In this document: positions 1-64,000 of the stretch, piece by piece
Layout: each line of letters starts with the position of its first letter
Numbering within the stretch: position 1 is the stretch's first letter
Assembly: GCA_050950165.1 (NCBI GenBank)
Contig: JBMNHC010000001.1
Coordinates: 124,673 to 188,672 of the forward strand
DNA: 64,000 bases
Reading direction: 5' to 3'
Source of the DNA: Candidatus Dojkabacteria bacterium
GTDB taxonomy: Bacteria > Patescibacteriota > Dojkabacteria > SC72
Position numbers and translations under genes: made by a program
Notes under the pieces: generated by a model
The model's database searches: none
What the model saw: the letters and a program-made list of their open reading frames with translations, nothing else
What the model was told of the DNA's origin: nothing

Positions 1-1790
1 GTAAGTTAGTATTTGATAGAAATGGGAATCCTTCTTCTACTAGATTTGCTATTCAAGATAGCATTAGTGGTAAGTATATAGACTACAGTACGAAAACATT
101 GGTTGACAATGTTGTGTGGGGGACATACAACTCATGGGGAGCAACAAATGGGTTACTAATATCTACTTTGGATCCAGGAGTACAGTATACATTTAGGATA
201 AAGGCTATAAACGGTGCAAATGTAGAAACGAACTTCGTAGAAGGAAATACAGGAGCTACATACTCAATAATATTAAATAAAGCAGAGGGCATTGAAACAG
301 TTTTAGTAGATGATAAGGATGTAGATGTTAGCAATACAAGTGGAGCACAAACAGGAGAGCAAAAGATCAGAGTATTACAAGAAAATTACATAGTAGCAGA
401 CGTTCCAATATCTTTTAGTCAAAACAGAGATTGGAGTAATGCTGTTATAGAGAGTTCCATCTTGGAAGGTAAGTCTGTAGTAAAGTTAGATGATTCCCAC
501 GGTCTTTCAGGAACATTTACAATGTATGTTATAAAGAAAGAAAAGGATAACAGTTTTAGAATATGTCCTCATGCAAAAACATTAGCAGAGGTAAACAATA
601 CATGTCCAGAAGGAGTACTTTATACTGGTACTTTCCCCCAAAAGCTTAAAGTATTAAATAATGAGGTGACTGTATCTCAAGCATCACTTTCAGGAACTAC
701 ATATTGGATAGCAGATGGAATTAGTGGAACTGGTGGACAGGGAGAGTTTATTGACAAGACTACTACATCAACCACTAGTAGTAATCTCGTAACACAAGTT
801 ACTACATCAGTACAACAATTCTTCTCAAACACTCAAGTTCTATTAGATAAAACTGTATTGGGGAATATATCGGAAAAAGAACTAACTACAGTATCTGCAA
901 CTACTGCAGCAGTTACTGTTTCCGTTGGAGTTGTATCTGCACTAAGTGGTATACAACAAATCGGATATGGAATTTCTCAAATCTTTATTAATTTGTTTAG
1001 CTCTTTAGGCTTCAGAAGAAAGAGACATAACGCGGGATATGTTTATGATTCTGTCACAAGATCTCCAATCCAACAAGCTATAATTAGAATATATGATTCC
1101 AATCATAAGTTAATAGACACATCCGTAACAGATGGATTTGGATATTGGAGAAGTTCTGCTCCTACTGGAGAGTACACTCTTGATATTAAAAAGAGAGAGT
1201 ATATATTCCCTTCCTCTCTGATACCAGGTAAACAAGACTATCCTCTTACAAATATATACCATGGTGGCAAAATACATATGAAAGAAGGAGAGACAAATAT
1301 TGTGATTCCACTAGATCCTAACAAAGAAGTAATAGGGAAAAAGGTCTTAACTTTCTCAAGAGGGGTCTTCTCTGTTACCTTACCAATACTTAATATTGCA
1401 CTCTTTACAGCAGGTATTACAATAGCTATCTATGTATATCAAAAGAATACAAGTGTTGTTAATCTCATTATTTTACTTCTTTACATCCCAACAATATTTA
1501 CTCTAGTTCAAAGTATTTTAAACCTAAGAAGTAAAAAGGGGACTGTAAAATATTCTGATGGCACTCCTGCAACAAATATCACCTTACTTCTTAAGGAAAA
1601 GGATTTTGATAAAGTAATTTCTAAGAGGGTAACAGATGAGAAAGGTAAGTACTCTTTTGATATTCTAGAGGAAGGAAAGTACGCAATTGAAAGTGCAGAT
1701 AGTAAGATACAAATTATTGAAGGAGAAACAGAAATTATTGCTAAAAAGAGGAAAATCGTCTATAATAGGCTTATAGTAAAAAAGGTGTAA
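1..1790 (+). CDS. 5'-truncated surface protein. It has an FN3-like beta-rich N-terminal region, a TM segment, a carboxypeptidase-regulatory-like (transthyretin-like) domain, TM helices and a second CarbopepD_reg-like domain. It is a paralog of 8184..10268.
   Basis: The frame stays open back to base 1, and an FN3-like motif (YTFRIKAINGANVETNF) is present. The C-terminal half carries GYVYDSVTRSPIQQAIIRIYD...VTDGFGYW...GEYTL and GTVKYSDGTPATNITLLL...RVTDEKGKYSF motifs with hydrophobic helices between them. It aligns clearly with the C-terminus of the 8184..10268 product. Confidence 0.6.
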   Translation, partial: KLVFDRNGNPSSTRFAIQDSISGKYIDYSTKTLVDNVVWGTYNSWGATNGLLISTLDPGVQYTFRIKAINGANVETNFVEGNTGATYSIILNKAEGIETVLVDDKDVDVSNTSGAQTGEQKIRVLQENYIVADVPISFSQNRDWSNAVIESSILEGKSVVKLDDSHGLSGTFTMYVIKKEKDNSFRICPHAKTLAEVNNTCPEGVLYTGTFPQKLKVLNNEVTVSQASLSGTTYWIADGISGTGGQGEFIDKTTTSTTSSNLVTQVTTSVQQFFSNTQVLLDKTVLGNISEKELTTVSATTAAVTVSVGVVSALSGIQQIGYGISQIFINLFSSLGFRRKRHNAGYVYDSVTRSPIQQAIIRIYDSNHKLIDTSVTDGFGYWRSSAPTGEYTLDIKKREYIFPSSLIPGKQDYPLTNIYHGGKIHMKEGETNIVIPLDPNKEVIGKKVLTFSRGVFSVTLPILNIALFTAGITIAIYVYQKNTSVVNLIILLLYIPTIFTLVQSILNLRSKKGTVKYSDGTPATNITLLLKEKDFDKVISKRVTDEKGKYSFDILEEGKYAIESADSKIQIIEGETEIIAKKRKIVYNRLIVKKV

Positions 1791-1829
1791 GCCCCATACA
1801 CTAGCACTTAATTGTAAAGTACAATAAAG

Positions 1830-3785
1830 ATGAAGGCTTCCAAGCTATTTGGGGTAGCTACAGCGTTTACTCTGTTAGGTTCCACTATATCTGGATGTGT
1901 AGAACCTAAATCTACTGAAAAAGAATCATCAGCAGAGAGTTCTTCTACAAAAGAATCTCCCATTGTAGAAACCTCTCCTATTCCTAATAATATAGGTGAA
2001 GACTTATTACCAACTATAGAGCCAGTAGATTTCTTCAACGACACGGAATTAAAATGTGAGATTCCTAAGACTGATCTTGAGCAAAAGGAATTTAACTATG
2101 AAATATTAAATATTGGAGAGTGGGCAAACTTTGAATTAGAAAATGTTGAGAAAAAAGAACCTGGTTACGGAGTAGAAATCTCAGAACAAACATCTCTCTT
2201 TATGATTCCATATAAAAGGGAAGACTATTTCTTAAATCAAAATGGAAAACTCAAAGAAATTTTTGCTCAAGAGGGAACCCCTTTTGAAATAGCAGAGATA
2301 AGGACACTCGCAGGACAAAATGGGGAGAAAGTAAATATTGGAATAATTGCAAATACATATGGTGCGGAAGTCGTTGCTGCAGTAGTTCTTGGAGCAGAAG
2401 ATAAGAATGGTACTCAGAAAAGTTTCTCTGTAGAAAGAGAGCAAAAAGACGCAAAAATTGTCACATACATTGCTACTGAAGATTTTATCTACCCTAATAA
2501 AGTAGAAAATATTCTTACTGCATTAAAAAATATCTCCATCTATCAAGATCAAAATGGTAAATTAAAAGCAGGAGAAGAGTATTCATATATAAACCTAACT
2601 GGTATTAGAGACTCTCGAACATACCAATACAAAACAGGGTTAACAAGCTTAGGTGCAGAAGTAAGAAGTGGAGGCGTATGTGCTATGTCTACAGGGATAT
2701 CATCTTTACTCTACACACAAGAAGCTGAGTACAAAATACTCGAGAGATGGGCAGAACCTAATAGATATGCACAGGGACCTTTCAGTCCGTCAGAGCAGAT
2801 TGTAGATTCTAGTGTAGATTATGACGGGAAAACCGTATACGACTTAAGATGGATACAAGGAGAAGACAAATATCTAAATGTAAATATCGCTATGTCTCCA
2901 ACAGATATACCATTTAGTCAAACATCTACTAATGGAATCGGGGGAATTTCAGATATATTTATGATTGTTTCTTTATCTTTTGAAGATAATGTTAGAGATA
3001 ATCAAACAAAATATATTGAGGATAACCTAAAAACATACCAAAACTACAGAGAATCTCAGCATTATATAAAAGTAAATAAGAATCAGATGGAAGTTAATGT
3101 TCTTAATCATGAACTATCAGAAGACTTAATTCATACTATCAACAACTTGTACAACTTTAAAGATCTTTCTCTGTTTAAAGAGAAAATTAATGAAAGCAAA
3201 GAACTACAAAGTATTCTTAAATTACAAGAAGAAGTTAACAACTACACTTCTAACTCTGGATTCCGATTAATGAACTATTTACAAATTGGAGAATGGTACA
3301 AAAATTTCCCTGAAGAGAAAGAAATTAGTAGAATATTAGAGTCATCTATTGTTGTAGGTTTAAAGTCACAACCTCTACAATGTGTTGAGTTTGTATCTAT
3401 GTTAGCAAAGCTATTTCCTAATCTCTCTATACCACACGCAGGAGCAGCTTCTGCAACAACAGCAAAGGAATTGATTCCCATAATTTTAAAGGAAGAGCGA
3501 TACACAACTGTAGCACAAACAGAGTATGGAGCTACTGCATTTGCCGGTAAATTCTCAGTTGATCAATATCAACCTGGAGATCTCTTTGTAAGAGAAGAGA
3601 GGCCTTGCGGCCATGTAGGAGTAATACTAGATAAAATCATAACAGAGAATGGCGAAGCTGTTCTTTTAGTTGCTGACTCAAACAGAGATAGTGATGGGAA
3701 AATACAAATCTTTATCGTTGATAAAAGGAATATAGAGAAAATTTTTGGAGCTGACAGAAGATATCTTATCAGAAAGAATCAGTAA
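1830..3785 (+). CDS. Putative lipoprotein, 651 aa. The C-terminal end carries a weak NlpC/P60- or CHAP-like His motif (GDLFVREERPCGHVGVIL).
   Basis: The N-terminus has a signal peptide with a lipobox (LLGSTISGC). The C-terminal motif resembles the GDLVFF...HVGIY motif of papain-like peptidoglycan hydrolases, but no clear catalytic Cys partner is seen. Confidence 0.4.
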   Translation: MKASKLFGVATAFTLLGSTISGCVEPKSTEKESSAESSSTKESPIVETSPIPNNIGEDLLPTIEPVDFFNDTELKCEIPKTDLEQKEFNYEILNIGEWANFELENVEKKEPGYGVEISEQTSLFMIPYKREDYFLNQNGKLKEIFAQEGTPFEIAEIRTLAGQNGEKVNIGIIANTYGAEVVAAVVLGAEDKNGTQKSFSVEREQKDAKIVTYIATEDFIYPNKVENILTALKNISIYQDQNGKLKAGEEYSYINLTGIRDSRTYQYKTGLTSLGAEVRSGGVCAMSTGISSLLYTQEAEYKILERWAEPNRYAQGPFSPSEQIVDSSVDYDGKTVYDLRWIQGEDKYLNVNIAMSPTDIPFSQTSTNGIGGISDIFMIVSLSFEDNVRDNQTKYIEDNLKTYQNYRESQHYIKVNKNQMEVNVLNHELSEDLIHTINNLYNFKDLSLFKEKINESKELQSILKLQEEVNNYTSNSGFRLMNYLQIGEWYKNFPEEKEISRILESSIVVGLKSQPLQCVEFVSMLAKLFPNLSIPHAGAASATTAKELIPIILKEERYTTVAQTEYGATAFAGKFSVDQYQPGDLFVREERPCGHVGVILDKIITENGEAVLLVADSNRDSDGKIQIFIVDKRNIEKIFGADRRYLIRKNQ

Positions 3786-4788
3786 TATATTCCATTCCCA
3801 TTGTTTTTCTTACCTCTTTTAATGTGTCTTGTGCATTTTTCTTAGCAATTTTACTATCCTCCTCTATTTTTTTAAGAATCTCTTCCTCATCTAATGATTT
3901 TTTCTTACTCTGAAATTCTTCCAAATATTTTTTAAGTAGAGCTCCTATAAAAGATTTTAGCTCTCCCATTACATTCTCACCAGCATAATGTCTTTGCATA
4001 ATAGCGGAGATATTACTACGCTCTTCCTCTTTTGAAAGAAATTCTCCAATTAATACTAAGGTTTCTAATGTTTCTGATCTCTCACCAGCAAATGCCGTTT
4101 GTGCCTTTTTGATTTTCGAAAGAGATATCTCGATAGGGTCATCTAGTAAAATAGCACCATTTGGATCCGTCTTACTCATCTTGCCACTTCCATTTAAAGA
4201 TTTTACTCTGATAGGCTCTCCAAGTGATAAAGTTTTAGGTATAGGAAATACATCTCCATATCTTTTGTTAAACTTCTGTGCCAAGAATCTTGTCATCTCC
4301 ATATGAGCTAACTGGTCTTCTCCAACAGGTACATACTCTGTTCTTTGCAAGAGTATATCTGCTGCCATCATAATAGGATACATAGCAAGTAAGACATTAG
4401 CACTAGTCTCACTCTGTCCATGCTTAATCTTCTCTTTTAGAGTAGGAACCCTCAAAAGTTCAGCTACAGAAACAAGTCTACATAGATATATTGTCAATTC
4501 TGCTACTTCTTCTACTAACATAGATTGTATAAATATTTTGTTTTTCTTAGGATCTAGTCCTAGAGATATGTAATCTTTTACAACATCGATAACTGCCTTT
4601 TGACTATCTTTAGCCTCAGTATCAGTTAAGGCATGCAAATCAGCAACAAAAACCATACTACTTTTAATTTTTCCACTTTCTTGAAGCTTTACTATGGGAT
4701 TTACACCTCCAATTGCATTTGCAATAGTTAGACCTCCAGTAGGTCTAATACCTGTAAAAGCTTCAACTTTGTAGTCTGAATTTCCCAT
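3769..4788 (-). CDS. trpS: Tryptophan--tRNA ligase.
   Basis: Class I aaRS motifs are present: GIRPTG..LTIANA, VPVGEDQLAHMEMTRFLAQKFNKRYG and KMSKTDPN. The length (339 aa) is typical of TrpRS. Confidence 0.9.
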   Translation of the reverse strand: MGNSDYKVEAFTGIRPTGGLTIANAIGGVNPIVKLQESGKIKSSMVFVADLHALTDTEAKDSQKAVIDVVKDYISLGLDPKKNKIFIQSMLVEEVAELTIYLCRLVSVAELLRVPTLKEKIKHGQSETSANVLLAMYPIMMAADILLQRTEYVPVGEDQLAHMEMTRFLAQKFNKRYGDVFPIPKTLSLGEPIRVKSLNGSGKMSKTDPNGAILLDDPIEISLSKIKKAQTAFAGERSETLETLVLIGEFLSKEEERSNISAIMQRHYAGENVMGELKSFIGALLKKYLEEFQSKKKSLDEEEILKKIEEDSKIAKKNAQDTLKEVRKTMGMEYITDSF

Positions 4789-4850
4789 ATTAATAATCTT
4801 AAACTAACTCCCCATTATATCATTAATTTAAATTGATATAATATAGATGT

Positions 4851-5495
4851 ATGAAATTTGAAGATTTTAAAAGTTTACAAGAAATTCATGAATATTTTGC
4901 TGTTCATAATAGTTGTAAGCTAAAGAAAAGTGCTACCCAACCTGTATATGAGATAAACCCTCCTAAAAAAGGGATTGTCTTCATTGGAGAAGCTCCTGGA
5001 CAAAATGAAGACAAGCAAGGAAAACCTTTTGTTGGTGCAGCAGGAAAACTTCTTAATGAATTACTCGAAGGTTCGGGACTTAAACGAGATGATGTCTATG
5101 TTACGAATACAGTAAAATACAGGCCACCAGCTAACAGAGAGCCTCTACCAGAAGAGAAAGAGGCATGTAGAGTATGGGTTAACTATGAACTGCTTTTCAT
5201 TAAACCAAAAGTTATTATCCCTCTTGGTAGGCATGCACTTGAGAGTTTCATTCCTGGTCTAAAAATCTCCTCTGCTCATGGACAGGTATATGAACATAAA
5301 AGTGGAATTCCCATTTTTGCCATGTATCATCCAGCTGTAGCACTTTACAATCCTACTCTGAAAGCTACCTTGATTGAAGATTTCAAAAGGTTAAAGAGAT
5401 TCCTTCAAGGAAAGATAAAGGTTGTAAAACAAGAAGATGAGGGAGATTTCTCGAAAGAGAAAGAGTCTCTTGTTGATGCTTTGCTAAAGCTTTAA
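4851..5495 (+). CDS. udg: Uracil-DNA glycosylase, family 4.
   Basis: Motifs GEAPGQNEDKQGKPFVGAAGKLL and the C-terminal HPAVALYNP match the family-4 UDG signature. Confidence 0.8.
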   Translation: MKFEDFKSLQEIHEYFAVHNSCKLKKSATQPVYEINPPKKGIVFIGEAPGQNEDKQGKPFVGAAGKLLNELLEGSGLKRDDVYVTNTVKYRPPANREPLPEEKEACRVWVNYELLFIKPKVIIPLGRHALESFIPGLKISSAHGQVYEHKSGIPIFAMYHPAVALYNPTLKATLIEDFKRLKRFLQGKIKVVKQEDEGDFSKEKESLVDALLKL

Positions 5496-6088
5496 TTACT
5501 CCAGCCTACATCATAAAAAATCTTTTCTGCTGCGGTTTCATACTCCATAATCTCTGTTGCGTTAAACCAAAGTCCTATTTCTCTCTCAGCATTTTCTACA
5601 CTATCCGATGCGTGAAGCATAGATCTCGTAACCCTCTTTTGCTCATCTGCCAACGCAAAAGAATCTAGCGAGAAATCGGCTCTAATTGTTCCAACATCAC
5701 CATCTGCAGGACTTGTACTACCAAGCATTTTACGAACACCACTAATAACTCCAAAGCCTTGTAGCACAACAGCAATTACAGGTCCACATGTAAGATAGCT
5801 AATATTAGATTCTCTTACCCATTTACCTCTTGCTAAACTATCCCAATTAGTTACATCCTCTCCTCTTGCGATTGCACCTTTTTTTGCTTTCTCTCCTACC
5901 TCTATCAAATACTCTTTTTTATCCTCATAGTGCTTGCCTACTAGTTCTGGGCTAGGTCTTAACATCTTCATTCCTACAATCTTAAAACCTTTTCTCTCAA
6001 ACCTGCTCACTATCTCACCAACAATCTGTCTCTGGACCACATCTGGCTTGAAAATAACTAACGTCTTCTCTTTATTTTTTGCAAACAT
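5492..6088 (-). CDS. ndk: Nucleoside diphosphate kinase with insertions/extension (198 aa).
   Basis: N-terminal TLVIFKPDVVQR..GEIVSRFERKGFKIVGMK and active-site LHASDSVENAEREIGLWF are present. Confidence 0.85.
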   Translation of the reverse strand: MFAKNKEKTLVIFKPDVVQRQIVGEIVSRFERKGFKIVGMKMLRPSPELVGKHYEDKKEYLIEVGEKAKKGAIARGEDVTNWDSLARGKWVRESNISYLTCGPVIAVVLQGFGVISGVRKMLGSTSPADGDVGTIRADFSLDSFALADEQKRVTRSMLHASDSVENAEREIGLWFNATEIMEYETAAEKIFYDVGWSN

Positions 6089-6162
6089 ATGACTCCTACT
6101 TAATTTATTTACCCATATCTTACAACCTCTCCATTCTAAATGAAACCACTCTCGTTAATAAG

Positions 6163-6443
6163 GTGTGTCCCAGGTATGTCCCCCTGTTTTGCTTGAATAA
6201 GACCATCCTACCACGTTCGTGCGTTGTTTTCTGTTCGGTCTATCCTCAAAAAAACGGTCGGAATCGGGAATAAACTTTGTTGTCCTGCGATTTCGTGGGG
6301 ACAGACCTAGGACAGACCTGCGGTATGGGAATTGGATAAACTTTCGGGAGGGGACAGAGTTGGGACAGACCTGCGATGCGAGGAATCGGGGAAGCGATCG
6401 AAGAGGGACGGACCTGGGACAGACCTGGGGTAGCTGGTATAAT
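6163..6443. promoter_or_regulatory. GC-rich divergent promoter region containing eight GGGACAGACCT-like 11-bp direct-repeat half-sites. Three tandem ~54-bp units sit at 6298-6320, 6351-6373 and 6405-6427. One inverted copy sits at 6163-6185. The array ends in an extended -10 box TGGTATAAT (6435-6443), 5 nt before the elp3 ATG.
   Basis: The repeats were read directly: GGGACAGACCTAGGACAGACCTG, GGGACAGAGTTGGGACAGACCTG and GGGACGGACCTGGGACAGACCTG, with reverse-complement GGGGGACATACCTGGGACACAC upstream of ndk. Local GC is ~50% against ~32% background. Confidence 0.55.
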
Positions 6444-6448
6444 ACGGG

Positions 6449-8047
6449 ATGGATGATTTTAAAAAGATTTTTGGGGAGATAGGGAGGTTGAGGTGTTGGC
6501 GGGAGGAGAGTTTGCAACGGATTTTGAAGCGGTTTCCGAAGGAAGGTAGGGGTTTGTACAGGCATGATGAGTTGGTAGAGGCATATAGGAGGTTGGTTAA
6601 GCAAAATGTGTTGGTGAGAGATGAGGTGGTAGAGAAGCAGATTAGGATGAAGCCGACAAGGACGCTTTCGGGTGTTGCTACGGTAGCGGTGTTGATGAAG
6701 CCGTTTGGGTGTCCTGGGCAGTGCATATTCTGTCCAAATGAGCCGAATATGCCCAAATCATATATTGCTAGCGAGCCAGGAGCTCAAAGAGCTTCAAAAC
6801 ATGGTTTTGATCCTTTTGCTCAGGTATACAACCGTATTAAAGCACTACAAAATATTGGGCATAATACGGATAAGGTGGAGTTAATAATTTTGGGTGGTAC
6901 ATGCTCTGTATATCCAGAACGATATATTGTCTGGTTTGTTAAAAGATGTTTTGATGCGATGAACAGTTTTGGTACATCCCGCTATAACACCGAAGACGAA
7001 GGAATTGAGGCAATAACATGGGAAAAACTTCTTGAAGTCCAAAAAATAAACGAAACAGAAGTTTGTAGAAATGTAGGGGTAGTCTTAGAAACAAGGCCTG
7101 ATTACATAACGGAGGAAGAAGTCAGAAGACTACGAAGACTAGGAGCAACAAAAGTACAGATAGGGATACAAAGCCTCAATAACAAAATACTAAGAGAAAA
7201 TAGGAGGGGGCACACTACTAAAGAAACGAAAGAGGCATTTAAACTGCTTAGATTGGCAGGTTTCAAGATACACGCTCACTGGATGCCTAATCTCTTCGGT
7301 TCTACTGTTAAAAAAGATATAAGGGATTTCAAACGGCTATGGAAAAAAGAGTACCTTCCTGATGAACTAAAAATCTACCCTACTTCGATAATAAAAAATA
7401 CATTACTAGAACAATATTACCAAGATGGTAAATACAAACCATATACAAAAGAAGAGCTACTCTCTCTTTTTGTAAACATACTACCTAAAACTCCAAGATT
7501 TGTTAGGTTAACCAGAATCATTAGAGATATTCCTTCTAATGAGATAGTGGATGGAAATAAACTTACTAACTTCAGAGAGATAGCCGAAAAAGAAATCAAA
7601 AAACTTAATAAAAAGATTCAGGATATTAGAAGCAGAGAGATAAGGGGAGAGAAAATTACATGGAATAATATAGAATTGGAAACTATCAAATACAAAACGA
7701 CAGTATCAACAGAGTACTTCATTTCATACAAAACAAAAGATACAGATAAGATATGTGCTTTCCTAAGACTCTCCATACCAAAAGTTAAACCTTTTATAAA
7801 AGAGATATCGGACTCTACCATGATTAGAGAGGTACATGTATATGGGCCTCTTGTTAATATAGGGGAAGATGGTGGTGGGCAATCACAACATTCAGGGCTA
7901 GGTAAAAGAATGATAGAGATAGCTCAGCAGATATCTTTAGATAGAGGTTTTCAAAAGATGTCAGTAATATCTGCAGTAGGTACTAAGGAGTATTACAGAA
8001 AGAGAGGGTTTAAGGATAATGGTCTTTACATGACCAAAGAAGTCTAG
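6449..8047 (+). CDS. elp3: Elp3-like radical SAM plus GNAT acetyltransferase (tRNA uridine(34) carboxymethyl/acetyltransferase homolog).
   Basis: The radical SAM cluster motif is VAVLMKPFGCPGQCIFCPN. The Elp3-type spacer reads KVELIILGGTCSVYPERY. The C-terminal GNAT reads HSGLGKRMIEIAQQISLDRGFQKMSVISAVGTKEYYRKRGF. Confidence 0.85.
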   Translation: MDDFKKIFGEIGRLRCWREESLQRILKRFPKEGRGLYRHDELVEAYRRLVKQNVLVRDEVVEKQIRMKPTRTLSGVATVAVLMKPFGCPGQCIFCPNEPNMPKSYIASEPGAQRASKHGFDPFAQVYNRIKALQNIGHNTDKVELIILGGTCSVYPERYIVWFVKRCFDAMNSFGTSRYNTEDEGIEAITWEKLLEVQKINETEVCRNVGVVLETRPDYITEEEVRRLRRLGATKVQIGIQSLNNKILRENRRGHTTKETKEAFKLLRLAGFKIHAHWMPNLFGSTVKKDIRDFKRLWKKEYLPDELKIYPTSIIKNTLLEQYYQDGKYKPYTKEELLSLFVNILPKTPRFVRLTRIIRDIPSNEIVDGNKLTNFREIAEKEIKKLNKKIQDIRSREIRGEKITWNNIELETIKYKTTVSTEYFISYKTKDTDKICAFLRLSIPKVKPFIKEISDSTMIREVHVYGPLVNIGEDGGGQSQHSGLGKRMIEIAQQISLDRGFQKMSVISAVGTKEYYRKRGFKDNGLYMTKEV

Positions 8048-8064
8048 AGAATTATAAGGAAATA

Positions 8065-8137
8065 TGGGTGTACAGGGGCTCGAACCCTGAACCTAACGGT
8101 TAAGAGCCGTTTGCTCTACCAGTTGAGCTACACACCC
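8065..8137 (-). tRNA. tRNA-Lys, anticodon CUU, 73 nt, CCA not encoded.
   Basis: The reverse complement is GGGTGTGTAGCTCAACTGGTAGAGCAAACGGCTCTTAACCGTTAGGTTCAGGGTTCGAGCCCCTGTACACCCA. It folds as a cloverleaf with anticodon loop CTCTTAA and T-loop TTCGAGC. Confidence 0.85.
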
Positions 8138-8183
8138 ATTTCAGTTAAGCATAATATCATATAGAAAGGAGATTTTTCAATAC

Positions 8184-10268
8184 TTACACTTTTAAGACAA
8201 TATCTTTCGTAATCAATATCTCTTTCTTAGCAAATACCTCGTTACCACCTTTAATATCCTCAACTATATAAGTAGGATCTAAAATCTCTACATAGTAACG
8301 ACCCTCACCAACAAAAAATCTGTATCTACCATGTGCATCTGTGACTCTCTTTGCAATAATCTTGTCAAACTCCGCCTCCCTTAAAGCAACAGATATGCCC
8401 TCTAAACGATTACCATCTGTATCTTTAACAATCCCATATATATCTCTACTAAAGAATATATTGCGTAATATTAGGAAGAAGGTTGGAACAAACAGAAGTA
8501 AAACAAGAAGAGATAGTGTGGATGGTTGACTGTAATATGTATAGAAAGCCAAAGTGATACCTACCAAGAACAACAGAACATGTAGCAAATGAACAAGAAA
8601 CTTTGTTCTCGTCCAAAATGCCTCTAACTTTATTCTTAACTCTGATACCTCTAGTGGATCCATAGGGATAGCGAAATTAATCTCAGTATCACTTTTAATA
8701 TCAAAAAAGTCTCCATGATATACATTAGTAATAGGGGGGTCCTCACTACCAAATACTACCTTAGAAGGAAAAACATACCTCGCTGCTCTCGCCTCTATCC
8801 TGTATCTACCATCCGTTAGTTTCGCAGTAAAGTACCCTTTACTATCCGTCACATCAGTCCAAACCATTCTATTCTCTTCCGTAAATATCCTAACTATCGC
8901 TTGAGATATCGGCTCTTTACTAACTGCATCATATACATACCCAACAGGCTTAGCACCCTTCCTAAACCCAAACAGAGAAAGAATATTTAGTAGGAACTGT
9001 AAAAGAAAATATGGCATAGATGCTAAAGTACCAGCTGCAACTACAACAGCAGAAGTAGCCGTCACAACAGACGTAGCAGTTGTAACTCTCTCTAAATCCT
9101 TTGCATCTAACTTCCCAACGGTATCATCTAAAATAACGGTAATATCATCAATAACTTTCTCTACCCTATCAATAATTGAAGGCACAGGCGGTACTGGAGG
9201 AGTTGGCTTATCAGGAGGCCTTACTTCCTCTACAGGAATAACTAAACTAATATCACAAAACCTAGTTAGATTACCTGCAGAATCAGTAGCCTCTACACAA
9301 AATTTGTACCTCTCTTTCAAGTAAGTATCAGATACCCTCTCCAAATCCCCTAACCTAATCTTTACCGTCATTAACTCTCCCTCCAAGTTATAATTGGTTG
9401 TACAAGTAACTAAACTCTGTTCTGAATTAAGACAGTAAAACTTCGCTTCATTAATCTGCAAGTTATCCTTTACCCTAATTAAAAATGTTAATTCATAATT
9501 ACTCTCCCAAGAAGTAGTAGTATTCTCACCAATATCTCCCATATCTAATACCTCTACCACAGGAGATTGAGCATCCTGTACACTGTAAACTACATTCGAC
9601 CAAGCACTAACCCCACCATATGCATTGTGAGCCCTAACTCTATAAAAATACATCTTCTCATTTTCCAAATTTGTAAAATTAAAAGATGTAGCAGATATCT
9701 GCGTTGCCTGTGCCTTCAACACACTAAAATCTGAATACTCACTAACCTGTACAGTATACTTGTAGTTAGGACCTAGGCTATCCCACATAACCATATTACT
9801 AAAATCCTTAGTATACTGAGGCTCTGCAAGCATGTTAGGAACAGGAACAGGAACTACATACAATGTCTTACAACTCTGAATAAAAATATCATATCCAAAA
9901 GTAGTATCCTTAGCACAAACAGTATATGTCCCTGGTACAGAAGCAGATACACTACCAGATGTTCTACCAGTAGCATCTGTTAATGACAAAGGCTGAACTA
10001 TATTCAAACCACTACCATATATCACTATCTGACGACCAGCAATTCCCACACCACCTGAAGAGAGAACCCTAACCTCAACAATAGCGGGCTGATATATCTC
10101 AACAGTATTAGGAGTAACTGTAACAGTGGAATACAAATCTACATTAATATTTGCAGAAACCACAACCGAGTTATTAGACGGATCTAAAGGCTGTGCAAAA
10201 GAAACAGATACTAAACCAGTAGTCGTTAGAAAAAGAAACAATATTATTAAGGCAGTTTTAATTTTCAT
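8184..10268 (-). CDS. Surface protein (694 aa) with signal peptide, FN3/Ig-like beta-rich ectodomain, a Pro-rich linker, a TM segment, a CarbopepD_reg-like domain, TM helices and a second CarbopepD_reg-like domain. Paralog of 1..1790.
   Basis: The N-terminal signal is MKIKTALIILFLFLTTTGLVSVSFA, an FN3-like motif (YFYRVRAHNAYGGVSAWS) follows, and a PPDKPTPPVPPVPS linker precedes the TM region. The C-terminal ~260 aa align with the 1..1790 product (GYVYDAVSKEPISQAIVRIF..VTDSKGYF; GIVKDTDGNRLEGISVAL..RVTDAHGRYRF). An RBS (GAGGGGA) lies upstream. Confidence 0.6.
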   Translation of the reverse strand: MKIKTALIILFLFLTTTGLVSVSFAQPLDPSNNSVVVSANINVDLYSTVTVTPNTVEIYQPAIVEVRVLSSGGVGIAGRQIVIYGSGLNIVQPLSLTDATGRTSGSVSASVPGTYTVCAKDTTFGYDIFIQSCKTLYVVPVPVPNMLAEPQYTKDFSNMVMWDSLGPNYKYTVQVSEYSDFSVLKAQATQISATSFNFTNLENEKMYFYRVRAHNAYGGVSAWSNVVYSVQDAQSPVVEVLDMGDIGENTTTSWESNYELTFLIRVKDNLQINEAKFYCLNSEQSLVTCTTNYNLEGELMTVKIRLGDLERVSDTYLKERYKFCVEATDSAGNLTRFCDISLVIPVEEVRPPDKPTPPVPPVPSIIDRVEKVIDDITVILDDTVGKLDAKDLERVTTATSVVTATSAVVVAAGTLASMPYFLLQFLLNILSLFGFRKGAKPVGYVYDAVSKEPISQAIVRIFTEENRMVWTDVTDSKGYFTAKLTDGRYRIEARAARYVFPSKVVFGSEDPPITNVYHGDFFDIKSDTEINFAIPMDPLEVSELRIKLEAFWTRTKFLVHLLHVLLFLVGITLAFYTYYSQPSTLSLLVLLLFVPTFFLILRNIFFSRDIYGIVKDTDGNRLEGISVALREAEFDKIIAKRVTDAHGRYRFFVGEGRYYVEILDPTYIVEDIKGGNEVFAKKEILITKDIVLKV

Positions 10269-10271
10269 CCT

Positions 10272-10928
10272 TTATATCCCCTCAATTACTTTTTTAACAT
10301 AATTATCCAAAACCTTAGTAAAAAATTCTTCACCATACGGATTACTCCCTAACTCTAAGCATTTTACACCTCTACTGTAGCAGTTTTTACACAGAAGGGC
10401 AAAGCGAGAAACATCAATATATCTCAACCCCTCTTTACTACCACACACTCTACACTCAGAGAAATCCTCCAAAAAACCCATCTCTTTCAAAAAAATAACC
10501 CTAAACCTGTTAGTAGACTCTAAATCAAAATCTCTCTCCAATACACTCCTTAACATATCAAAAACCTTCTCATTAGCATCATACTCTGCAAGCATACGAT
10601 TAAGCATATTCAACACCCTCTTCATATTCTCAACCCTTCCTTTCAACACATCCGTATTAGGAGCATATACCAATGAAGATTCAGTAAGAAGAGGCAAACC
10701 CTTACCCTCATAGAAAGATATCTCACTAATACACAAAGTCTGCATATTACCCCTATTCTTACTATTAATCTTTCTAATACTCTTTGCAAACAGAGCAAAC
10801 TTTCCCAAATTCCTACCAAAAACAGTCAACACCTTATCTGCCTCCGAGTAATTAACCGACTTTATTACAACAACTAAATCCTTCATTAAAGTATAATAAT
10901 AGATATTAAAAACCTCTCTTCTCAACAC
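10272..10928 (-). CDS. recO: DNA repair protein RecO (compact form).
   Basis: An N-terminal OB-fold-like pattern is present (VVVIKSVNYSEADKVLTVFGRNLGKFALFAKSIRK). The C-terminal zinc finger reads CRVCGS...CKNCYS. Confidence 0.6.
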   Translation of the reverse strand: MLRREVFNIYYYTLMKDLVVVIKSVNYSEADKVLTVFGRNLGKFALFAKSIRKINSKNRGNMQTLCISEISFYEGKGLPLLTESSLVYAPNTDVLKGRVENMKRVLNMLNRMLAEYDANEKVFDMLRSVLERDFDLESTNRFRVIFLKEMGFLEDFSECRVCGSKEGLRYIDVSRFALLCKNCYSRGVKCLELGSNPYGEEFFTKVLDNYVKKVIEGI

Positions 10929-11535
10929 CCTTTCTTGTAATAACTACCCAAGGAGTCTTAAGAAGAATATATACCTCATTAAGTATACTAGGATTCTTTG
11001 CAAAATGACTCTCCATTACTAACCTCTTCCTAAAAGGAATACTGTTTCTACCAGACACCTGCCATACCCCCGTTATACCAGGCTTAACCTTAAAAATATC
11101 CTCCATATATCTGCTATCCGATGGATATAACTTAAAGTGTCGCTCAAGCTCACTACTGTAATATGGCCTAGGACCTACCAAACTCATCTGCCCCAACACC
11201 ACATTAATTAACTGAGGAAGCTCATCCAAATCTGTATTTCTCAATACCCTGCCAATCCTTGTCACTCTAAAATCATTCTCTAATTTATGACTCCTAACAA
11301 ACTCCCCATCAGTAACTAACATATCATGAGCATTAGGAACCATAGTTCTAAACTTGTACATAAAAAACTCCTTACCACCCAACCCACACCTAACAGGAGT
11401 ACCTACAAACACCTCTCCACCATCAGAAAACTTAATTAGAAGAGCAATAGCTAACATTAAAGGAGAAAACAAAATCCAAAGGACAGTAGCAATAACAAAA
11501 TCCATTATCCTTTTAACAACTCTGTACAACATCAT
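10906..11535 (-). CDS. Polyprenyl-phosphate hexose-1-phosphate transferase (bacterial sugar transferase, WbaP/PglC-like).
   Basis: It has a single N-terminal TM segment followed by KFRTMVPNAHD, RVTRIGRVLRNTDLDELPQLINVVLGQMSLVGPRP and SGRN motifs. Confidence 0.8.
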   Translation of the reverse strand: MMLYRVVKRIMDFVIATVLWILFSPLMLAIALLIKFSDGGEVFVGTPVRCGLGGKEFFMYKFRTMVPNAHDMLVTDGEFVRSHKLENDFRVTRIGRVLRNTDLDELPQLINVVLGQMSLVGPRPYYSSELERHFKLYPSDSRYMEDIFKVKPGITGVWQVSGRNSIPFRKRLVMESHFAKNPSILNEVYILLKTPWVVITRKGVEKRGF

Positions 11536-12694
11536 CTACATACCTTTGTAGTTTATAGATAAAAATCTCAACTGCAAAATTGTTAGACTGCTTCCTACAA
11601 TTATCTGCCTTGTACTTCCTACTATCAAAATTCTTAAGAACCTTTGCTAAAGACTGATACGTATACTTATCAAAAAATTCACCACTCTTAGGATTAATAT
11701 CAGATATACTCTCCACTACACCACCACCTCGATAAGCAATAACTGGAGTACCAGCAGCATTAGCCTCTACAGGAACAATACCGAAATCCTCCCCCTTAAC
11801 AGGAAATATTAACGCCTTTGCCTTAGAAAGCAGATCCAATTTCTCCTCCTCAGAAACAAAACCTAGAAACTTAACATACCCCTTCGCATTTAACTCCTTA
11901 ACTAACTCTTTCATCCTTTCCAAATCATCTCCAATACCAGCAACCTTCAAAGATACCCTAGCACTATGTGCTGCCCTAATGGCAAGCTCTACACCCTTGT
12001 AGGTCTCTACCCTACCCAAATAGAGAAACCAATTCTCTTTTTTGTTAATCTTAGTTACCTCCTGTATAGCCTTAACCTCTACTGGAGGATAGATTACATC
12101 ACTCTCTCTCTTGTAATATTTCTTAATCCTCTTCTGTACAACCTTAGAGATAGCAATCATTTTGTCTATCCTCTGTGCTGCTCTCCTATCCAACCACCTC
12201 CATATATCCTCCACAAAAGTATTCATAAAAAGAGAGTAAATAGAATACAACACCCTGTTTATACCACCCAACCTTTTACCATCCTTTAATGATCTACCTT
12301 CCTTCTCCCAAAGAAATTTAGGAGGAGACATACAGATATTTACATGAGGAATCTTACCATTAGCATATTTAGCAAAAGCTATAGAAAGAGAAAGAATTAC
12401 ATCAAAGTCATTAAATCTAAACAACCTATACGCAAGAGGCTGAAATAGATTTAGAAAATATCTAAACTTAAACTTACCAGGAATATATTGCATAAAAGAA
12501 GTCCTTACCTCAATATCAGGAAAATACCTCTTAACAAAATCCCTATCACAAAAAGCAGTAAAAAGAACACTACCAGGAAACGCCTTAAGCATATCACTCA
12601 AGTGCTTCTCAGCACCACCATATTTGTATAAAGGATCAGCAACTACTGCCACCCTGTATTTACGACTCTCGTTTCTCTCTTTCATAAACCTCAT
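11513..12694 (-). CDS. Glycosyltransferase, GT4 family.
   Basis: The C-terminal GT-B motif is EDFGIVPVEANAAGTPVIAYRGGG. Confidence 0.8.
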   Translation of the reverse strand: MRFMKERNESRKYRVAVVADPLYKYGGAEKHLSDMLKAFPGSVLFTAFCDRDFVKRYFPDIEVRTSFMQYIPGKFKFRYFLNLFQPLAYRLFRFNDFDVILSLSIAFAKYANGKIPHVNICMSPPKFLWEKEGRSLKDGKRLGGINRVLYSIYSLFMNTFVEDIWRWLDRRAAQRIDKMIAISKVVQKRIKKYYKRESDVIYPPVEVKAIQEVTKINKKENWFLYLGRVETYKGVELAIRAAHSARVSLKVAGIGDDLERMKELVKELNAKGYVKFLGFVSEEEKLDLLSKAKALIFPVKGEDFGIVPVEANAAGTPVIAYRGGGVVESISDINPKSGEFFDKYTYQSLAKVLKNFDSRKYKADNCRKQSNNFAVEIFIYKLQRYVDDVVQSC

Positions 12695-13811
12695 TAATAA
12701 ATTTCTCTAGATTAATTAAAAACCTCTCCTCACTAAATACCCTTGCCCCCTTAACAATCTCTCTAGGATTATACATCCTCTTACTAAATTTCTTAAGTAA
12801 AGAAACCAACTCTTTTTCACTACTAAAAAACTCCCCAGAAACACCACCCTTAACAGTCTCTAAAACACCACCCTCACCATATGCAAAAACAGGAGCTCCC
12901 TGTGCCATAGCCTCAACAGGAACTAATCCAAAATCCTCTACACCACAAAAAAGCAACAGATCTGCCATACTGTAAAACACCCTTACCTCAGCATCATCCT
13001 CAAGAAAACCTAAAAACCTAATCAACGGATTACCATTAGCAACCCCCTCCAAATATTTCAAATCAGGACCCTCTCCAATAACTAATAATTGACGATTAGT
13101 AGCAATAGCGGCACGTATAGCCCAATCTACCCTCTTGTAATCATACAAACGAGACACAACAAGAACAAAATCACCCTCCACACCATACCTCTCTCTAACC
13201 TCTCTCTTTCTACTCTCAGACACACTCTCAAAACTCTCTTCTAGAACACCAGGGTATAAAACAGTAGCATCTACCCCATATCTTTTCTTAATCTTTTCAG
13301 CAATATATTTAGAATTAGCTGTCCAGTAATCTACACGCTTAGATATACTTAAATCCCACATACGCATATATGTATTCAAAACAGTAGAAAGAGGCTTGTA
13401 TATCCTCTTAAACCTAGACGCCCTAATATTCATCTCATTGTCCCAAAGACTCCTAGGAGGAGTCATTACCATAGCAATATGAGGCTGATTAATACCAGTA
13501 ATCACACCCTTTGCTGGACCAGCAGATATACTAATTACTAAATCATACCCTCTCAAATCAAAACTCTCATACGCAAAAGGTGTTAAAACTTTAAAGTGTC
13601 TATAAAAACTTCTTACCTTAGGAATCCTCTGTACAAAACTAGTAAAAACCCTCTGCTTTAGCATAGGATATTTTTTAGAATCAAAAAACATCGTAAAAAT
13701 ATCAGCCTTAGGAAAAAGTTTTAACATTGAAAACATCTCTCTATCAGCACCACCAAACGCAACCATCTGATCTGCAACAATAGCAACCCTCTTGAAATAT
13801 TCCCTCTGCAT
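12660..13811 (-). CDS. Glycosyltransferase, GT4 family.
   Basis: The motif is EDFGLVPVEAMAQGAPVFAYGEGG. Its start overlaps the stop of the upstream gene by 1 nt (TAATG). Confidence 0.8.
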   Translation of the reverse strand: MQREYFKRVAIVADQMVAFGGADREMFSMLKLFPKADIFTMFFDSKKYPMLKQRVFTSFVQRIPKVRSFYRHFKVLTPFAYESFDLRGYDLVISISAGPAKGVITGINQPHIAMVMTPPRSLWDNEMNIRASRFKRIYKPLSTVLNTYMRMWDLSISKRVDYWTANSKYIAEKIKKRYGVDATVLYPGVLEESFESVSESRKREVRERYGVEGDFVLVVSRLYDYKRVDWAIRAAIATNRQLLVIGEGPDLKYLEGVANGNPLIRFLGFLEDDAEVRVFYSMADLLLFCGVEDFGLVPVEAMAQGAPVFAYGEGGVLETVKGGVSGEFFSSEKELVSLLKKFSKRMYNPREIVKGARVFSEERFLINLEKFINEVYEREKRES

Positions 13812-14290
13812 TAAAGCTCTGGAAGACCATCTTCCCCTAACTCATCCACTAGTGGAAAATCGTCATCCTCTTCCTTATCTAATTCTGCAACGATATCATC
13901 TAGATCAACTAGACCCTCTGGGGCAGAAGAGGTACTCTTTTCTTCATCATCTGGATAAATCTCTCCTAACGAATCAATACCATCATCAACAACAGCTCCA
14001 TCATCTAATGACTCTTCATCACTAAGAACAATAACATTAGGTCTCTCATCATCCTCAACACTACTAGACTCTTCTTTTACTACACTCTTTTTCTCCTCTA
14101 TCTTCCTCAGAAACTCCTCAGCCTCTTCTCCAAACTTCTCAACAACATCAATTACTCTCATTGGTTTAGAACAATCTCCACAAAGCTCAATATGTTCTGT
14201 TTCCTCACCACAATCAGGACAAGAGAAGAAAACCACATGTACACTTTGTCTTGGAATCACAACCTTCTTTGTATTTTCTCTGTTCGCCAT
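13811..14290 (-). CDS. Zinc-ribbon protein with a highly acidic C-terminal tail (159 aa). Function unknown.
   Basis: The zinc ribbon reads CPDCGEETEHIELCGDCSKPM (C-x2-C-x10-C-x2-C) and is followed by a long D/E-rich tail. It is translationally coupled to the downstream GT4 gene. Confidence 0.45.
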   Translation of the reverse strand: MANRENTKKVVIPRQSVHVVFFSCPDCGEETEHIELCGDCSKPMRVIDVVEKFGEEAEEFLRKIEEKKSVVKEESSSVEDDERPNVIVLSDEESLDDGAVVDDGIDSLGEIYPDDEEKSTSSAPEGLVDLDDIVAELDKEEDDDFPLVDELGEDGLPEL

Positions 14291-14523
14291 AATTATTAAC
14301 CGATAACTGATTACAGTAATCTAGAATAGTACAATTGATGGATATAGGTCAAGAATCCCATAATAATAGCTATTCAAACTTAAAGTAATAACACCACTCA
14401 TACTCTCTACCTTTACCCCTTCTTTACACCCTTTCTAATATATTTCTTTAAAAAGAAAAACACTTCACAAAAAAGAAATTTTTATGATACTATTTACTGT
14501 AATTAATTTTGTATAAAGAATAA

Positions 14524-15204
14524 ATGAAGAATTTTAATAAAGTCTTCTGGGGAATAGCTTTAATTGCTATCGGAGTAATATATGGCCTTAAAACATTAGA
14601 AATTGTCAACATTAATATTTTCTTTAACGGATGGTGGACACTATTTATCATTATCCCTGGCTTAGTAGGCTTAATAAAAGGAAAAGATATAACTGGTAAC
14701 CTAATAGTTATACTAATTGGATTCTCCATATTACTTCTTGCACAAGGACTTATCTCCTTTGACAAACTAAGCCGTTTAATCATCCCCATTATCCTCGTTA
14801 CTACTGGTCTCATTGTACTGTTCAAAAACAAAGACAATACTACAACAACTAAAAAGATTAAAGAAATTAATAAAGATGGAAAACCTTTAGAATATTTCTC
14901 AACCTTCAGTGGTCAAAAGATTGTTTTAGAAGAAGAAGTAAAAAATTTAGAACTAAGTGCTATCTTCGGAGGAATTACCTGTGATTTAAGAAATGCCATT
15001 ATCAAAGAAGATGTTGCAATGGATACAACAGCAATATTTGGAGGTATAGATATATTAGTTCCAGATGACGTAAACGTTAAAGTAGTACAAACAGCTATGT
15101 TTGGTGGTGTGGATAATAAGAGAGAAGGTAAAAAAGAAGATAAAAGTAAAAAAACAATATATATAAATTCAACATGTATATTTGGAGGAGTAGAAATAAA
15201 ATGA
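14524..15204 (+). CDS. LiaF-like membrane protein: N-terminal TM helices plus a C-terminal LiaF/DUF2154-type beta domain.
   Basis: Four N-terminal TM helices are present. C-terminal repeats FGGITCDLR, FGGIDILVPDDVNVKVV, FGGVDNK and FGGVEIK resemble B. subtilis LiaF (IGDVDIYVPYDMEVSV). Confidence 0.5.
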   Translation: MKNFNKVFWGIALIAIGVIYGLKTLEIVNINIFFNGWWTLFIIIPGLVGLIKGKDITGNLIVILIGFSILLLAQGLISFDKLSRLIIPIILVTTGLIVLFKNKDNTTTTKKIKEINKDGKPLEYFSTFSGQKIVLEEEVKNLELSAIFGGITCDLRNAIIKEDVAMDTTAIFGGIDILVPDDVNVKVVQTAMFGGVDNKREGKKEDKSKKTIYINSTCIFGGVEIK

Positions 15205-16016
15205 AAACCTTTCAAACAATAATAAAATACACTGCTCTTGTATTTGCAATTACTTTGATTGTAGTAATATTTAAGTTAACAATAGATAGCTTACTCTTTG
15301 TTGGTAATCTTTTTGATAAAAACCCAAGAGTAGAATCTTTAGTTGAGAGAGAGATTACCTTTGACTTTAATGACTACAAGAACTTAGACATCCAAACTAT
15401 GGCAAGTAGATTAACTCTAAAAACAGGAGATCGCTTCTCTGTAACTACTAACAACAAAGATATAACAGTACAGGAGAGTAAAGATACAATTATTATTAAT
15501 GATAACAATAGAGAAAGCATCTACTTCTATAACGAAAATTTGGAGTTAATCGTTGTTCTACCTACTAACACAACATTAGATTCAATTAGAATAGATACAG
15601 GTGCAGGAAAGATGTTAATTGAGGAATTAAATTGCAAAAATGCAACAATTAATCTAGGTGCAGGTGGATTAGAAGTAAATAAAATAGATGTTACTAACGA
15701 AATTAAAATATCTGGAGGTATAGGTAAAATAACTATTCATCATGGAAGTCTTAATAACCTAGAAGCAGATTTGGGAGTTGGGAAATTAAGTGCAATACTC
15801 TCTCTAACAGGAAAAAACAATATTAACACAGGTATAGGAGGATTAGATTTAGAACTTTTAGATAGCTCTACTAACTATACTTTTAACATCGAAAAAGGCA
15901 TAGGTGATATTGAACTTAACGAAGATAGTATACAAACAGGAGCATATGGAAATGGTTTACATACAGTTGATATATCTGGTGGTATAGGGGAGATAGAGAT
16001 AACTACACTAGATTAA
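15201..16016 (+). CDS. DUF4097/YvlB-like beta-helical 'putative adhesin' domain protein with an N-terminal TM anchor. The start was chosen at the ATGA overlap; an alternative upstream start lies at 15174.
   Basis: Repeated GAGxL/SGGIGxIxI beta-helix motifs occur: LGAGGLEVN, ISGGIGKITI, LGVGKLSA, TGIGGLDLEL, ISGGIGEIEI. Confidence 0.45.
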   Translation: MKTFQTIIKYTALVFAITLIVVIFKLTIDSLLFVGNLFDKNPRVESLVEREITFDFNDYKNLDIQTMASRLTLKTGDRFSVTTNNKDITVQESKDTIIINDNNRESIYFYNENLELIVVLPTNTTLDSIRIDTGAGKMLIEELNCKNATINLGAGGLEVNKIDVTNEIKISGGIGKITIHHGSLNNLEADLGVGKLSAILSLTGKNNINTGIGGLDLELLDSSTNYTFNIEKGIGDIELNEDSIQTGAYGNGLHTVDISGGIGEIEITTLD

Positions 16017-16019
16017 TTA

Positions 16020-16763
16020 CTACCTTCTACACTTACGAACTTTTGTGGCAACTTTCTTATTATATGGCCATGTTTTAATTACTCTATCTACTAAATCCTC
16101 ATCACTAAATGTTATTTCATTCTTGTTTAATAATTTTAATGGCTTACGCAATGCATATGCCACTCCTAAATCAAATACACTTCCGACACTCGATTGATCA
16201 TAATATATGTCAACTTCCTCAGACGTAGCAACTGCCTCAGCATTCTGTTTACATATGGCATATCCACCAAACAAATCTACTTGTCTTGTATGAAGATGTG
16301 GAGCATGAATGATATATCCTTCTTTGTACTTTTCACTAACAAACCTCTCTATCCATTTTCTTTGCTCTTCTGTTGCATTCCTTACTGGACATATTAAAAA
16401 TATTTTATTATCTATTGGGGTATTAACTATTTTATTTAACTTTATACCTATACGCTTAACATTCTCAATTCTTCCATCCATTTCAGTTCTAACATCTGAA
16501 TAGTCTAATAATGGGAATGTCTCATCACCAATTTTACTCCATACATATGGCATCATAGTAAATGATTTACTATTTTCTTCAAAATCCAAATCTCTCTCAT
16601 TTATAATTTTTATCTTTACTCCATTTACAAACAGCATTCCTAAAATAAATAAACATTCCTTATTACTTGGCTCAAGTATTATTTCTGCTTCCTCACAGCA
16701 TTCAATCTTTTCTAGCTCCTCATCTATATTCAAATTGTCGTATTTTAAGTATCTTAACATCAA
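16020..16763 (-). CDS. Hypothetical protein whose C-terminal domain weakly resembles nucleoside 2-deoxyribosyltransferase / DNPH1 (Rcl).
   Basis: IFLICPV resembles the NDT IYLAGPF motif. DQSSVGSVFDLGVAYALRKPL resembles D.GT.fE.GyA.A.gKPv, but has Asp in place of the catalytic Glu. Confidence 0.3.
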   Translation of the reverse strand: MMLRYLKYDNLNIDEELEKIECCEEAEIILEPSNKECLFILGMLFVNGVKIKIINERDLDFEENSKSFTMMPYVWSKIGDETFPLLDYSDVRTEMDGRIENVKRIGIKLNKIVNTPIDNKIFLICPVRNATEEQRKWIERFVSEKYKEGYIIHAPHLHTRQVDLFGGYAICKQNAEAVATSEEVDIYYDQSSVGSVFDLGVAYALRKPLKLLNKNEITFSDEDLVDRVIKTWPYNKKVATKVRKCRR

Positions 16764-16801
16764 AAACCCTCCTTAAACTCTATCATCATTTTATTAAAAA
16801 T

Positions 16802-19753
16802 TTATCTCCCACAACACTTCTTGTACTTCTTGCCACTACCACATGGACAAGGATCATTGCGTCCTACCTTTGTTGCCCTTCTAACAGTCTGTTGCTTACT
16901 AACATTACCAGGCCTACTATCCGAAATACTCTTAACCTCCTCTTTTTCTGTCTGCATAGCATCAACAACAGAAGGATTCTGAACAACCCTAACCTTAAAG
17001 AATCTACCTACAGTATTCTCATCAATACTTCTTAACATACTATCAAACAACCTAAAACCCTCATTCTTGTACTCTACTAAAGGATCTCTCTGTGCAAGAT
17101 TACGAAGAGATATACCCTCTCTTAAATCCTGCATATTATCCAAATGCTCCATCCAATACCTATCAATACCCTGCAGTATGAGAATCTTAGAAAGCTCTCT
17201 CATCGGGAGGAAACCTATGGAGTAAATATGATAAACAAAACAAACTAACACCAATCTCTTTAACTGCTTACCAATCTCAGTAGAACTCTTACCATCTAAA
17301 CTTCTAAAAAACTCTACACTACTCTTAAAACCCAAAGCCTTAACACCCTGCTCAAACAGTTCCTCTGTTAACAAATTCTTCACCTGAATATATAAATTCC
17401 TCTCCTCAACATTATCTATCTCCATATCATCCTCTAACTGAGACATGATGAGCATATCTATATACTCCAAAAGCTTCTTCAAAATTGAAGTATCAAGAGG
17501 ACTTAATTTAAACCTCAAACCATCCAAATACTCAATATGCCAACTCTCTGCCTTAGTCACTGCAAAACCATCCAACATATCCTGCAAACCATCAATATCT
17601 AAATCCAAAACATACTTAATATCATCCTCAAGAGAAATATCCTTACTCTCACTAACCTCCTGTGCAATCTCTAAAACCTTTGTTCTAAGATCGTAGATAA
17701 TATTTCTCTGCTTATTCAACACATCATCATACTCAACAAGCCTTTTACGAATATCATAGTTATGAGACTCTACCTTCTTCTGTGCATTCTCAATAGTTTT
17801 ACCAAGAATACCCATGGATATTGGAATATCATCCTCTAAACCCACCTGAGACATAATCGTTTGCATTCTCTCACCACCAAATAACCTCATAAGCTCATCC
17901 TCAAAAGAAACAAAAAACTTACTCTCACCAGGATCTCCCTGTCTTCCCGCTCTACCTCGTAGTTGATTATCAATCCTTCTTGACTCATGCCTCTCTGAGC
18001 CAATAATGTACAACCCTCCTAACTCTTTAACACCATCCTCCAATGCAATATCTGTTCCTCTTCCTGCCATATTAGTAGCAATCGTCACTGCACCCTTCTT
18101 ACCCGCCTGTGAGACGATCTTAGCCTCTCTCTCGTGATACTTAGCATTAAGTACCTCATGAGCAATACCCTCCTTAGAAAGCATCGCAGAGAGCGCCTCA
18201 GACTTCTCTACAGATGTAGTACCAACTAACACAGGCTGTCCCTTCTTACTCTTCTCCTTAATCTCTTCTACAATTGCTTCAAATTTACCAACCATAGTTC
18301 GGTAAACAACATCATTGTAATCCTTTCTCACAACAGGCTTGTTAGTAGGAACAACGATAGTATCTAAATTATATATTGAAGAAAACTCTTCAGCCTCAGT
18401 AAGAGCCGTACCCGTCATACCAGAAAGATACGAATACAACCTAAAGTAATTCTGCAAAGTAATTGTTGCCATAGTGCGACTCTCACGATTAACCTCCACA
18501 CCCTCCTTAGCTTCAATAGCCTGATGCAAACCCTCACTATACCTTCTACCAGGCAAAGCCCTACCCGTAAACTCATCAACAATTAACACCTCACCATCTC
18601 TTACCATATATTCATCATCTAGTTTGTAAAGCTCTTTAGCCTTAAGTGCATTATCCAAATGATATGCAAGCTGTGCATTCTCATAGATATTCTTAACTTT
18701 CAAAATCTTCTCTACCGCATCTATACCCGCATCATTTAGAGACACAGAATTTGATTTTTCATCCACGGTATAGTGTTTCTCAACCTCCAAAGACTTAACT
18801 AAAGTAGCAAACTGCTTATACATATCATTGGAAGCCTGTGCACTAGTAGAAATTATTAAAGGAGTACGAGCCTCATCAATTAAAATTGAGTCAGCCTCAT
18901 CTACAATTGCAAAATATCTAGGACCCTGAACCCTCTCATCTAAAGAAGCAACCATATTATCCCTAAGATAGTCAAAACCATACTCATTGTTAGTACCATA
19001 TACAACATCACACGCATACGCCTCTTTCTTACTACACTCAATGAGATTAACACCACTCATATGATCATACTTAAGCCTACCAGCTTCTTTTGCTCTAATA
19101 TCTCTCTCTTTAATCAGCTCCTTACCCTCATCTCCCTTAAGCTTTACTACCTCTTCATCAGTAATATATCTGTACTGAATACCAGAGTTAATAGCTGATA
19201 CACTTATTCCCAAACTACCCAAAATATGCCCATTCCACTCAGCATCTCTTCTTGCAAGATAGTCGTTTACAGTCACTAGATGAGCTCCCCTCCCTGTTAA
19301 TGCATAAAGATAAAGGGGCATATTAGCAGCCAATGTCTTACCCTCTCCAGTAAAAAGCTCAGCTATCTTGTTATCAAACAGAACATACCCTGCCATTACC
19401 TGTACATCAAAATGCCTGTGATTCGCAACTCTCCTGGATGCCTCCCTTACTACAGCAAAAGCCTCTGGCAATATCTCTCTTAACACCTTCTTCTCATCAT
19501 CAAGTCTCTTTTTTAATTCCTCCTTACCATATCTATCAAACTCTTCTCTAACAGAATCTAAATCTACATTCAAAATCTTTCTAAAATAGGTACTCTTCTC
19601 TCTTAATTCTTCATCAGATAACTTCTTAATCTCCTCTTCAAAAGAGTTAACTTCATCTACAACAAGCTGAATCTTCTTTATTTGTTTCTCATTAGAGTCA
19701 AAAAGACTCTCAAGTAGCTTAAGCATATCCTCGATTATATCACAGAAATTCAA
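16802..19753 (-). CDS. secA: Preprotein translocase ATPase SecA. The true start is probably the internal Met at 19723 (MLKLLESLF...).
   Basis: DEAD-like motor motifs are present ([32 protein letters not shown]) together with the C-terminal zinc-binding tail [14 protein letters not shown]. Confidence 0.95.
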
Positions 19754-19794
19754 CCTTTAAGGATTTATTCATCTTTAATTGAAACAATATATAT

Positions 19795-20295
19795 ATGGAC
19801 GCAATGCCTACATACTACAATCTAGAAGTACACACGCAGTGGCAATCCCCAGTACAAAATTTACCATGCATAGTAATATTCATCGATGAAGAAGAGAGAA
19901 GTCATATAACAGCGCCAACAAAAGACTCTCATATTACATGGATAGCTCCAGATGAAGGAATATATTACAGATATGTATCGTGTCTTGTAGATGAAGCAAG
20001 TGGAAGAAACCAGATTATAAATATAGGGTACTTCCAAGTCCTCTATACTTCCCCACCCCAAGAAGAAACCCCTAAACCACCAGATCCACCTACTAGCACA
20101 GAAGAGAAACCCATCATAAAGAAGAAAAAATCTCTACCTAAAAAAACATATCCTGATACAACCATCTTTAATGAGAAGCCTAACCTAAATACATCTGTAT
20201 TAGGAGTAGAAGAAGACACTACGAAAAGTGCAAAATTGAAATTCTCAAAAAGAAACGGTATGAGGTTATCAACTGGCAGTGTGATATCTCTCTAA
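19795..20295 (+). CDS. Hypothetical protein with a Pro/Lys-rich low-complexity C-terminal half. It may be the N-terminal part of a frameshifted fusion with the M23 peptidase downstream.
   Basis: ORF only; it carries no signal peptide. The downstream reading frame is open from 20184 to 20519 without a start codon. Confidence 0.35.
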   Translation: MDAMPTYYNLEVHTQWQSPVQNLPCIVIFIDEEERSHITAPTKDSHITWIAPDEGIYYRYVSCLVDEASGRNQIINIGYFQVLYTSPPQEETPKPPDPPTSTEEKPIIKKKKSLPKKTYPDTTIFNEKPNLNTSVLGVEEDTTKSAKLKFSKRNGMRLSTGSVISL

Positions 20296-20519
20296 ATATA
20301 TCAGAAGCAACATATACTGACTTTAATAGTTACTCTTCAATTACCATATCAGGTAGGTATAGAGAGAGTATAAAGGCAGAAGTTTCAATATATCAATGTA
20401 CTCCATTTAATCTCTTCAATATTGATACATGGGGTAAATGTAAATTAAAACTAGTAACTAAAATAGAGAAAGACATTACCCCCATATACTCAGGATATAT
20501 TCAAACAAATAACAGAGTT

Positions 20520-21194
20520 TTGGAAAATAGTAACTTCTCTTTTACAAAAAACTCTTTCTTTATCAACTCCTACACCAAAGAGAAACCTCAAAATACAAAC
20601 CTACTTTTAAATATATATCTCTCCTTTAAAAGTAAGGAGTGGATAGACTTAAAATATCTTCTTAAACAGAAAGTAGAATTAAAAAGAGCCACTGCTATAC
20701 AAAAACCATTCTCTTTTCCACTAGATAGACTGATCGGTGTGACACAGTGGTACGGCTGTACCCAGTATCAGTGTCCTCACAAAGGTATAGACTTTGGAGC
20801 TAGACTAAACAAAGTCATCAGCGTAGGAGATGGAATAGTAGTAAAAAATGGATATGACAGATATGGCGGAGAGTGTAATCAAGGAGGAAATTACATCATA
20901 GTGAAACACACCAACAATATGTACTCCACATACTTCCATCTAAACTCTTACAACAAGTCTGTTGGAGATAGCGTAAAGAGAGGAGAGGTATTAGGGATTA
21001 GTGGAAATAGTGGGAAGTGGAACTGTCAAAAACTAGGATACCATTTACACTTTGAGATAAGGAAACAACTAAGTTCTTCCACTCATACTAATCCCACACA
21101 ATACATAGATATAGATTGGAATCTAATTCCCACCTTAGGTAAAGAAAAATATCCAGCAAGGCTTTCAGGAGAAAATCCTCATCCTAATTTTTAA
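20520..21194 (+). CDS. M23 family metallopeptidase (LytM/lysostaphin-like). The start is uncertain: the ORF begins at a TTG, and the upstream frame is open to 20184.
   Basis: M23 motifs are present: HKGIDFGA (HxxxD), GNYIIVKHTNNMYSTYFHL and GYHLHFEI (HxH). Confidence 0.75.
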   Translation: MENSNFSFTKNSFFINSYTKEKPQNTNLLLNIYLSFKSKEWIDLKYLLKQKVELKRATAIQKPFSFPLDRLIGVTQWYGCTQYQCPHKGIDFGARLNKVISVGDGIVVKNGYDRYGGECNQGGNYIIVKHTNNMYSTYFHLNSYNKSVGDSVKRGEVLGISGNSGKWNCQKLGYHLHFEIRKQLSSSTHTNPTQYIDIDWNLIPTLGKEKYPARLSGENPHPNF

Positions 21195-21203
21195 ATATTA
21201 AAA

Positions 21204-21800
21204 ATGTTAAACTTTCTACTCACAACTCTACTATCTCTCTTTGTACAGATAGAGTATGACTTTGTCATATATTCAGACACCATTCCATTAAACATATACT
21301 GGATATCTGAGGATAATATTTTACTTTCATACATAAATAGAGCAGAGATATTTAATCTAGAGAACAGAGATAGAAACTCCCTTAGTAACTGTACAAACTG
21401 TATATATGGATATGAAGGAGAGATACTTAGATGTGAGTATATACACAGAGAGATACAAAGTAGTAAAGAATTTAGTACAACCATATCTGTATATGATTCT
21501 AAAGACAAATTAATCTTCCAAAAAGATCTCTTCCCTACCCTAATACCCACCATATGTAAAAAAGAATATATCATTCTTAAAAATGCATACCCTTTTCTAG
21601 AAGAAAAAACATATATTCTAGACACAAAAACTCAAAATCTCTCTGAACAGAAAATTAAGAAAGCAATACCTAAGATTAAAGGATTGGAGTATAAGAATAT
21701 TTCAATTGGAGAAGGTAGAATTATAATAGAAACAGGAAATAATATTCTAGAAGTTTACAAGCTTACCTCTTTAAACCTAATCTCTCGAACATATCAATAG
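21204..21800 (+). CDS. Hypothetical protein.
   Basis: ORF only; Cys-containing, no recognisable motif. Confidence 0.35.
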   Translation: MLNFLLTTLLSLFVQIEYDFVIYSDTIPLNIYWISEDNILLSYINRAEIFNLENRDRNSLSNCTNCIYGYEGEILRCEYIHREIQSSKEFSTTISVYDSKDKLIFQKDLFPTLIPTICKKEYIILKNAYPFLEEKTYILDTKTQNLSEQKIKKAIPKIKGLEYKNISIGEGRIIIETGNNILEVYKLTSLNLISRTYQ

Positions 21801-24018
21801 AACTCTCTGCATATACCTTTTGACCTTTGTAAATAGGAAGAGAGATTGTAAATCTACTACCCCTATCTAACTCACTCTCTACAGTAATCTCACCACCCAT
21901 TAACCTAACAAGACCGAAGGTTACATAAAGACCTAAACCTGTACCACCAGGTCTAACAATATCACTACTTAAGTAGTTATCTATTCTATAAAACTTCTCT
22001 CCAAGCTTAGGTATATTTTCCTTAGAGATACCCTTACCTGAATCCTCTATGCTAATTATCACACGATCACCTTCAGTAGTAGCAGAGATTGTCACATGAC
22101 CTCTCTCTGTATACTTTACTGCATTACTAACTAAGTTATTCAATATCTCTACAACCCTAACCCTATCTGCATATACATATGGAATATCCTTAGGTACATT
22201 ATTTATCATCCTTAAACCCTTCTCCTTTGCCTCTTGTTCATGACCATGGAATGTAAGCTCCACCTCAGAGTAAACATTAACTTTAGTCTTTCTAATCTCA
22301 ATCCTATCTCCTTCCAACTTAGCAGAAGTAAGTAAAGTATTAATCAGATCTATCTCCGTTTCTACAGAGTGCTTTATCCTATCCAAACATCTCTTAAACT
22401 CCTCAGGATTACTACTAATATATTTCTCTAAAAGCTCTACATTGAGCTTAGCAACAGTAGCAGGAGTCCTTAACTCATGCCCCATGATATCTATCATATC
22501 TGCCTCTTTCCTTCGAGCATCCTCCAATTCAGAAATCTTAACCTGTAACTCCTTAGTCTGTTCATTTACCTTCTCTTGCAAAGACCTATTAAACATCTGT
22601 ACCTCTTGATACAAAATTGCACGACCAATGGACACACTAATACTAGCTGTAATCTTTTCCAAAAGATCTATATCCTCAACAGTAAGTGGATACATATCAC
22701 TCCTATACCCCAAAAGTAAAACCCCATCTAATTGCGTCCTACTATTAAAAGGTATTACTGTAGAAATCTCTGACTTACTTAACTCATCCATTACTTCTAC
22801 CAATCTTCTATCTATACTCTTCCCCTCCAAAATTAAACCTCTTGTTATCTCATCTGACACTATAACCTGATCTAAAGATATATCTTTCCAACCTCTTACA
22901 AGTTGAAGTAAAAAGTCCAAAGAAAACTCTTTAAAATCATCTAAATATTTATACCTTACAGAAAAATCTCTCTTATCAAAAAGCACTATACCAACCTTCT
23001 CTACCATAAATACCTGCTTTATTGTCCTCTTTACATTGATAACAATCCTATCCACAGTCAATTCAATATTGCTAACCTGTGTAAAGTTATTCAATATCTT
23101 CTCTCTACTCTTTTCATCTGGAGAGAATGTATTTAGTAGAAGATTAACTAAAGGTTTGAAGATAAGTTGGTATATTCCTATAGATATACCAACAAAGAGT
23201 ATGGTGTTGATAAAACTATTATTCTGATTCAATACCAACTCCTCGTAAGAATCAATAAAAAGAAGTAATGCTAAAACTACATATACCAAACTAAATAGAA
23301 AGAATAAACCCCTCCTTAATACTATCTTAATAGTCAAAAACCTGTTCTTAAGAATAGAGTAAGCAACAGCTACTGAAAATGGAATTGCAAAGAGAGGACC
23401 ATATACAAAATATTTAGTATCACCTGTTAATAGAGGAATACCGTAATCCACTATTACAAGAGGTACCATCATAAAAAGAGCTCCTAGCATATAGAAGTGA
23501 ACCTGAGCTTTCTCATAACCGATAAAATTTCTACTCTTGTATAAAAAGTACACCGCTATTAGAAAGATACCCAACACATTAGGCAATGTATATACAAAAT
23601 ATCCTGGTCCCATCTGTGCAATAGAGGCAAACTCTTTAGAGAAATATGTTGCAGAGATAACTACACTATCCTCAATCATCAATACATAGAAACTAGGAAC
23701 AAGAGCGATGAGTATAGGTATAGCGTAGAACCAGAAATTCTTCTTCTCTACTTTAGGAAAGTAATATACAAAAATTAATTGTGCAATTAACATACCGTAA
23801 GACGAAAGATAGACTATCTTTAACCACACAGCTGGTTCTAGAAAGATAGGGTTGTTATAAAAGAAAGTAAAGAGAGCCCACAGTGCAATAGAGAATACAC
23901 TAAAAGCATATACTATGTTGTTAGCTCTTTTAGGATTTTTAAGGAAAACAATTAAACCTAACACTATGTTCAGTAATACAATCAACAGTGATATTACTCC
24001 TATTGCATTAATATGCAT
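21763..24018 (-). CDS. Sensor histidine kinase with a polytopic (about 8 TM) N-terminal membrane domain.
   Basis: The HisKA H-box is MGHELRTPATV. HATPase_c motifs are NLVSNAVKYT, DSGKGI and GGTGLGLYV. The first ~280 aa contain multiple hydrophobic helices. Confidence 0.85.
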   Translation of the reverse strand: MHINAIGVISLLIVLLNIVLGLIVFLKNPKRANNIVYAFSVFSIALWALFTFFYNNPIFLEPAVWLKIVYLSSYGMLIAQLIFVYYFPKVEKKNFWFYAIPILIALVPSFYVLMIEDSVVISATYFSKEFASIAQMGPGYFVYTLPNVLGIFLIAVYFLYKSRNFIGYEKAQVHFYMLGALFMMVPLVIVDYGIPLLTGDTKYFVYGPLFAIPFSVAVAYSILKNRFLTIKIVLRRGLFFLFSLVYVVLALLLFIDSYEELVLNQNNSFINTILFVGISIGIYQLIFKPLVNLLLNTFSPDEKSREKILNNFTQVSNIELTVDRIVINVKRTIKQVFMVEKVGIVLFDKRDFSVRYKYLDDFKEFSLDFLLQLVRGWKDISLDQVIVSDEITRGLILEGKSIDRRLVEVMDELSKSEISTVIPFNSRTQLDGVLLLGYRSDMYPLTVEDIDLLEKITASISVSIGRAILYQEVQMFNRSLQEKVNEQTKELQVKISELEDARRKEADMIDIMGHELRTPATVAKLNVELLEKYISSNPEEFKRCLDRIKHSVETEIDLINTLLTSAKLEGDRIEIRKTKVNVYSEVELTFHGHEQEAKEKGLRMINNVPKDIPYVYADRVRVVEILNNLVSNAVKYTERGHVTISATTEGDRVIISIEDSGKGISKENIPKLGEKFYRIDNYLSSDIVRPGGTGLGLYVTFGLVRLMGGEITVESELDRGSRFTISLPIYKGQKVYAESSIDMFERLGLKR

Positions 24019-24037
24019 GTTGGTACAACACCCAAAA

Positions 24038-25441
24038 TTATTTCTTCACAAGTATTCTAGATATTCTCAATACCAAAGGATCCCTCTCCTTACAAAGTCT
24101 CATCATTGTTCCACCATCTACCCTCTCCTTACCATTACTATACATATCATCTCCTACCTGTACCCAACTGTACTTTTCAAACTCAAGAGGTCTTTCTAAT
24201 ATCTCTATCTTTTTTTCTTGAGACTCTAGTGTATCTACAATCACATTGTGATAGTCAAATGGGGTAGTCTCTACTGCTTGGTTTGCTTTAGATAGATCGG
24301 TTGCAGATTTAATTGCCTTCATTACTTCTTTAAACCTAGGTCTGTTCTCGAAGAATAGCTTACCAAGCCAAGTATACATCCTTGCAGCACCATCAGATAT
24401 TACACCGTGAATTAAAATCCCTCCTGTATCCCTATTCACTCTAAAATTATATGTATGAGGATATCCATACGGAGCCTCATACTGACTCCTTCTTGCATAC
24501 TCTTCTCTTAAATCTTTAAACCTAGAATTAATTATCTGTGCCAAATGAAACGATTTAGAAATCTCTACCTTAATATGTGAGTCTAGACCTAATGAACCAA
24601 TATACATACCATCATCACCAACATTCTCTGAGATATTAGAGATTAACTCTCTAGTAAACTCCTGACTAACATACTGCAACCCATTATCCAAAACTAATGC
24701 ATCATATGTAAAATCTAAATCCTTCTCCTCCTCAGATGCCCTTATCGCATCGTCTACTTGTAGTACAATCGCTCTATCTTTTCCATAAAGTTCTCTAGGT
24801 ACCGAACCTTTTACAATATGAATCTCATATCTATCACTTTCAGGAAGTAGTTCATTCCAAACAGCGAAGTTTAAAGCAGCAATAGCTATAGAATCTGCAG
24901 CTATATCAGTAGCTATTAAGTTTGCTGTCACTCCAGACTCATACAATCTAGTAAGCAAACTTTTATCTGCTACTCCTGCACCACAGAAAAAAGATCTAAT
25001 ATTTAATATCTTAGAAGGATTCTTCTCCTTAATACCCTTTAGATGATTAGCAATACTATCTGTATATGTAAGTATCGGCTCTATTGTATCCGTTACCATC
25101 ACTCTTCTTAAAACACCCATTACATAAGGTTCTTCATCAACTCCTACCTTCCACGGATCTATCTGAAACCCAACTTTAGACATCTCTTTCTTAAGCTCTG
25201 TAGACTGAGATGCTATCAATTTGGAAGTTTTAGGAGACATTGTATATGGATAGTTAGGTCCAACATTCTTTCTAAAATCCTCATCCCAAGCTTTATCATA
25301 CTCATAGCACTCCTGTACAAACTGAGGATCAACCTTTATCATAAAGCTAGAATATCCAGATTCAAACTCTTGCTTGTGTAAACTAACTACACCATTCATT
25401 TCACTCTCTTTACCATTTGTATAATAGGACTCATTCTCCAT
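24038..25441 (-). CDS. Hypothetical protein with a possible class-I SAM methyltransferase core.
   Basis: A motif-I-like ILNIRSFFCGAGV, an acidic beta2 end (IATDIAAD) and a motif-IV-like DALVLDNG are present. The assignment is weak. Confidence 0.3.
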   Translation of the reverse strand: MENESYYTNGKESEMNGVVSLHKQEFESGYSSFMIKVDPQFVQECYEYDKAWDEDFRKNVGPNYPYTMSPKTSKLIASQSTELKKEMSKVGFQIDPWKVGVDEEPYVMGVLRRVMVTDTIEPILTYTDSIANHLKGIKEKNPSKILNIRSFFCGAGVADKSLLTRLYESGVTANLIATDIAADSIAIAALNFAVWNELLPESDRYEIHIVKGSVPRELYGKDRAIVLQVDDAIRASEEEKDLDFTYDALVLDNGLQYVSQEFTRELISNISENVGDDGMYIGSLGLDSHIKVEISKSFHLAQIINSRFKDLREEYARRSQYEAPYGYPHTYNFRVNRDTGGILIHGVISDGAARMYTWLGKLFFENRPRFKEVMKAIKSATDLSKANQAVETTPFDYHNVIVDTLESQEKKIEILERPLEFEKYSWVQVGDDMYSNGKERVDGGTMMRLCKERDPLVLRISRILVKK

Positions 25442-25553
25442 TTTAAACTTTCATTAAGATTATTCTCTCTCATTGTACTTTACACAGAGAAACATGTACA
25501 TAGTTATCAATTCACTTCTTCAAAAGATAGGATAATAATGTATACTTTGTAAT

Positions 25554-27014
25554 ATGAAAAAATATCTTCTTCTAATCCCATTTATACTAATAATCATATC
25601 TATCTGTTTACTTGGATTAGAAAAACAATATATGTGGAGTGATGAAGTTTTCTCTTTTCATGCTGCTAAGATGATAATAGAGAAAGGAGAAGCAGTATAT
25701 GATTCTGGGTTAATATATGGAAGAGCACCAATATACCATCACCTATTAGCATACTCTATGAAAATTTTTGGTGTAAACGAGTTCGGTAGTAGAATCCTAA
25801 ACATTCCTTTCTGGTTAGGAACATCTACAGTAATCTTTCTCTTTGTTAAAGAAGCGATAACATTTATAAAAGGAGAGAAAAGATATATGACTGCTCTCTC
25901 TGTTTCACTTTTCTACCTCATCAGTAACTTTGCAATAGCAATGCTAAGAGAAACTAGAATGTATGGAATGAGTACTTTCTTTTTAATACTTGCAACATAC
26001 CTTCTATACAAAGCTATCATTAATCCACAGAAAAGATACAAGATATTTAATATAGAAGTGGATATAAGATATGCAATAGCTTTCTTACCAATAATGTATA
26101 TTGCATACAATACCCAACCTATAAATATATTACTCGGTTTAGGAATAGCAATATACTATCTTCTCTCTGGCTTCCTACATAAGCAGAGATCTAACTTCTT
26201 AATATTTGTATTACTAATACTTGCAGGATTAGGACTTATGTATCTAAGATATGACTCTTTAAATATTGTAAATGTCTTCTCTGAACTTTCACCTGATTGG
26301 GCAAAAAGTGCAAATATACCCTACTATTCATTCTTAACAGTAAGGAATTTACCAATAGTGGTAGTAGCCTTAGTCGCAACACTGTATATCCTCTACAAGA
26401 AAAGAGACAGAACTATACTTCTTTTAACAAGCATAATATTAGGTTTTCTTACATTCCTCTCACTACAACCTGCACAACAAGAAAGATATTGGCAAGCAGT
26501 TATCCCTCTCATTGTAATACTCTCCTTCCTTTCAATATTTCTTGCTACTAAGGAGATAAAAGCGAGTAATTTAAAAAAGGTATTAATAGCTACAACTGTT
26601 CTTTCTCTACTTGTTCATCTTCCCCTATCTATAAAAGAGATAGTTGAGATAGATACATATACAAAGAGTTCACTGTCTATACACAAGAAATTAGAATATA
26701 ACAAACTTTCTTCATATCTAAAAAACAACCTAAAAGACGAAGAGATATTAATTGCTGACTCTCATAGTGCATACACCCTCTATGCTAAAGGCTTTGATGT
26801 TGATTTCCTTCTACTACCAGATGATAGTGTAGATTGGAGATGGGAAGAAAAGGACATCTACTTTAACATACCCCTTATCAATGATGATCAACTGGACTCT
26901 CTACTTGAGCAAGAGAAGGACGGTTTTCTTGTAGTAAGAGATCCAGAAGGATTAAAGAAGATTGAGTATAGCAGAGTACCAACCTTTAACAGACCAACAC
27001 TCTATAGATTCTAA
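25554..27014 (+). CDS. GT-C fold glycosyltransferase (PMT_2/ArnT-like), 486 aa, with 10+ TM helices.
   Basis: The first loop carries a DE motif (MWSDEVFSFHAAKMI), followed by many TM helices and a C-terminal soluble domain. Confidence 0.6.
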   Translation: MKKYLLLIPFILIIISICLLGLEKQYMWSDEVFSFHAAKMIIEKGEAVYDSGLIYGRAPIYHHLLAYSMKIFGVNEFGSRILNIPFWLGTSTVIFLFVKEAITFIKGEKRYMTALSVSLFYLISNFAIAMLRETRMYGMSTFFLILATYLLYKAIINPQKRYKIFNIEVDIRYAIAFLPIMYIAYNTQPINILLGLGIAIYYLLSGFLHKQRSNFLIFVLLILAGLGLMYLRYDSLNIVNVFSELSPDWAKSANIPYYSFLTVRNLPIVVVALVATLYILYKKRDRTILLLTSIILGFLTFLSLQPAQQERYWQAVIPLIVILSFLSIFLATKEIKASNLKKVLIATTVLSLLVHLPLSIKEIVEIDTYTKSSLSIHKKLEYNKLSSYLKNNLKDEEILIADSHSAYTLYAKGFDVDFLLLPDDSVDWRWEEKDIYFNIPLINDDQLDSLLEQEKDGFLVVRDPEGLKKIEYSRVPTFNRPTLYRF

Positions 27015-27979
27015 AATAGGGATAATGATAGAATAGCTCTCTTAATATACTTACCTGTAGATAATAGACCTCCTCCTAAAAATGTATCTATAAAATAGAA
27101 ACCATTTTTTATACTAAATCCATACTCCTTAATAATCTTAATCATTCTCTTTCTAGCATCTTTAAAATCTTTATGAGTAAACGATTGTAAAAAATAGAGA
27201 AAATCTAAATCTTTTTTAGGAAACCTATCATACATATACTCCCTATCTACATCTTCGTGAGAATCTTTTCCATATCTAAGTTTCTGCTTACACAACTTCC
27301 GTACCGTATATGAAAACACTAACTGATCTATAAGGTACTCATCATAAAGAAGATCTTTCTTACTTCTGTATTCAACTAACACATTAGAGAGAAGATGTAC
27401 TAAATAACCATTAGCAACAATCTGTAAATATAAATCATAGTCCTCAGCATGAAGAAACTTCTCTCTATAGAAGAACTCTTTACTATTCCTAAACATTATA
27501 GATGAATGAACTAAAACATTATTCTCTATTAACTTCATAGTAACATCCACAGGTACTCTCTTGCCCCATGATATCCCTATCTTCCTACCTGATTCATCTA
27601 AGATATTTGCTCTTCCTCCAACAAGGTATACTTCTGGATTAGATTCTAAATATTTAACTTCTGTCTCTATCCTATGAGGGAAAGAGATATCATCAGCATC
27701 ATTTACTGCAATATATTTACCCTTACTAGCCTCAATCGCGATATTTCTCGATACACATCTTTCTAATCTTTTCTTGTTAGTAATTACTTTTACTCTATTA
27801 TCTTTCTTAGCAAATTCATCTAATATTACCTTAGTTTTATCCACAGAAGCATCATTAACAATAACTATTTCAATATTTGTGTATGTCTGTCTAAGAAGTG
27901 AATTTAGTGTTTTTCTTAAACTCTTCTCTCCATTTCTTACTGCCATTATTACCGAAACCAAAGGCTTACTACTTCTCAT
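27011..27979 (-). CDS. Glycosyltransferase family 2.
   Basis: GT2 motifs: VSVIMAVRNGEKSLRKTLNSLLRQTY..IEIVIVNDASVDKT and VNDADD. Confidence 0.8.
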   Translation of the reverse strand: MRSSKPLVSVIMAVRNGEKSLRKTLNSLLRQTYTNIEIVIVNDASVDKTKVILDEFAKKDNRVKVITNKKRLERCVSRNIAIEASKGKYIAVNDADDISFPHRIETEVKYLESNPEVYLVGGRANILDESGRKIGISWGKRVPVDVTMKLIENNVLVHSSIMFRNSKEFFYREKFLHAEDYDLYLQIVANGYLVHLLSNVLVEYRSKKDLLYDEYLIDQLVFSYTVRKLCKQKLRYGKDSHEDVDREYMYDRFPKKDLDFLYFLQSFTHKDFKDARKRMIKIIKEYGFSIKNGFYFIDTFLGGGLLSTGKYIKRAILSLSLF

Positions 27980-29246
27980 CTCTGTATTCTTTTAACTTAG
28001 AATAATATACTAAATACAACACTATTACAGATATTAACTGAACAACCAATGTCACCCATACTACTCCAATATATCCATACTCTCTTACTGCCCATATATT
28101 TAGTACTACATTAATGATACCAGAAACAACATTAAGTACTGCCATAATACTTGCATGACCAGTAGAGGTAATAATGCCAGAGTTAATAGTTGCACCAGGT
28201 ATAACATTTGCATAGGTTAAAGCAATTGGAAAGAGTAAGCTCATTAAAATAGCACCAGAGTACTGAGGTAGAAGAATATGTATTGCTACTTTACTTACAA
28301 TTATGGATATCGGTATAAAGAGAATAGCTAAGAGAGAGAGATAGAGGAGTAACTTCTTAAATGCACTACGTATACTCTCATATTTTCCAGTAGAAAAAAG
28401 TTCAACAACATTAGGAGCAAGAACCTGACCAAGTACTGTAAAGGGTATTAGATACACAATATACATCTTATTAAGCAACTCATACACTGCAATCTCTTCT
28501 AGTAGATCATACTGTCCTAATATTAAGATATTTACTTTAGAAAAAAGGTAATAGCCTAAGGTAGCAATACCGAAATATATTGAATATGTACCAACATCCT
28601 TAAGTATCTTTTTATCAATTCTAAACTCTATCTTCCCATTAAAGATAAAAAGCAATGTTGTCATTATGAAAAAAAGTACAATCTGAGCAAGTATTGCACC
28701 TGTTAATCCATATGTAGAAACCAAAAGATACGATGCTAATATAGAGACAAAGCCACTAGCTAAGGTGATAATAGAAAGAATTTTAAATTTCTTTAACCCC
28801 CTATACACTCCATCAAGCAGAGATGACATAGGAGAGAGAAATACTAACGGTAGAGATACCAGAAGATATTGATAGTAATCTGGAAAGAAATTCTTACCAA
28901 AAAGCAGTGTTAAAACAAATGCTAAGGTAGATATGATTAATATAATAGTGCCAGAATTAAACAGTACTCTCTTTACTCTCTCTTTCTGCACACTATTGTA
29001 CTCCGCTATATACCTAGATGTAGCTGTAGATATTCCGAAATCTGAAAACATTACCAACAGAGTAAGAACAGAAAATACATAGTTGTAAATACCCATATCT
29101 TCTTTAGCAAGAAAGTATGCTGATATAAAAAACATTATTCCACTAGCACCTTGTTTACCAAGAATCTGAACTAATCTCCATACAAAAGATTGAGATAGTT
29201 CTCTATTTTTCTTAAATTTATGTAAAAATAACTCTATTAGATTCAT
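27969..29246 (-). CDS. Polysaccharide flippase (Wzx-like, MOP superfamily).
   Basis: It has about 12 TM helices, and its N-terminal region is typical of the Polysacc_synt family. Confidence 0.65.
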   Translation of the reverse strand: MNLIELFLHKFKKNRELSQSFVWRLVQILGKQGASGIMFFISAYFLAKEDMGIYNYVFSVLTLLVMFSDFGISTATSRYIAEYNSVQKERVKRVLFNSGTIILIISTLAFVLTLLFGKNFFPDYYQYLLVSLPLVFLSPMSSLLDGVYRGLKKFKILSIITLASGFVSILASYLLVSTYGLTGAILAQIVLFFIMTTLLFIFNGKIEFRIDKKILKDVGTYSIYFGIATLGYYLFSKVNILILGQYDLLEEIAVYELLNKMYIVYLIPFTVLGQVLAPNVVELFSTGKYESIRSAFKKLLLYLSLLAILFIPISIIVSKVAIHILLPQYSGAILMSLLFPIALTYANVIPGATINSGIITSTGHASIMAVLNVVSGIINVVLNIWAVREYGYIGVVWVTLVVQLISVIVLYLVYYSKLKEYRDEK

Positions 29247-30240
29247 ATTTAGGTGGTACTAATTTCAGTATATATCTATCAGATATCTTACGTTTACTCT
29301 GTATTACTGCTCTCTTAGAGAGTGTATCTGAAAAATCCTTAAAAAAGATATATACAGAGTAAATATATGAAAAGAATATACCAATGTAGCAAAGTTGTAT
29401 AGAGTGATATATAGCTTCAAGGAATGCTTTAAATGCAAAAAGTGTTCCCATATATATATTAGTTAATATACTAAAGTTTTTTAATATTGATTTAGCCTTA
29501 CCACTATAGTATGTTCTTTCATTCCATGCATATCTCTTACCTTCTTGTCTTCTAGCAAAGCCTAAATGGAGTATATATTCTTTATTGTAAAGATAGTTTT
29601 TATAACCATATATATTAGCTCTAGTAGAGATATCATCATCATCAAGATTAAACATCTGAGATTCATCAAATCCTCCTAATATATCCCACACAGTTTTTTG
29701 AATAAACATGGCTCCTCCTTGTGCAATGGCTATCTCTATTACATCTGTATATGCCATTATATCTTTAAAATGAATCTTAGGTTTTTTCTTCTTAACACCA
29801 AAGGGATAGTAATATGTACCGTATGTTCTAGTATATCCGTCTTTAAGTTCTTCTCTGTCTAAAAAGAATGGCATAAGGAATGCAGGATTATCTAATTTTT
29901 TATAATATTGAACAATATTAGATACAAAGTTAGGATTCTCTATTAACATATCGTCATCCAATATTAGTATGTATTTTCCTGTACTTGCTTTTACTCCTTT
30001 ATTCTTTGCTTTACTTATTCCTAAGTTTTTACCATTTTCTATTAACTTAATATTTTTCTCTTTATTCTTCTCTATTTGTTCTTTAATGTATTTAATAGTT
30101 CCGTCTGTAGATCCATTGTCTACATATATATATTCAATATCTTTATATTTTTGGTTTAGTAATGCTGGAAGAGTTTCAGTAATATATTTCAAAGAATTCC
30201 AGGTTATTATTATTAAGGATGTTTTGGTGTTCCTATCCAT
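29218..30240 (-). CDS. Glycosyltransferase family 2.
   Basis: GT2 motifs: SLIIITWNSLKYITETLPALLNQKY..IEYIYVDNGSTDGT and ILDDDM. Confidence 0.8.
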   Translation of the reverse strand: MDRNTKTSLIIITWNSLKYITETLPALLNQKYKDIEYIYVDNGSTDGTIKYIKEQIEKNKEKNIKLIENGKNLGISKAKNKGVKASTGKYILILDDDMLIENPNFVSNIVQYYKKLDNPAFLMPFFLDREELKDGYTRTYGTYYYPFGVKKKKPKIHFKDIMAYTDVIEIAIAQGGAMFIQKTVWDILGGFDESQMFNLDDDDISTRANIYGYKNYLYNKEYILHLGFARRQEGKRYAWNERTYYSGKAKSILKNFSILTNIYMGTLFAFKAFLEAIYHSIQLCYIGIFFSYIYSVYIFFKDFSDTLSKRAVIQSKRKISDRYILKLVPPKYESNRVIFT

Positions 30241-30280
30241 AAGGAATATTATATATGGCTCAATAAATAATATAAAGCAA

Positions 30281-31975
30281 CTAGTTTGCTTTCAACATTT
30301 TCTTTATTTTACCATTCCCATCTTTAACAATTTCTATATTGTTTATTAAATGTGGGACACAGATAGACTCACTATTCCAGCATCTATCACCCTCTTTAGG
30401 TTCACAAATCTCAATTTGTTGATCCACAAATACACAGTTAGTTTCAGGACTCTTATCCATCAAATTATTCCTTATTTCACTTGTCCTAACATACTGAAAT
30501 CCACTACCACTTATCACTGTAAATACAATCGCTATAAAAAATATAATAAAGATTGAGTAATCCTTCTGCTTGTAAACTTCAATGGAAACAAGAACCGATA
30601 AAATGAAAAATGTCCATATTACAGAGAATGCAAACCTTATATCTGGAGCCGTGACAAACCAAAATACTAACGAACTAATAGGTATAATTAATAGTGGAAG
30701 AAACTTATTCTTCAGTTTTGATGATACTAAAGTAAAAAGAGAAAGAATTAAACCAAAAAACAAAGGGAAAACAAAATTCAAAAATTCTAGCTTTTCTTTA
30801 ATCCACACCCTAAGCCATGCATTGTTAGATAGTACCTCTACTGGAGTCCTATGTGGCATACGAGCCCAACTTTTTATCCAGTTACTTTCCGAAGTTGCCT
30901 GATCAATTCCAACACTCCATTCAGTATTAAACCCTAATTTCGGGAAAGGATAGAGCGGAAACCCTGTTAATAGTACTCCACGAAAGACCCAAACTAACAC
31001 ACAAAAAGCTACAAACAGACCCACTAACCAGAAGCGCTTTTCTTTTAATAATGGGACCAAATTATGACTCCTAAATAGAAAATATATTCCTACTATTAAC
31101 GAAAACAATACAAACACAGCAGCACTTAACTTTATACTAAATAGCCCTCCAGATAATAAGAGTAATAATATAAATTTATCCAAAAACCTTCCTTTATTCT
31201 CAATTATTTCTATAAATATACCAATAATGACAAATTGTAATAATACAACAAATGTATCGGGGCTAGAACTTACAAGATATACTCCCTTCTTATAGAATAC
31301 AAAAGGAATTAAGAAGACAAAGACTAAAGACCAATATATATTGTAGCTAGTATTTTCCCGTTTCCATACAAGACTCCATAATTTATAACCTGTGTAAATT
31401 ACTGAAAAAACAAGCATCCCACTAGACACTATCCTAAAACTTTGAGGGATAATGTTAAGATGATCATATACTGAAACTAAAAGAAAAGAAGAATTATTAT
31501 AACCAAATCTACCATGTATATTTGCTAAGCCAAGAATTAACTCTGAACTTTGAAGCCATTTTATTGTTTGTTGATAATAGAGTCCAAAATCATATAATAA
31601 GTTTTCTGAGAATGTTTGATTAGATATCAAAATAATTAAAACTGTAGAACTTAATAAGAAAAGGTAATTTTTCTTAATCCTAGAAATTGTATACTTAACT
31701 ATTTTGGTATTTGCTAATTTAACACAAAACATCACAATTCCTATAAAGACAATCAATAAAGAAAGCACTTTACTAATAGGTAAAAACAAATGAGTTATTT
31801 GCATTAAAAAAATAAGTAATACAAACCCTATCCATAATTTGCTCCAAATAGTATCTATATCGTTCTTGCTGAATTTTTTAATAAAAATAGATCCTATACT
31901 TCCCCAACCCACCAAAGAAGTAAATAAAATAGACCATCCAAATAATAACCTAATGTATAAAAATAATATTTCCAT
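30281..31975 (-). CDS. Polytopic membrane protein (564 aa) with a C-terminal Cys-containing extracytoplasmic domain. It may be a Wzy-type polymerase/ligase or a GT-C enzyme.
   Basis: It has at least 12 hydrophobic helices with no diagnostic motif. The call rests on its position inside the glycan island. Confidence 0.35.
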   Translation of the reverse strand: MEILFLYIRLLFGWSILFTSLVGWGSIGSIFIKKFSKNDIDTIWSKLWIGFVLLIFLMQITHLFLPISKVLSLLIVFIGIVMFCVKLANTKIVKYTISRIKKNYLFLLSSTVLIILISNQTFSENLLYDFGLYYQQTIKWLQSSELILGLANIHGRFGYNNSSFLLVSVYDHLNIIPQSFRIVSSGMLVFSVIYTGYKLWSLVWKRENTSYNIYWSLVFVFLIPFVFYKKGVYLVSSSPDTFVVLLQFVIIGIFIEIIENKGRFLDKFILLLLLSGGLFSIKLSAAVFVLFSLIVGIYFLFRSHNLVPLLKEKRFWLVGLFVAFCVLVWVFRGVLLTGFPLYPFPKLGFNTEWSVGIDQATSESNWIKSWARMPHRTPVEVLSNNAWLRVWIKEKLEFLNFVFPLFFGLILSLFTLVSSKLKNKFLPLLIIPISSLVFWFVTAPDIRFAFSVIWTFFILSVLVSIEVYKQKDYSIFIIFFIAIVFTVISGSGFQYVRTSEIRNNLMDKSPETNCVFVDQQIEICEPKEGDRCWNSESICVPHLINNIEIVKDGNGKIKKMLKAN

Positions 31976-32092
31976 TACTAAAATATATTATATTTATAAT
32001 AGTTTTGAGACCATCACCATACCTCGTTTCCTTATCTTGTTCAATTATTCGCTATATTCACAACCTCCAAAGATATGATACACTAATGAGGT

Positions 32093-32677
32093 ATGAATCA
32101 AAATACCCGAGGCACAGGAATTCTTGAAGGTTTCCTTTCAACACAAAGAGCAAAACTAGCAAATAGCAAGATACCTAGTAAATATCGTAAAGGGAAAATT
32201 TTAGATATTGGGTGTGGTACAGTTCCATACTTTCTTCTTAATACAAAATTTAAAGAAAAATATGGAATCGATTATTCATTACAGAAAGATAAAAAGTATA
32301 AAGATATCTCACTCAAAAAAGAATCTATAAACTCTGGACTGCCATTTCAAAGCAATTATTTTGACATTGTAACAATGTTAGCTGTATTCGAACATATAGA
32401 GCCAGATGATCTACAAAAGCTTTTATCCGAGATACACAGAGTTCTAAAAAAGGATGGTCTATTAATCTTAACTACACCATGTGTATGGACAGACCGATTA
32501 CTCCGTTTTCTTGCAAGTTTAAATTTTGTTAGCAAGGAAGAAATAGAGGAACACAAAGGTGCATATTCTCACAAAGATATAAAGAGATACCTTAAACTAG
32601 GTAACTTTAAAGACGAAGATATTGAGCTTGGCTATTTTGAGCTATGGATGAATAATTGGGCTATTGCAAAAAAGTAA
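32093..32677 (+). CDS. Class I SAM-dependent methyltransferase.
   Basis: Motif I is KILDIGCGTVPYF. Motif post-II is IVTMLAVFEHIEPDD, as in Methyltransf_11/23-like families. Confidence 0.7.
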   Translation: MNQNTRGTGILEGFLSTQRAKLANSKIPSKYRKGKILDIGCGTVPYFLLNTKFKEKYGIDYSLQKDKKYKDISLKKESINSGLPFQSNYFDIVTMLAVFEHIEPDDLQKLLSEIHRVLKKDGLLILTTPCVWTDRLLRFLASLNFVSKEEIEEHKGAYSHKDIKRYLKLGNFKDEDIELGYFELWMNNWAIAKK

Positions 32678-32719
32678 AATATAAAACATATCCTGTACAA
32701 TAAAAATAGGCAAAGCCTC

Positions 32720-33454
32720 CTAAAACATATTATATTTAATTATTTCTATAATAGCTTTTAAACCATCACTGTATCTTATTTTCTTACCTTGTTCAATTGT
32801 TCTCGGATAATATCTGATTGGTACTATCCCCCATTTAAGAGGTTTCCCTTTTCTACTATATCTCGCTAACCTTGCCGTTATCTCTGGCTCTAATCCAAAA
32901 GAAGATTTAGCCGTTATTTTTGGAGCTATTTTTCTAACTACACTTCCTTTTATTAATTTGTAACAAACTTCCATATCTGGAATCCATTTTTTAGTTCTAG
33001 GAAAAGTAAAAATGTTAGAAACAAAACTTACAATTTTATTCCCAAGAAAGAAAGAAAGGTACAACAAGCCATTGTCTCCACCAAATCTATCCCCATATAC
33101 TACATCTAAATCCTTCGTTAATGCCCAATCTAACATATGAGATAAATCTTCTGGTTCATATTCTAGATCAGCATCTTGTATTACCACCCAATTCCCTGTT
33201 GTTTGTTGCAAACCTTTTTTAACAGATTGTGTCTTTCCCAGATTTTTTTCATTACTAATAAGGGAATACCCTTTTCTCCGTTTTATATATTCCTTGACTA
33301 TTTGCTCAGTTTTATCTTTAGAACAATCATTTATGATGATTATTTCTTTTTTATATCCATCTGGAAGAACAAAAGTCGTAACTTTCTCAAGAAGTTTCTT
33401 TATTGTCTTTTCTTCATTATATGCAGGAATAACTATTGAAAGAACTTTACTCAT
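32720..33454 (-). CDS. Polyprenyl-phosphate glycosyltransferase (GT2, DPM1/GtrB/ArnC-like).
   Basis: Motifs: LSIVIPAYNEEKTIKKLLEKV, IIIINDCSKDKT and VIQDADLEYEPEDL. Confidence 0.8.
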   Translation of the reverse strand: MSKVLSIVIPAYNEEKTIKKLLEKVTTFVLPDGYKKEIIIINDCSKDKTEQIVKEYIKRRKGYSLISNEKNLGKTQSVKKGLQQTTGNWVVIQDADLEYEPEDLSHMLDWALTKDLDVVYGDRFGGDNGLLYLSFFLGNKIVSFVSNIFTFPRTKKWIPDMEVCYKLIKGSVVRKIAPKITAKSSFGLEPEITARLARYSRKGKPLKWGIVPIRYYPRTIEQGKKIRYSDGLKAIIEIIKYNMF

Positions 33455-33869
33455 TATATTCTCTAAATAAGATTAGCTTTCTTGCAAGAAAATTATATAT
33501 CATAACAATACCAGCAGACATTGTATTTGAAAATATACTCCATATATCTAATTTATCTACCATGAAGTATACAAGAAAGGTATGCAATCCCAACCCTACT
33601 AGACTAATCATCGTAAAGATATAAAAACCTTTTGAAAGAAATTGAAGCCTGTTATCTCCTCCCTTAAATATATATTTCATACTTAAAATATAATTAAAGA
33701 TTAGAGCAGTAACAAAAGCTATTATTGTAGATATTATATAATTAACAAAGAAGATATTTTCTAAAACATAAAATAGTATAATATTAAGAAAAAATGCTAC
33801 AACCCCAACAATAAAGAAACGATAAAATTGTACAATAAGAATATTCTTTCTAAGTTTTTGAAACTCCAT
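33447..33869 (-). CDS. GtrA family membrane protein (polyprenyl-phosphate-sugar flippase-like).
   Basis: 140 aa with 4 TM helices. The N-terminal YRFFIVGVVAFFLNIILFYVL is typical of GtrA. Confidence 0.65.
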   Translation of the reverse strand: MEFQKLRKNILIVQFYRFFIVGVVAFFLNIILFYVLENIFFVNYIISTIIAFVTALIFNYILSMKYIFKGGDNRLQFLSKGFYIFTMISLVGLGLHTFLVYFMVDKLDIWSIFSNTMSAGIVMIYNFLARKLILFREYNE

Positions 33870-33958
33870 TTACCAAATTTTTCATAAATAATATCATTCT
33901 CATAATTCAATAAACTTCTCTATTTTTATCAGAATATGGTAAACTTTTCCAGAAAAAT

Positions 33959-36013
33959 ATGAACGTCTTAACTACAGAATTTTCAAAGAACAAAATAATT
34001 ATTAAAAAGAGTAGTAAAATTGCATTTATAATATCAGTTCTACTCTGCCTAATAACAGTGATTGACAAGATATCCCTTTATGGTGCTATAAACTTCTATA
34101 TTCACACTCCTGTTATATATACTCTAATATTTTTCCTTCACTTGGCAGTAGTAAAAGATGAATGGAAAAATATACAGATACTTTTCAAAGAATTACAAAA
34201 AAAGATAACAAAGGAGGATACTATAAAAATATTTTTAATTTTGTTCCCCTTTTTACTTGTAGTATTACTAAAGAATAAATTAAATGAAATCATAATAAAT
34301 CAAAACATTTTATCCTTAGAATACGATTATTTACTTATTATTATTAAAATAAAATTCTTTGCTAAAACCTTTGTTCTCTTTGTTGGTTCTATTCTTACAG
34401 CATTATTTGCAAACTATCTTAATTATTCAATTACTACTAATAAACAGAAGGAAAAAAGTAAAAAGAAGACACTTATACTATTTATCCTTCTAATAGCTCT
34501 ATTTTTATTCGTAAAAGCCTTTTTCATCTTTAACTATGACGGTAATTACCAGGATGATTGGTATCATATTGTAGCAGGGCAAAACTTTTTTCAAGATGGA
34601 ACATTTACAAAAGTAAACCAATATTTTGGTGAAGATGGATATCAAAGAGGTGCATATATGACGATTTTAACAAACTTCTTTATGTTTCTATTTGGAAGAA
34701 GTGTTGATATTGCACAGCTAGCCCCAGCGTTTATAGGATTAATAAATTTCATATTACTATTAACAATTGCAAGAGAAGTCTTTAAGAATAATATTTCTAT
34801 AATATTATTTTCATTCTTATATATTTTTAATCCCTATGTGATATTCAATCATTTATTTATAAGAATGTATGTTTTTTATGAACTTTTCTTTCTTTTAATA
34901 ATCTTTTTATCAACCTCTCTCTATAGGAGTTTGCTAGCAAAAAAGAATACTAAGATAGTCTTAGTCTTCTCAGCACTACTTCTTCTTAATTTTTTTATTT
35001 GGAAATACACAGAAGATAGGAGCACTATACTATTCCCTGTCTATTCTACGATAGGAATTTTCCTTGCTTTTTATAAAGCAATAAATCTAAAAAATTTCTT
35101 TTCAAAAATTTCACAATATATAAATAAAAATAAAAAAGTAATGATACCTATCTTGTTACTTCTTTTTGTATCCATTCTCCTTTTATTAACAGAACTCTCT
35201 TTGTTTACTGAATTGCTATGGCTAATAACACAAGGAACGAATGATGGATCAAATAGAGCTTCTTTAATTAAATTGATTTGTTATAGATTTGCACCCTTAA
35301 TGATGTATGTATTTCTCAGTTTCGTCACGATTAAAAAACATTCTGTATCAAAACAAATTTTTATTATCTTTGCTTTTGTTTCTTTAGTTTTACATATTGC
35401 ACTACCTGAAAGTTATCAGGTGATAAGAGGTTTCAATTATACATGGGGAGTACTTCTAATTGCTACAGTAATAATGATTGAGGAATTAATAAAACAAGCC
35501 GTTACATTAAAAAAGAGTTTACTACTCTTACCTTTGATATTTACATTTTTACTTTCATCATTATTAATTCCAACTATAAAAAGTTATCACAAGACTTTCC
35601 TTTCCACTGGTCCTAGTATTTTAGGAGAAGTAGCATATTATGAATTTGATAAAACATTCTCTTATTTACAAAAAGAGCACAGTAAAGATACAATTATTAG
35701 TATAACTTACAATGTTGTCCCAGATATGTATTATGGTCTACCTTCAAAATATGTTTTTAATGCTAATGGAAAAATCAGTAATTACTACTTTCCTGAAGAA
35801 ATAACTATCTTAAATACTTTAGATGAAGTAGAGTCACTAGCAAGAAAAGAGAATGTTTGTTTTTTATTAAGAGACTATACTTTTGGTGTTTTGGCTGGTT
35901 TCGATGTCGGTACATACATCATTAACAATTACTCTATCGAAAAAATTTATGAGGGGTATAGTATCTGGTGTGAAAGAACACTAGAGAATAAATTGCCCAA
36001 ATCTCTATATTAA
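33959..36013 (+). CDS. Large GT-C-like polytopic membrane glycosyltransferase (684 aa), a presumed partner of the adjacent GT2/GtrA genes.
   Basis: It has more than 12 TM helices and a C-terminal soluble domain. The call rests on the GtrA-GT2 neighbourhood; the motif evidence is weak. Confidence 0.45.
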   Translation: MNVLTTEFSKNKIIIKKSSKIAFIISVLLCLITVIDKISLYGAINFYIHTPVIYTLIFFLHLAVVKDEWKNIQILFKELQKKITKEDTIKIFLILFPFLLVVLLKNKLNEIIINQNILSLEYDYLLIIIKIKFFAKTFVLFVGSILTALFANYLNYSITTNKQKEKSKKKTLILFILLIALFLFVKAFFIFNYDGNYQDDWYHIVAGQNFFQDGTFTKVNQYFGEDGYQRGAYMTILTNFFMFLFGRSVDIAQLAPAFIGLINFILLLTIAREVFKNNISIILFSFLYIFNPYVIFNHLFIRMYVFYELFFLLIIFLSTSLYRSLLAKKNTKIVLVFSALLLLNFFIWKYTEDRSTILFPVYSTIGIFLAFYKAINLKNFFSKISQYINKNKKVMIPILLLLFVSILLLLTELSLFTELLWLITQGTNDGSNRASLIKLICYRFAPLMMYVFLSFVTIKKHSVSKQIFIIFAFVSLVLHIALPESYQVIRGFNYTWGVLLIATVIMIEELIKQAVTLKKSLLLLPLIFTFLLSSLLIPTIKSYHKTFLSTGPSILGEVAYYEFDKTFSYLQKEHSKDTIISITYNVVPDMYYGLPSKYVFNANGKISNYYFPEEITILNTLDEVESLARKENVCFLLRDYTFGVLAGFDVGTYIINNYSIEKIYEGYSIWCERTLENKLPKSLY

Positions 36014-37114
36014 TTAAAGATTTTTATATACAAACGACAATTTTTCTGCTGATTGTTTCCAAGAAAAAGCTTTGGATCTTTTTATCCCTTTCTTAATCAT
36101 TTCTTTCCTTAACTTATTATTATTTAAAATTTTTGTTAATTGCTTTTTTAAGTCTTCTATAGAGGAAGGATCAAAATATAATGCTGCCTCAGCACAAACT
36201 TCTGGGATAGAGCTTACATTACTTGCAACAACAGGACAAGAATTTTCCATTGCTTCAAGAGGAGGTATTCCAAACCCCTCATAAAGGGAAGGATAAACAA
36301 AAACCTCTGCATTTCTGTAGGCAGAAATTAATTCGGAATCAGATAAACGACAAGCTAAAACTTTTTCTTCTAAATTATATGAACTGATATGTTGCATTTC
36401 CTCTTTCGAAAAATCTCCTCCAACACAAAAGAGAACAAACTCTTCATACTGAGGACTCAACTGCATAAAAGCCTCTAATAAAGTTACAAAATTCTTATAT
36501 CCCCCTCTCTGCCCTACATATAAAATGTATTTCTTGGGTAAAGTAGATACACCACTTTTAGAGCTGCTTTTTGCGGAAGATAAAGATGAAGGAATATACA
36601 CAACAGAAATCTTCTTTTCATTGATACCTAATATTCTCATAATATCCTTCTTTGTATTTTCAGAGATCGCAATAATATGATTAGCTTTATTTGCAAGATA
36701 TTTTTTCCATTCTATTGTTTTGTCCATCAACCCTCGATTTTCAGGATAAATCTCATGTATCATATCGTAAATTGTTAAAACAAAGGGCATTTCGCTGAGA
36801 TATTTAATAAAATAAGGATCAAAGTATGTTGGATGAAAAATATCATATTTTTTACTCTTTATCTCTTCAATGTTTTTTAGAGAATTGATAAAACTAAAAA
36901 TTTTGCGATGAAACACAGTATTCTTCGATGGGAGAAATTGTTGAGTCTGATAAAGATCTCTCAGATAGATATTATTAGAGATTTTAACTGAAATATCTGC
37001 TTCAATTTCAAATTGAGGATTATTACGAAACTCTTTTACTAATTCAACAAAAAGCCTTGAAACTCCACCTACTACCTGTCTGGAAAATATTTGATGGTCA
37101 AAAAGGACTCGCAT
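36014..37114 (-). CDS. Glycosyltransferase, GT4 family.
   Basis: EGFGIPPLEAMENSCPVVASNVSSIPEV. Confidence 0.8.
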   Translation of the reverse strand: MRVLFDHQIFSRQVVGGVSRLFVELVKEFRNNPQFEIEADISVKISNNIYLRDLYQTQQFLPSKNTVFHRKIFSFINSLKNIEEIKSKKYDIFHPTYFDPYFIKYLSEMPFVLTIYDMIHEIYPENRGLMDKTIEWKKYLANKANHIIAISENTKKDIMRILGINEKKISVVYIPSSLSSAKSSSKSGVSTLPKKYILYVGQRGGYKNFVTLLEAFMQLSPQYEEFVLFCVGGDFSKEEMQHISSYNLEEKVLACRLSDSELISAYRNAEVFVYPSLYEGFGIPPLEAMENSCPVVASNVSSIPEVCAEAALYFDPSSIEDLKKQLTKILNNNKLRKEMIKKGIKRSKAFSWKQSAEKLSFVYKNL

Positions 37115-37126
37115 AAATAAAATTTT

Positions 37127-38050
37127 CTAAATCTTAATTAATATACCAATTTTTGAATACAACTTTTTCTTTATATACACCCACCCAAAAGAATTGACAG
37201 CTCTATATCTTTTGATAATCTCCCATGTTGGAACACCTGAATATTTATATAAATCCAGTCTCTTTTTTGATGCAAGACTCTCCTGCCTGAATAATAGGCT
37301 CTCATCTTTACTATGAATTCCTGAAGAATCATACCCAATATTATCTACATATGATTTTGTGGTTTGAACACAAACAAGACCTTTCTTAAATTGATGATAG
37401 CTCCATCTAATAGCCCAAGAATCTATTTTCCCTTCTATTTGGGCTTTCAACATCTTTGTTAAATCTTTTCCTCCCTTATTAAACTGTTTCTGTGCATATT
37501 TATTCTCAGAAAAAGAGAGATAATCCTGCACCTCCCAGTCAACCTCGTCCCACCTATCTTTCCAAGTCCCCCAACCAGTTGAACATGGTCTAACATTAAA
37601 AAAGATATCTTCTATATAATACTTGGGGACTTTTACTTGCCTAGTTGTTATCATAAATGCTGTAACAGACCCAATTTTTTTATCATTAGAATAATAATCC
37701 AGCATTTGATTCATTACATTTAGAAAATACTTTTGAGTCAATAAATCATCCTCAAGAACTATAACCTTTCCATACTTGTTTATTACCTCTGTAACACCAC
37801 CTATCACAGAATTTGCCAAACCCTTATTTTTTTCAGAAGCTGTAATTGTTACTTTTTTAAAACCTTTAATTTCTTTTAGTACATTTCTTACTTCTTTAAT
37901 CTTTTCAATATCTGATTCTCTCTTTGGTCCATCAGAATAAATAAATAACTCTGAATCTTTTGCTAACTCATTCTCACTCAATTTAGTAAGCACTTCTTTA
38001 GTGTGCTTTGCCCTATTGTATACAAATAACACTATTGGTGCGTATTCCAT
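37127..38050 (-). CDS. GT-A fold glycosyltransferase (GnT-I/GT13-like N-terminal motif).
   Basis: PIVLFVYNRAKHTKEVLTKL resembles the GnT-I PILV..CDR motif. A DxD-like VLEDDLL is also present. Confidence 0.45.
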   Translation of the reverse strand: MEYAPIVLFVYNRAKHTKEVLTKLSENELAKDSELFIYSDGPKRESDIEKIKEVRNVLKEIKGFKKVTITASEKNKGLANSVIGGVTEVINKYGKVIVLEDDLLTQKYFLNVMNQMLDYYSNDKKIGSVTAFMITTRQVKVPKYYIEDIFFNVRPCSTGWGTWKDRWDEVDWEVQDYLSFSENKYAQKQFNKGGKDLTKMLKAQIEGKIDSWAIRWSYHQFKKGLVCVQTTKSYVDNIGYDSSGIHSKDESLLFRQESLASKKRLDLYKYSGVPTWEIIKRYRAVNSFGWVYIKKKLYSKIGILIKI

Positions 38051-38054
38051 ATTT

Positions 38055-39383
38055 TTATTTCTTTATAAATAATTCTTTAATCTTGAAATAATTCCAAGGT
38101 ACTATCCCTCTAATTATATATAATACTTGCTCTCTTGTATCCTTAAATAGTAATGGGAGAATAAACATATAAAATATCTGGGAAATAATCATAGCTATAG
38201 GAGCTCCTATCGCTCCATACTTTGGAATTAATACATAAAAAAGTATTAAACTAATTGTAGAAGAAAGAATCGAGAAAAAGATTAGATATTTCTGAATATT
38301 CTCCAATATATATATTCTTTGATTTAAAGTTTTTAATGAAACGAAAATACCAATAAATACGTAAACATTAAAGATAGGAATAGATTGAAGATAGCTGGAA
38401 TCAAATATCAATCGCATAAAAGGATCGATAAACAATAAAGTCGCAAGAATTATTAGAAGCGGAACAATAAATAATATACTATAGAAAGTTGGTAAGAGTT
38501 TTTTATAATGTACTCGATCTTGATTATAAACTTTTGTAATCTTGGGGAAAAGTGCAATACAGATTGTTACAGGCAAGAAATACCATATCTCTCCTAGTTT
38601 TGCGGCTACAGAGTAAATTCCAACTTCCGAAAAACTTAATACCTCCTTTATGACAACAACTGCATATCTTGTATAAAAAGTATCAGCTATAAGAGTAATA
38701 AGAATAGGCAATAACGCAAGAAACAACATTTTAGCAACTTTAATATCCACCTCCCAATCCTTAAGATTTCCATACTTTTTTATGTATAGAATCAAAGAGC
38801 CAATCATTATCAATACAAATTCTAAACTATATATAAACAAGAATACTTTTAAACCAGCTCCTAGATAAATAGCAAGTAATTTAAAAACAATTAAAACAAT
38901 ATATACAATCATTCTAATGATAGAAATCTCTCGAGATTGCAACTCCGCTTGAAAGTATTCGTCAATTACTTGCAATGAGGAAAAGATATAGGACCAAGAC
39001 ATAAGAAGAGATAGCATTACAAAGACCAAATTGCCGTCCACCAAATACAGAAAAAGTGCATTCCCAAGTATTGCAATTATTGCCCCAACTAATCTCATAA
39101 CAGCTGCTGTTCCAAGTATTTTCCCCTTCTTAGCATTCTTTTCCAACAACTTTGCCACAACAATATTACTCAATCCAAGAGAGGCTAGAGGTAAGAAAAT
39201 ATTATATACTCCTAAAACATAATTAAATTGACCAAAGACCTCCGTTCCTAAATAAGATGCAACCCTAGCATAAACAAATAGACCAGAAATTAATAATAAT
39301 ATTTTCTCTGCAAGACCCCAGAAGACATTCTTAAATATCTTTTTGCGATCTTCTGTTTGTAGGATAAGATTTCTTAATTGCAC
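38055..39383 (-). CDS. Polysaccharide flippase (Wzx-like, MOP superfamily).
   Basis: About 12-14 TM helices with a Polysacc_synt-like organisation. Confidence 0.65.
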   Translation of the reverse strand: MQLRNLILQTEDRKKIFKNVFWGLAEKILLLISGLFVYARVASYLGTEVFGQFNYVLGVYNIFLPLASLGLSNIVVAKLLEKNAKKGKILGTAAVMRLVGAIIAILGNALFLYLVDGNLVFVMLSLLMSWSYIFSSLQVIDEYFQAELQSREISIIRMIVYIVLIVFKLLAIYLGAGLKVFLFIYSLEFVLIMIGSLILYIKKYGNLKDWEVDIKVAKMLFLALLPILITLIADTFYTRYAVVVIKEVLSFSEVGIYSVAAKLGEIWYFLPVTICIALFPKITKVYNQDRVHYKKLLPTFYSILFIVPLLIILATLLFIDPFMRLIFDSSYLQSIPIFNVYVFIGIFVSLKTLNQRIYILENIQKYLIFFSILSSTISLILFYVLIPKYGAIGAPIAMIISQIFYMFILPLLFKDTREQVLYIIRGIVPWNYFKIKELFIKK

Positions 39384-40135
39384 TAGTAATAAAAAACACT
39401 TAAAAATAATTTGAAGTAAGTAAATAATTTATAAACACAAAAGAATAGTATTCCATATCTATCTTTTATTACAACACTTGTATCCCCATAAGATCTTCTC
39501 AAATCTGAACTTACTCCATCACCATCATAATCACATATAACTAAATCTATCTTTTTTACTTTATAATTACCTTCAAAAACCTTACACAATAAATCAAAAT
39601 CTGCTGCAATTCTATACTTCTCATTTAACCCTCCAACCTTATCAAATATCCTTTTCTTAATAAAAACAGCCTGTTGACTCACCTTATTACCCAATTTAAG
39701 ATTAAACTTTGTTAAAGTTCTATCTCTTATATAACTCTTCTCTCCATTTTTACTAACAACCCTGATCTTTCCATAAACAAGATCATCATCCTCTATAGAT
39801 TCTGTAACATTCTTAAGAACATATTTATTATAAAAAACATCTCCAGCATTTAGAAAATATAAATACTCTCCTCTTGCAACCTTAGCACCCTTATTCATTG
39901 CATTATATATACCTTCATCTCTCTCTGATACCCAATAGCTAATTTTATTATCATATCTTTTTAAAATCTCCTTCGTACCATCTGTAGAATCCCCATCTAT
40001 AACGATATATTCATAATCTTTAAAAGATTGAGTAGAAACACTCTTAATAGTTTTTTCTAAATCATCCTTAGCATTATACGAAACAGTTATTATTGAAAAT
40101 TTTGGACTACTCTTCATAAAAATAGTTCTTATCAA
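39383..40135 (-). CDS. Glycosyltransferase family 2.
   Basis: FSIITVSYNAKDDLEKTIKSVSTQSFKDYEYIVIDGDSTDGT. Confidence 0.8.
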   Translation of the reverse strand: MIRTIFMKSSPKFSIITVSYNAKDDLEKTIKSVSTQSFKDYEYIVIDGDSTDGTKEILKRYDNKISYWVSERDEGIYNAMNKGAKVARGEYLYFLNAGDVFYNKYVLKNVTESIEDDDLVYGKIRVVSKNGEKSYIRDRTLTKFNLKLGNKVSQQAVFIKKRIFDKVGGLNEKYRIAADFDLLCKVFEGNYKVKKIDLVICDYDGDGVSSDLRRSYGDTSVVIKDRYGILFFCVYKLFTYFKLFLSVFYY

Positions 40136-41204
40136 AATATTCTTGACTCCAAATCTCTCTTATCTCCTCCTGAGACTCTAATATTCCTTTCTCTAAATCT
40201 CTTCCTTCTATCTTGCCTCCATCTATTTCCTTTAATATAGTGATTAACTCTTTTTCAGTAGAATATAACAAACTATTATACCCATTTTTTAATATCTCTG
40301 TATTAGCTGATATATCTGTTGCAATAGAAGGTTTACCTAACATAATATGATGAATCATTTTTAAACTAGGTTGGTCACCACTTATTCTAGGAATCAAACA
40401 ATACATGGCCTTACTAAGGATATAGTTAGACCTTTCTATATCTAATACTCCAGTAAAATGAATCTTCTCCTTCATCTCCAATCTCTCAACTAAAGAGCTA
40501 ATCTCCTGCGTAAACTCTCCTATTAAAACTAAATCATAACTAGGATTAACCTTAGAATATACCTTAATAAATTCCTCTACTCCTTGATACTTTTTAAAAT
40601 TACCACTATATGCTAAATATCTATTCTTTGTAGGAATAGATGTCTCTTTTAATTCTAAATTTGATTCATCGTATAGAAGGAATGTTTTCTTCTTATTAAT
40701 ATTTTCATATATTTTCCAGTTTGCAATTATTAAATCAAAACGAGAATAAACAAATTTTGCTATTAATCTAAATATATTGATTAATAACTTCGGTTTATTA
40801 GTAATTCTTAAATTATCTACAATTGTGTTATGTAAATCATATACATACCTAGGTTTTCTAAAAAAGAGAGAGAGTATAGAACCTACAAAAGCAGCTTCAA
40901 AATCTTCACAATGAATAATATGGTATTTATTTTTTCTAACTAAAGAAAAAGCTTTAAGTAATATCTGTAAATCTAATTTTAATTTCTTAAAGCTAATCTC
41001 ACTAACTCCAAGTTTAATATCTTCTCTACCATTAACTCTAATAACATTAACATTGATATATTTCGGATCTTTTCCAACAGGGTATACTAACAGATCAACT
41101 ATATTATTCTTTGAAAGTTTCTTTAATACAGAATCTACTCTCAAGGAGGAACCCTTCGGAATCAAATATGGAGTTGTGACTATATCAAGGATTCTATTTT
41201 CCAT
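40107..41204 (-). CDS. Glycosyltransferase (GT-B, GT4-like).
   Basis: The C-terminal motif is GDQPSLKMIHHIMLGKPSIATDISANTEIL, and the N-terminal half is Rossmann-like. Confidence 0.55.
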   Translation of the reverse strand: MENRILDIVTTPYLIPKGSSLRVDSVLKKLSKNNIVDLLVYPVGKDPKYINVNVIRVNGREDIKLGVSEISFKKLKLDLQILLKAFSLVRKNKYHIIHCEDFEAAFVGSILSLFFRKPRYVYDLHNTIVDNLRITNKPKLLINIFRLIAKFVYSRFDLIIANWKIYENINKKKTFLLYDESNLELKETSIPTKNRYLAYSGNFKKYQGVEEFIKVYSKVNPSYDLVLIGEFTQEISSLVERLEMKEKIHFTGVLDIERSNYILSKAMYCLIPRISGDQPSLKMIHHIMLGKPSIATDISANTEILKNGYNSLLYSTEKELITILKEIDGGKIEGRDLEKGILESQEEIREIWSQEYFDKNYFYEE

Positions 41205-41212
41205 GAATGCTT

Positions 41213-42170
41213 TTATAAACTATAATACCCTTTATACCACTCCACAAATTTACCTATACCCTCGTCTAATGTAATCTTAGGGTCATAACCTAACATCTCT
41301 TTTGCTTTACTAGTATCTGAATATGTTATCAATACATCACCCTTTTGCATAGGTAGTAATTTTTTCTTAGCCTTAATACCCATATGCTTCTCTAATATAG
41401 ATATCATCTCTCCTAAATCATCAGGACTACCCTTACCTAAATTAAAGATTTCATTCTCATATTCACAATCAATAGCTCTAACTACACCATCTACAATATC
41501 ATCTACATATGTAAAATCTCTCTTCAAATCCTTACCGTAGTTAAATACAGGAATCTCCTCTCCTTTTACTCATCTGATTAGCAAACTTAAATATTGCCAT
41601 ATCAGGTCTGCCCCACGGTCCATATACTGTAAAGAATCTTAACCCTATCGTCTTTAATCCAAACAGATGATGATATGTATACGCTATTAACTCATTAGAC
41701 CTCTTACTAGCTGCATACAGTGATATTGGACTATTTACATCCTGTATCTCAGTAAATGGTATATCTGCTGTATTACCATATACACTACTTGATGATGCAT
41801 ATATAAAGTGTTTAATACCTTTATCTTTGGTTAAGTTAATCATATTAACAAAACCAACCATATTACTATCTGCATATACATATGGATTCTCTATTGAATA
41901 TCTAACACCTGCTTGTGCTGCTAAATGACATACTCTATCTATATCATTCTCATCAAATACTTCCTTTAAATCATTAAGTTTAGATATATCTACTCTATAC
42001 AGTTTAAAGTTAGAATATTTCTCTAACTCTTTATTCCTATCTTCTTTTAAACTTACCTCATAGTAATCATTAAAATTATCTACACCTATTACAGTATCAC
42101 CCCTTTCTAGTAATACCTTTGCTAGACTATGTCCTATAAATCCTGCTGTACCTGTTACTAATATTTTCAT
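41213..42170 (-). pseudogene. NAD-dependent nucleotide-sugar epimerase (UDP-glucuronate 4-epimerase-like). It is split into two ORFs (41541..42170 and 41213..41527) by a +1 frameshift in an A4 run on the coding strand, seen on the plus strand as TTTT at 41564-41567.
   Basis: The N-terminal part carries KILVTGTAGFIGHSLAKVLLERGDTVIGVDNFNDYY and YAASKRSNE (YxxxK). Deleting one A restores ...AIFKFANQMSKGEEIPVFNYGKDLKRDFTYVDDIVDG..., which matches the conserved epimerase core. Confidence 0.8.
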
Positions 42171-42262
42171 TGATAAAAATCAATATATTAACCTTTTAAA
42201 TATACTATAATTCCTTACTCTTTTGTATTAGAATATAAAAGATTAGATTATATAGAAATCAA

Positions 42263-42949
42263 ATGAATACCTTAAATATCAAAAAATTCTTAAAAGATTT
42301 AAAAGAGAACCCTTATGAGTACAAAAAAGTACTACAATTTGTCAAAGACAATACTCCTCAAAATGGAAAAATTCTTGATGTTGGATGTGGATACGGTCGA
42401 TATTTAAAACCTCTAAGTAAAGAATTTAAAAACATAGTCGGTGTTGAGGCAAATAAACTAATAAGAGATACTCTCATACAAAAGGGACTAAAAGTGGTCT
42501 CTCCAGAGAAGTTAGATAGAAAAGAGAGATTTGACACTATTATTATGTCACATATTATAGAACATTTTCATCCTGAAGAACTTATAGAAATGATGGATCG
42601 TTATTTAGATCTCTTAAAGGTAGGAGGATGCATAATTATAGCAACACCAACTCTTACAGAGACTTTCTATATGGATCTTGACCATAAAAGACCATATTAT
42701 CCTCAATCAATAGAAGAAGTTTTTGATGGAAATAACCAACAAATAAAATCTTATTCAAAGAATAGATTGAGAACAGAAAAAATACACTTCAGAAAATCTA
42801 GATTTCAATTGTTCAAAAACTCGCTTTTATTTAACAACACAAAGAATTTGGGAATTGCTATTAATATCCTCCTTGCATTAATATTTAGAATTTCTTTCGG
42901 ATTAATAGGCTATAAAAGTGGATGGATAGGGATATTCAGAAAATTTTAG
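42263..42949 (+). CDS. Class I SAM-dependent methyltransferase.
   Basis: Motif I is KILDVGCGYGRYL, and IIMSHIIEHFHPEEL is also present. Confidence 0.7.
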   Translation: MNTLNIKKFLKDLKENPYEYKKVLQFVKDNTPQNGKILDVGCGYGRYLKPLSKEFKNIVGVEANKLIRDTLIQKGLKVVSPEKLDRKERFDTIIMSHIIEHFHPEELIEMMDRYLDLLKVGGCIIIATPTLTETFYMDLDHKRPYYPQSIEEVFDGNNQQIKSYSKNRLRTEKIHFRKSRFQLFKNSLLFNNTKNLGIAINILLALIFRISFGLIGYKSGWIGIFRKF

Positions 42950-42958
42950 TTCTTTAAT

Positions 42959-44020
42959 CTAAAAAAAGTTAGCATGCCCATCCCTTTCCAATTTCTCAAG
43001 ATCACTCTCTACCATAATATCTACTAATTCTTCTAAAGAAGTTTTAGCTTTCCAACCAAGCTCTCTCTCCGCTTTAGAAGGATTTCCCAAAAGTAAATCA
43101 ACATCTGTAGGTCTAAAATATCTAGGATTAATTCTTACTAATACCTTACCAGTCTTTTTATCCTTACCTATTTCATCTACACCCTTACCCTCCCATACAA
43201 TTTCAAAACCTAATTTCTTACATGTTAACTCTACAAACTCCCTTACGGTATGTGTCTTTCCCGTTGCTATTACATAATCATCTGGTTTCTCTTGTTGAAG
43301 CATTAACCACATTGCCTCTACATAGTCTTTAGCATAACCCCAGTCTCTCTTGGAATCCATATTACCTAACTCTAATACATCCTGCATACCTAACTTAATC
43401 TTACAGAGAGCAGTTACTATCTTTCTTGTTACAAAGTTATGTCCTCTTCTCTCTGATTCATGACTAAACATTATTCCGTTACAAGCAAAGAATCCCTGCA
43501 CATCTCTATAGTGCTTAATCATTAAATGTGCAAACAATTTAGCTATAGCATAAGGACTGTGAGGTCTAAATTCTGTCAATTCAGTTTGTGGAGTCTCTAC
43601 AACTTTACCATACAAATCTGCGGTTGAAGCCTGAAACATTTTGCATTCTTTTTCAATCCCACTTTTTTTGACTGCCTCTAAAATTCTCAAAACCCCCAAA
43701 CCGTTGACATCAGAAGTTAGAATAGGTTGTTCAAAAGAGAGACTAACCTGACTCTGTGCCGCAAGATTATATATCTCATTAGGGGAAATCTCTTTTATAA
43801 TACTTATTAACCCTTCTTCATCTAGTAAATTGCCATAATGTAAAAACAGTCTCTTATTTATAATATTACTATCATTACAAAGATGATCTATAGAAAGTAG
43901 TTTCTTATCTTCTTCAAATATCAAACCATGTATCTCGTAATCTTTTTCTAAAAGAAGTTCTGTAAGAAAACTACCATCTTGACCATTTATTCCTGTAACA
44001 AAAGCTCTATTATTTGACAT
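42959..44020 (-). CDS. GDP-mannose 4,6-dehydratase-like SDR. It is a mosaic copy: the N-terminal half is divergent, and the C-terminal ~160 aa are identical to the downstream gmd.
   Basis: Motifs: [25 protein letters not shown] and SPYAIAKLFAH (YxxxK), then [23 protein letters not shown]... identical to the neighbouring gene. It lacks the canonical RRSS motif. Confidence 0.75.
   Translation of the reverse strand: MSNNRAFVTGINGQDGSFLTELLLEKDYEIHGLIFEEDKKLLSIDHLCNDSNIINKRLFLHYGNLLDEEGLISIIKEISPNEIYNLAAQSQVSLSFEQPILTSDVNGLGVLRILEAVKKSGIEKECKMFQASTADLYGKVVETPQTELTEFRPHSPYAIAKLFAHLMIKHYRDVQGFFACNGIMFSHESERRGHNFVTRKIVTALCKIKLGMQDVLELGNMDSKRDWGYAKDYVEAMWLMLQQEKPDDYVIATGKTHTVREFVELTCKKLGFEIVWEGKGVDEIGKDKKTGKVLVRINPRYFRPTDVDLLLGNPSKAERELGWKAKTSLEELVDIMVESDLEKLERDGHANFF
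42987..43463. repeat. About 477-bp near-identical (1 mismatch) direct repeat shared with 44109..44585, covering the 3' halves of the two tandem gmd genes.
   Basis: Compared directly by eye. The offset is 1122 bp. Identity starts at tccaatttctcaag and ends at ctctgattcatga. Confidence 0.85.
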
Positions 44021-44083
44021 AGTTATGTAGTATATGATTTATCTATTTTTAACATCAGAGAACTATTTTACACCTAAAAGACT

Positions 44084-45145
44084 TTAAAAATAAATCTCTT
44101 CATCCTTCTCCAATTTCTCAAGATCACTCTCTACCATAATATCTACTAATTCTTCTAAAGAAGTTTTAGCTTTCCAACCAAGCTCTCTCTCCGCTTTAGA
44201 AGGATTTCCCAAAAGTAAATCAACATCTGTAGGTCTAAAATATCTAGGATTAATTCTTACTAATACCTTACCAGTCTTCTTATCCTTACCTATTTCATCT
44301 ACACCCTTACCCTCCCATACAATTTCAAAACCTAATTTCTTACATGTTAACTCTACAAACTCTCTTACGGTATGTGTCTTTCCCGTTGCTATTACATAAT
44401 CATCTGGTTTCTCTTGTTGAAGCATTAACCACATTGCCTCTACATAGTCTTTAGCATAACCCCAGTCTCTCTTGGAATCCATATTACCTAACTCTAATAC
44501 ATCCTGCATACCTAACTTAATCTTACAGAGAGCAGTTACTATCTTTCTTGTTACAAAGTTATGTCCTCTTCTCTCTGATTCATGATTAAACAATATACCA
44601 TTACAAGCAAATATATCGTATGCTTCTCTATAGTTTTTTATTATCCAAAAACCATATAACTTAGCTACTCCATATGGACTACGAGGATAGAAAGGAGTTG
44701 TTTCCGATTGAGGAGTTTCTACAACTTTACCATACAACTCTGATGTAGAAGCTTGATAAAACTTTACCTTCTTCTCCATACCCAATGTACGTATAGCCTC
44801 TAGAAGCCTTAATGTCCCTAAAGCATCAATATTAGCAGTAAACTCTGGTAACTCAAAAGATATCTGTACATGACTCTGTGCTGCAAGATTATATATCTCA
44901 TCTGGTTTAATCTGATTTATTATCCTTGTTAAACTCGCTCCATCAGTAACATCACCATAGTGTAAAAACATTCTTTTATCTAATATCTCAGGATTATCAT
45001 AGAGATGATGAATTCTCCATGTATTTACAGTACTTGCCCTTCTAATTAACCCATGTACTTCATAGCCTTTCTCTAAGAGTAACTCTGTTAAAAAGGACCC
45101 ATCTTGACCAGTAATACCAGTTATTAATGCTTTTTTCATAAACAT
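44084..45145 (-). CDS. gmd: GDP-mannose 4,6-dehydratase.
   Basis: Canonical GMD motifs: [47 protein letters not shown] and [12 protein letters not shown]. Confidence 0.9.
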
Positions 45146-45209
45146 TTAGATTAAATTTATATCTTCTTTAGTACAAAGTAATTTAGAACCTGTACCTCAT
45201 ATCGCATAG

Positions 45210-46595
45210 CTATGCCCCTAAGTTATCAAACTTAAATATATTACTCATATATTCTACATCTAAATAGTTTCTAGCATCTAATAACCTTTTCTCTTTCATA
45301 AGAGTAGAAAGATATTCAAAATCTAACTCTTTAAACTGAGGCCAATCTGTAGCCACTACCACTATCTCACTACCTTTAAATACCTCATCTACATCCTCTG
45401 AATACACTAAACCCTTCTCCTCTGGAAATTCTAGCTTTGCTTCTTCTATAGCCTCAGGATCATAACCAACTACACTATATCCCTTCTTTACTAAAGCCTT
45501 ACACAATCTACCTGCAGGAGACATTCTCATATCACTAGTACCTGGCTTAAATGACAATCCCAGTACACCTACCTTGCTTTTTGGAGAAGTCCCCATATCT
45601 TCTATCTTCTGTAAAACAAAATCTACCTGTTCCATATTAACCTGCAAAATAGCCTTAAACAGAGTAGCATCTACATCATGCTCCTCTAAAGATTTAATCA
45701 AACCATTCACATCCTTTGGAAAACAACCACCTCCAAAACCAATACCTGCATACAAAAAAGACCTATTTATCCTTCTATCCATACCAACACCATCCATAAC
45801 CTCTGTAACATTTGCATCTACCTTATCACAAATTCTAGCTATATTATTCGCATATGATATTTTCATAGCCAGCATAGTATTGGAACACACCTTTATTAAC
45901 TCTGCACTCTCTAGTTTAGTACTCATGCACTTCTTGTTAAACTCTACATCTTTTCGGTTGTTATTATGCACATTATTACTAGCATACATACTAATCTCTG
46001 GATTTTTACTAATAATATCGTCTGCTAAAAACTCTATCTTTTCAAATATCTTAAAAACCTTCCTCTTAGCCTCTCTATCATCACCACCAATTACAATACG
46101 ATCTTGGATAATAGAGTCAAGAACCGCTGCACCCTCTCTTAGAAACTCAGGAGATGAAAGATATGCAAATTTAAGTTTAGGATTTACCCTTTTTATCCTT
46201 CTCATAGCTTCTCTACCTGTACCTACAGGAACTGTACTTCTCTGTACAAAAATAGTTCCATCTTTAATATATTTAACTGCACCCTCTACAGCTTCAAATA
46301 TATATCTCAAATCAAAACCACCACTAGGACCACTAGGAGTACCTACACAGAGAAATACAACATCCACATCACTTAACCCTTCTTTATAATCTAAAGTCGG
46401 AATTAAATTACCACTCTGAATACCATACTTAACTAAAGTATCCAACCCTAACTCATAGAAATATGATTTACCCTTCTTGATAGTATCTATCTTCTTCTTA
46501 TCTACATCTATACAGTATGTTTTATACCCTACCCTTGCTAGTAAAGCTGAAAGTGTTAATCCCACATATCCTGTCCCTATTATCGCTATCTTCAT
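45210..46595 (-). CDS. ugd: UDP-glucose 6-dehydrogenase family nucleotide-sugar dehydrogenase, with a ~50-aa insertion.
   Basis: The N-terminal motif is MKIAIIGTGYVGL. The catalytic motif is GFGGGCFPKD. The C-terminal UDPG_MGDP_dh_C-like motif is GLSFKPGTSDMRMSPA. Confidence 0.8.
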   Translation of the reverse strand: MKIAIIGTGYVGLTLSALLARVGYKTYCIDVDKKKIDTIKKGKSYFYELGLDTLVKYGIQSGNLIPTLDYKEGLSDVDVVFLCVGTPSGPSGGFDLRYIFEAVEGAVKYIKDGTIFVQRSTVPVGTGREAMRRIKRVNPKLKFAYLSSPEFLREGAAVLDSIIQDRIVIGGDDREAKRKVFKIFEKIEFLADDIISKNPEISMYASNNVHNNNRKDVEFNKKCMSTKLESAELIKVCSNTMLAMKISYANNIARICDKVDANVTEVMDGVGMDRRINRSFLYAGIGFGGGCFPKDVNGLIKSLEEHDVDATLFKAILQVNMEQVDFVLQKIEDMGTSPKSKVGVLGLSFKPGTSDMRMSPAGRLCKALVKKGYSVVGYDPEAIEEAKLEFPEEKGLVYSEDVDEVFKGSEIVVVATDWPQFKELDFEYLSTLMKEKRLLDARNYLDVEYMSNIFKFDNLGA

Positions 46596-46661
46596 ATTCC
46601 ACGATATTTCTAACTTAAATTCTTAGAGTAAGTATATACATTAAGAATATATGTTTCAATT

Positions 46662-47669
46662 TTGAGAAAATTACTTAAATGTGGTAAAAATATTGTAATT
46701 AATTTTCTTTTAAAAACAATGTTTAACAAACCAAAACTCTCTATCGTTATACCCGTATACAATGAAGAAGAGAACATCCCATTAGTTAATGAGAAGATAA
46801 AGGAAGGATTGAAAGGTAAAATAGACTATGAGGTAATCTGGGTAGATGATGGTAGTACAGATAAAACTAGTAAGAAACTTAAACAAGCATCTCTTAAGGA
46901 TACTAATGTTCACGCTATTAGATTAATGAGTAGAGTTGGTCAAAGCGGTGCATTAATGGCTGGAATAGATAAGGCTGATGGACAATATATAGCTACAATA
47001 GATGGAGACAACCAAAATGACCCTGCAGATTTTTTAAAGATGATAAAGAAACTAGAAGAGGATGATTTAGATGCAGTTGTAGGTTGGAGAAAAAACAGAT
47101 GGAGTGGAAATATATTGAGGAGATTACCTTCATTAGTTGCGAATAAGATGATGAAAATTGCCTTTGGAGACTTAGGTATTCATGATACTGGATGTATGGT
47201 AAAAGTTGTTAAATCTTCCATAATGAAAGACATTAGACTCTATGGAGAACTACACAGATTTATGTCCTATCTTCTAGGGATGTATGGAGCAAGAATAGGT
47301 GAAGTAGAAGTCTATCATCAGAAGAGAGAGCATGGTAAAAGCAAATATGGATTTGGTCGAACATTAACAGTTATATTTGATATCCTCAATGTAAAATTTT
47401 TAACAATGAGAAGAAAAACCCCTATTCAATTTATGGGACCACTAGCTCTCTTTACATATTTTTTAAGTCTAGTAAGTTTTACTGTAGCTATAGTTGAGAA
47501 AGTAGTAAATCAAGCAGACCTCACAGAGAATCCACTACTACTAATAACAGTATTTGGAGTAATTATGGGAACACAATTTTTCTCATTTGGATTGTTAGGA
47601 GAGTTAATTCTAAGGTCATACTACGAGAACGGAAACAGAAAAACTTACGCTATTAGAGAAGAATATTAA
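46662..47669 (+). CDS. Polyprenyl-phosphate glycosyltransferase (GT2, DPM1/GtrB-like) with a C-terminal TM anchor. An alternative start lies at 46719 (MFNKPKLSIV...).
   Basis: Motifs: LSIVIPVYNEEENI, YEVIWVDDGSTDKT and DGDNQNDP. The C-terminus has two TM helices. Confidence 0.8.
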   Translation: MRKLLKCGKNIVINFLLKTMFNKPKLSIVIPVYNEEENIPLVNEKIKEGLKGKIDYEVIWVDDGSTDKTSKKLKQASLKDTNVHAIRLMSRVGQSGALMAGIDKADGQYIATIDGDNQNDPADFLKMIKKLEEDDLDAVVGWRKNRWSGNILRRLPSLVANKMMKIAFGDLGIHDTGCMVKVVKSSIMKDIRLYGELHRFMSYLLGMYGARIGEVEVYHQKREHGKSKYGFGRTLTVIFDILNVKFLTMRRKTPIQFMGPLALFTYFLSLVSFTVAIVEKVVNQADLTENPLLLITVFGVIMGTQFFSFGLLGELILRSYYENGNRKTYAIREEY

Positions 47670-48613
47670 TCATCGTATCTCTCTTTTTTAAGCTCGTATA
47701 GTATTCTTTCTTGATTCTCTCTTACCCTATTTATCATATTCGCTAACAACCCTACTATTAGTAATAGCAGACCAAAAATTAAGAATCCGAATCCAATAAA
47801 ACCAATAAACTTAAAAGGTGTAAAATCTCCCGTATTCAAAAAATATATACCCAAGAATATCTCCATTATTAAACCGAGAGTAACAAAAATAGCCCCCATA
47901 CCACCGAAGAAGAGGAAAGGTTTGTAATTTTTTAATGTATTTATAATTATCTTTAATGTTCTAAAACCATACTTAAAAACATTACTAGCTACTCTTGATT
48001 TTCTCTCTTTAAAATATATTACACTAACGGGAACCTCTACTATCCTTAATCCCTTAAAAGCCATATCTAAAATACTCTCTTGGGTATATGTAAAACTACC
48101 AAAAAGATTAAGTCTAAGTAGTGCCTCTCTACTGTATGCCCTAAAACCACATGATACATCTACAAATTTATATCCCGTTAACAGAGATATTATCCTAGAC
48201 ATCTGTACATTACCCCAATACTTGTTCTTAGGCATATTCTCTGGAATACCATTACCAAACCTATTACCTACAACCATATCAGCCTCTCCTTTAAGAACAG
48301 GCCTAATTATATTAGGTATCTCACTACTATCAAACTGCCTGTCTGCATCAATACTCACTAATATATCTATCTCCTCTTCTAGAGCATACGAAACAGCACT
48401 CTGAAATGCACTACCTACACCCCTATTTCTACCATGACTAATTACATCTGCACCACACTTCTTAGCTATCTTAGCAGTGCTGTCTGTACTACCATCATCT
48501 ATAACTAAGATATTAACTTCTTTAATACCTTCTACACTTTTTGGTAAAGAAGTTATTACATCGGCAATACTCTCTTCTTCATTTAATGCAGGTATATATA
48601 TAGTTAGCTTCAT
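47666..48613 (-). CDS. Polyprenyl-phosphate glycosyltransferase (GT2, DPM1/GtrB-like) with a C-terminal TM anchor.
   Basis: Motifs: LTIYIPALNEEESIADVI, ILVIDDGSTDST and SIDADRQF. The C-terminus has two TM helices. Confidence 0.8.
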   Translation of the reverse strand: MKLTIYIPALNEEESIADVITSLPKSVEGIKEVNILVIDDGSTDSTAKIAKKCGADVISHGRNRGVGSAFQSAVSYALEEEIDILVSIDADRQFDSSEIPNIIRPVLKGEADMVVGNRFGNGIPENMPKNKYWGNVQMSRIISLLTGYKFVDVSCGFRAYSREALLRLNLFGSFTYTQESILDMAFKGLRIVEVPVSVIYFKERKSRVASNVFKYGFRTLKIIINTLKNYKPFLFFGGMGAIFVTLGLIMEIFLGIYFLNTGDFTPFKFIGFIGFGFLIFGLLLLIVGLLANMINRVRENQERILYELKKERYDD

Positions 48614-48749
48614 CTTCTTTATATACTTGTTTTATATCACTCAATTATACTAATCTTAACAACCTCTTATCAACAAAATATTTTTATCTATATCTCTTTA
48701 TCCAATATATGGTATAGTTTAAGTAAGAATAATTTTTTAATTTATTTAA

Positions 48750-49877
48750 ATGACTAAGAAACATTTTTTAGTTCCAATATTAGCCATTTTAATATCTGCA
48801 CTATTTCCAATACATACACATGCTGCAGAATTTCATGATGGTAATTACATCTTAGAGGCAGAGACAATAGTAGAAGATGACCTCTATATAGCTGGAGATC
48901 ATGTAATGATCAAAGGGGTTGTAGATGGAGATGTAGTAATATTTGGACAGAATATCTCAGTAGATGGAACTGTTACTGGAGATCTATACATTTTTGGTAA
49001 TTCCATTAGTATAGGTGGTAGTTCATATGGAAATATTACTGCACTAGGATCAAATGTTAGTATAAAGGGTGCAACTGTAGGACAGAATGTCTTTATCCTA
49101 AGTGGTATGACAGATGTAGATGCTAATATCGGTAAAGATTTAAATGTTGCATCTGGTACAACAAAGATACTAGGAAGTATAGGAGATGATGCTAGAATAC
49201 TTTCAGGGCAGGTTTCTTCTGAAGCTACTGTTGGAGGAGATTTCTTACTCTCTAGTGAAAGTCATAATGTAAATAAAGAGAATGTAAAAGGTCAGTTCAT
49301 ACTCTCTACAGAAGCTCACGATAAGTCACTTGATAAAGATTCTAAGTTCCAACTTAGAAGAGGAGAGCTTCTAGGATTTAATTTAGGGATGGCAATTTTA
49401 TCCTTTGTAGGTATGTATATTGTTGGTGTATTACTAATCTATGTAGCTCCAGTAAAGACACTCTACATTGGTAAAAAGGTTACTAGCTCATGGGAAGATC
49501 TACTAAAAAGCTTTGCTATCGGATTATTAACCTTCATAGCAGTCCCGCTTCCACTTCTAATTCTTGTACTAACAATTGTTGGAGCACCATTAGCAATATT
49601 AATAACAGGAATATTAATATTCTTAGCTACTTTCGGAACCCTCTGGACAGAGATAGCTGTAGGACACAAGGTATTAGAGTTAGTTAAGTACAAAGATGAC
49701 TACAGATTCCTCTCTCTACTAGTAGGAAGATTCCTATCCTCTATTATCAAACTGATACCTCTTGTTAACACCTTCTACGGTCTCTCTCTTAGCATGATCT
49801 CTGTAGGAGCTGTAGTAAGAATGAAGTATGACAACTTTAAATCTAGTAAGAAAGCGAAAAGTAAAAAGAGTAAGTAA
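48750..49877 (+). CDS. Secreted protein with a bactofilin-like beta-helix repeat region, a C-terminal 3-4 TM anchor and a Lys-rich tail.
   Basis: A signal peptide is present (..PIHTHA/AE). The repeats VVDGDVVIFGQNISVDGTVTGDLYIFGNSISIGGSSYGNITALGSNVSIKGATVGQNVFI resemble the bactofilin/DUF583 pattern. Hydrophobic helices span 49350-49800. Confidence 0.4.
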   Translation: MTKKHFLVPILAILISALFPIHTHAAEFHDGNYILEAETIVEDDLYIAGDHVMIKGVVDGDVVIFGQNISVDGTVTGDLYIFGNSISIGGSSYGNITALGSNVSIKGATVGQNVFILSGMTDVDANIGKDLNVASGTTKILGSIGDDARILSGQVSSEATVGGDFLLSSESHNVNKENVKGQFILSTEAHDKSLDKDSKFQLRRGELLGFNLGMAILSFVGMYIVGVLLIYVAPVKTLYIGKKVTSSWEDLLKSFAIGLLTFIAVPLPLLILVLTIVGAPLAILITGILIFLATFGTLWTEIAVGHKVLELVKYKDDYRFLSLLVGRFLSSIIKLIPLVNTFYGLSLSMISVGAVVRMKYDNFKSSKKAKSKKSK

Positions 49878-49879
49878 AC

Positions 49880-49912
49880 AAAAAAGGGAGCATTAGCTCC
49901 CTTTCTCTTTTC
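49880..49912. terminator. Bidirectional intrinsic terminator between convergent genes.
   Basis: The sequence is AAAAAAGGGAGC-ATTA-GCTCCCTTTCTCTTTTCT. A 7-bp GC-rich stem is flanked by an A-run upstream and a T-run downstream, so it should work on both strands. Confidence 0.6.
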
Positions 49913-49923
49913 TAGTTCCTTCT

Positions 49924-50673
49924 TTACTTAAGATACTCATCTAGAACCTCAACAAAAGACTCATATGGGTATGCCCCCGCTATTAACTTACCTCTAACAT
50001 TTCCATCCTTATCCAATACACCTACAATGAATCCTGGAGTACCCTGAACACCAGCAGCTGTTCCATCTGTAAAACCTTTATCAACCTGAGCCTTATATTT
50101 AAGAGAGCTCATACATGTTTCTAGCTTACCTATATCTATTCCACCAATATCCTTAGCTACACTAGCTAATTGCTCATTAGATGTTAACATATATGCCTTA
50201 GATATATACTCCGCAAACTTCTCTAGACCCCCTATCTCATTCACACACAGTACTGCATTAGCTGTATCTATAGCTAGCTGACCATGAAAATCTAAAGGAA
50301 AACTCCTAAATACATATATTGCCTTATCCTTATTTACATAGTTATCAATTAATTTACCCTTAACCTCTTGACTATGTCTTTGACAGAAAGAACACTGATA
50401 ATCTGTAAACTCAACAATAGCTACCTTAGCCTTCTTAATATTACCCAAATATGGATCATCTCCAATTACAGTCTCTGCTGCAACAAACTCATCTTGTGCA
50501 ACAGCTCCTTTATTTTCAGGATCTTGTATTTCAGAAGTTTTATCCTTCTTATTCGAAATCAATATTGCTCCTGCTATCAATAAACCCGCTACTATAATAG
50601 CGAAGGGGATAACAAATGAACCTAAATCAATCACTATCTCATCGTTCTTTTCTACTTCCTTGCTTTTTGCCAT
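49924..50673 (-). CDS. DsbA-like thiol:disulfide oxidoreductase with an N-terminal TM anchor.
   Basis: The CxxC motif is FTDYQCSFCQRH. A single N-terminal TM helix is present, and the thioredoxin-fold length fits. Confidence 0.7.
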   Translation of the reverse strand: MAKSKEVEKNDEIVIDLGSFVIPFAIIVAGLLIAGAILISNKKDKTSEIQDPENKGAVAQDEFVAAETVIGDDPYLGNIKKAKVAIVEFTDYQCSFCQRHSQEVKGKLIDNYVNKDKAIYVFRSFPLDFHGQLAIDTANAVLCVNEIGGLEKFAEYISKAYMLTSNEQLASVAKDIGGIDIGKLETCMSSLKYKAQVDKGFTDGTAAGVQGTPGFIVGVLDKDGNVRGKLIAGAYPYESFVEVLDEYLK

Positions 50674-50769
50674 TAGATAAAGAATAAAATATTAAGTATA
50701 TAGAACGGTTAGATAATATTTTAATTATCTAACTATGTCAAACTAAAAGATATGATATACTAAAAACAG

Positions 50770-51600
50770 ATGAAACAGTACAACAGAAGTGAGAAAAGAA
50801 GCACTATTATAAACCTACTACTATCCATAGCACTTATCTTTGTACTCTTAACTCTTGTATATCTCTCATACAAAATCTTTTTTACAAAAACAGAAACTTC
50901 GGAAGAACAAACAGTAGAAACTTCTGTACAACAGACAGAAGAGATTCCTGAACCTGAAGAGAAATATTTAGAATTCTTTCCGATAATAGAGGGACAACAA
51001 GCATATGTTGGAGTATCAGATAGGATAGATGAAAAGAAACCCCCTACATTAATCATCTATAGCCACGGATCAAATACTACTGTTACACAGAATATGCAAG
51101 ACCCATTCATGCTAGATTTACAAGCATATGGTCAATATTTTACAAAACACAACTATATATTCGCAGCATCTAATCAACATGGAGTAAACTGGGGAAACCA
51201 AGCATCTATAAAAGATACATTACTTCTTAAAGAGTGGGTTGATCAAAACTATTCAATAAAATCGAAGATATATCTAATAGGGTTTAGTATGGGAGGATTA
51301 CCTACAATAAATTTTACAACACAGTATCCCGAACTAGTATCTAAAGTAGCTCTACTTGCTCCTACAACTAAAGTTCCTACTTGGAATCAAGCTAGAGCAG
51401 ATAAAATAATGGATATAGATATAAAGATATGGCATGGGAATGCAGATGTTAATGTCCCATACAACTATACTGCAAACTTTGTAAAAAGATTAAAAACATT
51501 GGGTAAAGAGATACCACTAATCACACTTGAAGGCAAAGGGCACTTTGATATAGATACAGAATATATGGAAGATATTTTAACTTTCTTTGATAGCAAGTAA
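50770..51600 (+). CDS. Alpha/beta hydrolase (esterase/lipase-like) with an N-terminal TM anchor.
   Basis: The GxSxG nucleophile elbow is LIGFSMGGL. HGS...HG motifs are present and the spacing is compatible with a Ser-Asp-His triad. Confidence 0.65.
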   Translation: MKQYNRSEKRSTIINLLLSIALIFVLLTLVYLSYKIFFTKTETSEEQTVETSVQQTEEIPEPEEKYLEFFPIIEGQQAYVGVSDRIDEKKPPTLIIYSHGSNTTVTQNMQDPFMLDLQAYGQYFTKHNYIFAASNQHGVNWGNQASIKDTLLLKEWVDQNYSIKSKIYLIGFSMGGLPTINFTTQYPELVSKVALLAPTTKVPTWNQARADKIMDIDIKIWHGNADVNVPYNYTANFVKRLKTLGKEIPLITLEGKGHFDIDTEYMEDILTFFDSK

Positions 51601-51957
51601 ATCCTCAACCTCATCTAAAGAGAGATTCTTTGAACTATCATATACAGGTACAATATGTGCATGATAGTGAAACACTACCTGACCAGCTGCCTCCCCATTA
51701 TTCTGTCTAATATATATACCATCAGGTTTAAGTATCTCCTTTACTCTCGTAGAAACTATCTTTATTACCTTACCAATATCTCCCATCTCTTTTTCGGATA
51801 TCTCAAAAACATCACTAGAGTGCTTCTTAGGAACTACCAAAATATGACCAGCAGATATTGGATTAATATCTAAAAAAGCTAATACCTTTTTATCCTCATA
51901 TATCTTCTTAGAAGGAACCTCTCCCTCTACTATCTTACAAAAAATACATTCATTCAT
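51577..51957 (-). CDS. HIT family (histidine triad) protein.
   Basis: CIFCKIVEGE..., with the HxHxHxx motif VVFHYHAHIVP. Confidence 0.85.
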   Translation of the reverse strand: MNECIFCKIVEGEVPSKKIYEDKKVLAFLDINPISAGHILVVPKKHSSDVFEISEKEMGDIGKVIKIVSTRVKEILKPDGIYIRQNNGEAAGQVVFHYHAHIVPVYDSSKNLSLDEVEDLLAIKES

Positions 51958-51961
51958 ATTA

Positions 51962-52552
51962 CTAAAGATGATATATTACTACTCTACTCCAAAAAGTTAG
52001 AGTCTCACTATTCGTCTTAAGGTAATCTAAACTAACAAACCCTATCTCTTCTAACCCTTCTTCCTTAATATGTACATCTACTCCATCTAAATCGTAGAGA
52101 TAGAAGAGACCTACATGTACATGATTAACAGGATTACTATCTTCAATATATACTAAACCCAAAAACTCTTTATCAACAATATTTGACCTTAAATCTACCT
52201 CCTCATTCAATTCTCTATCTAGACCAACCTCAAAAATATTTTTACCTTTTACTAAATCAAACTCTTCAATATGACCACCTAATGCTAAAGGACAGAGAGA
52301 ATTTAACCTCTTTTCAGATTTATCTACCTGTTTATGTAAAAAATATTTATCCTTGTACCTCAATATTACTTGAGCAATAATTTGCTTGTAGGAAGGATCT
52401 TCTTCTAGCTCTTTTCTAACTCTAAATTCACTCCCCTCATTTAAAATCTTTACATACTCATCCAGATTCTCACTCTGAAGACCACTCCATTTACCCAAGC
52501 TAAATAGCTTCCCACTACTTATACAAAGTATCTTTTCATCAAGTTTAGCCAT
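51962..52552 (-). CDS. Hypothetical protein with a degenerate Nudix-like box.
   Basis: GGHIEEFDLVKGKNIFEVGLDRELNEEVDL loosely fits Gx5Ex7REUxEExGU. Confidence 0.3.
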   Translation of the reverse strand: MAKLDEKILCISSGKLFSLGKWSGLQSENLDEYVKILNEGSEFRVRKELEEDPSYKQIIAQVILRYKDKYFLHKQVDKSEKRLNSLCPLALGGHIEEFDLVKGKNIFEVGLDRELNEEVDLRSNIVDKEFLGLVYIEDSNPVNHVHVGLFYLYDLDGVDVHIKEEGLEEIGFVSLDYLKTNSETLTFWSRVVIYHL

Positions 52553-52554
52553 AG

Positions 52555-52764
52555 TTATTCCTCTATCTCAATTGCAATTACAGAACATAGATCACGAGCT
52601 TCTAATACCTTAGCTTCTAGTTCTGCAGGAATATCTTTTCCTTTCCACTCCTCCTTTACATCTACTGTGCCATCTTCTTTAAGTTCAAAAACTTCAGGAC
52701 ATATGGCTACACATGAACCACATGCTACACATTTACTTTGATCTATAGATACTTTCATAACCAA
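52555..52764 (-). CDS. Small ferredoxin (single 4Fe-4S/3Fe-4S cluster). The ORF begins at a TTG; the next ATG is at 52758.
   Basis: CVACGSCVAICPE ... DLCSVIAIE, 69 aa. Confidence 0.75.
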   Translation of the reverse strand: MVMKVSIDQSKCVACGSCVAICPEVFELKEDGTVDVKEEWKGKDIPAELEAKVLEARDLCSVIAIEIEE

Positions 52765-52831
52765 AATTATTAACTTAGATATATTTCATTTTTTCAGATA
52801 TTAGAGAATATATCAACCGTTAGGAAATGGA

Positions 52832-53017
52832 GTATGTATCGATACATACCCCATATCAGTGGAAATGCCTTTCACACTGCCTAACAGGTTGTTCGACTAA
52901 AGAAAACGTCTTTTCTTTAGTACTTTGTACTAGCGATCAACTAGTACAAAGGTTCTATTTAGGTCGGTTCAAGAAAAAACCGACCTGTGCTGGCCGGTTG
53001 TAATTCGTCATATGACG
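52832..53017. repeat. Cluster of perfect inverted repeats. An 18-bp palindrome lies at 52832-52849. Three consecutive stem-loops lie at 52896-52921, 52923-52951 and 52961-52986, with 11, 11 and 9 bp stems. A 12-bp palindrome lies at 53006-53017.
   Basis: Read directly: GTATGTATC/GATACATAC; CTAAAGAAAA-cgtc-TTTTCTTTAG; CTTTGTACTAG-cgatcaa-CTAGTACAAAG; AGGTCGGTT-caagaaaa-AACCGACCT; CGTCATATGACG. None carries a flanking U-tract. Confidence 0.5.
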
Positions 53018-53070
53018 CAAGGCGTTGTTGCTATACCCATTTATACCAAATTTTACTCTTTTTATCAACT

Positions 53071-53490
53071 TTAACTCCTAAACCTCACCAACCCTCTCTC
53101 TCCAACAATATCAAAGCCAAACTCTTCAGCAAGATCAGTAAGTAAGATACCTGAAGATGCTAACATCTCAGATGGCTTAGTTCCTCCATCTAACGCTTCT
53201 TTAACTTCAATAGCTGGAATCCCTAAGGTAATACTTAGCATATTAGCCATTTTAAACCCTTCCTCTTCAACTTCTACATATTCATCTCTTACCCTTAACG
53301 AATCTTCTAAATTAAACTCTTCACCTAAGAAAGACTCAGAAGAAATATATTCAGAAAAGATTGCAGAAGGGGCATCATTAGAAAACTTTAATGGGTTAAT
53401 AGCAGTAAAAAGCGCAAACCCAAAAACCGAAACGAAGATAGAAAGGATAATAACTCTCTCTTTGTTTGTCATATTAAATATACATGACAA
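53071..53490 (-). CDS. Hypothetical membrane-anchored acidic protein.
   Basis: ORF with one N-terminal TM helix and no recognisable motif. Confidence 0.35.
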   Translation of the reverse strand: MSCIFNMTNKERVIILSIFVSVFGFALFTAINPLKFSNDAPSAIFSEYISSESFLGEEFNLEDSLRVRDEYVEVEEEGFKMANMLSITLGIPAIEVKEALDGGTKPSEMLASSGILLTDLAEEFGFDIVGERGLVRFRS

Positions 53491-53745
53491 TTTATCTCTA
53501 TTAAATGTTAAGTAAAAGAAGAGGCAAAATCTACTATAATTATGTTATAGCCTAGTTATATACACATCTTAAAACGGACTACAGACCTTTAAGGGAGAGG
53601 ATTACTCTTAAACAAGAGTAGACTATAAGACAGGGAGGCAACAGAGTATGTTATAAACTATAAAATCGTTAGTAATTTTACCTTTATTGTAACAATAATT
53701 TTTACCAACTGATTAAAGAGATTCTCCATGTCTACCAATTTCACC

Positions 53746-56256
53746 TTATTCATACCTCAAAACTTCACTTGGCTTTGTCTTTAATGAATTCTTAGAAACA
53801 AAATACACAATCAACATAACTAAGGTAACGATTATGATATTCCATATAATAGAACCGTTCACATCAAAGAAGAATCTCTTTCCATTTATATCAAAAAGCT
53901 TCTTTCCAAACCTCCTGGCAAATAGAACAACACCGTAAACTGTAGATGTAGCAAATATAGAGGTGATTACAGACATAATAGAGTATTCAAAAATAACCAT
54001 AGAAGTAACCTCACCCTGCTTAAAACCAATAGTCTTCAAAATTGCAAAATCCCTTTTCTTTGAAACTACATCTAAAATTGTAACTGTAGCTATCAATATA
54101 ATACCTGCAAGAAGAGCTAAAGAAGCTATACTTGTTGTAAATTTAATTGTTAGATTTAGGACAAGATTTGTTATATTCTCAATATCCTTTTCTGTGAATA
54201 TATATCCATCTTGCATATCAGCTAAACTCTTCGTAAATTCGTCCATCTTAGACATATTAATACCTACCCAGCTCTCTTCAACAAACTTCTCAGAAAAATA
54301 TTTATCGAAGGTACTCCTAGTGACAACAAGAAAGCCACTATTTGCAGATGTTTCTGAAACAACTAAAGACTCATAAATATTCTTTTGATCAAATTGATAG
54401 TATCCTTTTACAGGCAAGACAACCTCTCTATCCATGTAAGGAATATTAATTATGTCACCAAAAGAAAGCATATCTTTGTAATCCTCTGGAATCAAGACAC
54501 CTTCATCTGTTAAGCTACCTTCTACAATATTGAATACTTCAGATGCAGACATCACTCCAGTATGAGGGAATGTCTCTGAATACTTCATTGGAACGAACCT
54601 AAATACAGTAGTACTCTTTTTAATATCTGCAGAGAAAGAATTAATCTTCTCTTCTACTAAATTATCTTTAGGTGTATGCCTTTTAACAACAAGATTGTAA
54701 TCTCCACCATCAACATGTTCGTATTCATCAGTAGAATACTTCTTCGATGAATATATCATTGTACCAATCATAAGAACTGCAAACATTCCAATAAATATAG
54801 CAATCATTGGTAATACGGTCTTTTTGTAATTCAATCTTAAATTACCCCAAGCCAACTCTATACCGTTTCTTGTCCTAACAGGAATTTTTACAATTAAGAA
54901 GAATATTAATCTGAATATTAAGGAGAAGATCACTATTCCAACAGCAACAAGAGCAACTGCTCCTACTCCATACTCAACAGATTTTGTTAAGAAGATACTA
55001 ATACCAGAGAATATAACTGTAATTACTAAGAACCTAAGGAAATTTCTTCCTTTCTGATCTATCTTTTCAGTATATTCTAAATCTTTCAATGCATACACTG
55101 GTTTAATCTCTGCCACCCTATTTATTGTAATAAATGCAAAGAGAATTGAAGATACAATACTAACAACAAATGAAATTAGTGCCTCAACAATTGAGAAGCT
55201 GTTATCTAGATATATTGCTTCAGCTCCAGCTAGAGATAAAGATGAAATGATATCTACCAAATAGTAGAAGAAGAAATACCCTATCCCTATACCTAAAATA
55301 CTTCCTAAAACCGCAATCAGAAAGATTTCAGAAAGAAGCATCTGCATTATATCCATCTTTTTAAAACCAATGGATTTCAATATACCAATCTCTCTCTTTC
55401 TCTTTGTTACAATTGCATTTACAGAATTAGCAATACCAAAACTTCCTACAAAAAGTCCAATGATACTTAAACCTCTGATTAGACCAAAAGCCATCTTATT
55501 GCCTTTCTCTATTCTCTCCTCTGTATCAGTAGCTGTATCAACATTTCCAAATTCAGAGAGTCTACTCTTAATTTCTTCTTCATCTCCATCCATAAATACA
55601 GTATATATAAAGCCTACAGCTTCAATACTACCTTTATTTATAAAAACGTTTGTATAATTCCCTACATATTCACTTAGAAGACCTACAATTTTGAATGTAT
55701 ATTTATCAAAAAGAGTTTCTGAAGCAAAACTAATCTCATCACCTATCTTAACTCCTAATGTCTTTGCAAATGCTTCTGTAATAATTATCCCATCCTGATA
55801 TTTTGGTAAATCTTTTAGTGTAACTCCTTCCTTAGATGAAACTGCACTACTCTCTACAAGAGGATACTTTGTATCTTCATATACATTAATTTGTACAAAG
55901 TAATCTCCCAAATATCTTTTCAAACTCTCAGAATATATGTAGAAAGAACCGAATGGATTAGAAAGATATGTATACTGCTTAACCTTACCTTCCTTTTTTA
56001 ATTCCTCAACAACAGAAAGAACCTCATTCATATTACTTGGGGTCATAAGACTAGCATCACCTCCTACTGTCTCTCTAGCTGTTCCCATTTCAATTTGCTC
56101 AGAGACTGTATTAGAAAGAGAAAGTAAAGACATCAGACATATAGCAGAAAACATTACTGAGAGTGATATGACTACTCCCGTTACTCCAAGATATTTAAGA
56201 GAAGCTTTTGTTTTCTCTACTAAAAATTTAACCTTATTCATATTTGATAATTCCAT
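53746..56256 (-). CDS. ABC transporter permease, MacB/FtsX-like, with duplicated FtsX domains (836 aa, about 10 TM).
   Basis: Two repeats of a 4-TM FtsX-like module are present, each preceded by a large extracytoplasmic domain. It overlaps the upstream ATPase gene. Confidence 0.8.
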   Translation of the reverse strand: MELSNMNKVKFLVEKTKASLKYLGVTGVVISLSVMFSAICLMSLLSLSNTVSEQIEMGTARETVGGDASLMTPSNMNEVLSVVEELKKEGKVKQYTYLSNPFGSFYIYSESLKRYLGDYFVQINVYEDTKYPLVESSAVSSKEGVTLKDLPKYQDGIIITEAFAKTLGVKIGDEISFASETLFDKYTFKIVGLLSEYVGNYTNVFINKGSIEAVGFIYTVFMDGDEEEIKSRLSEFGNVDTATDTEERIEKGNKMAFGLIRGLSIIGLFVGSFGIANSVNAIVTKRKREIGILKSIGFKKMDIMQMLLSEIFLIAVLGSILGIGIGYFFFYYLVDIISSLSLAGAEAIYLDNSFSIVEALISFVVSIVSSILFAFITINRVAEIKPVYALKDLEYTEKIDQKGRNFLRFLVITVIFSGISIFLTKSVEYGVGAVALVAVGIVIFSLIFRLIFFLIVKIPVRTRNGIELAWGNLRLNYKKTVLPMIAIFIGMFAVLMIGTMIYSSKKYSTDEYEHVDGGDYNLVVKRHTPKDNLVEEKINSFSADIKKSTTVFRFVPMKYSETFPHTGVMSASEVFNIVEGSLTDEGVLIPEDYKDMLSFGDIINIPYMDREVVLPVKGYYQFDQKNIYESLVVSETSANSGFLVVTRSTFDKYFSEKFVEESWVGINMSKMDEFTKSLADMQDGYIFTEKDIENITNLVLNLTIKFTTSIASLALLAGIILIATVTILDVVSKKRDFAILKTIGFKQGEVTSMVIFEYSIMSVITSIFATSTVYGVVLFARRFGKKLFDINGKRFFFDVNGSIIWNIIIVTLVMLIVYFVSKNSLKTKPSEVLRYE

Positions 56257-56908
56257 CAGAGATTTTAATTATTCGGTCTGCAAGTGATGCAACTTCTTTA
56301 CTGTGTGTTGCCATGATAATAGTTAGTTGCATTTCTTTGCTAATTTTCTGAATAAGGTCTAGAATCGCTTTCCCTGTTTTACTATCAAGATTTCCTGTTG
56401 GTTCATCTGCAATTAGTATCTTAGGCTTATTTATTAAAGCTCTTGCAATTGCTACTCTCTGTTGTTCACCTCCTGACATCTCACCTGGTCTATGTTTCTC
56501 CCTTTCAGAAAGTCCCACAAGTTCTAACATTTCTCTTGCTTTCTCATCCATTACATTTGATGAAAGTCTACTTCTTCCTGCATACAGTGGTGCTTTTACA
56601 TTCTGTATTGCATCTAGACTTGGGATTAGATTATACGCTTGAAACACTATTCCAATATTTTCATTCCTAAATACAGAGAGTTCATCTTCTGTTTTCTTAG
56701 ATATATCTTCAGTATCTATGATAATTTCACCAGATGTTGGAGAATCTATACCTGCTAGTATTCCTAGTAATGTTGATTTACCTGATCCTGAAGAACCCAT
56801 AATTGCAACGAATTCATCATCTTTAATTTCAAGATCTATTCCTTTTAATACTTCAACTTTTTCTTTGTTTAGTTGAAAGTCTTTTTTAATGTTTTTTAGT
56901 ATTATCAT
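56234..56908 (-). CDS. ABC transporter ATP-binding protein (MacB/LolD-like).
   Basis: Walker A is GSSGSGKSTLL. The ABC signature is LSGGEQQRVAIARAL. Walker B is ILIADEPTGNLD. Confidence 0.9.
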   Translation of the reverse strand: MIILKNIKKDFQLNKEKVEVLKGIDLEIKDDEFVAIMGSSGSGKSTLLGILAGIDSPTSGEIIIDTEDISKKTEDELSVFRNENIGIVFQAYNLIPSLDAIQNVKAPLYAGRSRLSSNVMDEKAREMLELVGLSEREKHRPGEMSGGEQQRVAIARALINKPKILIADEPTGNLDSKTGKAILDLIQKISKEMQLTIIMATHSKEVASLADRIIKISDGIIKYE

Positions 56909-57062
56909 TATATTTTTTGTTTAAGTTATTTACCAATTTAGGAACAATAGTTACTCTAGCATAAATTGAAAAAACAACCATCACTTTATAGTTGCAGCTT
57001 GTAAACTCGTGGTTGCCCTCTGTACAAAACTTTGTAGGATATTTCTAAAAATTGCATTGTTC

Positions 57063-57139
57063 TGGTCGGGGTGACACGACTTGAACGTGCGACCTCTTGC
57101 ACCCCATGCAAGCGTTCTAGCCATCTGAACTACACCCCG
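57063..57139 (-). tRNA. tRNA-Pro, anticodon GGG, 77 nt with encoded 3' CCA.
   Basis: The reverse complement is CGGGGTGTAGTTCAGATGGCTAGAACGCTTGCATGGGGTGCAAGAGGTCGCACGTTCAAGTCGTGTCACCCCGACCA. It folds as a cloverleaf with a 7/7 acceptor, anticodon loop ATGGGGT and T-loop TTCAAGT. Confidence 0.85.
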
Positions 57140-57156
57140 TACACAAAGACATTATA

Positions 57157-57735
57157 CTAAAGCCCTATTTCACCAGCAATACTATTCATCTGCTCAAGAG
57201 CAATCTCTATAAATCTCTCAAGAGATATACCTGCTTTTTCAATATCATAAATATACTCTCTGTTAACAGCCTTAGCAAAATCTTTCTTTTTAAGTTTCTT
57301 AATTACACTCTCTACAGATACACTACTAATCTTTTTATCTGGTTGTACTAATGCACAAGCTACTAAGAAACCACTTAAATTCTCTGATGCTGATAAAGCA
57401 AAATCTAATTTACTCTCTCTCCTTTGCTCTATCTTAGGATGCTCCTCATAGTGAGATTTAATAGCATGATAGACTTCGTTAGAAATATCTCTCCCAACCT
57501 CTATACCTTCTTTCTTCAAGAGGATATCAAACTCTACTACATGCCTCTGTGGATCTTTCTCGACATAGTCATAGTCTAAATCATGTAGTAGCCCTGCAAT
57601 ACCCCACTCATCTTCATTTTCACCTAACTCTTTTGCTAAACCTCTCATGATAACTTCTGTTTCCCTCATATGAAGTTTTAACCAAGGAGTAGTAATATAT
57701 TTGTTTAACAGTTTTTCTGCTGTATCTCTATTCAT
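57157..57735 (-). CDS. HD domain phosphohydrolase.
   Basis: The HD motif is IAGLLHDLDYDY, with upstream His (KLHMRE). Confidence 0.7.
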   Translation of the reverse strand: MNRDTAEKLLNKYITTPWLKLHMRETEVIMRGLAKELGENEDEWGIAGLLHDLDYDYVEKDPQRHVVEFDILLKKEGIEVGRDISNEVYHAIKSHYEEHPKIEQRRESKLDFALSASENLSGFLVACALVQPDKKISSVSVESVIKKLKKKDFAKAVNREYIYDIEKAGISLERFIEIALEQMNSIAGEIGL

Positions 57736-57738
57736 ATA

Positions 57739-58740
57739 CTATCTTGTCTTAATCTCAACTAACACCTGGTTAGGACTCTGAGATGCACTTAATTTAAAAG
57801 GCTTACTTCCTCCAATACCACCAAACTTGTATACAGATTCTTTTCCTACTCTAGATACAGAAGCCTGTATTCCTGCAGGTAGAGAAATTGTAGATGCCCA
57901 ACCAGACACCTTATCCGATTCTAAAGAAGGAAATCTTACTACCAAGATATTTTCTGAATCATATTCTGCTTCAACAGAAGGTATTGGATTAGAAGTACCA
58001 CTTGCTACTGAAAAAACAAACTTCAATACCCCACCAGAGAAACTGTAAGAGTAAGAGGATATCCTAGCACCATCTGAAGCCTGCATACCAGATATTTTCT
58101 GAATATCACTTCCAAACTCTGTACTACCGAAATCTACAGTAGGTGGAGAATATTTAAAATCGTAAGAAACCTTAACTGATATATTCCATACACCACTATC
58201 CACTTCCTCTTGCTCTAATTTAAGAAGATTACTACCTAAAAACCCTACCTCATATATTGATGTCTTTTCTTGAGATGTCACAGCCCTATATATTCTTGTA
58301 ATGGCTCCCTTATCAACCTCTATACTCTTTTGATATCCCAAATTACTGTTATCCTTTACAACCCCCTTTATACTAACCCTATACACCCCTCTATCCAATA
58401 CTGGCTCTACTAACACATATGGAACTGGAGACTCTGATGTAGAAGATATCTTAAAAAGGAAAAGATGATACCCACTCTCCTGACTATCTTCTAACCCATC
58501 TATCGTATACTCTCCATCAGATATCTCTCCTACACTCTGTTTACTTTTACTAAACTCCTCTGGATTAGAAAGATATCCCAAGTCATCACTTTTAGGTGTA
58601 TCTACTTTCTTCTCAGTTTCTTTCTTCTCCGAACCAACAAATTCTATCTTAGAAGAGTCATAGTCTGTTTTTTTAGTACAACCTGTTAAAAGAAGAGAAG
58701 CTAGTATTAACAACGGAATGTATAGTAGATATCTTTTCAT
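57739..58740 (-). CDS. Putative lipoprotein, function unknown.
   Basis: A signal peptide with lipobox is present (LLILASLLLTGC). Confidence 0.45.
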   Translation of the reverse strand: MKRYLLYIPLLILASLLLTGCTKKTDYDSSKIEFVGSEKKETEKKVDTPKSDDLGYLSNPEEFSKSKQSVGEISDGEYTIDGLEDSQESGYHLFLFKISSTSESPVPYVLVEPVLDRGVYRVSIKGVVKDNSNLGYQKSIEVDKGAITRIYRAVTSQEKTSIYEVGFLGSNLLKLEQEEVDSGVWNISVKVSYDFKYSPPTVDFGSTEFGSDIQKISGMQASDGARISSYSYSFSGGVLKFVFSVASGTSNPIPSVEAEYDSENILVVRFPSLESDKVSGWASTISLPAGIQASVSRVGKESVYKFGGIGGSKPFKLSASQSPNQVLVEIKTR

Positions 58741-58831
58741 AAAGATATTATTTAAAACTTAATATATTAGAATGTTAACATTATACAAATCTAATGGTAA
58801 ATTATACTAACTAAATATATATCTATAAAGA

Positions 58832-60085
58832 ATGGCAAAAGAGATTAATATTTCAGAACAACCTACAGTCGTTAAGAGTGAGAAGAAAGAAACACCTATT
58901 GTACAACAGAAAGAACCGAAAGGATTTTTTAAGCTACCTAAAAAAACTCAAACTATCATACTAATATCTCTTGCTACAGCACTACTGTTAGGAATAGCTG
59001 CTTTCTACTACTTCGGTATATACAAAGCTAAACCTTTTAAGATTGCTTCTGAGGTTATTAATCTGAATAGTGAATATCTAATATCAAAGACCAAAGGTCA
59101 CTGGCTCTTTAATCTTGCCAACATTATGCCTGAAGAACCTAGAACAGAGGTAAGTCCAATTAATGGATTACTTTTTACTAAAACAGAGATAGATAAACTT
59201 AGGAAAAGAAGACCTGTTGCAGTAATGATAAATAACCATTCTGCAGCAAGACCCCAGTCAGGACTTAATAGTGCAGATATTGTATATGAGACATTAACTG
59301 AATCAGGAATAACTAGATACTTAGCAATATTTTGGAGTCAAGTACCTGACAAAGTAGGACCGATACGAAGTGCAAGACAATATTTTCTAGAGTTGCTAAA
59401 CCCATATGACCCTCTCTACATATATGATGGTTGTGCAAATACAAATAATCCTAAAACAGATGCCTGTGGTAATCTATACACATACAATATTAAAAAGATT
59501 GCAACAATTGGTGCATGGAGATTCAATGATGGACGAAGATATGCACCTCACAATGAATACTCTTCATTAATCTCAGCATGGGATTATGCAGAGAAAATGA
59601 ATTGGGGTTCTTTCTCTACAATTGAAACATGGAAGTTTAAAAGTGATGCTCCTGTAGAAGAGAGAGGAGAGAAAAGTAAGGTTAATATTGTATTTCACAC
59701 AAGAATAAATAACAGTGGTATGTATGATGTAATATGGACATATGATGCTAAAACAAATAGCTACCTAAAAGAGACTGGTAAGAAAATAGATATAGATCAA
59801 GAGATGAATACCCAAGTATATGCTAAAAGTTTAGTAATACAAGAAGTTAATATGCATCCAGCATACGATGATGCTGGGAGAATAATACAAGATATAATAG
59901 GAGAAGGTAAGGCTGTATTTCTAATGGACGGAAAAATCTTCGATGGTACTTGGAAGAAAGCTACTAGATTAGATAGAACTACATATTTCGATAATGAGGG
60001 AAATGAGGTACAATTTAATAGAGGGAGAGTGTGGATTAGTATACTTGCTCGTTCAGAAGGAAAATTTGCTATAATTGAACAATAA
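58832..60085 (+). CDS. Membrane-anchored DUF3048-like (YerB-like) protein.
   Basis: An N-terminal TM helix is followed by RPVAVMINNHSAARPQSGLNSADIVYE..GITRYLAIFWS, which is reminiscent of DUF3048. Confidence 0.4.
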   Translation: MAKEINISEQPTVVKSEKKETPIVQQKEPKGFFKLPKKTQTIILISLATALLLGIAAFYYFGIYKAKPFKIASEVINLNSEYLISKTKGHWLFNLANIMPEEPRTEVSPINGLLFTKTEIDKLRKRRPVAVMINNHSAARPQSGLNSADIVYETLTESGITRYLAIFWSQVPDKVGPIRSARQYFLELLNPYDPLYIYDGCANTNNPKTDACGNLYTYNIKKIATIGAWRFNDGRRYAPHNEYSSLISAWDYAEKMNWGSFSTIETWKFKSDAPVEERGEKSKVNIVFHTRINNSGMYDVIWTYDAKTNSYLKETGKKIDIDQEMNTQVYAKSLVIQEVNMHPAYDDAGRIIQDIIGEGKAVFLMDGKIFDGTWKKATRLDRTTYFDNEGNEVQFNRGRVWISILARSEGKFAIIEQ

Positions 60086-60135
60086 AATGCCCCATGGTCA
60101 ACAGACCAATCTAATATATATTTATATTAAGGGCT

Positions 60136-60708
60136 ATGTTAAAAAATCTTTTTATCTCAAAAGTCAGAATTAGAATACTAGAGCTGTACATGAGTAATAT
60201 TAAAGCTTCTTACCATGTAAGAGGTTTAGTTCGTGAAATAGGTGAAGAGATTAATGCTGTTAGAAGAGAGTTATTAAATCTTAAAGATGCAGGTATTCTT
60301 AAATCTACCAAAGAGGGAAACAGGATTGTATATATGATAGATAAGAAGTGTCCAATAATTGGAGAGTTAAGATCTATGTTCTTTAAGGAATCTGAAGTAG
60401 GAAAGATACTAAGAACTAAACTCTCTGCAGTAGAAGGTATTACTGTCGCTATAGTCACAGAAGCATTCTTAAAAAATAAACATGATAATCCTTTAGATAT
60501 AGATATGCTCTTTATTGGAACTATGAAAATTAAAGATTTAACATCTACTATGAATGCACTAGAGAAAGAGATAGATAGATCTATGAAGTATGCCGCTATG
60601 AAGCTAGAAGATTTTGAGTTTGGTAGAAGAAAGAGAGACCCAATTCTAATGAATGTTTTAGAGAATGAAAATGTAATGATACTAGGTAAAGACTCAGACC
60701 TCATATGA
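60136..60708 (+). CDS. Putative winged-helix DNA-binding protein.
   Basis: The N-terminal segment RIRILELYMSNIKASYHVRGLVREIGEEINAVRRELLNLKDAGIL is ArsR/MarR-like. Confidence 0.35.
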   Translation: MLKNLFISKVRIRILELYMSNIKASYHVRGLVREIGEEINAVRRELLNLKDAGILKSTKEGNRIVYMIDKKCPIIGELRSMFFKESEVGKILRTKLSAVEGITVAIVTEAFLKNKHDNPLDIDMLFIGTMKIKDLTSTMNALEKEIDRSMKYAAMKLEDFEFGRRKRDPILMNVLENENVMILGKDSDLI

Positions 60709-61937
60709 AAAGAATAAGGATTGCTAAGATAAATATTAACTGGAAGAACTTTTTTACATATATCTTTTTAATTCTTCTCTCTTCCTTAATTCTAGTAAGT
60801 ATATTAATTGCTCTTCCTCTAACTGAAACAATTTCATCTAAAGCTACATACGATCTTAGAGTAAAAAACAATCTGTATTGGTCAAAAGAATATACATTAG
60901 AGTTAGAAAGTTCTCAAAAAGAACATATTGAAAAAACAAAATCCATACTTTACAGTAGGCTAAAGAAGATGGGTGTTGAAAAGATTAGTACTAGAGTATC
61001 TTCTAAAGATGAGAAAACTTTTCTCCATGTTGAGGTAGAATCTTCACTCTCTCCAGACTATGTTCAAGAGTTAATTAGGAATCCTTTTGATATTCATATC
61101 GTTACAAAAAATCCTGACGTAGACTTTGAAAATGAAGAAGATCCTTATGCAATATATCTTGCACAAAACTACATTGAAACAGAATTTAGTAGGAAGGATT
61201 TTAGGAATGTATATTTAACTCAACTTAGAAATGCAGCAAATCAATATTCATACTTTGCTCTCTTTAAAACATGGCCTTGGGACAGTAAATGGGATGAGTT
61301 TCTTAAAGATAATCAAGGTGCACAGGTTGGTGTCTCCATAGACGGATTTGTGACACCAGTACAGATTCCTACTTCACAACCTCTTCTTTTTGCCACTCCT
61401 GTGTCTTCTACTGAGAAAGAAGAGATAAAGTTGATAGATATACTTTACAATTCAGGAGTAGTACCTTCTGGATTTACTTTAGTAGATGTAAATGATAAAG
61501 AGGTAAAAGATAAGAATGTAGATTACATAAAACTAACAGCAGGGGTAATAGTGGCTGTCATAGTCATATACGCTTACTTATTACTGATAGATAAGACTCC
61601 AAAGAGGATATTAATAGAGTCTGCTTTAGCAACCGTAATTACCATCTCCTGTTGGATCTCATATCTTAAGATTTACAGTATTCCAATAGACATCTCTATA
61701 CTGGCAATAGAGGTAATAGCAATAATTGCAATACTGCGTATTACATCCGAAAATAAAGAGTCTAAGGTATTGGTAAATGTATTACTAGTACTAATAGCTT
61801 CTCTTGCCATACTACTAGGTTCTGGTTTTGCCAAAATATTTGCTTCTAATCTCTTTATCCTCATACTTCTAGGTCTAATTGCACAAGAGATATCGAAGAT
61901 ATATATAGATAAAGTAAGAGAGATGACAAAAATATGA
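60705..61937 (+). CDS. Hypothetical membrane protein with an N-terminal TM helix, a soluble domain and about 5 C-terminal TM helices.
   Basis: ORF overlapping its neighbours by 4 nt. Only the hydrophobicity pattern supports it. Confidence 0.35.
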   Translation: MKRIRIAKININWKNFFTYIFLILLSSLILVSILIALPLTETISSKATYDLRVKNNLYWSKEYTLELESSQKEHIEKTKSILYSRLKKMGVEKISTRVSSKDEKTFLHVEVESSLSPDYVQELIRNPFDIHIVTKNPDVDFENEEDPYAIYLAQNYIETEFSRKDFRNVYLTQLRNAANQYSYFALFKTWPWDSKWDEFLKDNQGAQVGVSIDGFVTPVQIPTSQPLLFATPVSSTEKEEIKLIDILYNSGVVPSGFTLVDVNDKEVKDKNVDYIKLTAGVIVAVIVIYAYLLLIDKTPKRILIESALATVITISCWISYLKIYSIPIDISILAIEVIAIIAILRITSENKESKVLVNVLLVLIASLAILLGSGFAKIFASNLFILILLGLIAQEISKIYIDKVREMTKI

Positions 61938-62446
61938 ATTTAATAACAAGAGTATGGACAAACTGGAGTAACTCAGAAAAGATAGAGAATATTTCTCTCT
62001 TTCTTGCAATATTCTTTTTACTTCTGCTTTTAATATACCTGTTCTCAAAAAATAGAAAGATTACACTTCTTTCTGCAATATCTTTAATTCTTGTAGCCAT
62101 ATTTAATACATTAGGAATCATCATTACAAACACTCTCTTTAGAATAGAGATAGTAGAAATATTTAAAATAGTTCCAATACTAACACTGCTCATTCTTGCA
62201 AGTAATATAGGTGTTCTACTAGGCACATTTAATGAGCAGAAGAACAGGAAAGGATTTAATATCTCTAATATTAGAGTAGAATATTTCTCAGATACTTTTA
62301 AACAGACTATATTCCTTCTACTTCTTGGAAGCAGTATATTTCTTTTCTTACCAGTCTTACTACAGTCCATATTAGCTATCTCCATTCTCTCTGCTTTACT
62401 AGCTATCTGGAGTATATACTGGATATCAAAATATCTACTTAAATGA
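61934..62446 (+). CDS. Hypothetical small membrane protein (about 5 TM).
   Basis: ORF that is translationally coupled (4-nt overlaps on both sides). Confidence 0.35.
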   Translation: MNLITRVWTNWSNSEKIENISLFLAIFFLLLLLIYLFSKNRKITLLSAISLILVAIFNTLGIIITNTLFRIEIVEIFKIVPILTLLILASNIGVLLGTFNEQKNRKGFNISNIRVEYFSDTFKQTIFLLLLGSSIFLFLPVLLQSILAISILSALLAIWSIYWISKYLLK

Positions 62447-63324
62447 TTAACTATACAGGTAAGATAATTGTAATTGCTGGTCCTACAGCATCTGGTAAGA
62501 GTTCACTTGCTATTAAACTAGCAAAGCAGTTAGGAGGATATATAATAAATGGAGATTCTAGACAGGTATACAAGTATTTAAATATAGGGACAGCAAAACC
62601 TACTCCACAAGAGATATTAGATAACAATGTATGGGTAATAGATGGTATAAGGCATTACCTTTTTGATTTTGTAGACCCTAAAGAAAAGTTTACTCTTTTT
62701 AACTACCAATTTAATACTTCTCAGATATTAAAGAGAGAGAAAGGTATACCCATCTTAGTTGGAGGTAGTGGATTGTATATAGATAGCGTAATATTTAACT
62801 ACAATCTTAAAAAGAATATTAAGAGAGAAGACCTTACTACCCTTACCTTAACACAACTTCAGAAGAAAGCTTCTAAATATCTAGAACATATGACAGAGAG
62901 TGATAGGAAGAATAGGCATAGATTAATTAGAGTAATTGAGAGAGAGAGCTTAGGGAAAGAGAGAGGTAAAACACTAAAACATATATATTTTGTCATTGAT
63001 ATTGATAAAGAGATACTTAAGGAGAGAATAAAAGAGAGAATAGATGAGATGTTTAACAGTGGACTTCTAGAAGAGAACAAGAAGTTGTTAGAGATGGGGT
63101 ATAGATATAGTGATCCTGGATTAAATAGTATTGGGTATAAAGAATTTGAAGAATATTTTAATAATAATCAAACTACTGAGCAGGTAAAAGAGAGTATATA
63201 TAAAAATACAGTAGCGTATGCTAAAAGACAGAGGACTTGGTTTAAGAGAAACAGAGAAAGTATATGGACAGATAGCTATGAGGATATTTATGAATTAGCA
63301 TCAAACTTCATTACTGGGAAATAA
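62443..63324 (+). CDS. miaA: tRNA dimethylallyltransferase.
   Basis: The P-loop is IIVIAGPTASGKSSLAIKLAK. The GDSRQVYKYLNIGTAKPT motif is also present. Confidence 0.85.
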   Translation: MINYTGKIIVIAGPTASGKSSLAIKLAKQLGGYIINGDSRQVYKYLNIGTAKPTPQEILDNNVWVIDGIRHYLFDFVDPKEKFTLFNYQFNTSQILKREKGIPILVGGSGLYIDSVIFNYNLKKNIKREDLTTLTLTQLQKKASKYLEHMTESDRKNRHRLIRVIERESLGKERGKTLKHIYFVIDIDKEILKERIKERIDEMFNSGLLEENKKLLEMGYRYSDPGLNSIGYKEFEEYFNNNQTTEQVKESIYKNTVAYAKRQRTWFKRNRESIWTDSYEDIYELASNFITGK

Positions 63325-63851
63325 TCACCCTCTTTACTTCTAACAAGATATATCTCAGTAACAATAAAAGATATCTCTTCTACATTCAAGCTCTTGGAGA
63401 TATTATGAATATCTCTAACTAAATTCCTATACTCTTGTTCAGACAGCTCTTTGCTAACCCTACCTATTGTTAGATGAGGAACAAATGTAGAAGCTTGCCT
63501 ACTCTTAATATTCTTCCCTATTTCCCAAAAAAGATTCCTAATCTCTTCACCACCCTTTTCAATATCGATATATATTAACTCCCTATACTTTCTAGAGATA
63601 CCTAACTTTACCTGTCTAAAAGAAATCTCAAAAGGCTTAAATATTATCTTCTCCATCTTTCTTCTAAGCAGAAATCTGTCCAAGAGAGAAACTCTTTTGC
63701 CAACTATATGTAAACTAATATGCAGTGATTCAGGACTAGACCATCTAACAGGAATACCGAAGTCTTTAAAAATTCTACCTACTTCTCTTACAACCCTTCG
63801 TATCTTGTAATTGGACTTCTGGTCAGGAAAGATTCCTAAAAAGTAATTCAT
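63288..63851 (-). CDS. 2H phosphoesterase (ThpR/LigT-like RNA 2',3'-cyclic phosphodiesterase).
   Basis: Two HxT/Sx motifs are present: HISLHIVG and HLTIGRV. Confidence 0.6.
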   Translation of the reverse strand: MNYFLGIFPDQKSNYKIRRVVREVGRIFKDFGIPVRWSSPESLHISLHIVGKRVSLLDRFLLRRKMEKIIFKPFEISFRQVKLGISRKYRELIYIDIEKGGEEIRNLFWEIGKNIKSRQASTFVPHLTIGRVSKELSEQEYRNLVRDIHNISKSLNVEEISFIVTEIYLVRSKEGDYFPVMKFDANS

Positions 63852-63855
63852 TTAT

Positions 63856-64000
<145 letters not shown>

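Follow-up and report, generated by a model that had tools for sequence, protein, structure and literature searches.

In bacteria and archaea, interlocus gene conversion and the concerted evolution of paralogs are known from tufA/tufB and, in methanogens, from mtrA-1/mtrA-2, the latter being a case in which the copies lie in tandem and the gene is involved in part only (PMC6053082). For the GDP-mannose 4,6-dehydratases (Gmd), the sequence motifs have been defined in three studies (PMC3584063, PMC8987622, and PMC9415975), whose definitions we use here: a GXXRR motif with its RR loop, which contacts the cofactor and the neighboring monomer (PMC3584063); an [ST]-S-E signature whose Glu serves as the one additional acid/base residue (PMC8987622 Table 1); and GDP-contacting residues at Asn179, Val190, Lys193, Arg218, Arg279, and Glu282 (PMC9415975 numbering). 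For some Gmds, a further activity has been described, the reduction of the product they form to GDP-D-rhamnose (PMC3584063; PMC9415975). We analyzed a window of 64,000 nucleotides (that is, the whole stretch of DNA under study) from Candidatus Dojkabacteria (CPR), in which two tandem gmd ORFs of 353 codons each, hereafter A and B, lie on the minus strand. This pair differs from tufA/tufB and mtrA in that ~45% of the gene is homogenized, whereas few known Gmd sequences are as divergent as the rest of A, and in that it comes from a single genome, with no sign of lasting, recurrent conversion across species. For the deposited assembly, we consider the best explanation, with a probability of about 80%, to be that A and B are genuine paralogs in tandem, that a tract was recently converted from B to A, and that A has probably diverged in function.

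The features of the locus are listed in Table 1. The NCBI records for the two genes are consecutive (MGI6423156/7) on a contig of 724,554 bp, and the NCBI call for B starts at the third codon (351 amino acids, MGI6423157.1). The gene encoding the UDP-glucose 6-dehydrogenase-like protein (UGDH) is preceded by a promoter-like site on the minus strand at 46659-46631. A scan for promoters and terminators between the UGDH gene, B, and A gave no signal, and no promoter-like or terminator-like site was seen in the 63-nt spacer between B and A, which lends weak support to co-transcription; it is likely that the three genes form one transcription unit with the UGDH gene first. A comparison of the B-A spacer with the spacer upstream of B revealed no convincing similarity. 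The gmd pair sits in a surface-glycan gene cluster, and a conserved epimerase gene near the pair has a single-base frameshift.

Table 1. Coordinates of the gmd pair, its parts, and its neighbors in the window
Feature	Position	Strand	Remarks
Methyltransferase, convergent	42263..42949	+	Pfam Methyltransf_23; abuts the stop codon of A
gmd A	42959..44020	-	Mosaic paralog, MGI6423156.1; own divergent N-terminal half and B-derived C-terminal half
Own 3' tail of A	42959..42986	-	E-RDGHANFF and stop; outside the tract
Acceptor copy of the conversion tract, in A	42987..43463	-	Third base of codon 186 to codon 345
Orphan N-terminal half of A, residues 1-186	43464..44020	-	Rossmann/cofactor domain with catalytic residues
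T133-A134-D135 of A	43616..43624	-	Replaces [ST]-S-E at the catalytic acid/base Glu signature site
RR-loop replacement of A, residues 34-57	43850..43921	-	IFEEDKKLLSIDHLCNDSNIINKR; same-position alignment with B
B-A spacer, 63 nt	44021..44083	-	
gmd B	44084..45145	-	Canonical GDP-mannose 4,6-dehydratase; block donor; transcribed ahead of A
Donor copy of the conversion tract, in B	44109..44585	-	
Nucleotide-sugar dehydrogenase (UDP-glucose 6-dehydrogenase-like)	45210..46595	-	TIGR03026, 400 bits

The initial annotation of this DNA had described a near-identical block of 477 nt with one mismatch (99.8%) in the 3' parts of the two genes, placed the protein identity of the 5' halves at about 50%, and read the pattern as recent conversion onto an old duplication. 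The block is indeed present with sharp edges (42986/42987 and 43463/43464 in A) and an offset of 1122, but its two copies are identical at 475/477 nt (99.6%), and the two mismatches (43157 T/44279 C and 43241 C/44363 T) are both at synonymous third positions. It comprises, in A, most of the GDP-sugar-binding C-terminal half, contains an exact run of at most 222 nt, and is the only repeat of at least 60 nt within the window. The 5' halves are strongly diverged, as had been claimed, although the figure itself has to be corrected: the N-terminal halves share 103 of 186 residues (55.4%) at the protein level and 64.5% at the DNA level. Applied to the block, the divergence of the 5' halves (35.5% of nucleotides) predicts ~169 differences, and two or fewer would arise with a probability of 6e-87. 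Further, A and B differ in the block by a dS of 0.021 and a dN of 0, against a dS of ~1.8 (saturated) and a dN of 0.335 in the 5' halves and against a tract dS of 0.64-1.28 to the orthologs; where the N-terminal halves of A and B have the same amino acid, the codon is identical in 50% of cases, which equals the baseline between distant orthologs. Taken at the level of sequence, a recent gene conversion over an old, deeply diverged paralog is thus supported, and this part of the initial reading stands. We also note that a tract dS far under the flank dS of 1.8 is the pattern by which an interlocus conversion tract is recognized.

A pattern of this kind might instead have been produced during assembly, either by the concatenation of strain variants or by a mis-join in the repeat that replaced the 3' half of A with that of B. 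The exact run of 222 nt is longer than typical short-read k-mers and makes the region difficult for assemblers, other public assemblies contain unusual gmd ORFs in which a part is duplicated internally (P0122 and P0241), and the frameshift in the nearby gene could be taken as a further sign of trouble. However, the sequences 5' of each start and 3' of each stop are unrelated between A and B, which speaks against a strain bubble; both tract junctions leave A in frame, and A has a 3' tail of its own; the copies are not identical but set apart by two SNPs; and the contig is long (724,554 bp). Moreover, a mis-join would need the genuine 3' half of A to have been near-identical already, which amounts to the same biological conclusion. 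We therefore regard an assembly artefact as unlikely and give it very little weight. As a 477-bp direct repeat, the locus is nevertheless prone to deletion as well as to assembly collapse, and the warning given on this point in the initial annotation is reasonable.

The direction of the conversion can be read from the orthologs of B, which are 87-93% identical to it in other assemblies and lie in the same gene order, each locus having a single gmd. Compared with the closest of them, L003 and L004, the block shows 92% protein identity (dN 0.03, dS 0.64-0.68) and the N-terminal half of B shows 89-95% amino acid identity (dN 0.02-0.06), whereas the N-terminal half of A has no such closeness to either. 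The block is thus as near to the orthologs of B as the 5' half of B itself, which indicates a transfer from B as donor to A as acceptor; in other words, the block is congruent with the donor's own flank in B. At both SNPs, B carries the state found in L003 and L004, and A carries a state absent there. B scores 584.7 bits against TIGR01472 (cutoff 415) and 520 bits against PF16363, agrees with the conserved residue in each of the 85 columns whose conservation is 95% or higher, and bears the motifs GITGQDG, GLIRR, T-S-E, YGVAK, FNHES, and RRG, so that every canonical Gmd sequence feature tested is present. Judged by these features, B is an ordinary GDP-mannose 4,6-dehydratase of its lineage.

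The N-terminal half of A, on the other hand, departs from 14 of 67 conserved columns, compared with none in B. At the site where Gmds have GXXRR, A reads GLIFE (G32-L-I-F35-E36), and the loop-closing Arg is a Ser (R43S); RR is found at this site in 335 of 349 homologs and FE in none. The initial annotation had reported an upstream copy that lacks an RRSS motif and carries an insertion. The absence of RR from A holds, but the motif in B is RRAS; IFEEDKKLLSIDHLCNDSNIINKR, taken to be the insertion, aligns position for position with 25 residues of B, and A is one residue shorter; and the copy without RR is the upstream one on the plus strand only, A being the downstream gene in the direction of transcription. 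At the acid/base signature site, where A has T-A-D, 377 of 378 homologs have [ST]SE and the remaining one SRE; xAD occurs in none, and none of the 378 carries Asp at the acid/base position. A also reads HYGN rather than HYGD, the adenine-binding Asp of which is kept in 350 of 351 homologs, and FSHES rather than FNHES, the Asn of which is kept in all 314. The position of this Asn, the last functional residue at which A diverges (Asn to Ser), sits one codon outside the block, and no more than a codon thus separates it from the end of the conversion tract. Among the homologs in which each motif was locatable (~315-380), A is unique at all four motifs (GXXRR, the Glu of [ST]SE, the Asp of HYGD, and the Asn of FNHES), and it is this absence of motifs found in essentially all other Gmds examined that makes A of interest.

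Other parts of A are kept. It retains GXXGXXG (G10-INGQD-G16), Thr133, Tyr157-AIA-Lys161, and the arginines of HES-RRG, and thus has the Wierenga motif and the SDR triad (S/T ... YxxxK) while lacking the Gmd features GXXRR/RR loop and [ST]-S-E. Like other Gmds, it has the same length, and its protein sequence equals that of B across the block; the GDP-contacting positions that fall inside the block are thus those of canonical B, and the Asn of FNHES, just outside it, is Ser. The AlphaFold 2 (AF2) model of A (pLDDT 92.7) predicts the Gmd fold, with a TM score of 0.96 to human GMD, and in this model strand beta2 ends at F35 and is followed by E36, E37, and D38. Acidic residues directly after beta2 favor NAD(H), which points to a changed cofactor handling in A. 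From its sequence, A is probably no longer a standard NADP-clamping dehydratase and probably handles its cofactor differently; as a prediction, the change in cofactor or substrate behavior proposed in the initial annotation is supported by the four motifs.

It is conceivable that these odd residues are simply tolerated and that A is another GDP-mannose 4,6-dehydratase isozyme with full activity, kept for dosage or regulatory redundancy. With 473.9 bits, A lies above the TIGR01472 equivalog cutoff of 415, and the retained glycine motif, Thr/Tyr/Lys residues, and HES-RRG arginines, the conservative nature of a Glu-to-Asp exchange, and the predicted fold would all suit an isozyme. The cutoff is, however, cleared only through the B-derived half: the N-terminal half of A scores 220.5 bits alone, against 330.1 for that of B, and the B-derived C-terminal part contributes 235.7 bits. 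When we add that Asp at the acid/base position and FE at the GXXRR site have no counterpart among the homologs and that the Asn of FNHES and the Asp of HYGD are kept in all of them and in all but one, respectively, an isozyme appears possible but on balance unlikely. A is labeled a GDP-mannose 4,6-dehydratase, and ~45% of the gene copies its neighbor. Because A passes the threshold only through the part copied from B, partial conversion can hide a functionally diverged paralog from profile-based annotation.

Alternatively, A may be a decaying or noncatalytic copy, in which the conversion was incidental and neutral and partly "repaired" the gene. The many departures of A at conserved sites could be read in this way, as could an omega 3-6 times that of B and the state of the cluster, which has a frameshift in the epimerase gene and lacks fcl and a methyltransferase gene, suggesting that the cluster has been remodeled or eroded. 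Against decay, the ORF of A is intact over 353 codons despite the 35.5% nucleotide divergence of its 5' half, and in a neutral simulation none of 2000 sequences kept the frame of A open at this divergence (3% did so at 10% divergence). Omega is ~0.18 for A versus B, far under 1, and 0.03-0.06 for B versus its orthologs, values that are unreliable where dS is saturated, and the Thr/Tyr/Lys triad is retained together with the glycine motif. The frame of the 5' half of A therefore appears to have been kept open by selection, and we hold decay to be fairly unlikely.

The initial annotation had also allowed for a foreign 5' half, and A, or its 5' half, could in principle have been imported recently from an unsampled lineage and then recombined with resident B. 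An A-like gene is present in no relative examined, and the N-terminal half of A is at about the same distance from all B-clade orthologs as from B (52-57% amino acid identity), as an import might be. It also has strings such as SFEQPILT and KLFAH.MIK in common with Aquifex-type and RR-less Gmds. However, GC3 is 0.220 in the 5' halves of both A and B, and the GC content of the two is likewise matched; the best matches of the N-terminal half of A belong, like B, to one broad Gmd subfamily; and the tail of A, which is unlike the KDEEIYF of B, is similar to the KKDGEAYF of L003 and L004 (DGHANFF compared with DGEAYF). A donor above 59% identity, the highest value to the N-terminal half of A among all proteins gathered, was not found. 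The 5.8 billion protein clusters queried through a word index (a search that did not return A itself) yielded nothing above 56%, and neither did 1.84 billion cluster representatives, scanned exhaustively with phmmer, nor 185,579 species genomes and the JGI metagenomes, searched for peptide patterns specific to A. The top phmmer match, P0241, was rejected as a relative because it owes its high score to an internal duplication. We also discarded a neighbor-joining bootstrap tree of the N-terminal half as evidence of origin, since it is unstable and subject to long-branch attraction to the RR-less P0377 and P0381, whose contigs of 3.2 kb and 1.7 kb are too short to show a gene context: A mostly groups with long-branch RR-less proteins and, in 14% of bootstraps, with B and its orthologs. 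The residues that A shares with the clade signature (3/10) and with the B-specific set (3/13) are uninformative in this respect. Overall, the 5' half of A seems native in base composition and old, and a recent import, weakened by these results, is quite improbable.

Returning to A as an old, functionally diverged paralog, we compared the gene order of six related loci in five assemblies, which have one gmd apiece and in which the UGDH gene is syntenic throughout. In L003 and L004, the slot directly after gmd is occupied by fcl, as in GDP-L-fucose synthesis with its gmd-fcl pair, and the other relatives have no gene there. A occupies this fcl position, and the resemblance extends further in L004, where fcl is followed by a reverse-strand methyltransferase, as A is in the window (53% protein identity between the two methyltransferases). 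The homology of A to Fcl, however, goes no further than the SDR superfamily, and tblastn with A missed the fcl genes of L003 and L004, so that A is not to be regarded as an fcl remnant or derivative. A tblastn search of the 64-kb window with Fcl detected no fcl, the 724,554-bp contig (of which the window is the 64 kb that were read directly) carries none of the 120 best-matching Fcl homologs, and no aminotransferase or rmd gene was found in the gmd cluster.

Rmd offers a further comparison, being an extended SDR that acts on the Gmd product and has no RR loop. In the Pseudomonas aeruginosa enzyme (PDB 6x3b), S-G-D is aligned to the T-A-D of A, whereas the Aneurinibacillus thermoaerophilus enzyme (2pk3) has S-S-E, unlike A, and the Asp motif is thus not diagnostic of Rmd. 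By sequence membership, A is not an Rmd: it shares 25% identity with 6x3b (85 bits) and is far nearer to Gmd, with E = 6e-120 to Gmd 2z1m compared with 1.9e-28 to Rmd 2pk3. The chemistry of A may also have changed. Because A stands in the slot that fcl takes in relatives, and because the searches for fcl in this genome gave none, the most concrete guess is that A reduces the 4-keto product of B. Stated in full, A would be a Gmd-derived GDP-4-keto-6-deoxy-D-mannose 4-reductase, or another enzyme of the 4-keto intermediate, that uses exchangeable NAD(H) and takes over the step carried out by Fcl in sister genomes. Several relatives, too, have no adjacent fcl and yet have no A-like gene, so that a replacement of fcl by A is not required, and we offer this assignment as a tentative and rather improbable one.

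We propose that A is an old, strongly diverged gmd copy and that non-reciprocal homologous recombination recently replaced its 3' 477 bp with the matching part of B (that is, interlocus gene conversion from B to A), after which A gained the two synonymous changes. The 5' half of A, in which the catalytic residues and the cofactor site lie, escaped homogenization, and the B-type C-terminal half presumably lets A still bind GDP-hexose. The gene conversion is clear but ordinary and leaves general knowledge of the process unaltered. What it does provide is a clear-cut case, from a CPR organism with a reduced genome, of a homogenized substrate-binding half next to a protected, re-tooled cofactor/catalytic half. 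If A has a new activity, it would represent a second, independent route from the Gmd scaffold to an enzyme of the 4-keto intermediate, and the predicted surface glycan of the organism would change. Should the 4-reductase assignment be true, conversion would keep the GDP-hexose half "fresh" while selection guards the re-tooled half, so that concerted and divergent evolution would be split by domain within one gene, and the surface sugar would have switched from L-fucose to D-rhamnose or 6-deoxy-talose.

The two tandem gmd genes lie 63 nt apart, and B, the canonical copy, is transcribed before A, its divergent sister (see table). A near-identical 3' block common to both genes was delimited by gapped alignment of the nucleotide sequences and by comparing them at a fixed offset of 1122; its edges are sharp (mismatches at 42986 and 43464, dense outside). 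The initial annotation had described a mosaic with a single mismatch in the block and 5' halves about 50% identical in protein sequence. The near-identical block and the diverged 5' halves stand, but protein identity over the 186-codon 5' halves is 55.4% (64.5% in DNA), and we count two mismatches (43157/44279 and 43241/44363), both at synonymous third positions. Further, IFEEDKKLLSIDHLCNDSNIINKR in A, taken earlier for an insertion, aligns residue for residue with B, A being one residue shorter. At the divergence of the 5' halves, ~169 differences would be expected in the block (P(≤2) = 6e-87), and no other repeat of at least 60 nt was found in the 64-kb window. The longest exact run between A and B (222 nt) could trouble short-read assemblers, but we consider it very improbable that the tandem mosaic is an assembly artefact: the sequences flanking A and B are unrelated, which rules out a strain bubble laid out as a tandem pair; both block junctions preserve the reading frame; A ends in a 3' tail of its own; and two SNPs separate the copies. 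We conclude that the mosaic is real, statistically overwhelming, and the outcome of an ordinary mechanism.

Coordinates of the gmd pair and of features in the window and in related loci
Feature	Locus	Coordinates	Strand	Remark
gmd B ORF	window	44084-45145	minus	353 codons
gmd A ORF	window	42959-44020	minus	353 codons
Shared block	window	42987-43463 (A); 44109-44585 (B)	minus	477 nt, two mismatches
Convergent methyltransferase	window	42263-42949		after A
SDR epimerase	window	41213-42170	minus	209-aa and 104-aa ORFs; frameshift near 41564-41567
271-aa ORF	window	45574-46389	plus	antisense inside UGDH-like gene
Glycan-assembly region	window	27000-48700		many GT2 and GT4 genes
Wzx-type flippase-like genes	window	27969-29246; 38055-39383		
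LIC_10190-family membrane protein	window	30281-31975		
ORFs without family match	window	33959-36013; 37127-38050; 48750-49877		in or near glycan region
~213-aa methyltransferase before gmd	L001	7340-7984		
~213-aa methyltransferase before gmd	L003	4409-5050		
~213-aa methyltransferase before gmd	L004	15-656		
fcl homolog beside gmd	L004	1744-2660		appears disrupted
Methyltransferase downstream of fcl	L004	2660-3301		like the convergent one of the window

By Nei-Gojobori estimates, A and B differ inside the block with a dS of 0.021 and a dN of 0, and in the 5' halves with a dS of about 1.8 (saturated) and a dN of 0.335 (omega about 0.18), which bears out the earlier proposal of recent gene conversion. 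The orthologs of B (P0123, P0124, and P0139) are 87-93% identical to it. The block is 92% identical in amino acids to the orthologs of loci L003 and L004 (dN 0.03, dS 0.64-0.68), and the B 5' half is 89-95% identical to the same orthologs (omega against its orthologs 0.03-0.06); the A 5' half shows 52-57% identity to B and to each ortholog alike. Because B is congruent over its full length and the block is of the B-lineage type, the block passed from B, as donor, to A. At both SNP sites B keeps the L003/L004 state, so the simplest account is that the two synonymous changes came into A once the conversion had taken place. Where the 5' halves encode the same amino acid, codon identity is 50%, as it is between distant orthologs; these halves show no recent exchange. 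Overall, there are two loci and a B-to-A conversion tract of at most 477 nt with two later synonymous changes.

The tract would have come from RecA-type nonreciprocal recombination between the tandem copies and would stop where homology, or tolerance, stops; its 5' edge lies within the codon that carries the Asn-to-Ser change in the FNHES motif. Such a pair would be expected to be unstable through a 1122-bp deletion, and that the tandem arrangement persists points either to a recent origin or to selection for A. For prokaryotic paralogs, gene conversion is a well-documented process, with tuf and the mtrA pair as examples; the latter resembles A and B in combining tandem copies with partial tracts (PMC6053082). 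The mechanism is known, and the A/B pair is a new instance of it.

The reading frame of A is intact. When the B 5' half was mutated without constraint in 2000 simulated sequences, none kept an open frame at the observed 35.5% divergence, and 3% did so at 10%. Together with an omega well below 1, this indicates that selection has maintained the A 5' half as coding sequence through most of its history. The AlphaFold2 model of A (pLDDT 92.7, pTM 0.91) matches Gmd structures in Foldseek (TM 0.96 to 5in4). The A 5' half is nevertheless atypical: of the 67 N-half columns (residues 1-186) in which 166 Gmds show conservation of 95% or more, A departs at 14 and B at none. Among the ~315-380 homologs in which each motif could be located, the arginine pair of GXXRR is present in 335/349 (F-E in A), [ST]SE is kept in 377/378 (T-A-D in A), the Asp of HxGD in 350/351 (Asn in A), and the Asn of FNHES in 314/314 (Ser in A). 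The RR-loop residues touch the cofactor and the neighbouring monomer (PMC3584063), the [ST]SE glutamate is the additional acid/base of dehydration (PMC3584063; PMC8987622 Table 1), and the FNHES asparagine is among the GDP-contacting residues (PMC9415975). A retains GXXGXXG, Thr133, Tyr157-x3-Lys161, and the HES-RRG arginines, and the tract corresponds roughly to its substrate-binding half. F35 is the last residue of beta2 in the model, with E36, E37, and D38 directly behind it; as an established rule for SDR enzymes, acidic residues in this place favour NAD(H) and basic ones NADP(H).

We examined six related loci, drawn from five assemblies (L001, L003, L004, L064/L065, L066, and L067). Their conserved backbone runs DsbA, DUF8173, GT2, a UDP-glucose-dehydrogenase (UGDH)-like gene, a variable slot, gmd, a second variable slot, a 318-aa SDR epimerase, and GT4, mostly with GT2 and a flippase. 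All six carry exactly one gmd. The slot after gmd holds a homolog of the GDP-L-fucose synthase gene, fcl, in L003 and L004, is empty in the others, and is occupied by A in the window. The convergent methyltransferase after A is 53% identical to the reverse-strand one after fcl in L004; the ~213-aa methyltransferase that separates the UGDH-like gene from gmd in L001, L003, and L004 is absent from the window (45146-45209). Among these genomes, both positions next to gmd are hypervariable. In the L004 fcl homolog (on an ANAN16 metagenome contig), residues 1-158 and 198-311 match in different frames and ~40 residues are missing. In five of the six loci, the 318-aa epimerase stands immediately behind gmd or with fcl in between; the window copy is 83-89% identical in amino acids to those of L001 and L003 and is split by one additional adenine (AGTAAAAGG versus AGT-AAAGG in L003), reflecting either a pseudogene or a base-call error. 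The antisense 271-aa ORF is almost certainly spurious.

We rate three readings of A as about equally likely: a re-tooled enzyme (probability roughly 0.3), a tolerated second dehydratase (slightly less likely), and a noncatalytic or decaying copy (a little less likely again). The most concrete re-tooled form, itself unlikely, would use exchangeable NAD(H) to reduce GDP-4-keto-6-deoxymannose. It is consistent with the position of A in the slot of fcl, with the failure to find fcl in the 64-kb window or any of the 120 best Fcl homologs (at least 58% identity) on the 724,554-bp contig, and with the failure to find an aminotransferase or rmd gene in the cluster. Some Gmds are naturally bifunctional reductases (PMC3584063; PMC9415975), and the S-G-D of Pseudomonas aeruginosa Rmd (6x3b), a reductase acting on the Gmd product, aligns exactly with T-A-D of A. 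However, the other solved Rmd (2pk3) has S-S-E, several relatives without fcl also lack an A-like gene, and A shares only 25% identity with Rmd. In sequence terms, A is not an Rmd.

Relatives of the A N-half were sought in 5.8 billion protein clusters by word index, in 1.84 billion cluster representatives by an exhaustive phmmer scan, and in 185,579 species genomes and JGI metagenomes with peptide patterns specific to A; none above 56% identity was found. The word index missed A's own record (P0185), which a search with B returned; its negatives are therefore not exhaustive, a gap partly covered by the pattern scans and the search with B. The closest of all collected proteins, P0190 (59%), was found with B as the query. 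In NJ trees A was unstable and drawn to the long-branch, RR-less Gmd-like P0377 and P0381 (46-47% identity), and signature-residue tests of its origin were uninformative. GC3 is 0.220 in both 5' halves, indicating that the A 5' half is compositionally native, and the nine-codon 3' tail of A outside the tract (…DGHANFF) is closer to the ortholog tail (…DGEAYF) than the B tail is, a weak sign that A has long been resident as a duplicate. The A 5' half may derive from a duplicate of this kind that changed at an accelerated rate, or from an import of long standing; we consider a recent import less likely. P0377 (L069) and P0381 (L068) lack the GXXRR arginines and keep the [ST]xE glutamate, and KLFAH.MIK.YR is common to P0381 and A; their contigs are too short for genomic context. 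In other organisms, part of the central region is duplicated in tandem within the gmd ORFs of P0122 (545 aa) and P0241 (347 aa); the duplications could be real or assembly artefacts, and they inflate the homology-search scores of these proteins.

Both proteins (B, MGI6423157.1; A, MGI6423156.1) are encoded on the 724,554-bp contig and bear the NCBI name 'MAG: GDP-mannose 4,6-dehydratase [Candidatus Dojkabacteria bacterium]'; each matches PF16363. B is an ordinary Gmd (584.7 bits to TIGR01472, GDP-mannose 4,6-dehydratase; cutoff 415 bits). A scores 473.9 bits, but its N-half alone reaches 220.5 bits versus 330.1 for that of B, and 235.7 bits come from its B-derived C-terminal part, so its equivalog status hangs on the converted half. 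Since A fails two defining Gmd motifs, it should be filed as an equivalog only with an assay. The conversion creates an annotation trap, which, together with the orphan, motif-deviant cofactor and catalytic half of A, gives the pair a moderate further interest.

Follow-up and report, generated by a model that had tools for sequence, protein, structure and literature searches.

The spacer between a hypothetical gene and a ferredoxin gene in Candidatus Dojkabacteria (WS6), a lineage of the Candidate Phyla Radiation (CPR), contains a gene for a structured RNA which, judged by sequence comparison, represents a previously uncatalogued RNA family, specific to its lineage and of putative regulatory type. 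The gene lies within a 64-kb stretch of DNA that was analysed over its full length (hereafter the window). Together with its predicted promoter it spans approximately positions 52817-53068 on the minus strand, and the folded RNA is ~215 nt long. We collected 27 homologues (26 of them distinct), all of which have the extended -10 promoter and seven helices. A conserved RNA structure on the minus strand is almost certain. We tentatively interpret the element as an attenuator-type regulatory RNA or 5' leader that would exist in a short terminated form and a longer read-through form.

Folding of the intergenic block

An earlier note on this DNA had described, within ~190 bp of intergenic sequence, three consecutive perfect stem-loops and two palindromes. 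Sequence reading and a repeat finder recovered every one of these hairpins and palindromes at the positions it had given (Table 1). The block does lie between two co-directional minus-strand genes (53071-53490 and the ferredoxin gene, 52555-52764) and, as had also been noted, it is richer in GC than its surroundings (0.39-0.44 versus 0.25-0.37). Three of the 27 short-range inverted repeats in the window sit inside it. The feature extends further than was first described, with the RNA running from ~52817 to 53034 and the promoter reaching out to 53068.

The minimum free energy of the minus strand is -93.5 kcal/mol (z = -8.1), which none of 100 shuffled sequences equalled, and the plus strand of the block folds with z = -5.3. 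Among 2,320 segments of 220 nt covering both strands of the 64-kb stretch, positions 52801-53020 on the minus strand ranked first, with a folding energy of -82 against a mean of -35.8 (sd 9.8) and a GC-adjusted z of -4.5. The folding of the block is far above chance expectation.

Architecture of the RNA gene

Table 1. Features of the RNA gene and its neighbours, listed 5' to 3' on the minus strand (positions are those of the window)
Feature	Position	Strand	Description
Upstream hypothetical gene	53071..53490	-	Conserved, 139 aa, membrane-anchored, without Pfam match
RNA promoter	53040..53068	-	-35 TTGATA (53068-53063), 17-nt spacer, extended -10 TGgTATAAA (53048-53040); read from the sequence
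5' single-stranded segment	53018..53026	-	AACGCCUUG; GCCUU nearly invariant in three alignments
Hairpin A	53006..53017	-	CGUC-AUAU-GACG; the 12-bp palindrome CGTCATATGACG of the earlier note (53006-53017)
Linker and hairpin B	52978..53005	-	Invariant linker AAUUAnA; B is AACCGGCC-loop-GGUCGGUU (52999-52978)
U-tract	52971..52979	-	UUUUUUCUU; directly past hairpin B and partly within its 3' arm
Alternative hairpin B'	52961..52986	-	AGGUCGGUU/AACCGACCU; the perfect 9-bp stem of the earlier note (52961-52969/52978-52986); mutually exclusive with B
Hairpin C	52923..52951	-	Perfect 11-bp stem (52923-52933/52941-52951), conserved loop U(G/U)GAUCG
Hairpin D	52896..52921	-	Perfect 11-bp stem (52896-52906/52911-52921), invariant GACG loop, 1 nt past C
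Three-way junction E	52817..52887	-	Outer stem 52880-52887 with 52817-52824
Junction E, arm E1	52857-52879	-	Bulged U and a GNNA/GNRA-type tetraloop
Junction E, arm E2	52827-52854	-	Contains the 18-bp palindrome GTATGTATCGATACATAC (52832-52849), with GGAAATGG and GGAAATGC on its flanks
Ferredoxin promoter-like site	52788..52816	-	TTGATA-17-TGaAAAAAT; adjoins the RNA 3' end, outside the RNA
Downstream 4Fe-4S ferredoxin gene	52555..52764	-	Heads a ferredoxin - NUDIX-like - HIT cluster

The predicted promoter of the RNA starts 2 nt past the stop codon of the upstream gene. Its sigma-70-type extended -10 form, TTGATA-N17-TGnTATAaT, is kept across the aligned homologues, and at locus L085, which has a different upstream gene, the same promoter scores 10/12 with the TG. 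Transcription is predicted to start at ~53032-53034. No covarying partner for the 5' segment AACGCCUUG was found in the alignments. Hairpin A, which follows it, has the compensatory variants CGUC/GACG, CGUU/AACG and CAUUUC/GAAAUG and covaries at two of its four pairs. In the homologues the invariant stretch AAUUAnAACCGGCCA sits between hairpins A and B. The sequence GGUUUUUUGUU at the U-tract is nearly invariant family-wide and the linker after the U run is variable.

In the 3' part of the RNA, hairpin C has compensatory changes in four of ten pairs (for example, GUAC to CUGU/ACAG in L093 and GUGUUAG/CUAACAC in L095). The sequence of hairpin D is almost invariant, with compensatory changes at two of 11 pairs: CUGAAG/CUUCAG in L024 and a terminal A-U to U-A exchange in one other sequence. 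One further pair of D alternates between G.U, A-U and G-C. Compensatory changes are most extensive in junction E (helices 5-7), where they affect 15 of 20 pairs. Conservation ends exactly where the outer stem of E ends at its 3' side, and does so in all three genomic contexts in which the RNA was found.

Homologues, covariation and strand

The NUDIX-like protein encoded near the RNA in the window is 100% identical to one from a Candidatus Dojkabacteria genome; an exact-sequence look-up of the protein returned no record. A scan of a genome collection gave 24 Dojkabacteria loci, in which the order hypothetical gene - intergenic spacer - ferredoxin - NUDIX-like gene is kept. The spacer between the hypothetical gene and ferredoxin is ~300 nt long at 13 of these loci and just 60-150 nt at six, and the ~300-nt spacers align end to end. 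A metagenome scan with the hairpin-D motif added 11 loci. Using 23 sequences we built a covariance model (R1) and searched all collected loci with it, which brought the set to 27.

The earlier note had proposed covariation in relatives as a check, and listed a small structured non-coding RNA among its options. Both are borne out by the alignments, which describe a conserved, covarying RNA with its own promoter. The 27 sequences were aligned using MAFFT, so that the alignment was not fitted to the structure. Standard pairing is found in 99.4% of cells, changes on both sides of a pair occur in 24 of 52 pairs and each of the seven helices has at least one compensatory pair. None of 500 shuffles matched these pairing and covariation values. 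As a control, the pairing partner was slid by 1-3 columns, upon which pairing fell to 34-51%. RNAalifold predicted 49 pairs, 16 of them with compensatory changes. The stems contain 73 G.U or U.G combinations versus five A.C or C.A, and the consensus fold energy is -55.4 for the minus strand of the window versus -45.7 for the opposite strand. The RNA was assigned to the minus strand because the G.U/A.C asymmetry, the fold energy and the orientation of the promoter agree. Identity to the window copy is 73-90% for the RNA, 69-81% for the adjacent coding sequences and 52-68% at synonymous third positions. These comparisons indicate that the RNA is under purifying selection.

The plus strand has an open frame across C-D-E in most homologues, which could point to a small protein gene (ORF 52827-53003, 58 aa) or a type I toxin-antitoxin pair. 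This explanation is highly improbable, given that neither the start codon nor the N-terminal frame is conserved, that the end points vary and that the frame is missing from three of 23 sequences and that L001 and the window differ by a frameshift within E2. Pfam has no match for the ORF, the peptide is not hydrophobic and the substitutions in the stems are compensatory rather than synonymous.

A terminator-like hairpin within the RNA

We scored as terminator-like any G+C-rich stem of at least 5 bp with a loop of 3-8 nt and at least five U within 8 nt past the stem, on the transcribed strand. Hairpin B has this shape, with eight pairs (five of them G-C), a loop of 6 nt and the tail UUUUCUUGAA. 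It is formed by pairing of AACCGGCC with GGTCGGTT, and its 3' arm GGUCGGUU is shared with the 9-bp hairpin of the earlier note. That note had stated that none of its hairpins is followed by a U-tract, which is true of the hairpins as it drew them, but the alternative hairpin B directly precedes a U run. Its conclusion against intrinsic terminators was mistaken: the conserved terminator-like hairpin B with its U6 had been overlooked. Hairpin B and U6 scored as terminator-like in both the window and L024. The folding energy of B is between -11 and -18 kcal/mol in all 23 sequences examined and the U run is conserved; one pair alternates between G.U and G-C, and the 3' arm is either GGUCGGUU or GCCGGUU. 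From its shape and conservation, B probably acts as a terminator or attenuator.

The competing hairpin B' is the least conserved helix of the RNA. Stable folding of B' (-12 to -16 kcal/mol) is confined to 12 of the 23 sequences, all of which have the GGUCGG 3' arm, and in the 11 sequences with the GCCGG arm the hairpin is weak or absent. In most sequences with the GGUCGG arm, the G.U pair in B leaves B' equal to or stronger than B. A further candidate, an anti-terminator pairing of GCCUUG with CAA..GGC, appears in the nascent-RNA folds of two of three representatives and showed no covariation in the alignment. A search for pseudoknots and other long-range pairings gave only short, G.U-rich, non-covarying candidates, which we found unconvincing; among them were pairings between GAUCG in the loop of C and CGGUU in B, and between the GACG loop of D and the 5' side of hairpin A.

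The terminator scan found no terminator-like site 3' of E in the window, L024 or L085. Two alignments were read for a conserved promoter-like motif between B and C, and none was seen. Intrinsic-terminator-like hairpins do exist elsewhere in this genome (for example, at 49876-49911).

Genomic contexts and repeated loss

The covariance model identified one copy of the RNA per locus and no further copies elsewhere in ~500 kb of Dojkabacteria DNA. With filters off, the RNA was absent from relatives with 'empty' spacers and from more distant Dojkabacteria (4-16 kb searched per locus). All 11 metagenome matches fall in the same neighbourhood. On the sequences searched, the RNA is restricted to one Dojkabacteria subgroup.

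Three genomic contexts were observed. At most loci the RNA is directly before ferredoxin. At L024 the RNA is followed by genes for an Fe/Mn superoxide dismutase, ferredoxin and the NUDIX-like protein, in that order, and the gene upstream of it is convergent. At L085 the order is RNA - (60-aa ORF) - ABC exporter - cytochrome b5-like - ferredoxin - HIT, and the upstream gene is a different one. All three contexts retain the RNA's own promoter, and in each an operon that includes ferredoxin lies downstream of the RNA in the same orientation; every copy found is at most 3.5 kb upstream of ferredoxin. The upstream neighbour of the RNA varies among the three contexts, which are not independent of one another since ferredoxin stays near in all of them.

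Among the loci with empty spacers, the flanks of L019 are almost identical to those of the RNA-bearing L084, and L015 retains remnants of the promoter spacer, AAUUACAA and the outer stem of E. For these reasons we regard the empty sites as deletions and not as ancestral gaps. When the NUDIX-like proteins were placed on a neighbour-joining tree, genomes with the RNA were spread over the whole clade and the empty ones were nested within it in at least six places. Read from this tree, the RNA was deleted independently at least six times. The distribution on the tree indicates that the RNA is ancestral to the subclade, tightly constrained where it is kept, and dispensable. The promoter-like site of ferredoxin is kept in relatives that do not have the RNA and also precedes ferredoxin in L024; its retention in the RNA-less relatives indicates that the operon can do without the element. 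No terminator-like hairpin was seen by eye in the 60-150-nt spacers of relatives without the element.

The pattern of presence and absence among close relatives, together with perfect palindromes in an intergenic position beside a promoter, would also fit a feature that acts as DNA, such as an operator or palindrome array, a REP-like repeat or a mobile miniature element. The earlier note had raised two such options, and neither agrees with the data. Stems in an array of protein-binding sites would be expected to keep their sequence, but here they covary, with G.U far in excess of A.C (73 versus 5). Dispersion of REP-like elements is contradicted by the single copy per locus and by the 64-kb window, in which no hairpin has a second copy. 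A REP-like or MITE identity was likewise rejected on the absence of terminal repeats and target duplications at the boundaries. The empty sites are deletion scars rather than clean targets, and blastn searches of phage and plasmid collections gave no match to the RNA. When viral contigs were searched with two conserved motifs, one had no match and the other had three chance matches in G+C-rich genomes. We judge a DNA-level origin to be very improbable.

The structures might alternatively be passive, with B closing the upstream gene and C, D and E serving as stabilising or RNase III-type hairpins that insulate two transcription units. The hypothetical gene has no other terminator, so that B would stop its read-through, and the perfect 11-bp stems of C and D, 1 nt apart, would make a helix of ~22 bp if stacked. 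Such a role would, however, leave the conserved promoter superfluous, along with the invariant loops and linkers, the three-way junction with its tetraloop arm and a level of conservation above that of the neighbouring genes; relatives, moreover, manage without these structures. We therefore consider it improbable. A processing or RNase III site within the block, as suggested in the earlier note, is conceivable apart from such a passive role.

Searches for known RNA families

A search of Rfam 15 (4,227 families), a step which the earlier note had recommended, gave no match in the region at gathering thresholds. A permissive search with the window copy and two divergent homologues returned only inconsistent matches with E values of 0.09 or above. 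No tRNA or tmRNA was found in the block; ARAGORN placed tRNAs in the window only at 8064-8138 and 57063-57139. A search of the literature by topic and by sequence strings found no description of this RNA. For RNase P CR-V, SRP helix 8, 6S RNA, the 11-nt tetraloop receptor and the hammerhead core, which we considered as resemblances and dropped, the other defining motifs are missing and Rfam was negative.

The A-B module showed weak Rfam similarity only to terminator-bearing sRNAs (Hrs13, E = 0.36). The combination of own promoter and terminator that characterises base-pairing sRNAs is seen, in shape, in a ~60-nt form only. This raises the question of whether the locus comprises two separate units, a ~60-nt base-pairing sRNA (promoter, seed AACGCCUUG, A and B) and an independent cis element, C-D-E, that would belong to the region upstream of the ferredoxin operon. 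The canonical sRNA architecture of the A-B module and the good terminator shape of B both speak for such a division. It nevertheless has little probability, as the stretch between B and C lacks a conserved promoter-like motif and the two parts always co-occur, having moved together in L024 and L085 and been lost together elsewhere. Nor was a target for the seed found in the 64-kb window: no complement of AACGCCUUG or of AAUUACAA occurs at any of its translation starts, and the search returned only the RNA gene itself.

Proposed mode of action

Under the attenuator reading, transcription would begin at the RNA's own near-consensus extended -10 promoter on the minus strand, and B, ~60 nt after the start, would terminate transcripts leakily or conditionally. 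Stopping at B would yield a short RNA of ~60 nt made up of the 5' seed, hairpin A and the terminator, and read-through past B would yield a transcript carrying C, D and E. As C-D-E is conserved by covariation it must be transcribed, and some polymerases must consequently pass B. Since there is no terminator past E, read-through transcripts would run on into the co-oriented ferredoxin/redox operon. In about half of the family, the long form would have the 3' arm of B re-paired by B', which would leave the invariant AAUUAnAACCGGCC free. The element would then have two effects on its surroundings, insulating the upstream gene from the ferredoxin operon by closing the upstream transcript, and feeding a second, regulated transcript into that operon. 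It is possible, if somewhat doubtful, that the long form works in cis on the downstream operon. Junction E stops before the ferredoxin promoter and overlaps no ribosome-binding site, and no Shine-Dalgarno-like site was visible when the ferredoxin leader sequences were read by eye.

Against the attenuator reading stand ferredoxin's own promoter and the repeated deletion of the element, as well as the lack of a supported anti-terminator and of a Shine-Dalgarno-like site visible by eye, and a layout in which the terminator-like hairpin precedes the large folded domain. The three contexts carry little weight as evidence, since they are not independent.

The element might instead be a stand-alone, trans-acting RNA of ~215 nt that is processed at the foot of the long outer stem of E to give its 3' end and that binds a protein or another RNA as a sponge, scaffold or guide. 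Hairpin B would then be a mere structural helix or a weak pause site, and the linkage to ferredoxin would be synteny. The RNA has a strong promoter of its own, and its conservation runs from that promoter to the exact end of E in three contexts. Its loops and linkers include invariant sequences (GACG of D, GAUC of C and AAUUAnAACCGGCCA), and the GNRA-type tetraloop of E1 is typical of RNAs that have tertiary structure or are bound by protein. Ferredoxin has its own promoter-like site, and the element has been cleanly lost several times with the operon undisturbed. Even so, we consider a stand-alone RNA, the chief alternative, rather unlikely. Such an RNA would be without a terminator past E in a genome that does have terminator-like hairpins, and its sole terminator-like hairpin would be internal. 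Its surroundings show no obvious partner gene, and all copies are co-oriented with, and within 3.5 kb of, a downstream ferredoxin gene.

A more specific role for the 3' domain can be envisaged in which C-D-E is a sensor of redox state or metal, or binds a dedicated protein, and controls the ferredoxin/SOD/cytochrome b5 operon. Control could operate through bistable B/B' pairing or through feedback on the termination of further transcripts. This would make the RNA a new class of switch in CPR bacteria, a proposal that we regard as quite doubtful. A new protein-sequestering RNA stands on the same footing as this proposal.

The genomes of CPR bacteria are tiny and contain very little non-coding DNA, and we found no paper on lineage-specific regulatory or non-coding RNA in CPR bacteria in the literature searched. 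A strongly conserved, covarying RNA gene of 250 bp beside ferredoxin/SOD redox genes is a candidate for RNA-based regulation in the anaerobic Dojkabacteria, and the repeated loss of the RNA provides natural knock-outs for comparison.

Comparison with known systems

Orphan classes of structured non-coding RNA have been discovered through comparative genomics in the G+C-rich intergenic regions of A+T-rich genomes (Weinberg/Breaker-type motifs; PMC5737381). The RNA described here is similar in being a G+C-enriched, covarying, multi-helix intergenic RNA that has invariant loops and is confined to one lineage. It differs in its host, a CPR lineage, in its internal terminator-like hairpin and in having no Rfam 15 family. 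With REP/BIME repeats it shares stable hairpins clustered between co-directional genes, but unlike those repeats it is single-copy, is preceded by a promoter of its own and has stems that covary as well as a three-way junction.

The adjacent hairpins C and D also invite comparison with the substrates of ANTAR proteins. ANTAR substrates are two adjacent short hairpins whose hexaloops have A at position 1 and G at position 4. Here the stems are of 11 bp and the loops are U(G/U)GAUCG and GACG, that is, 5-7 nt in C (containing GAUC) and 4 nt in D, and there is no ANTAR gene or other partner gene nearby. This identity was rejected.

The resemblance to terminator attenuators and conditional terminators in 5' leaders, of the riboswitch or protein-dependent antitermination type, is closer, consisting of a promoter, a short leader, a G+C-rich hairpin with a U-tract and a co-oriented operon downstream. 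In half of the family there is also a competing hairpin, B', which shares an arm of the terminator. Because the polymerase reaches the competing arm of B' only once the U-tract has been made, this arm cannot determine termination during transcription. In contrast to attenuators, the operon keeps its own promoter, and we found neither a covarying anti-terminator nor a ligand pocket or leader peptide. A further difference is in the order of parts. A riboswitch has its sensor before, and overlapping, the expression platform; here the terminator-like hairpin lies ~60 nt from the predicted start and the large structured domain, C-D-E, is 3' of it, and a riboswitch layout was rejected on this account. 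To our knowledge, all described riboswitches and attenuators have the opposite order, with the terminator 3' of their main folded domain.

EutX/Rli55 (Enterococcus/Listeria), SreA and rnTrpL are reportedly riboswitch-containing or attenuator-derived sRNAs that occur as short and long isoforms. No known aptamer was detected in our RNA (Rfam was negative), in which respect it is unlike them. It is like them in that one promoter would give rise to a short terminated RNA and a long read-through RNA with tandem hairpins, here proposed from sequence. Should the placing of a terminator before a sensor prove functional, the known attenuators would gain an unusual design; if it does not, the element would be one more orphan structured RNA for the catalogue.

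Loss of the RNA in relatives

On a tree, genomes lacking the structured non-coding RNA upstream of the ferredoxin gene fall nested among RNA-bearing ones, a pattern that implies six or more separate losses. Where the RNA is missing, the locus shows scars of deletion: parts of the promoter spacer, AAUUACAA and the outer stem of the three-way junction that forms the 3' end of the RNA can still be recognised as remnants. The ferredoxin promoter-like site, which directly adjoins this 3' end in the window, is kept by relatives without the RNA.

Gene order around the RNA

In two lineages (L024 and L085, RNA-bearing loci with rearranged gene order), inserted redox-related genes separate the RNA from ferredoxin, and in L024 the promoter-like site again stands before ferredoxin. 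In more distant Dojkabacteria, a cytochrome b5 domain gene immediately precedes ferredoxin and no RNA is found there. Downstream of ferredoxin lie a weakly NUDIX-like gene, which is missing from L085, and a HIT-family gene. Hydrolases of nucleotides or RNA caps occur in both families; that these genes are tied in function to the upstream RNA is pure speculation. The strand opposite the RNA contains a 58-aa ORF whose start and frame are not conserved among homologues; it appears to be a by-product of conserved, stop-free palindromic sequence.

Coordinates of features in the window and at homologous loci of other Dojkabacteria genomes (L handles, each in its own coordinates)
Feature	Position	Strand	Remarks
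Ferredoxin promoter-like site	52788-52816	-	TTGATA/TTGCAA-17-TGaAAAAAT, conserved; same site in L001-L024
58-aa ORF antisense to the RNA	52827-53003	+	Frame open in many homologues
196-aa NUDIX-like gene, then HIT-family (DcpS_C-like) gene	51577-52552	-	
Inserted Fe/Mn superoxide dismutase-like gene	L024 3130-3723		
Inserted ABC exporter and cytochrome b5-like protein	L085 2902-5778		
Loci without the RNA	L015 3679-3792; L019 3713-3792; L014 398-468		
Further loci without the RNA	L008, L011, L006/L096-L098, L109-L112		
Hairpin AAACAAAAAAGGGAGC / GCTCCCTTTCTCTTTT	49876-49911		G+C core, A and T runs flanking both sides
tRNA-Pro(GGG)	57063-57139	-	ARAGORN
Gene on one side of repeat region	5492-6088	-	Presumably nucleoside diphosphate kinase-like
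Gene on other side, 532 aa	6449-8047	+	Presumably ELP3-type radical-SAM enzyme-like
Repeats in 6089-6448	6298-6325, 6351-6378, 6405-6432		

Other features of the window

Closely downstream of a DsbA-like gene (49924-50673, minus strand), a hairpin looks like a bidirectional intrinsic terminator, which suggests that this genome uses intrinsic terminators. The tRNA-Pro reads as a canonical cloverleaf with an encoded CCA. When the whole window was searched against Rfam at gathering thresholds, the sole tRNA listed was at 8065-8137, and the tRNA-Pro was not reported; it was probably passed over by the fast filters.

The 360-nt intergenic region at 6089-6448 is G+C-rich (about 0.50), and its flanking genes are assigned from resemblance by eye only. 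Within it, a unit of approximately 54 nt occurs three times, each copy closed by a doubled GGGACAGACCTG motif. No Rfam match to this region was found at E <= 1. In the scan of 220-nt windows across the 64 kb, 6161-6380 on the plus strand ranks fourth for folding strength (-78.8 kcal/mol). Judged from sequence, the region may represent an array of binding sites or a further RNA that is not yet catalogued.
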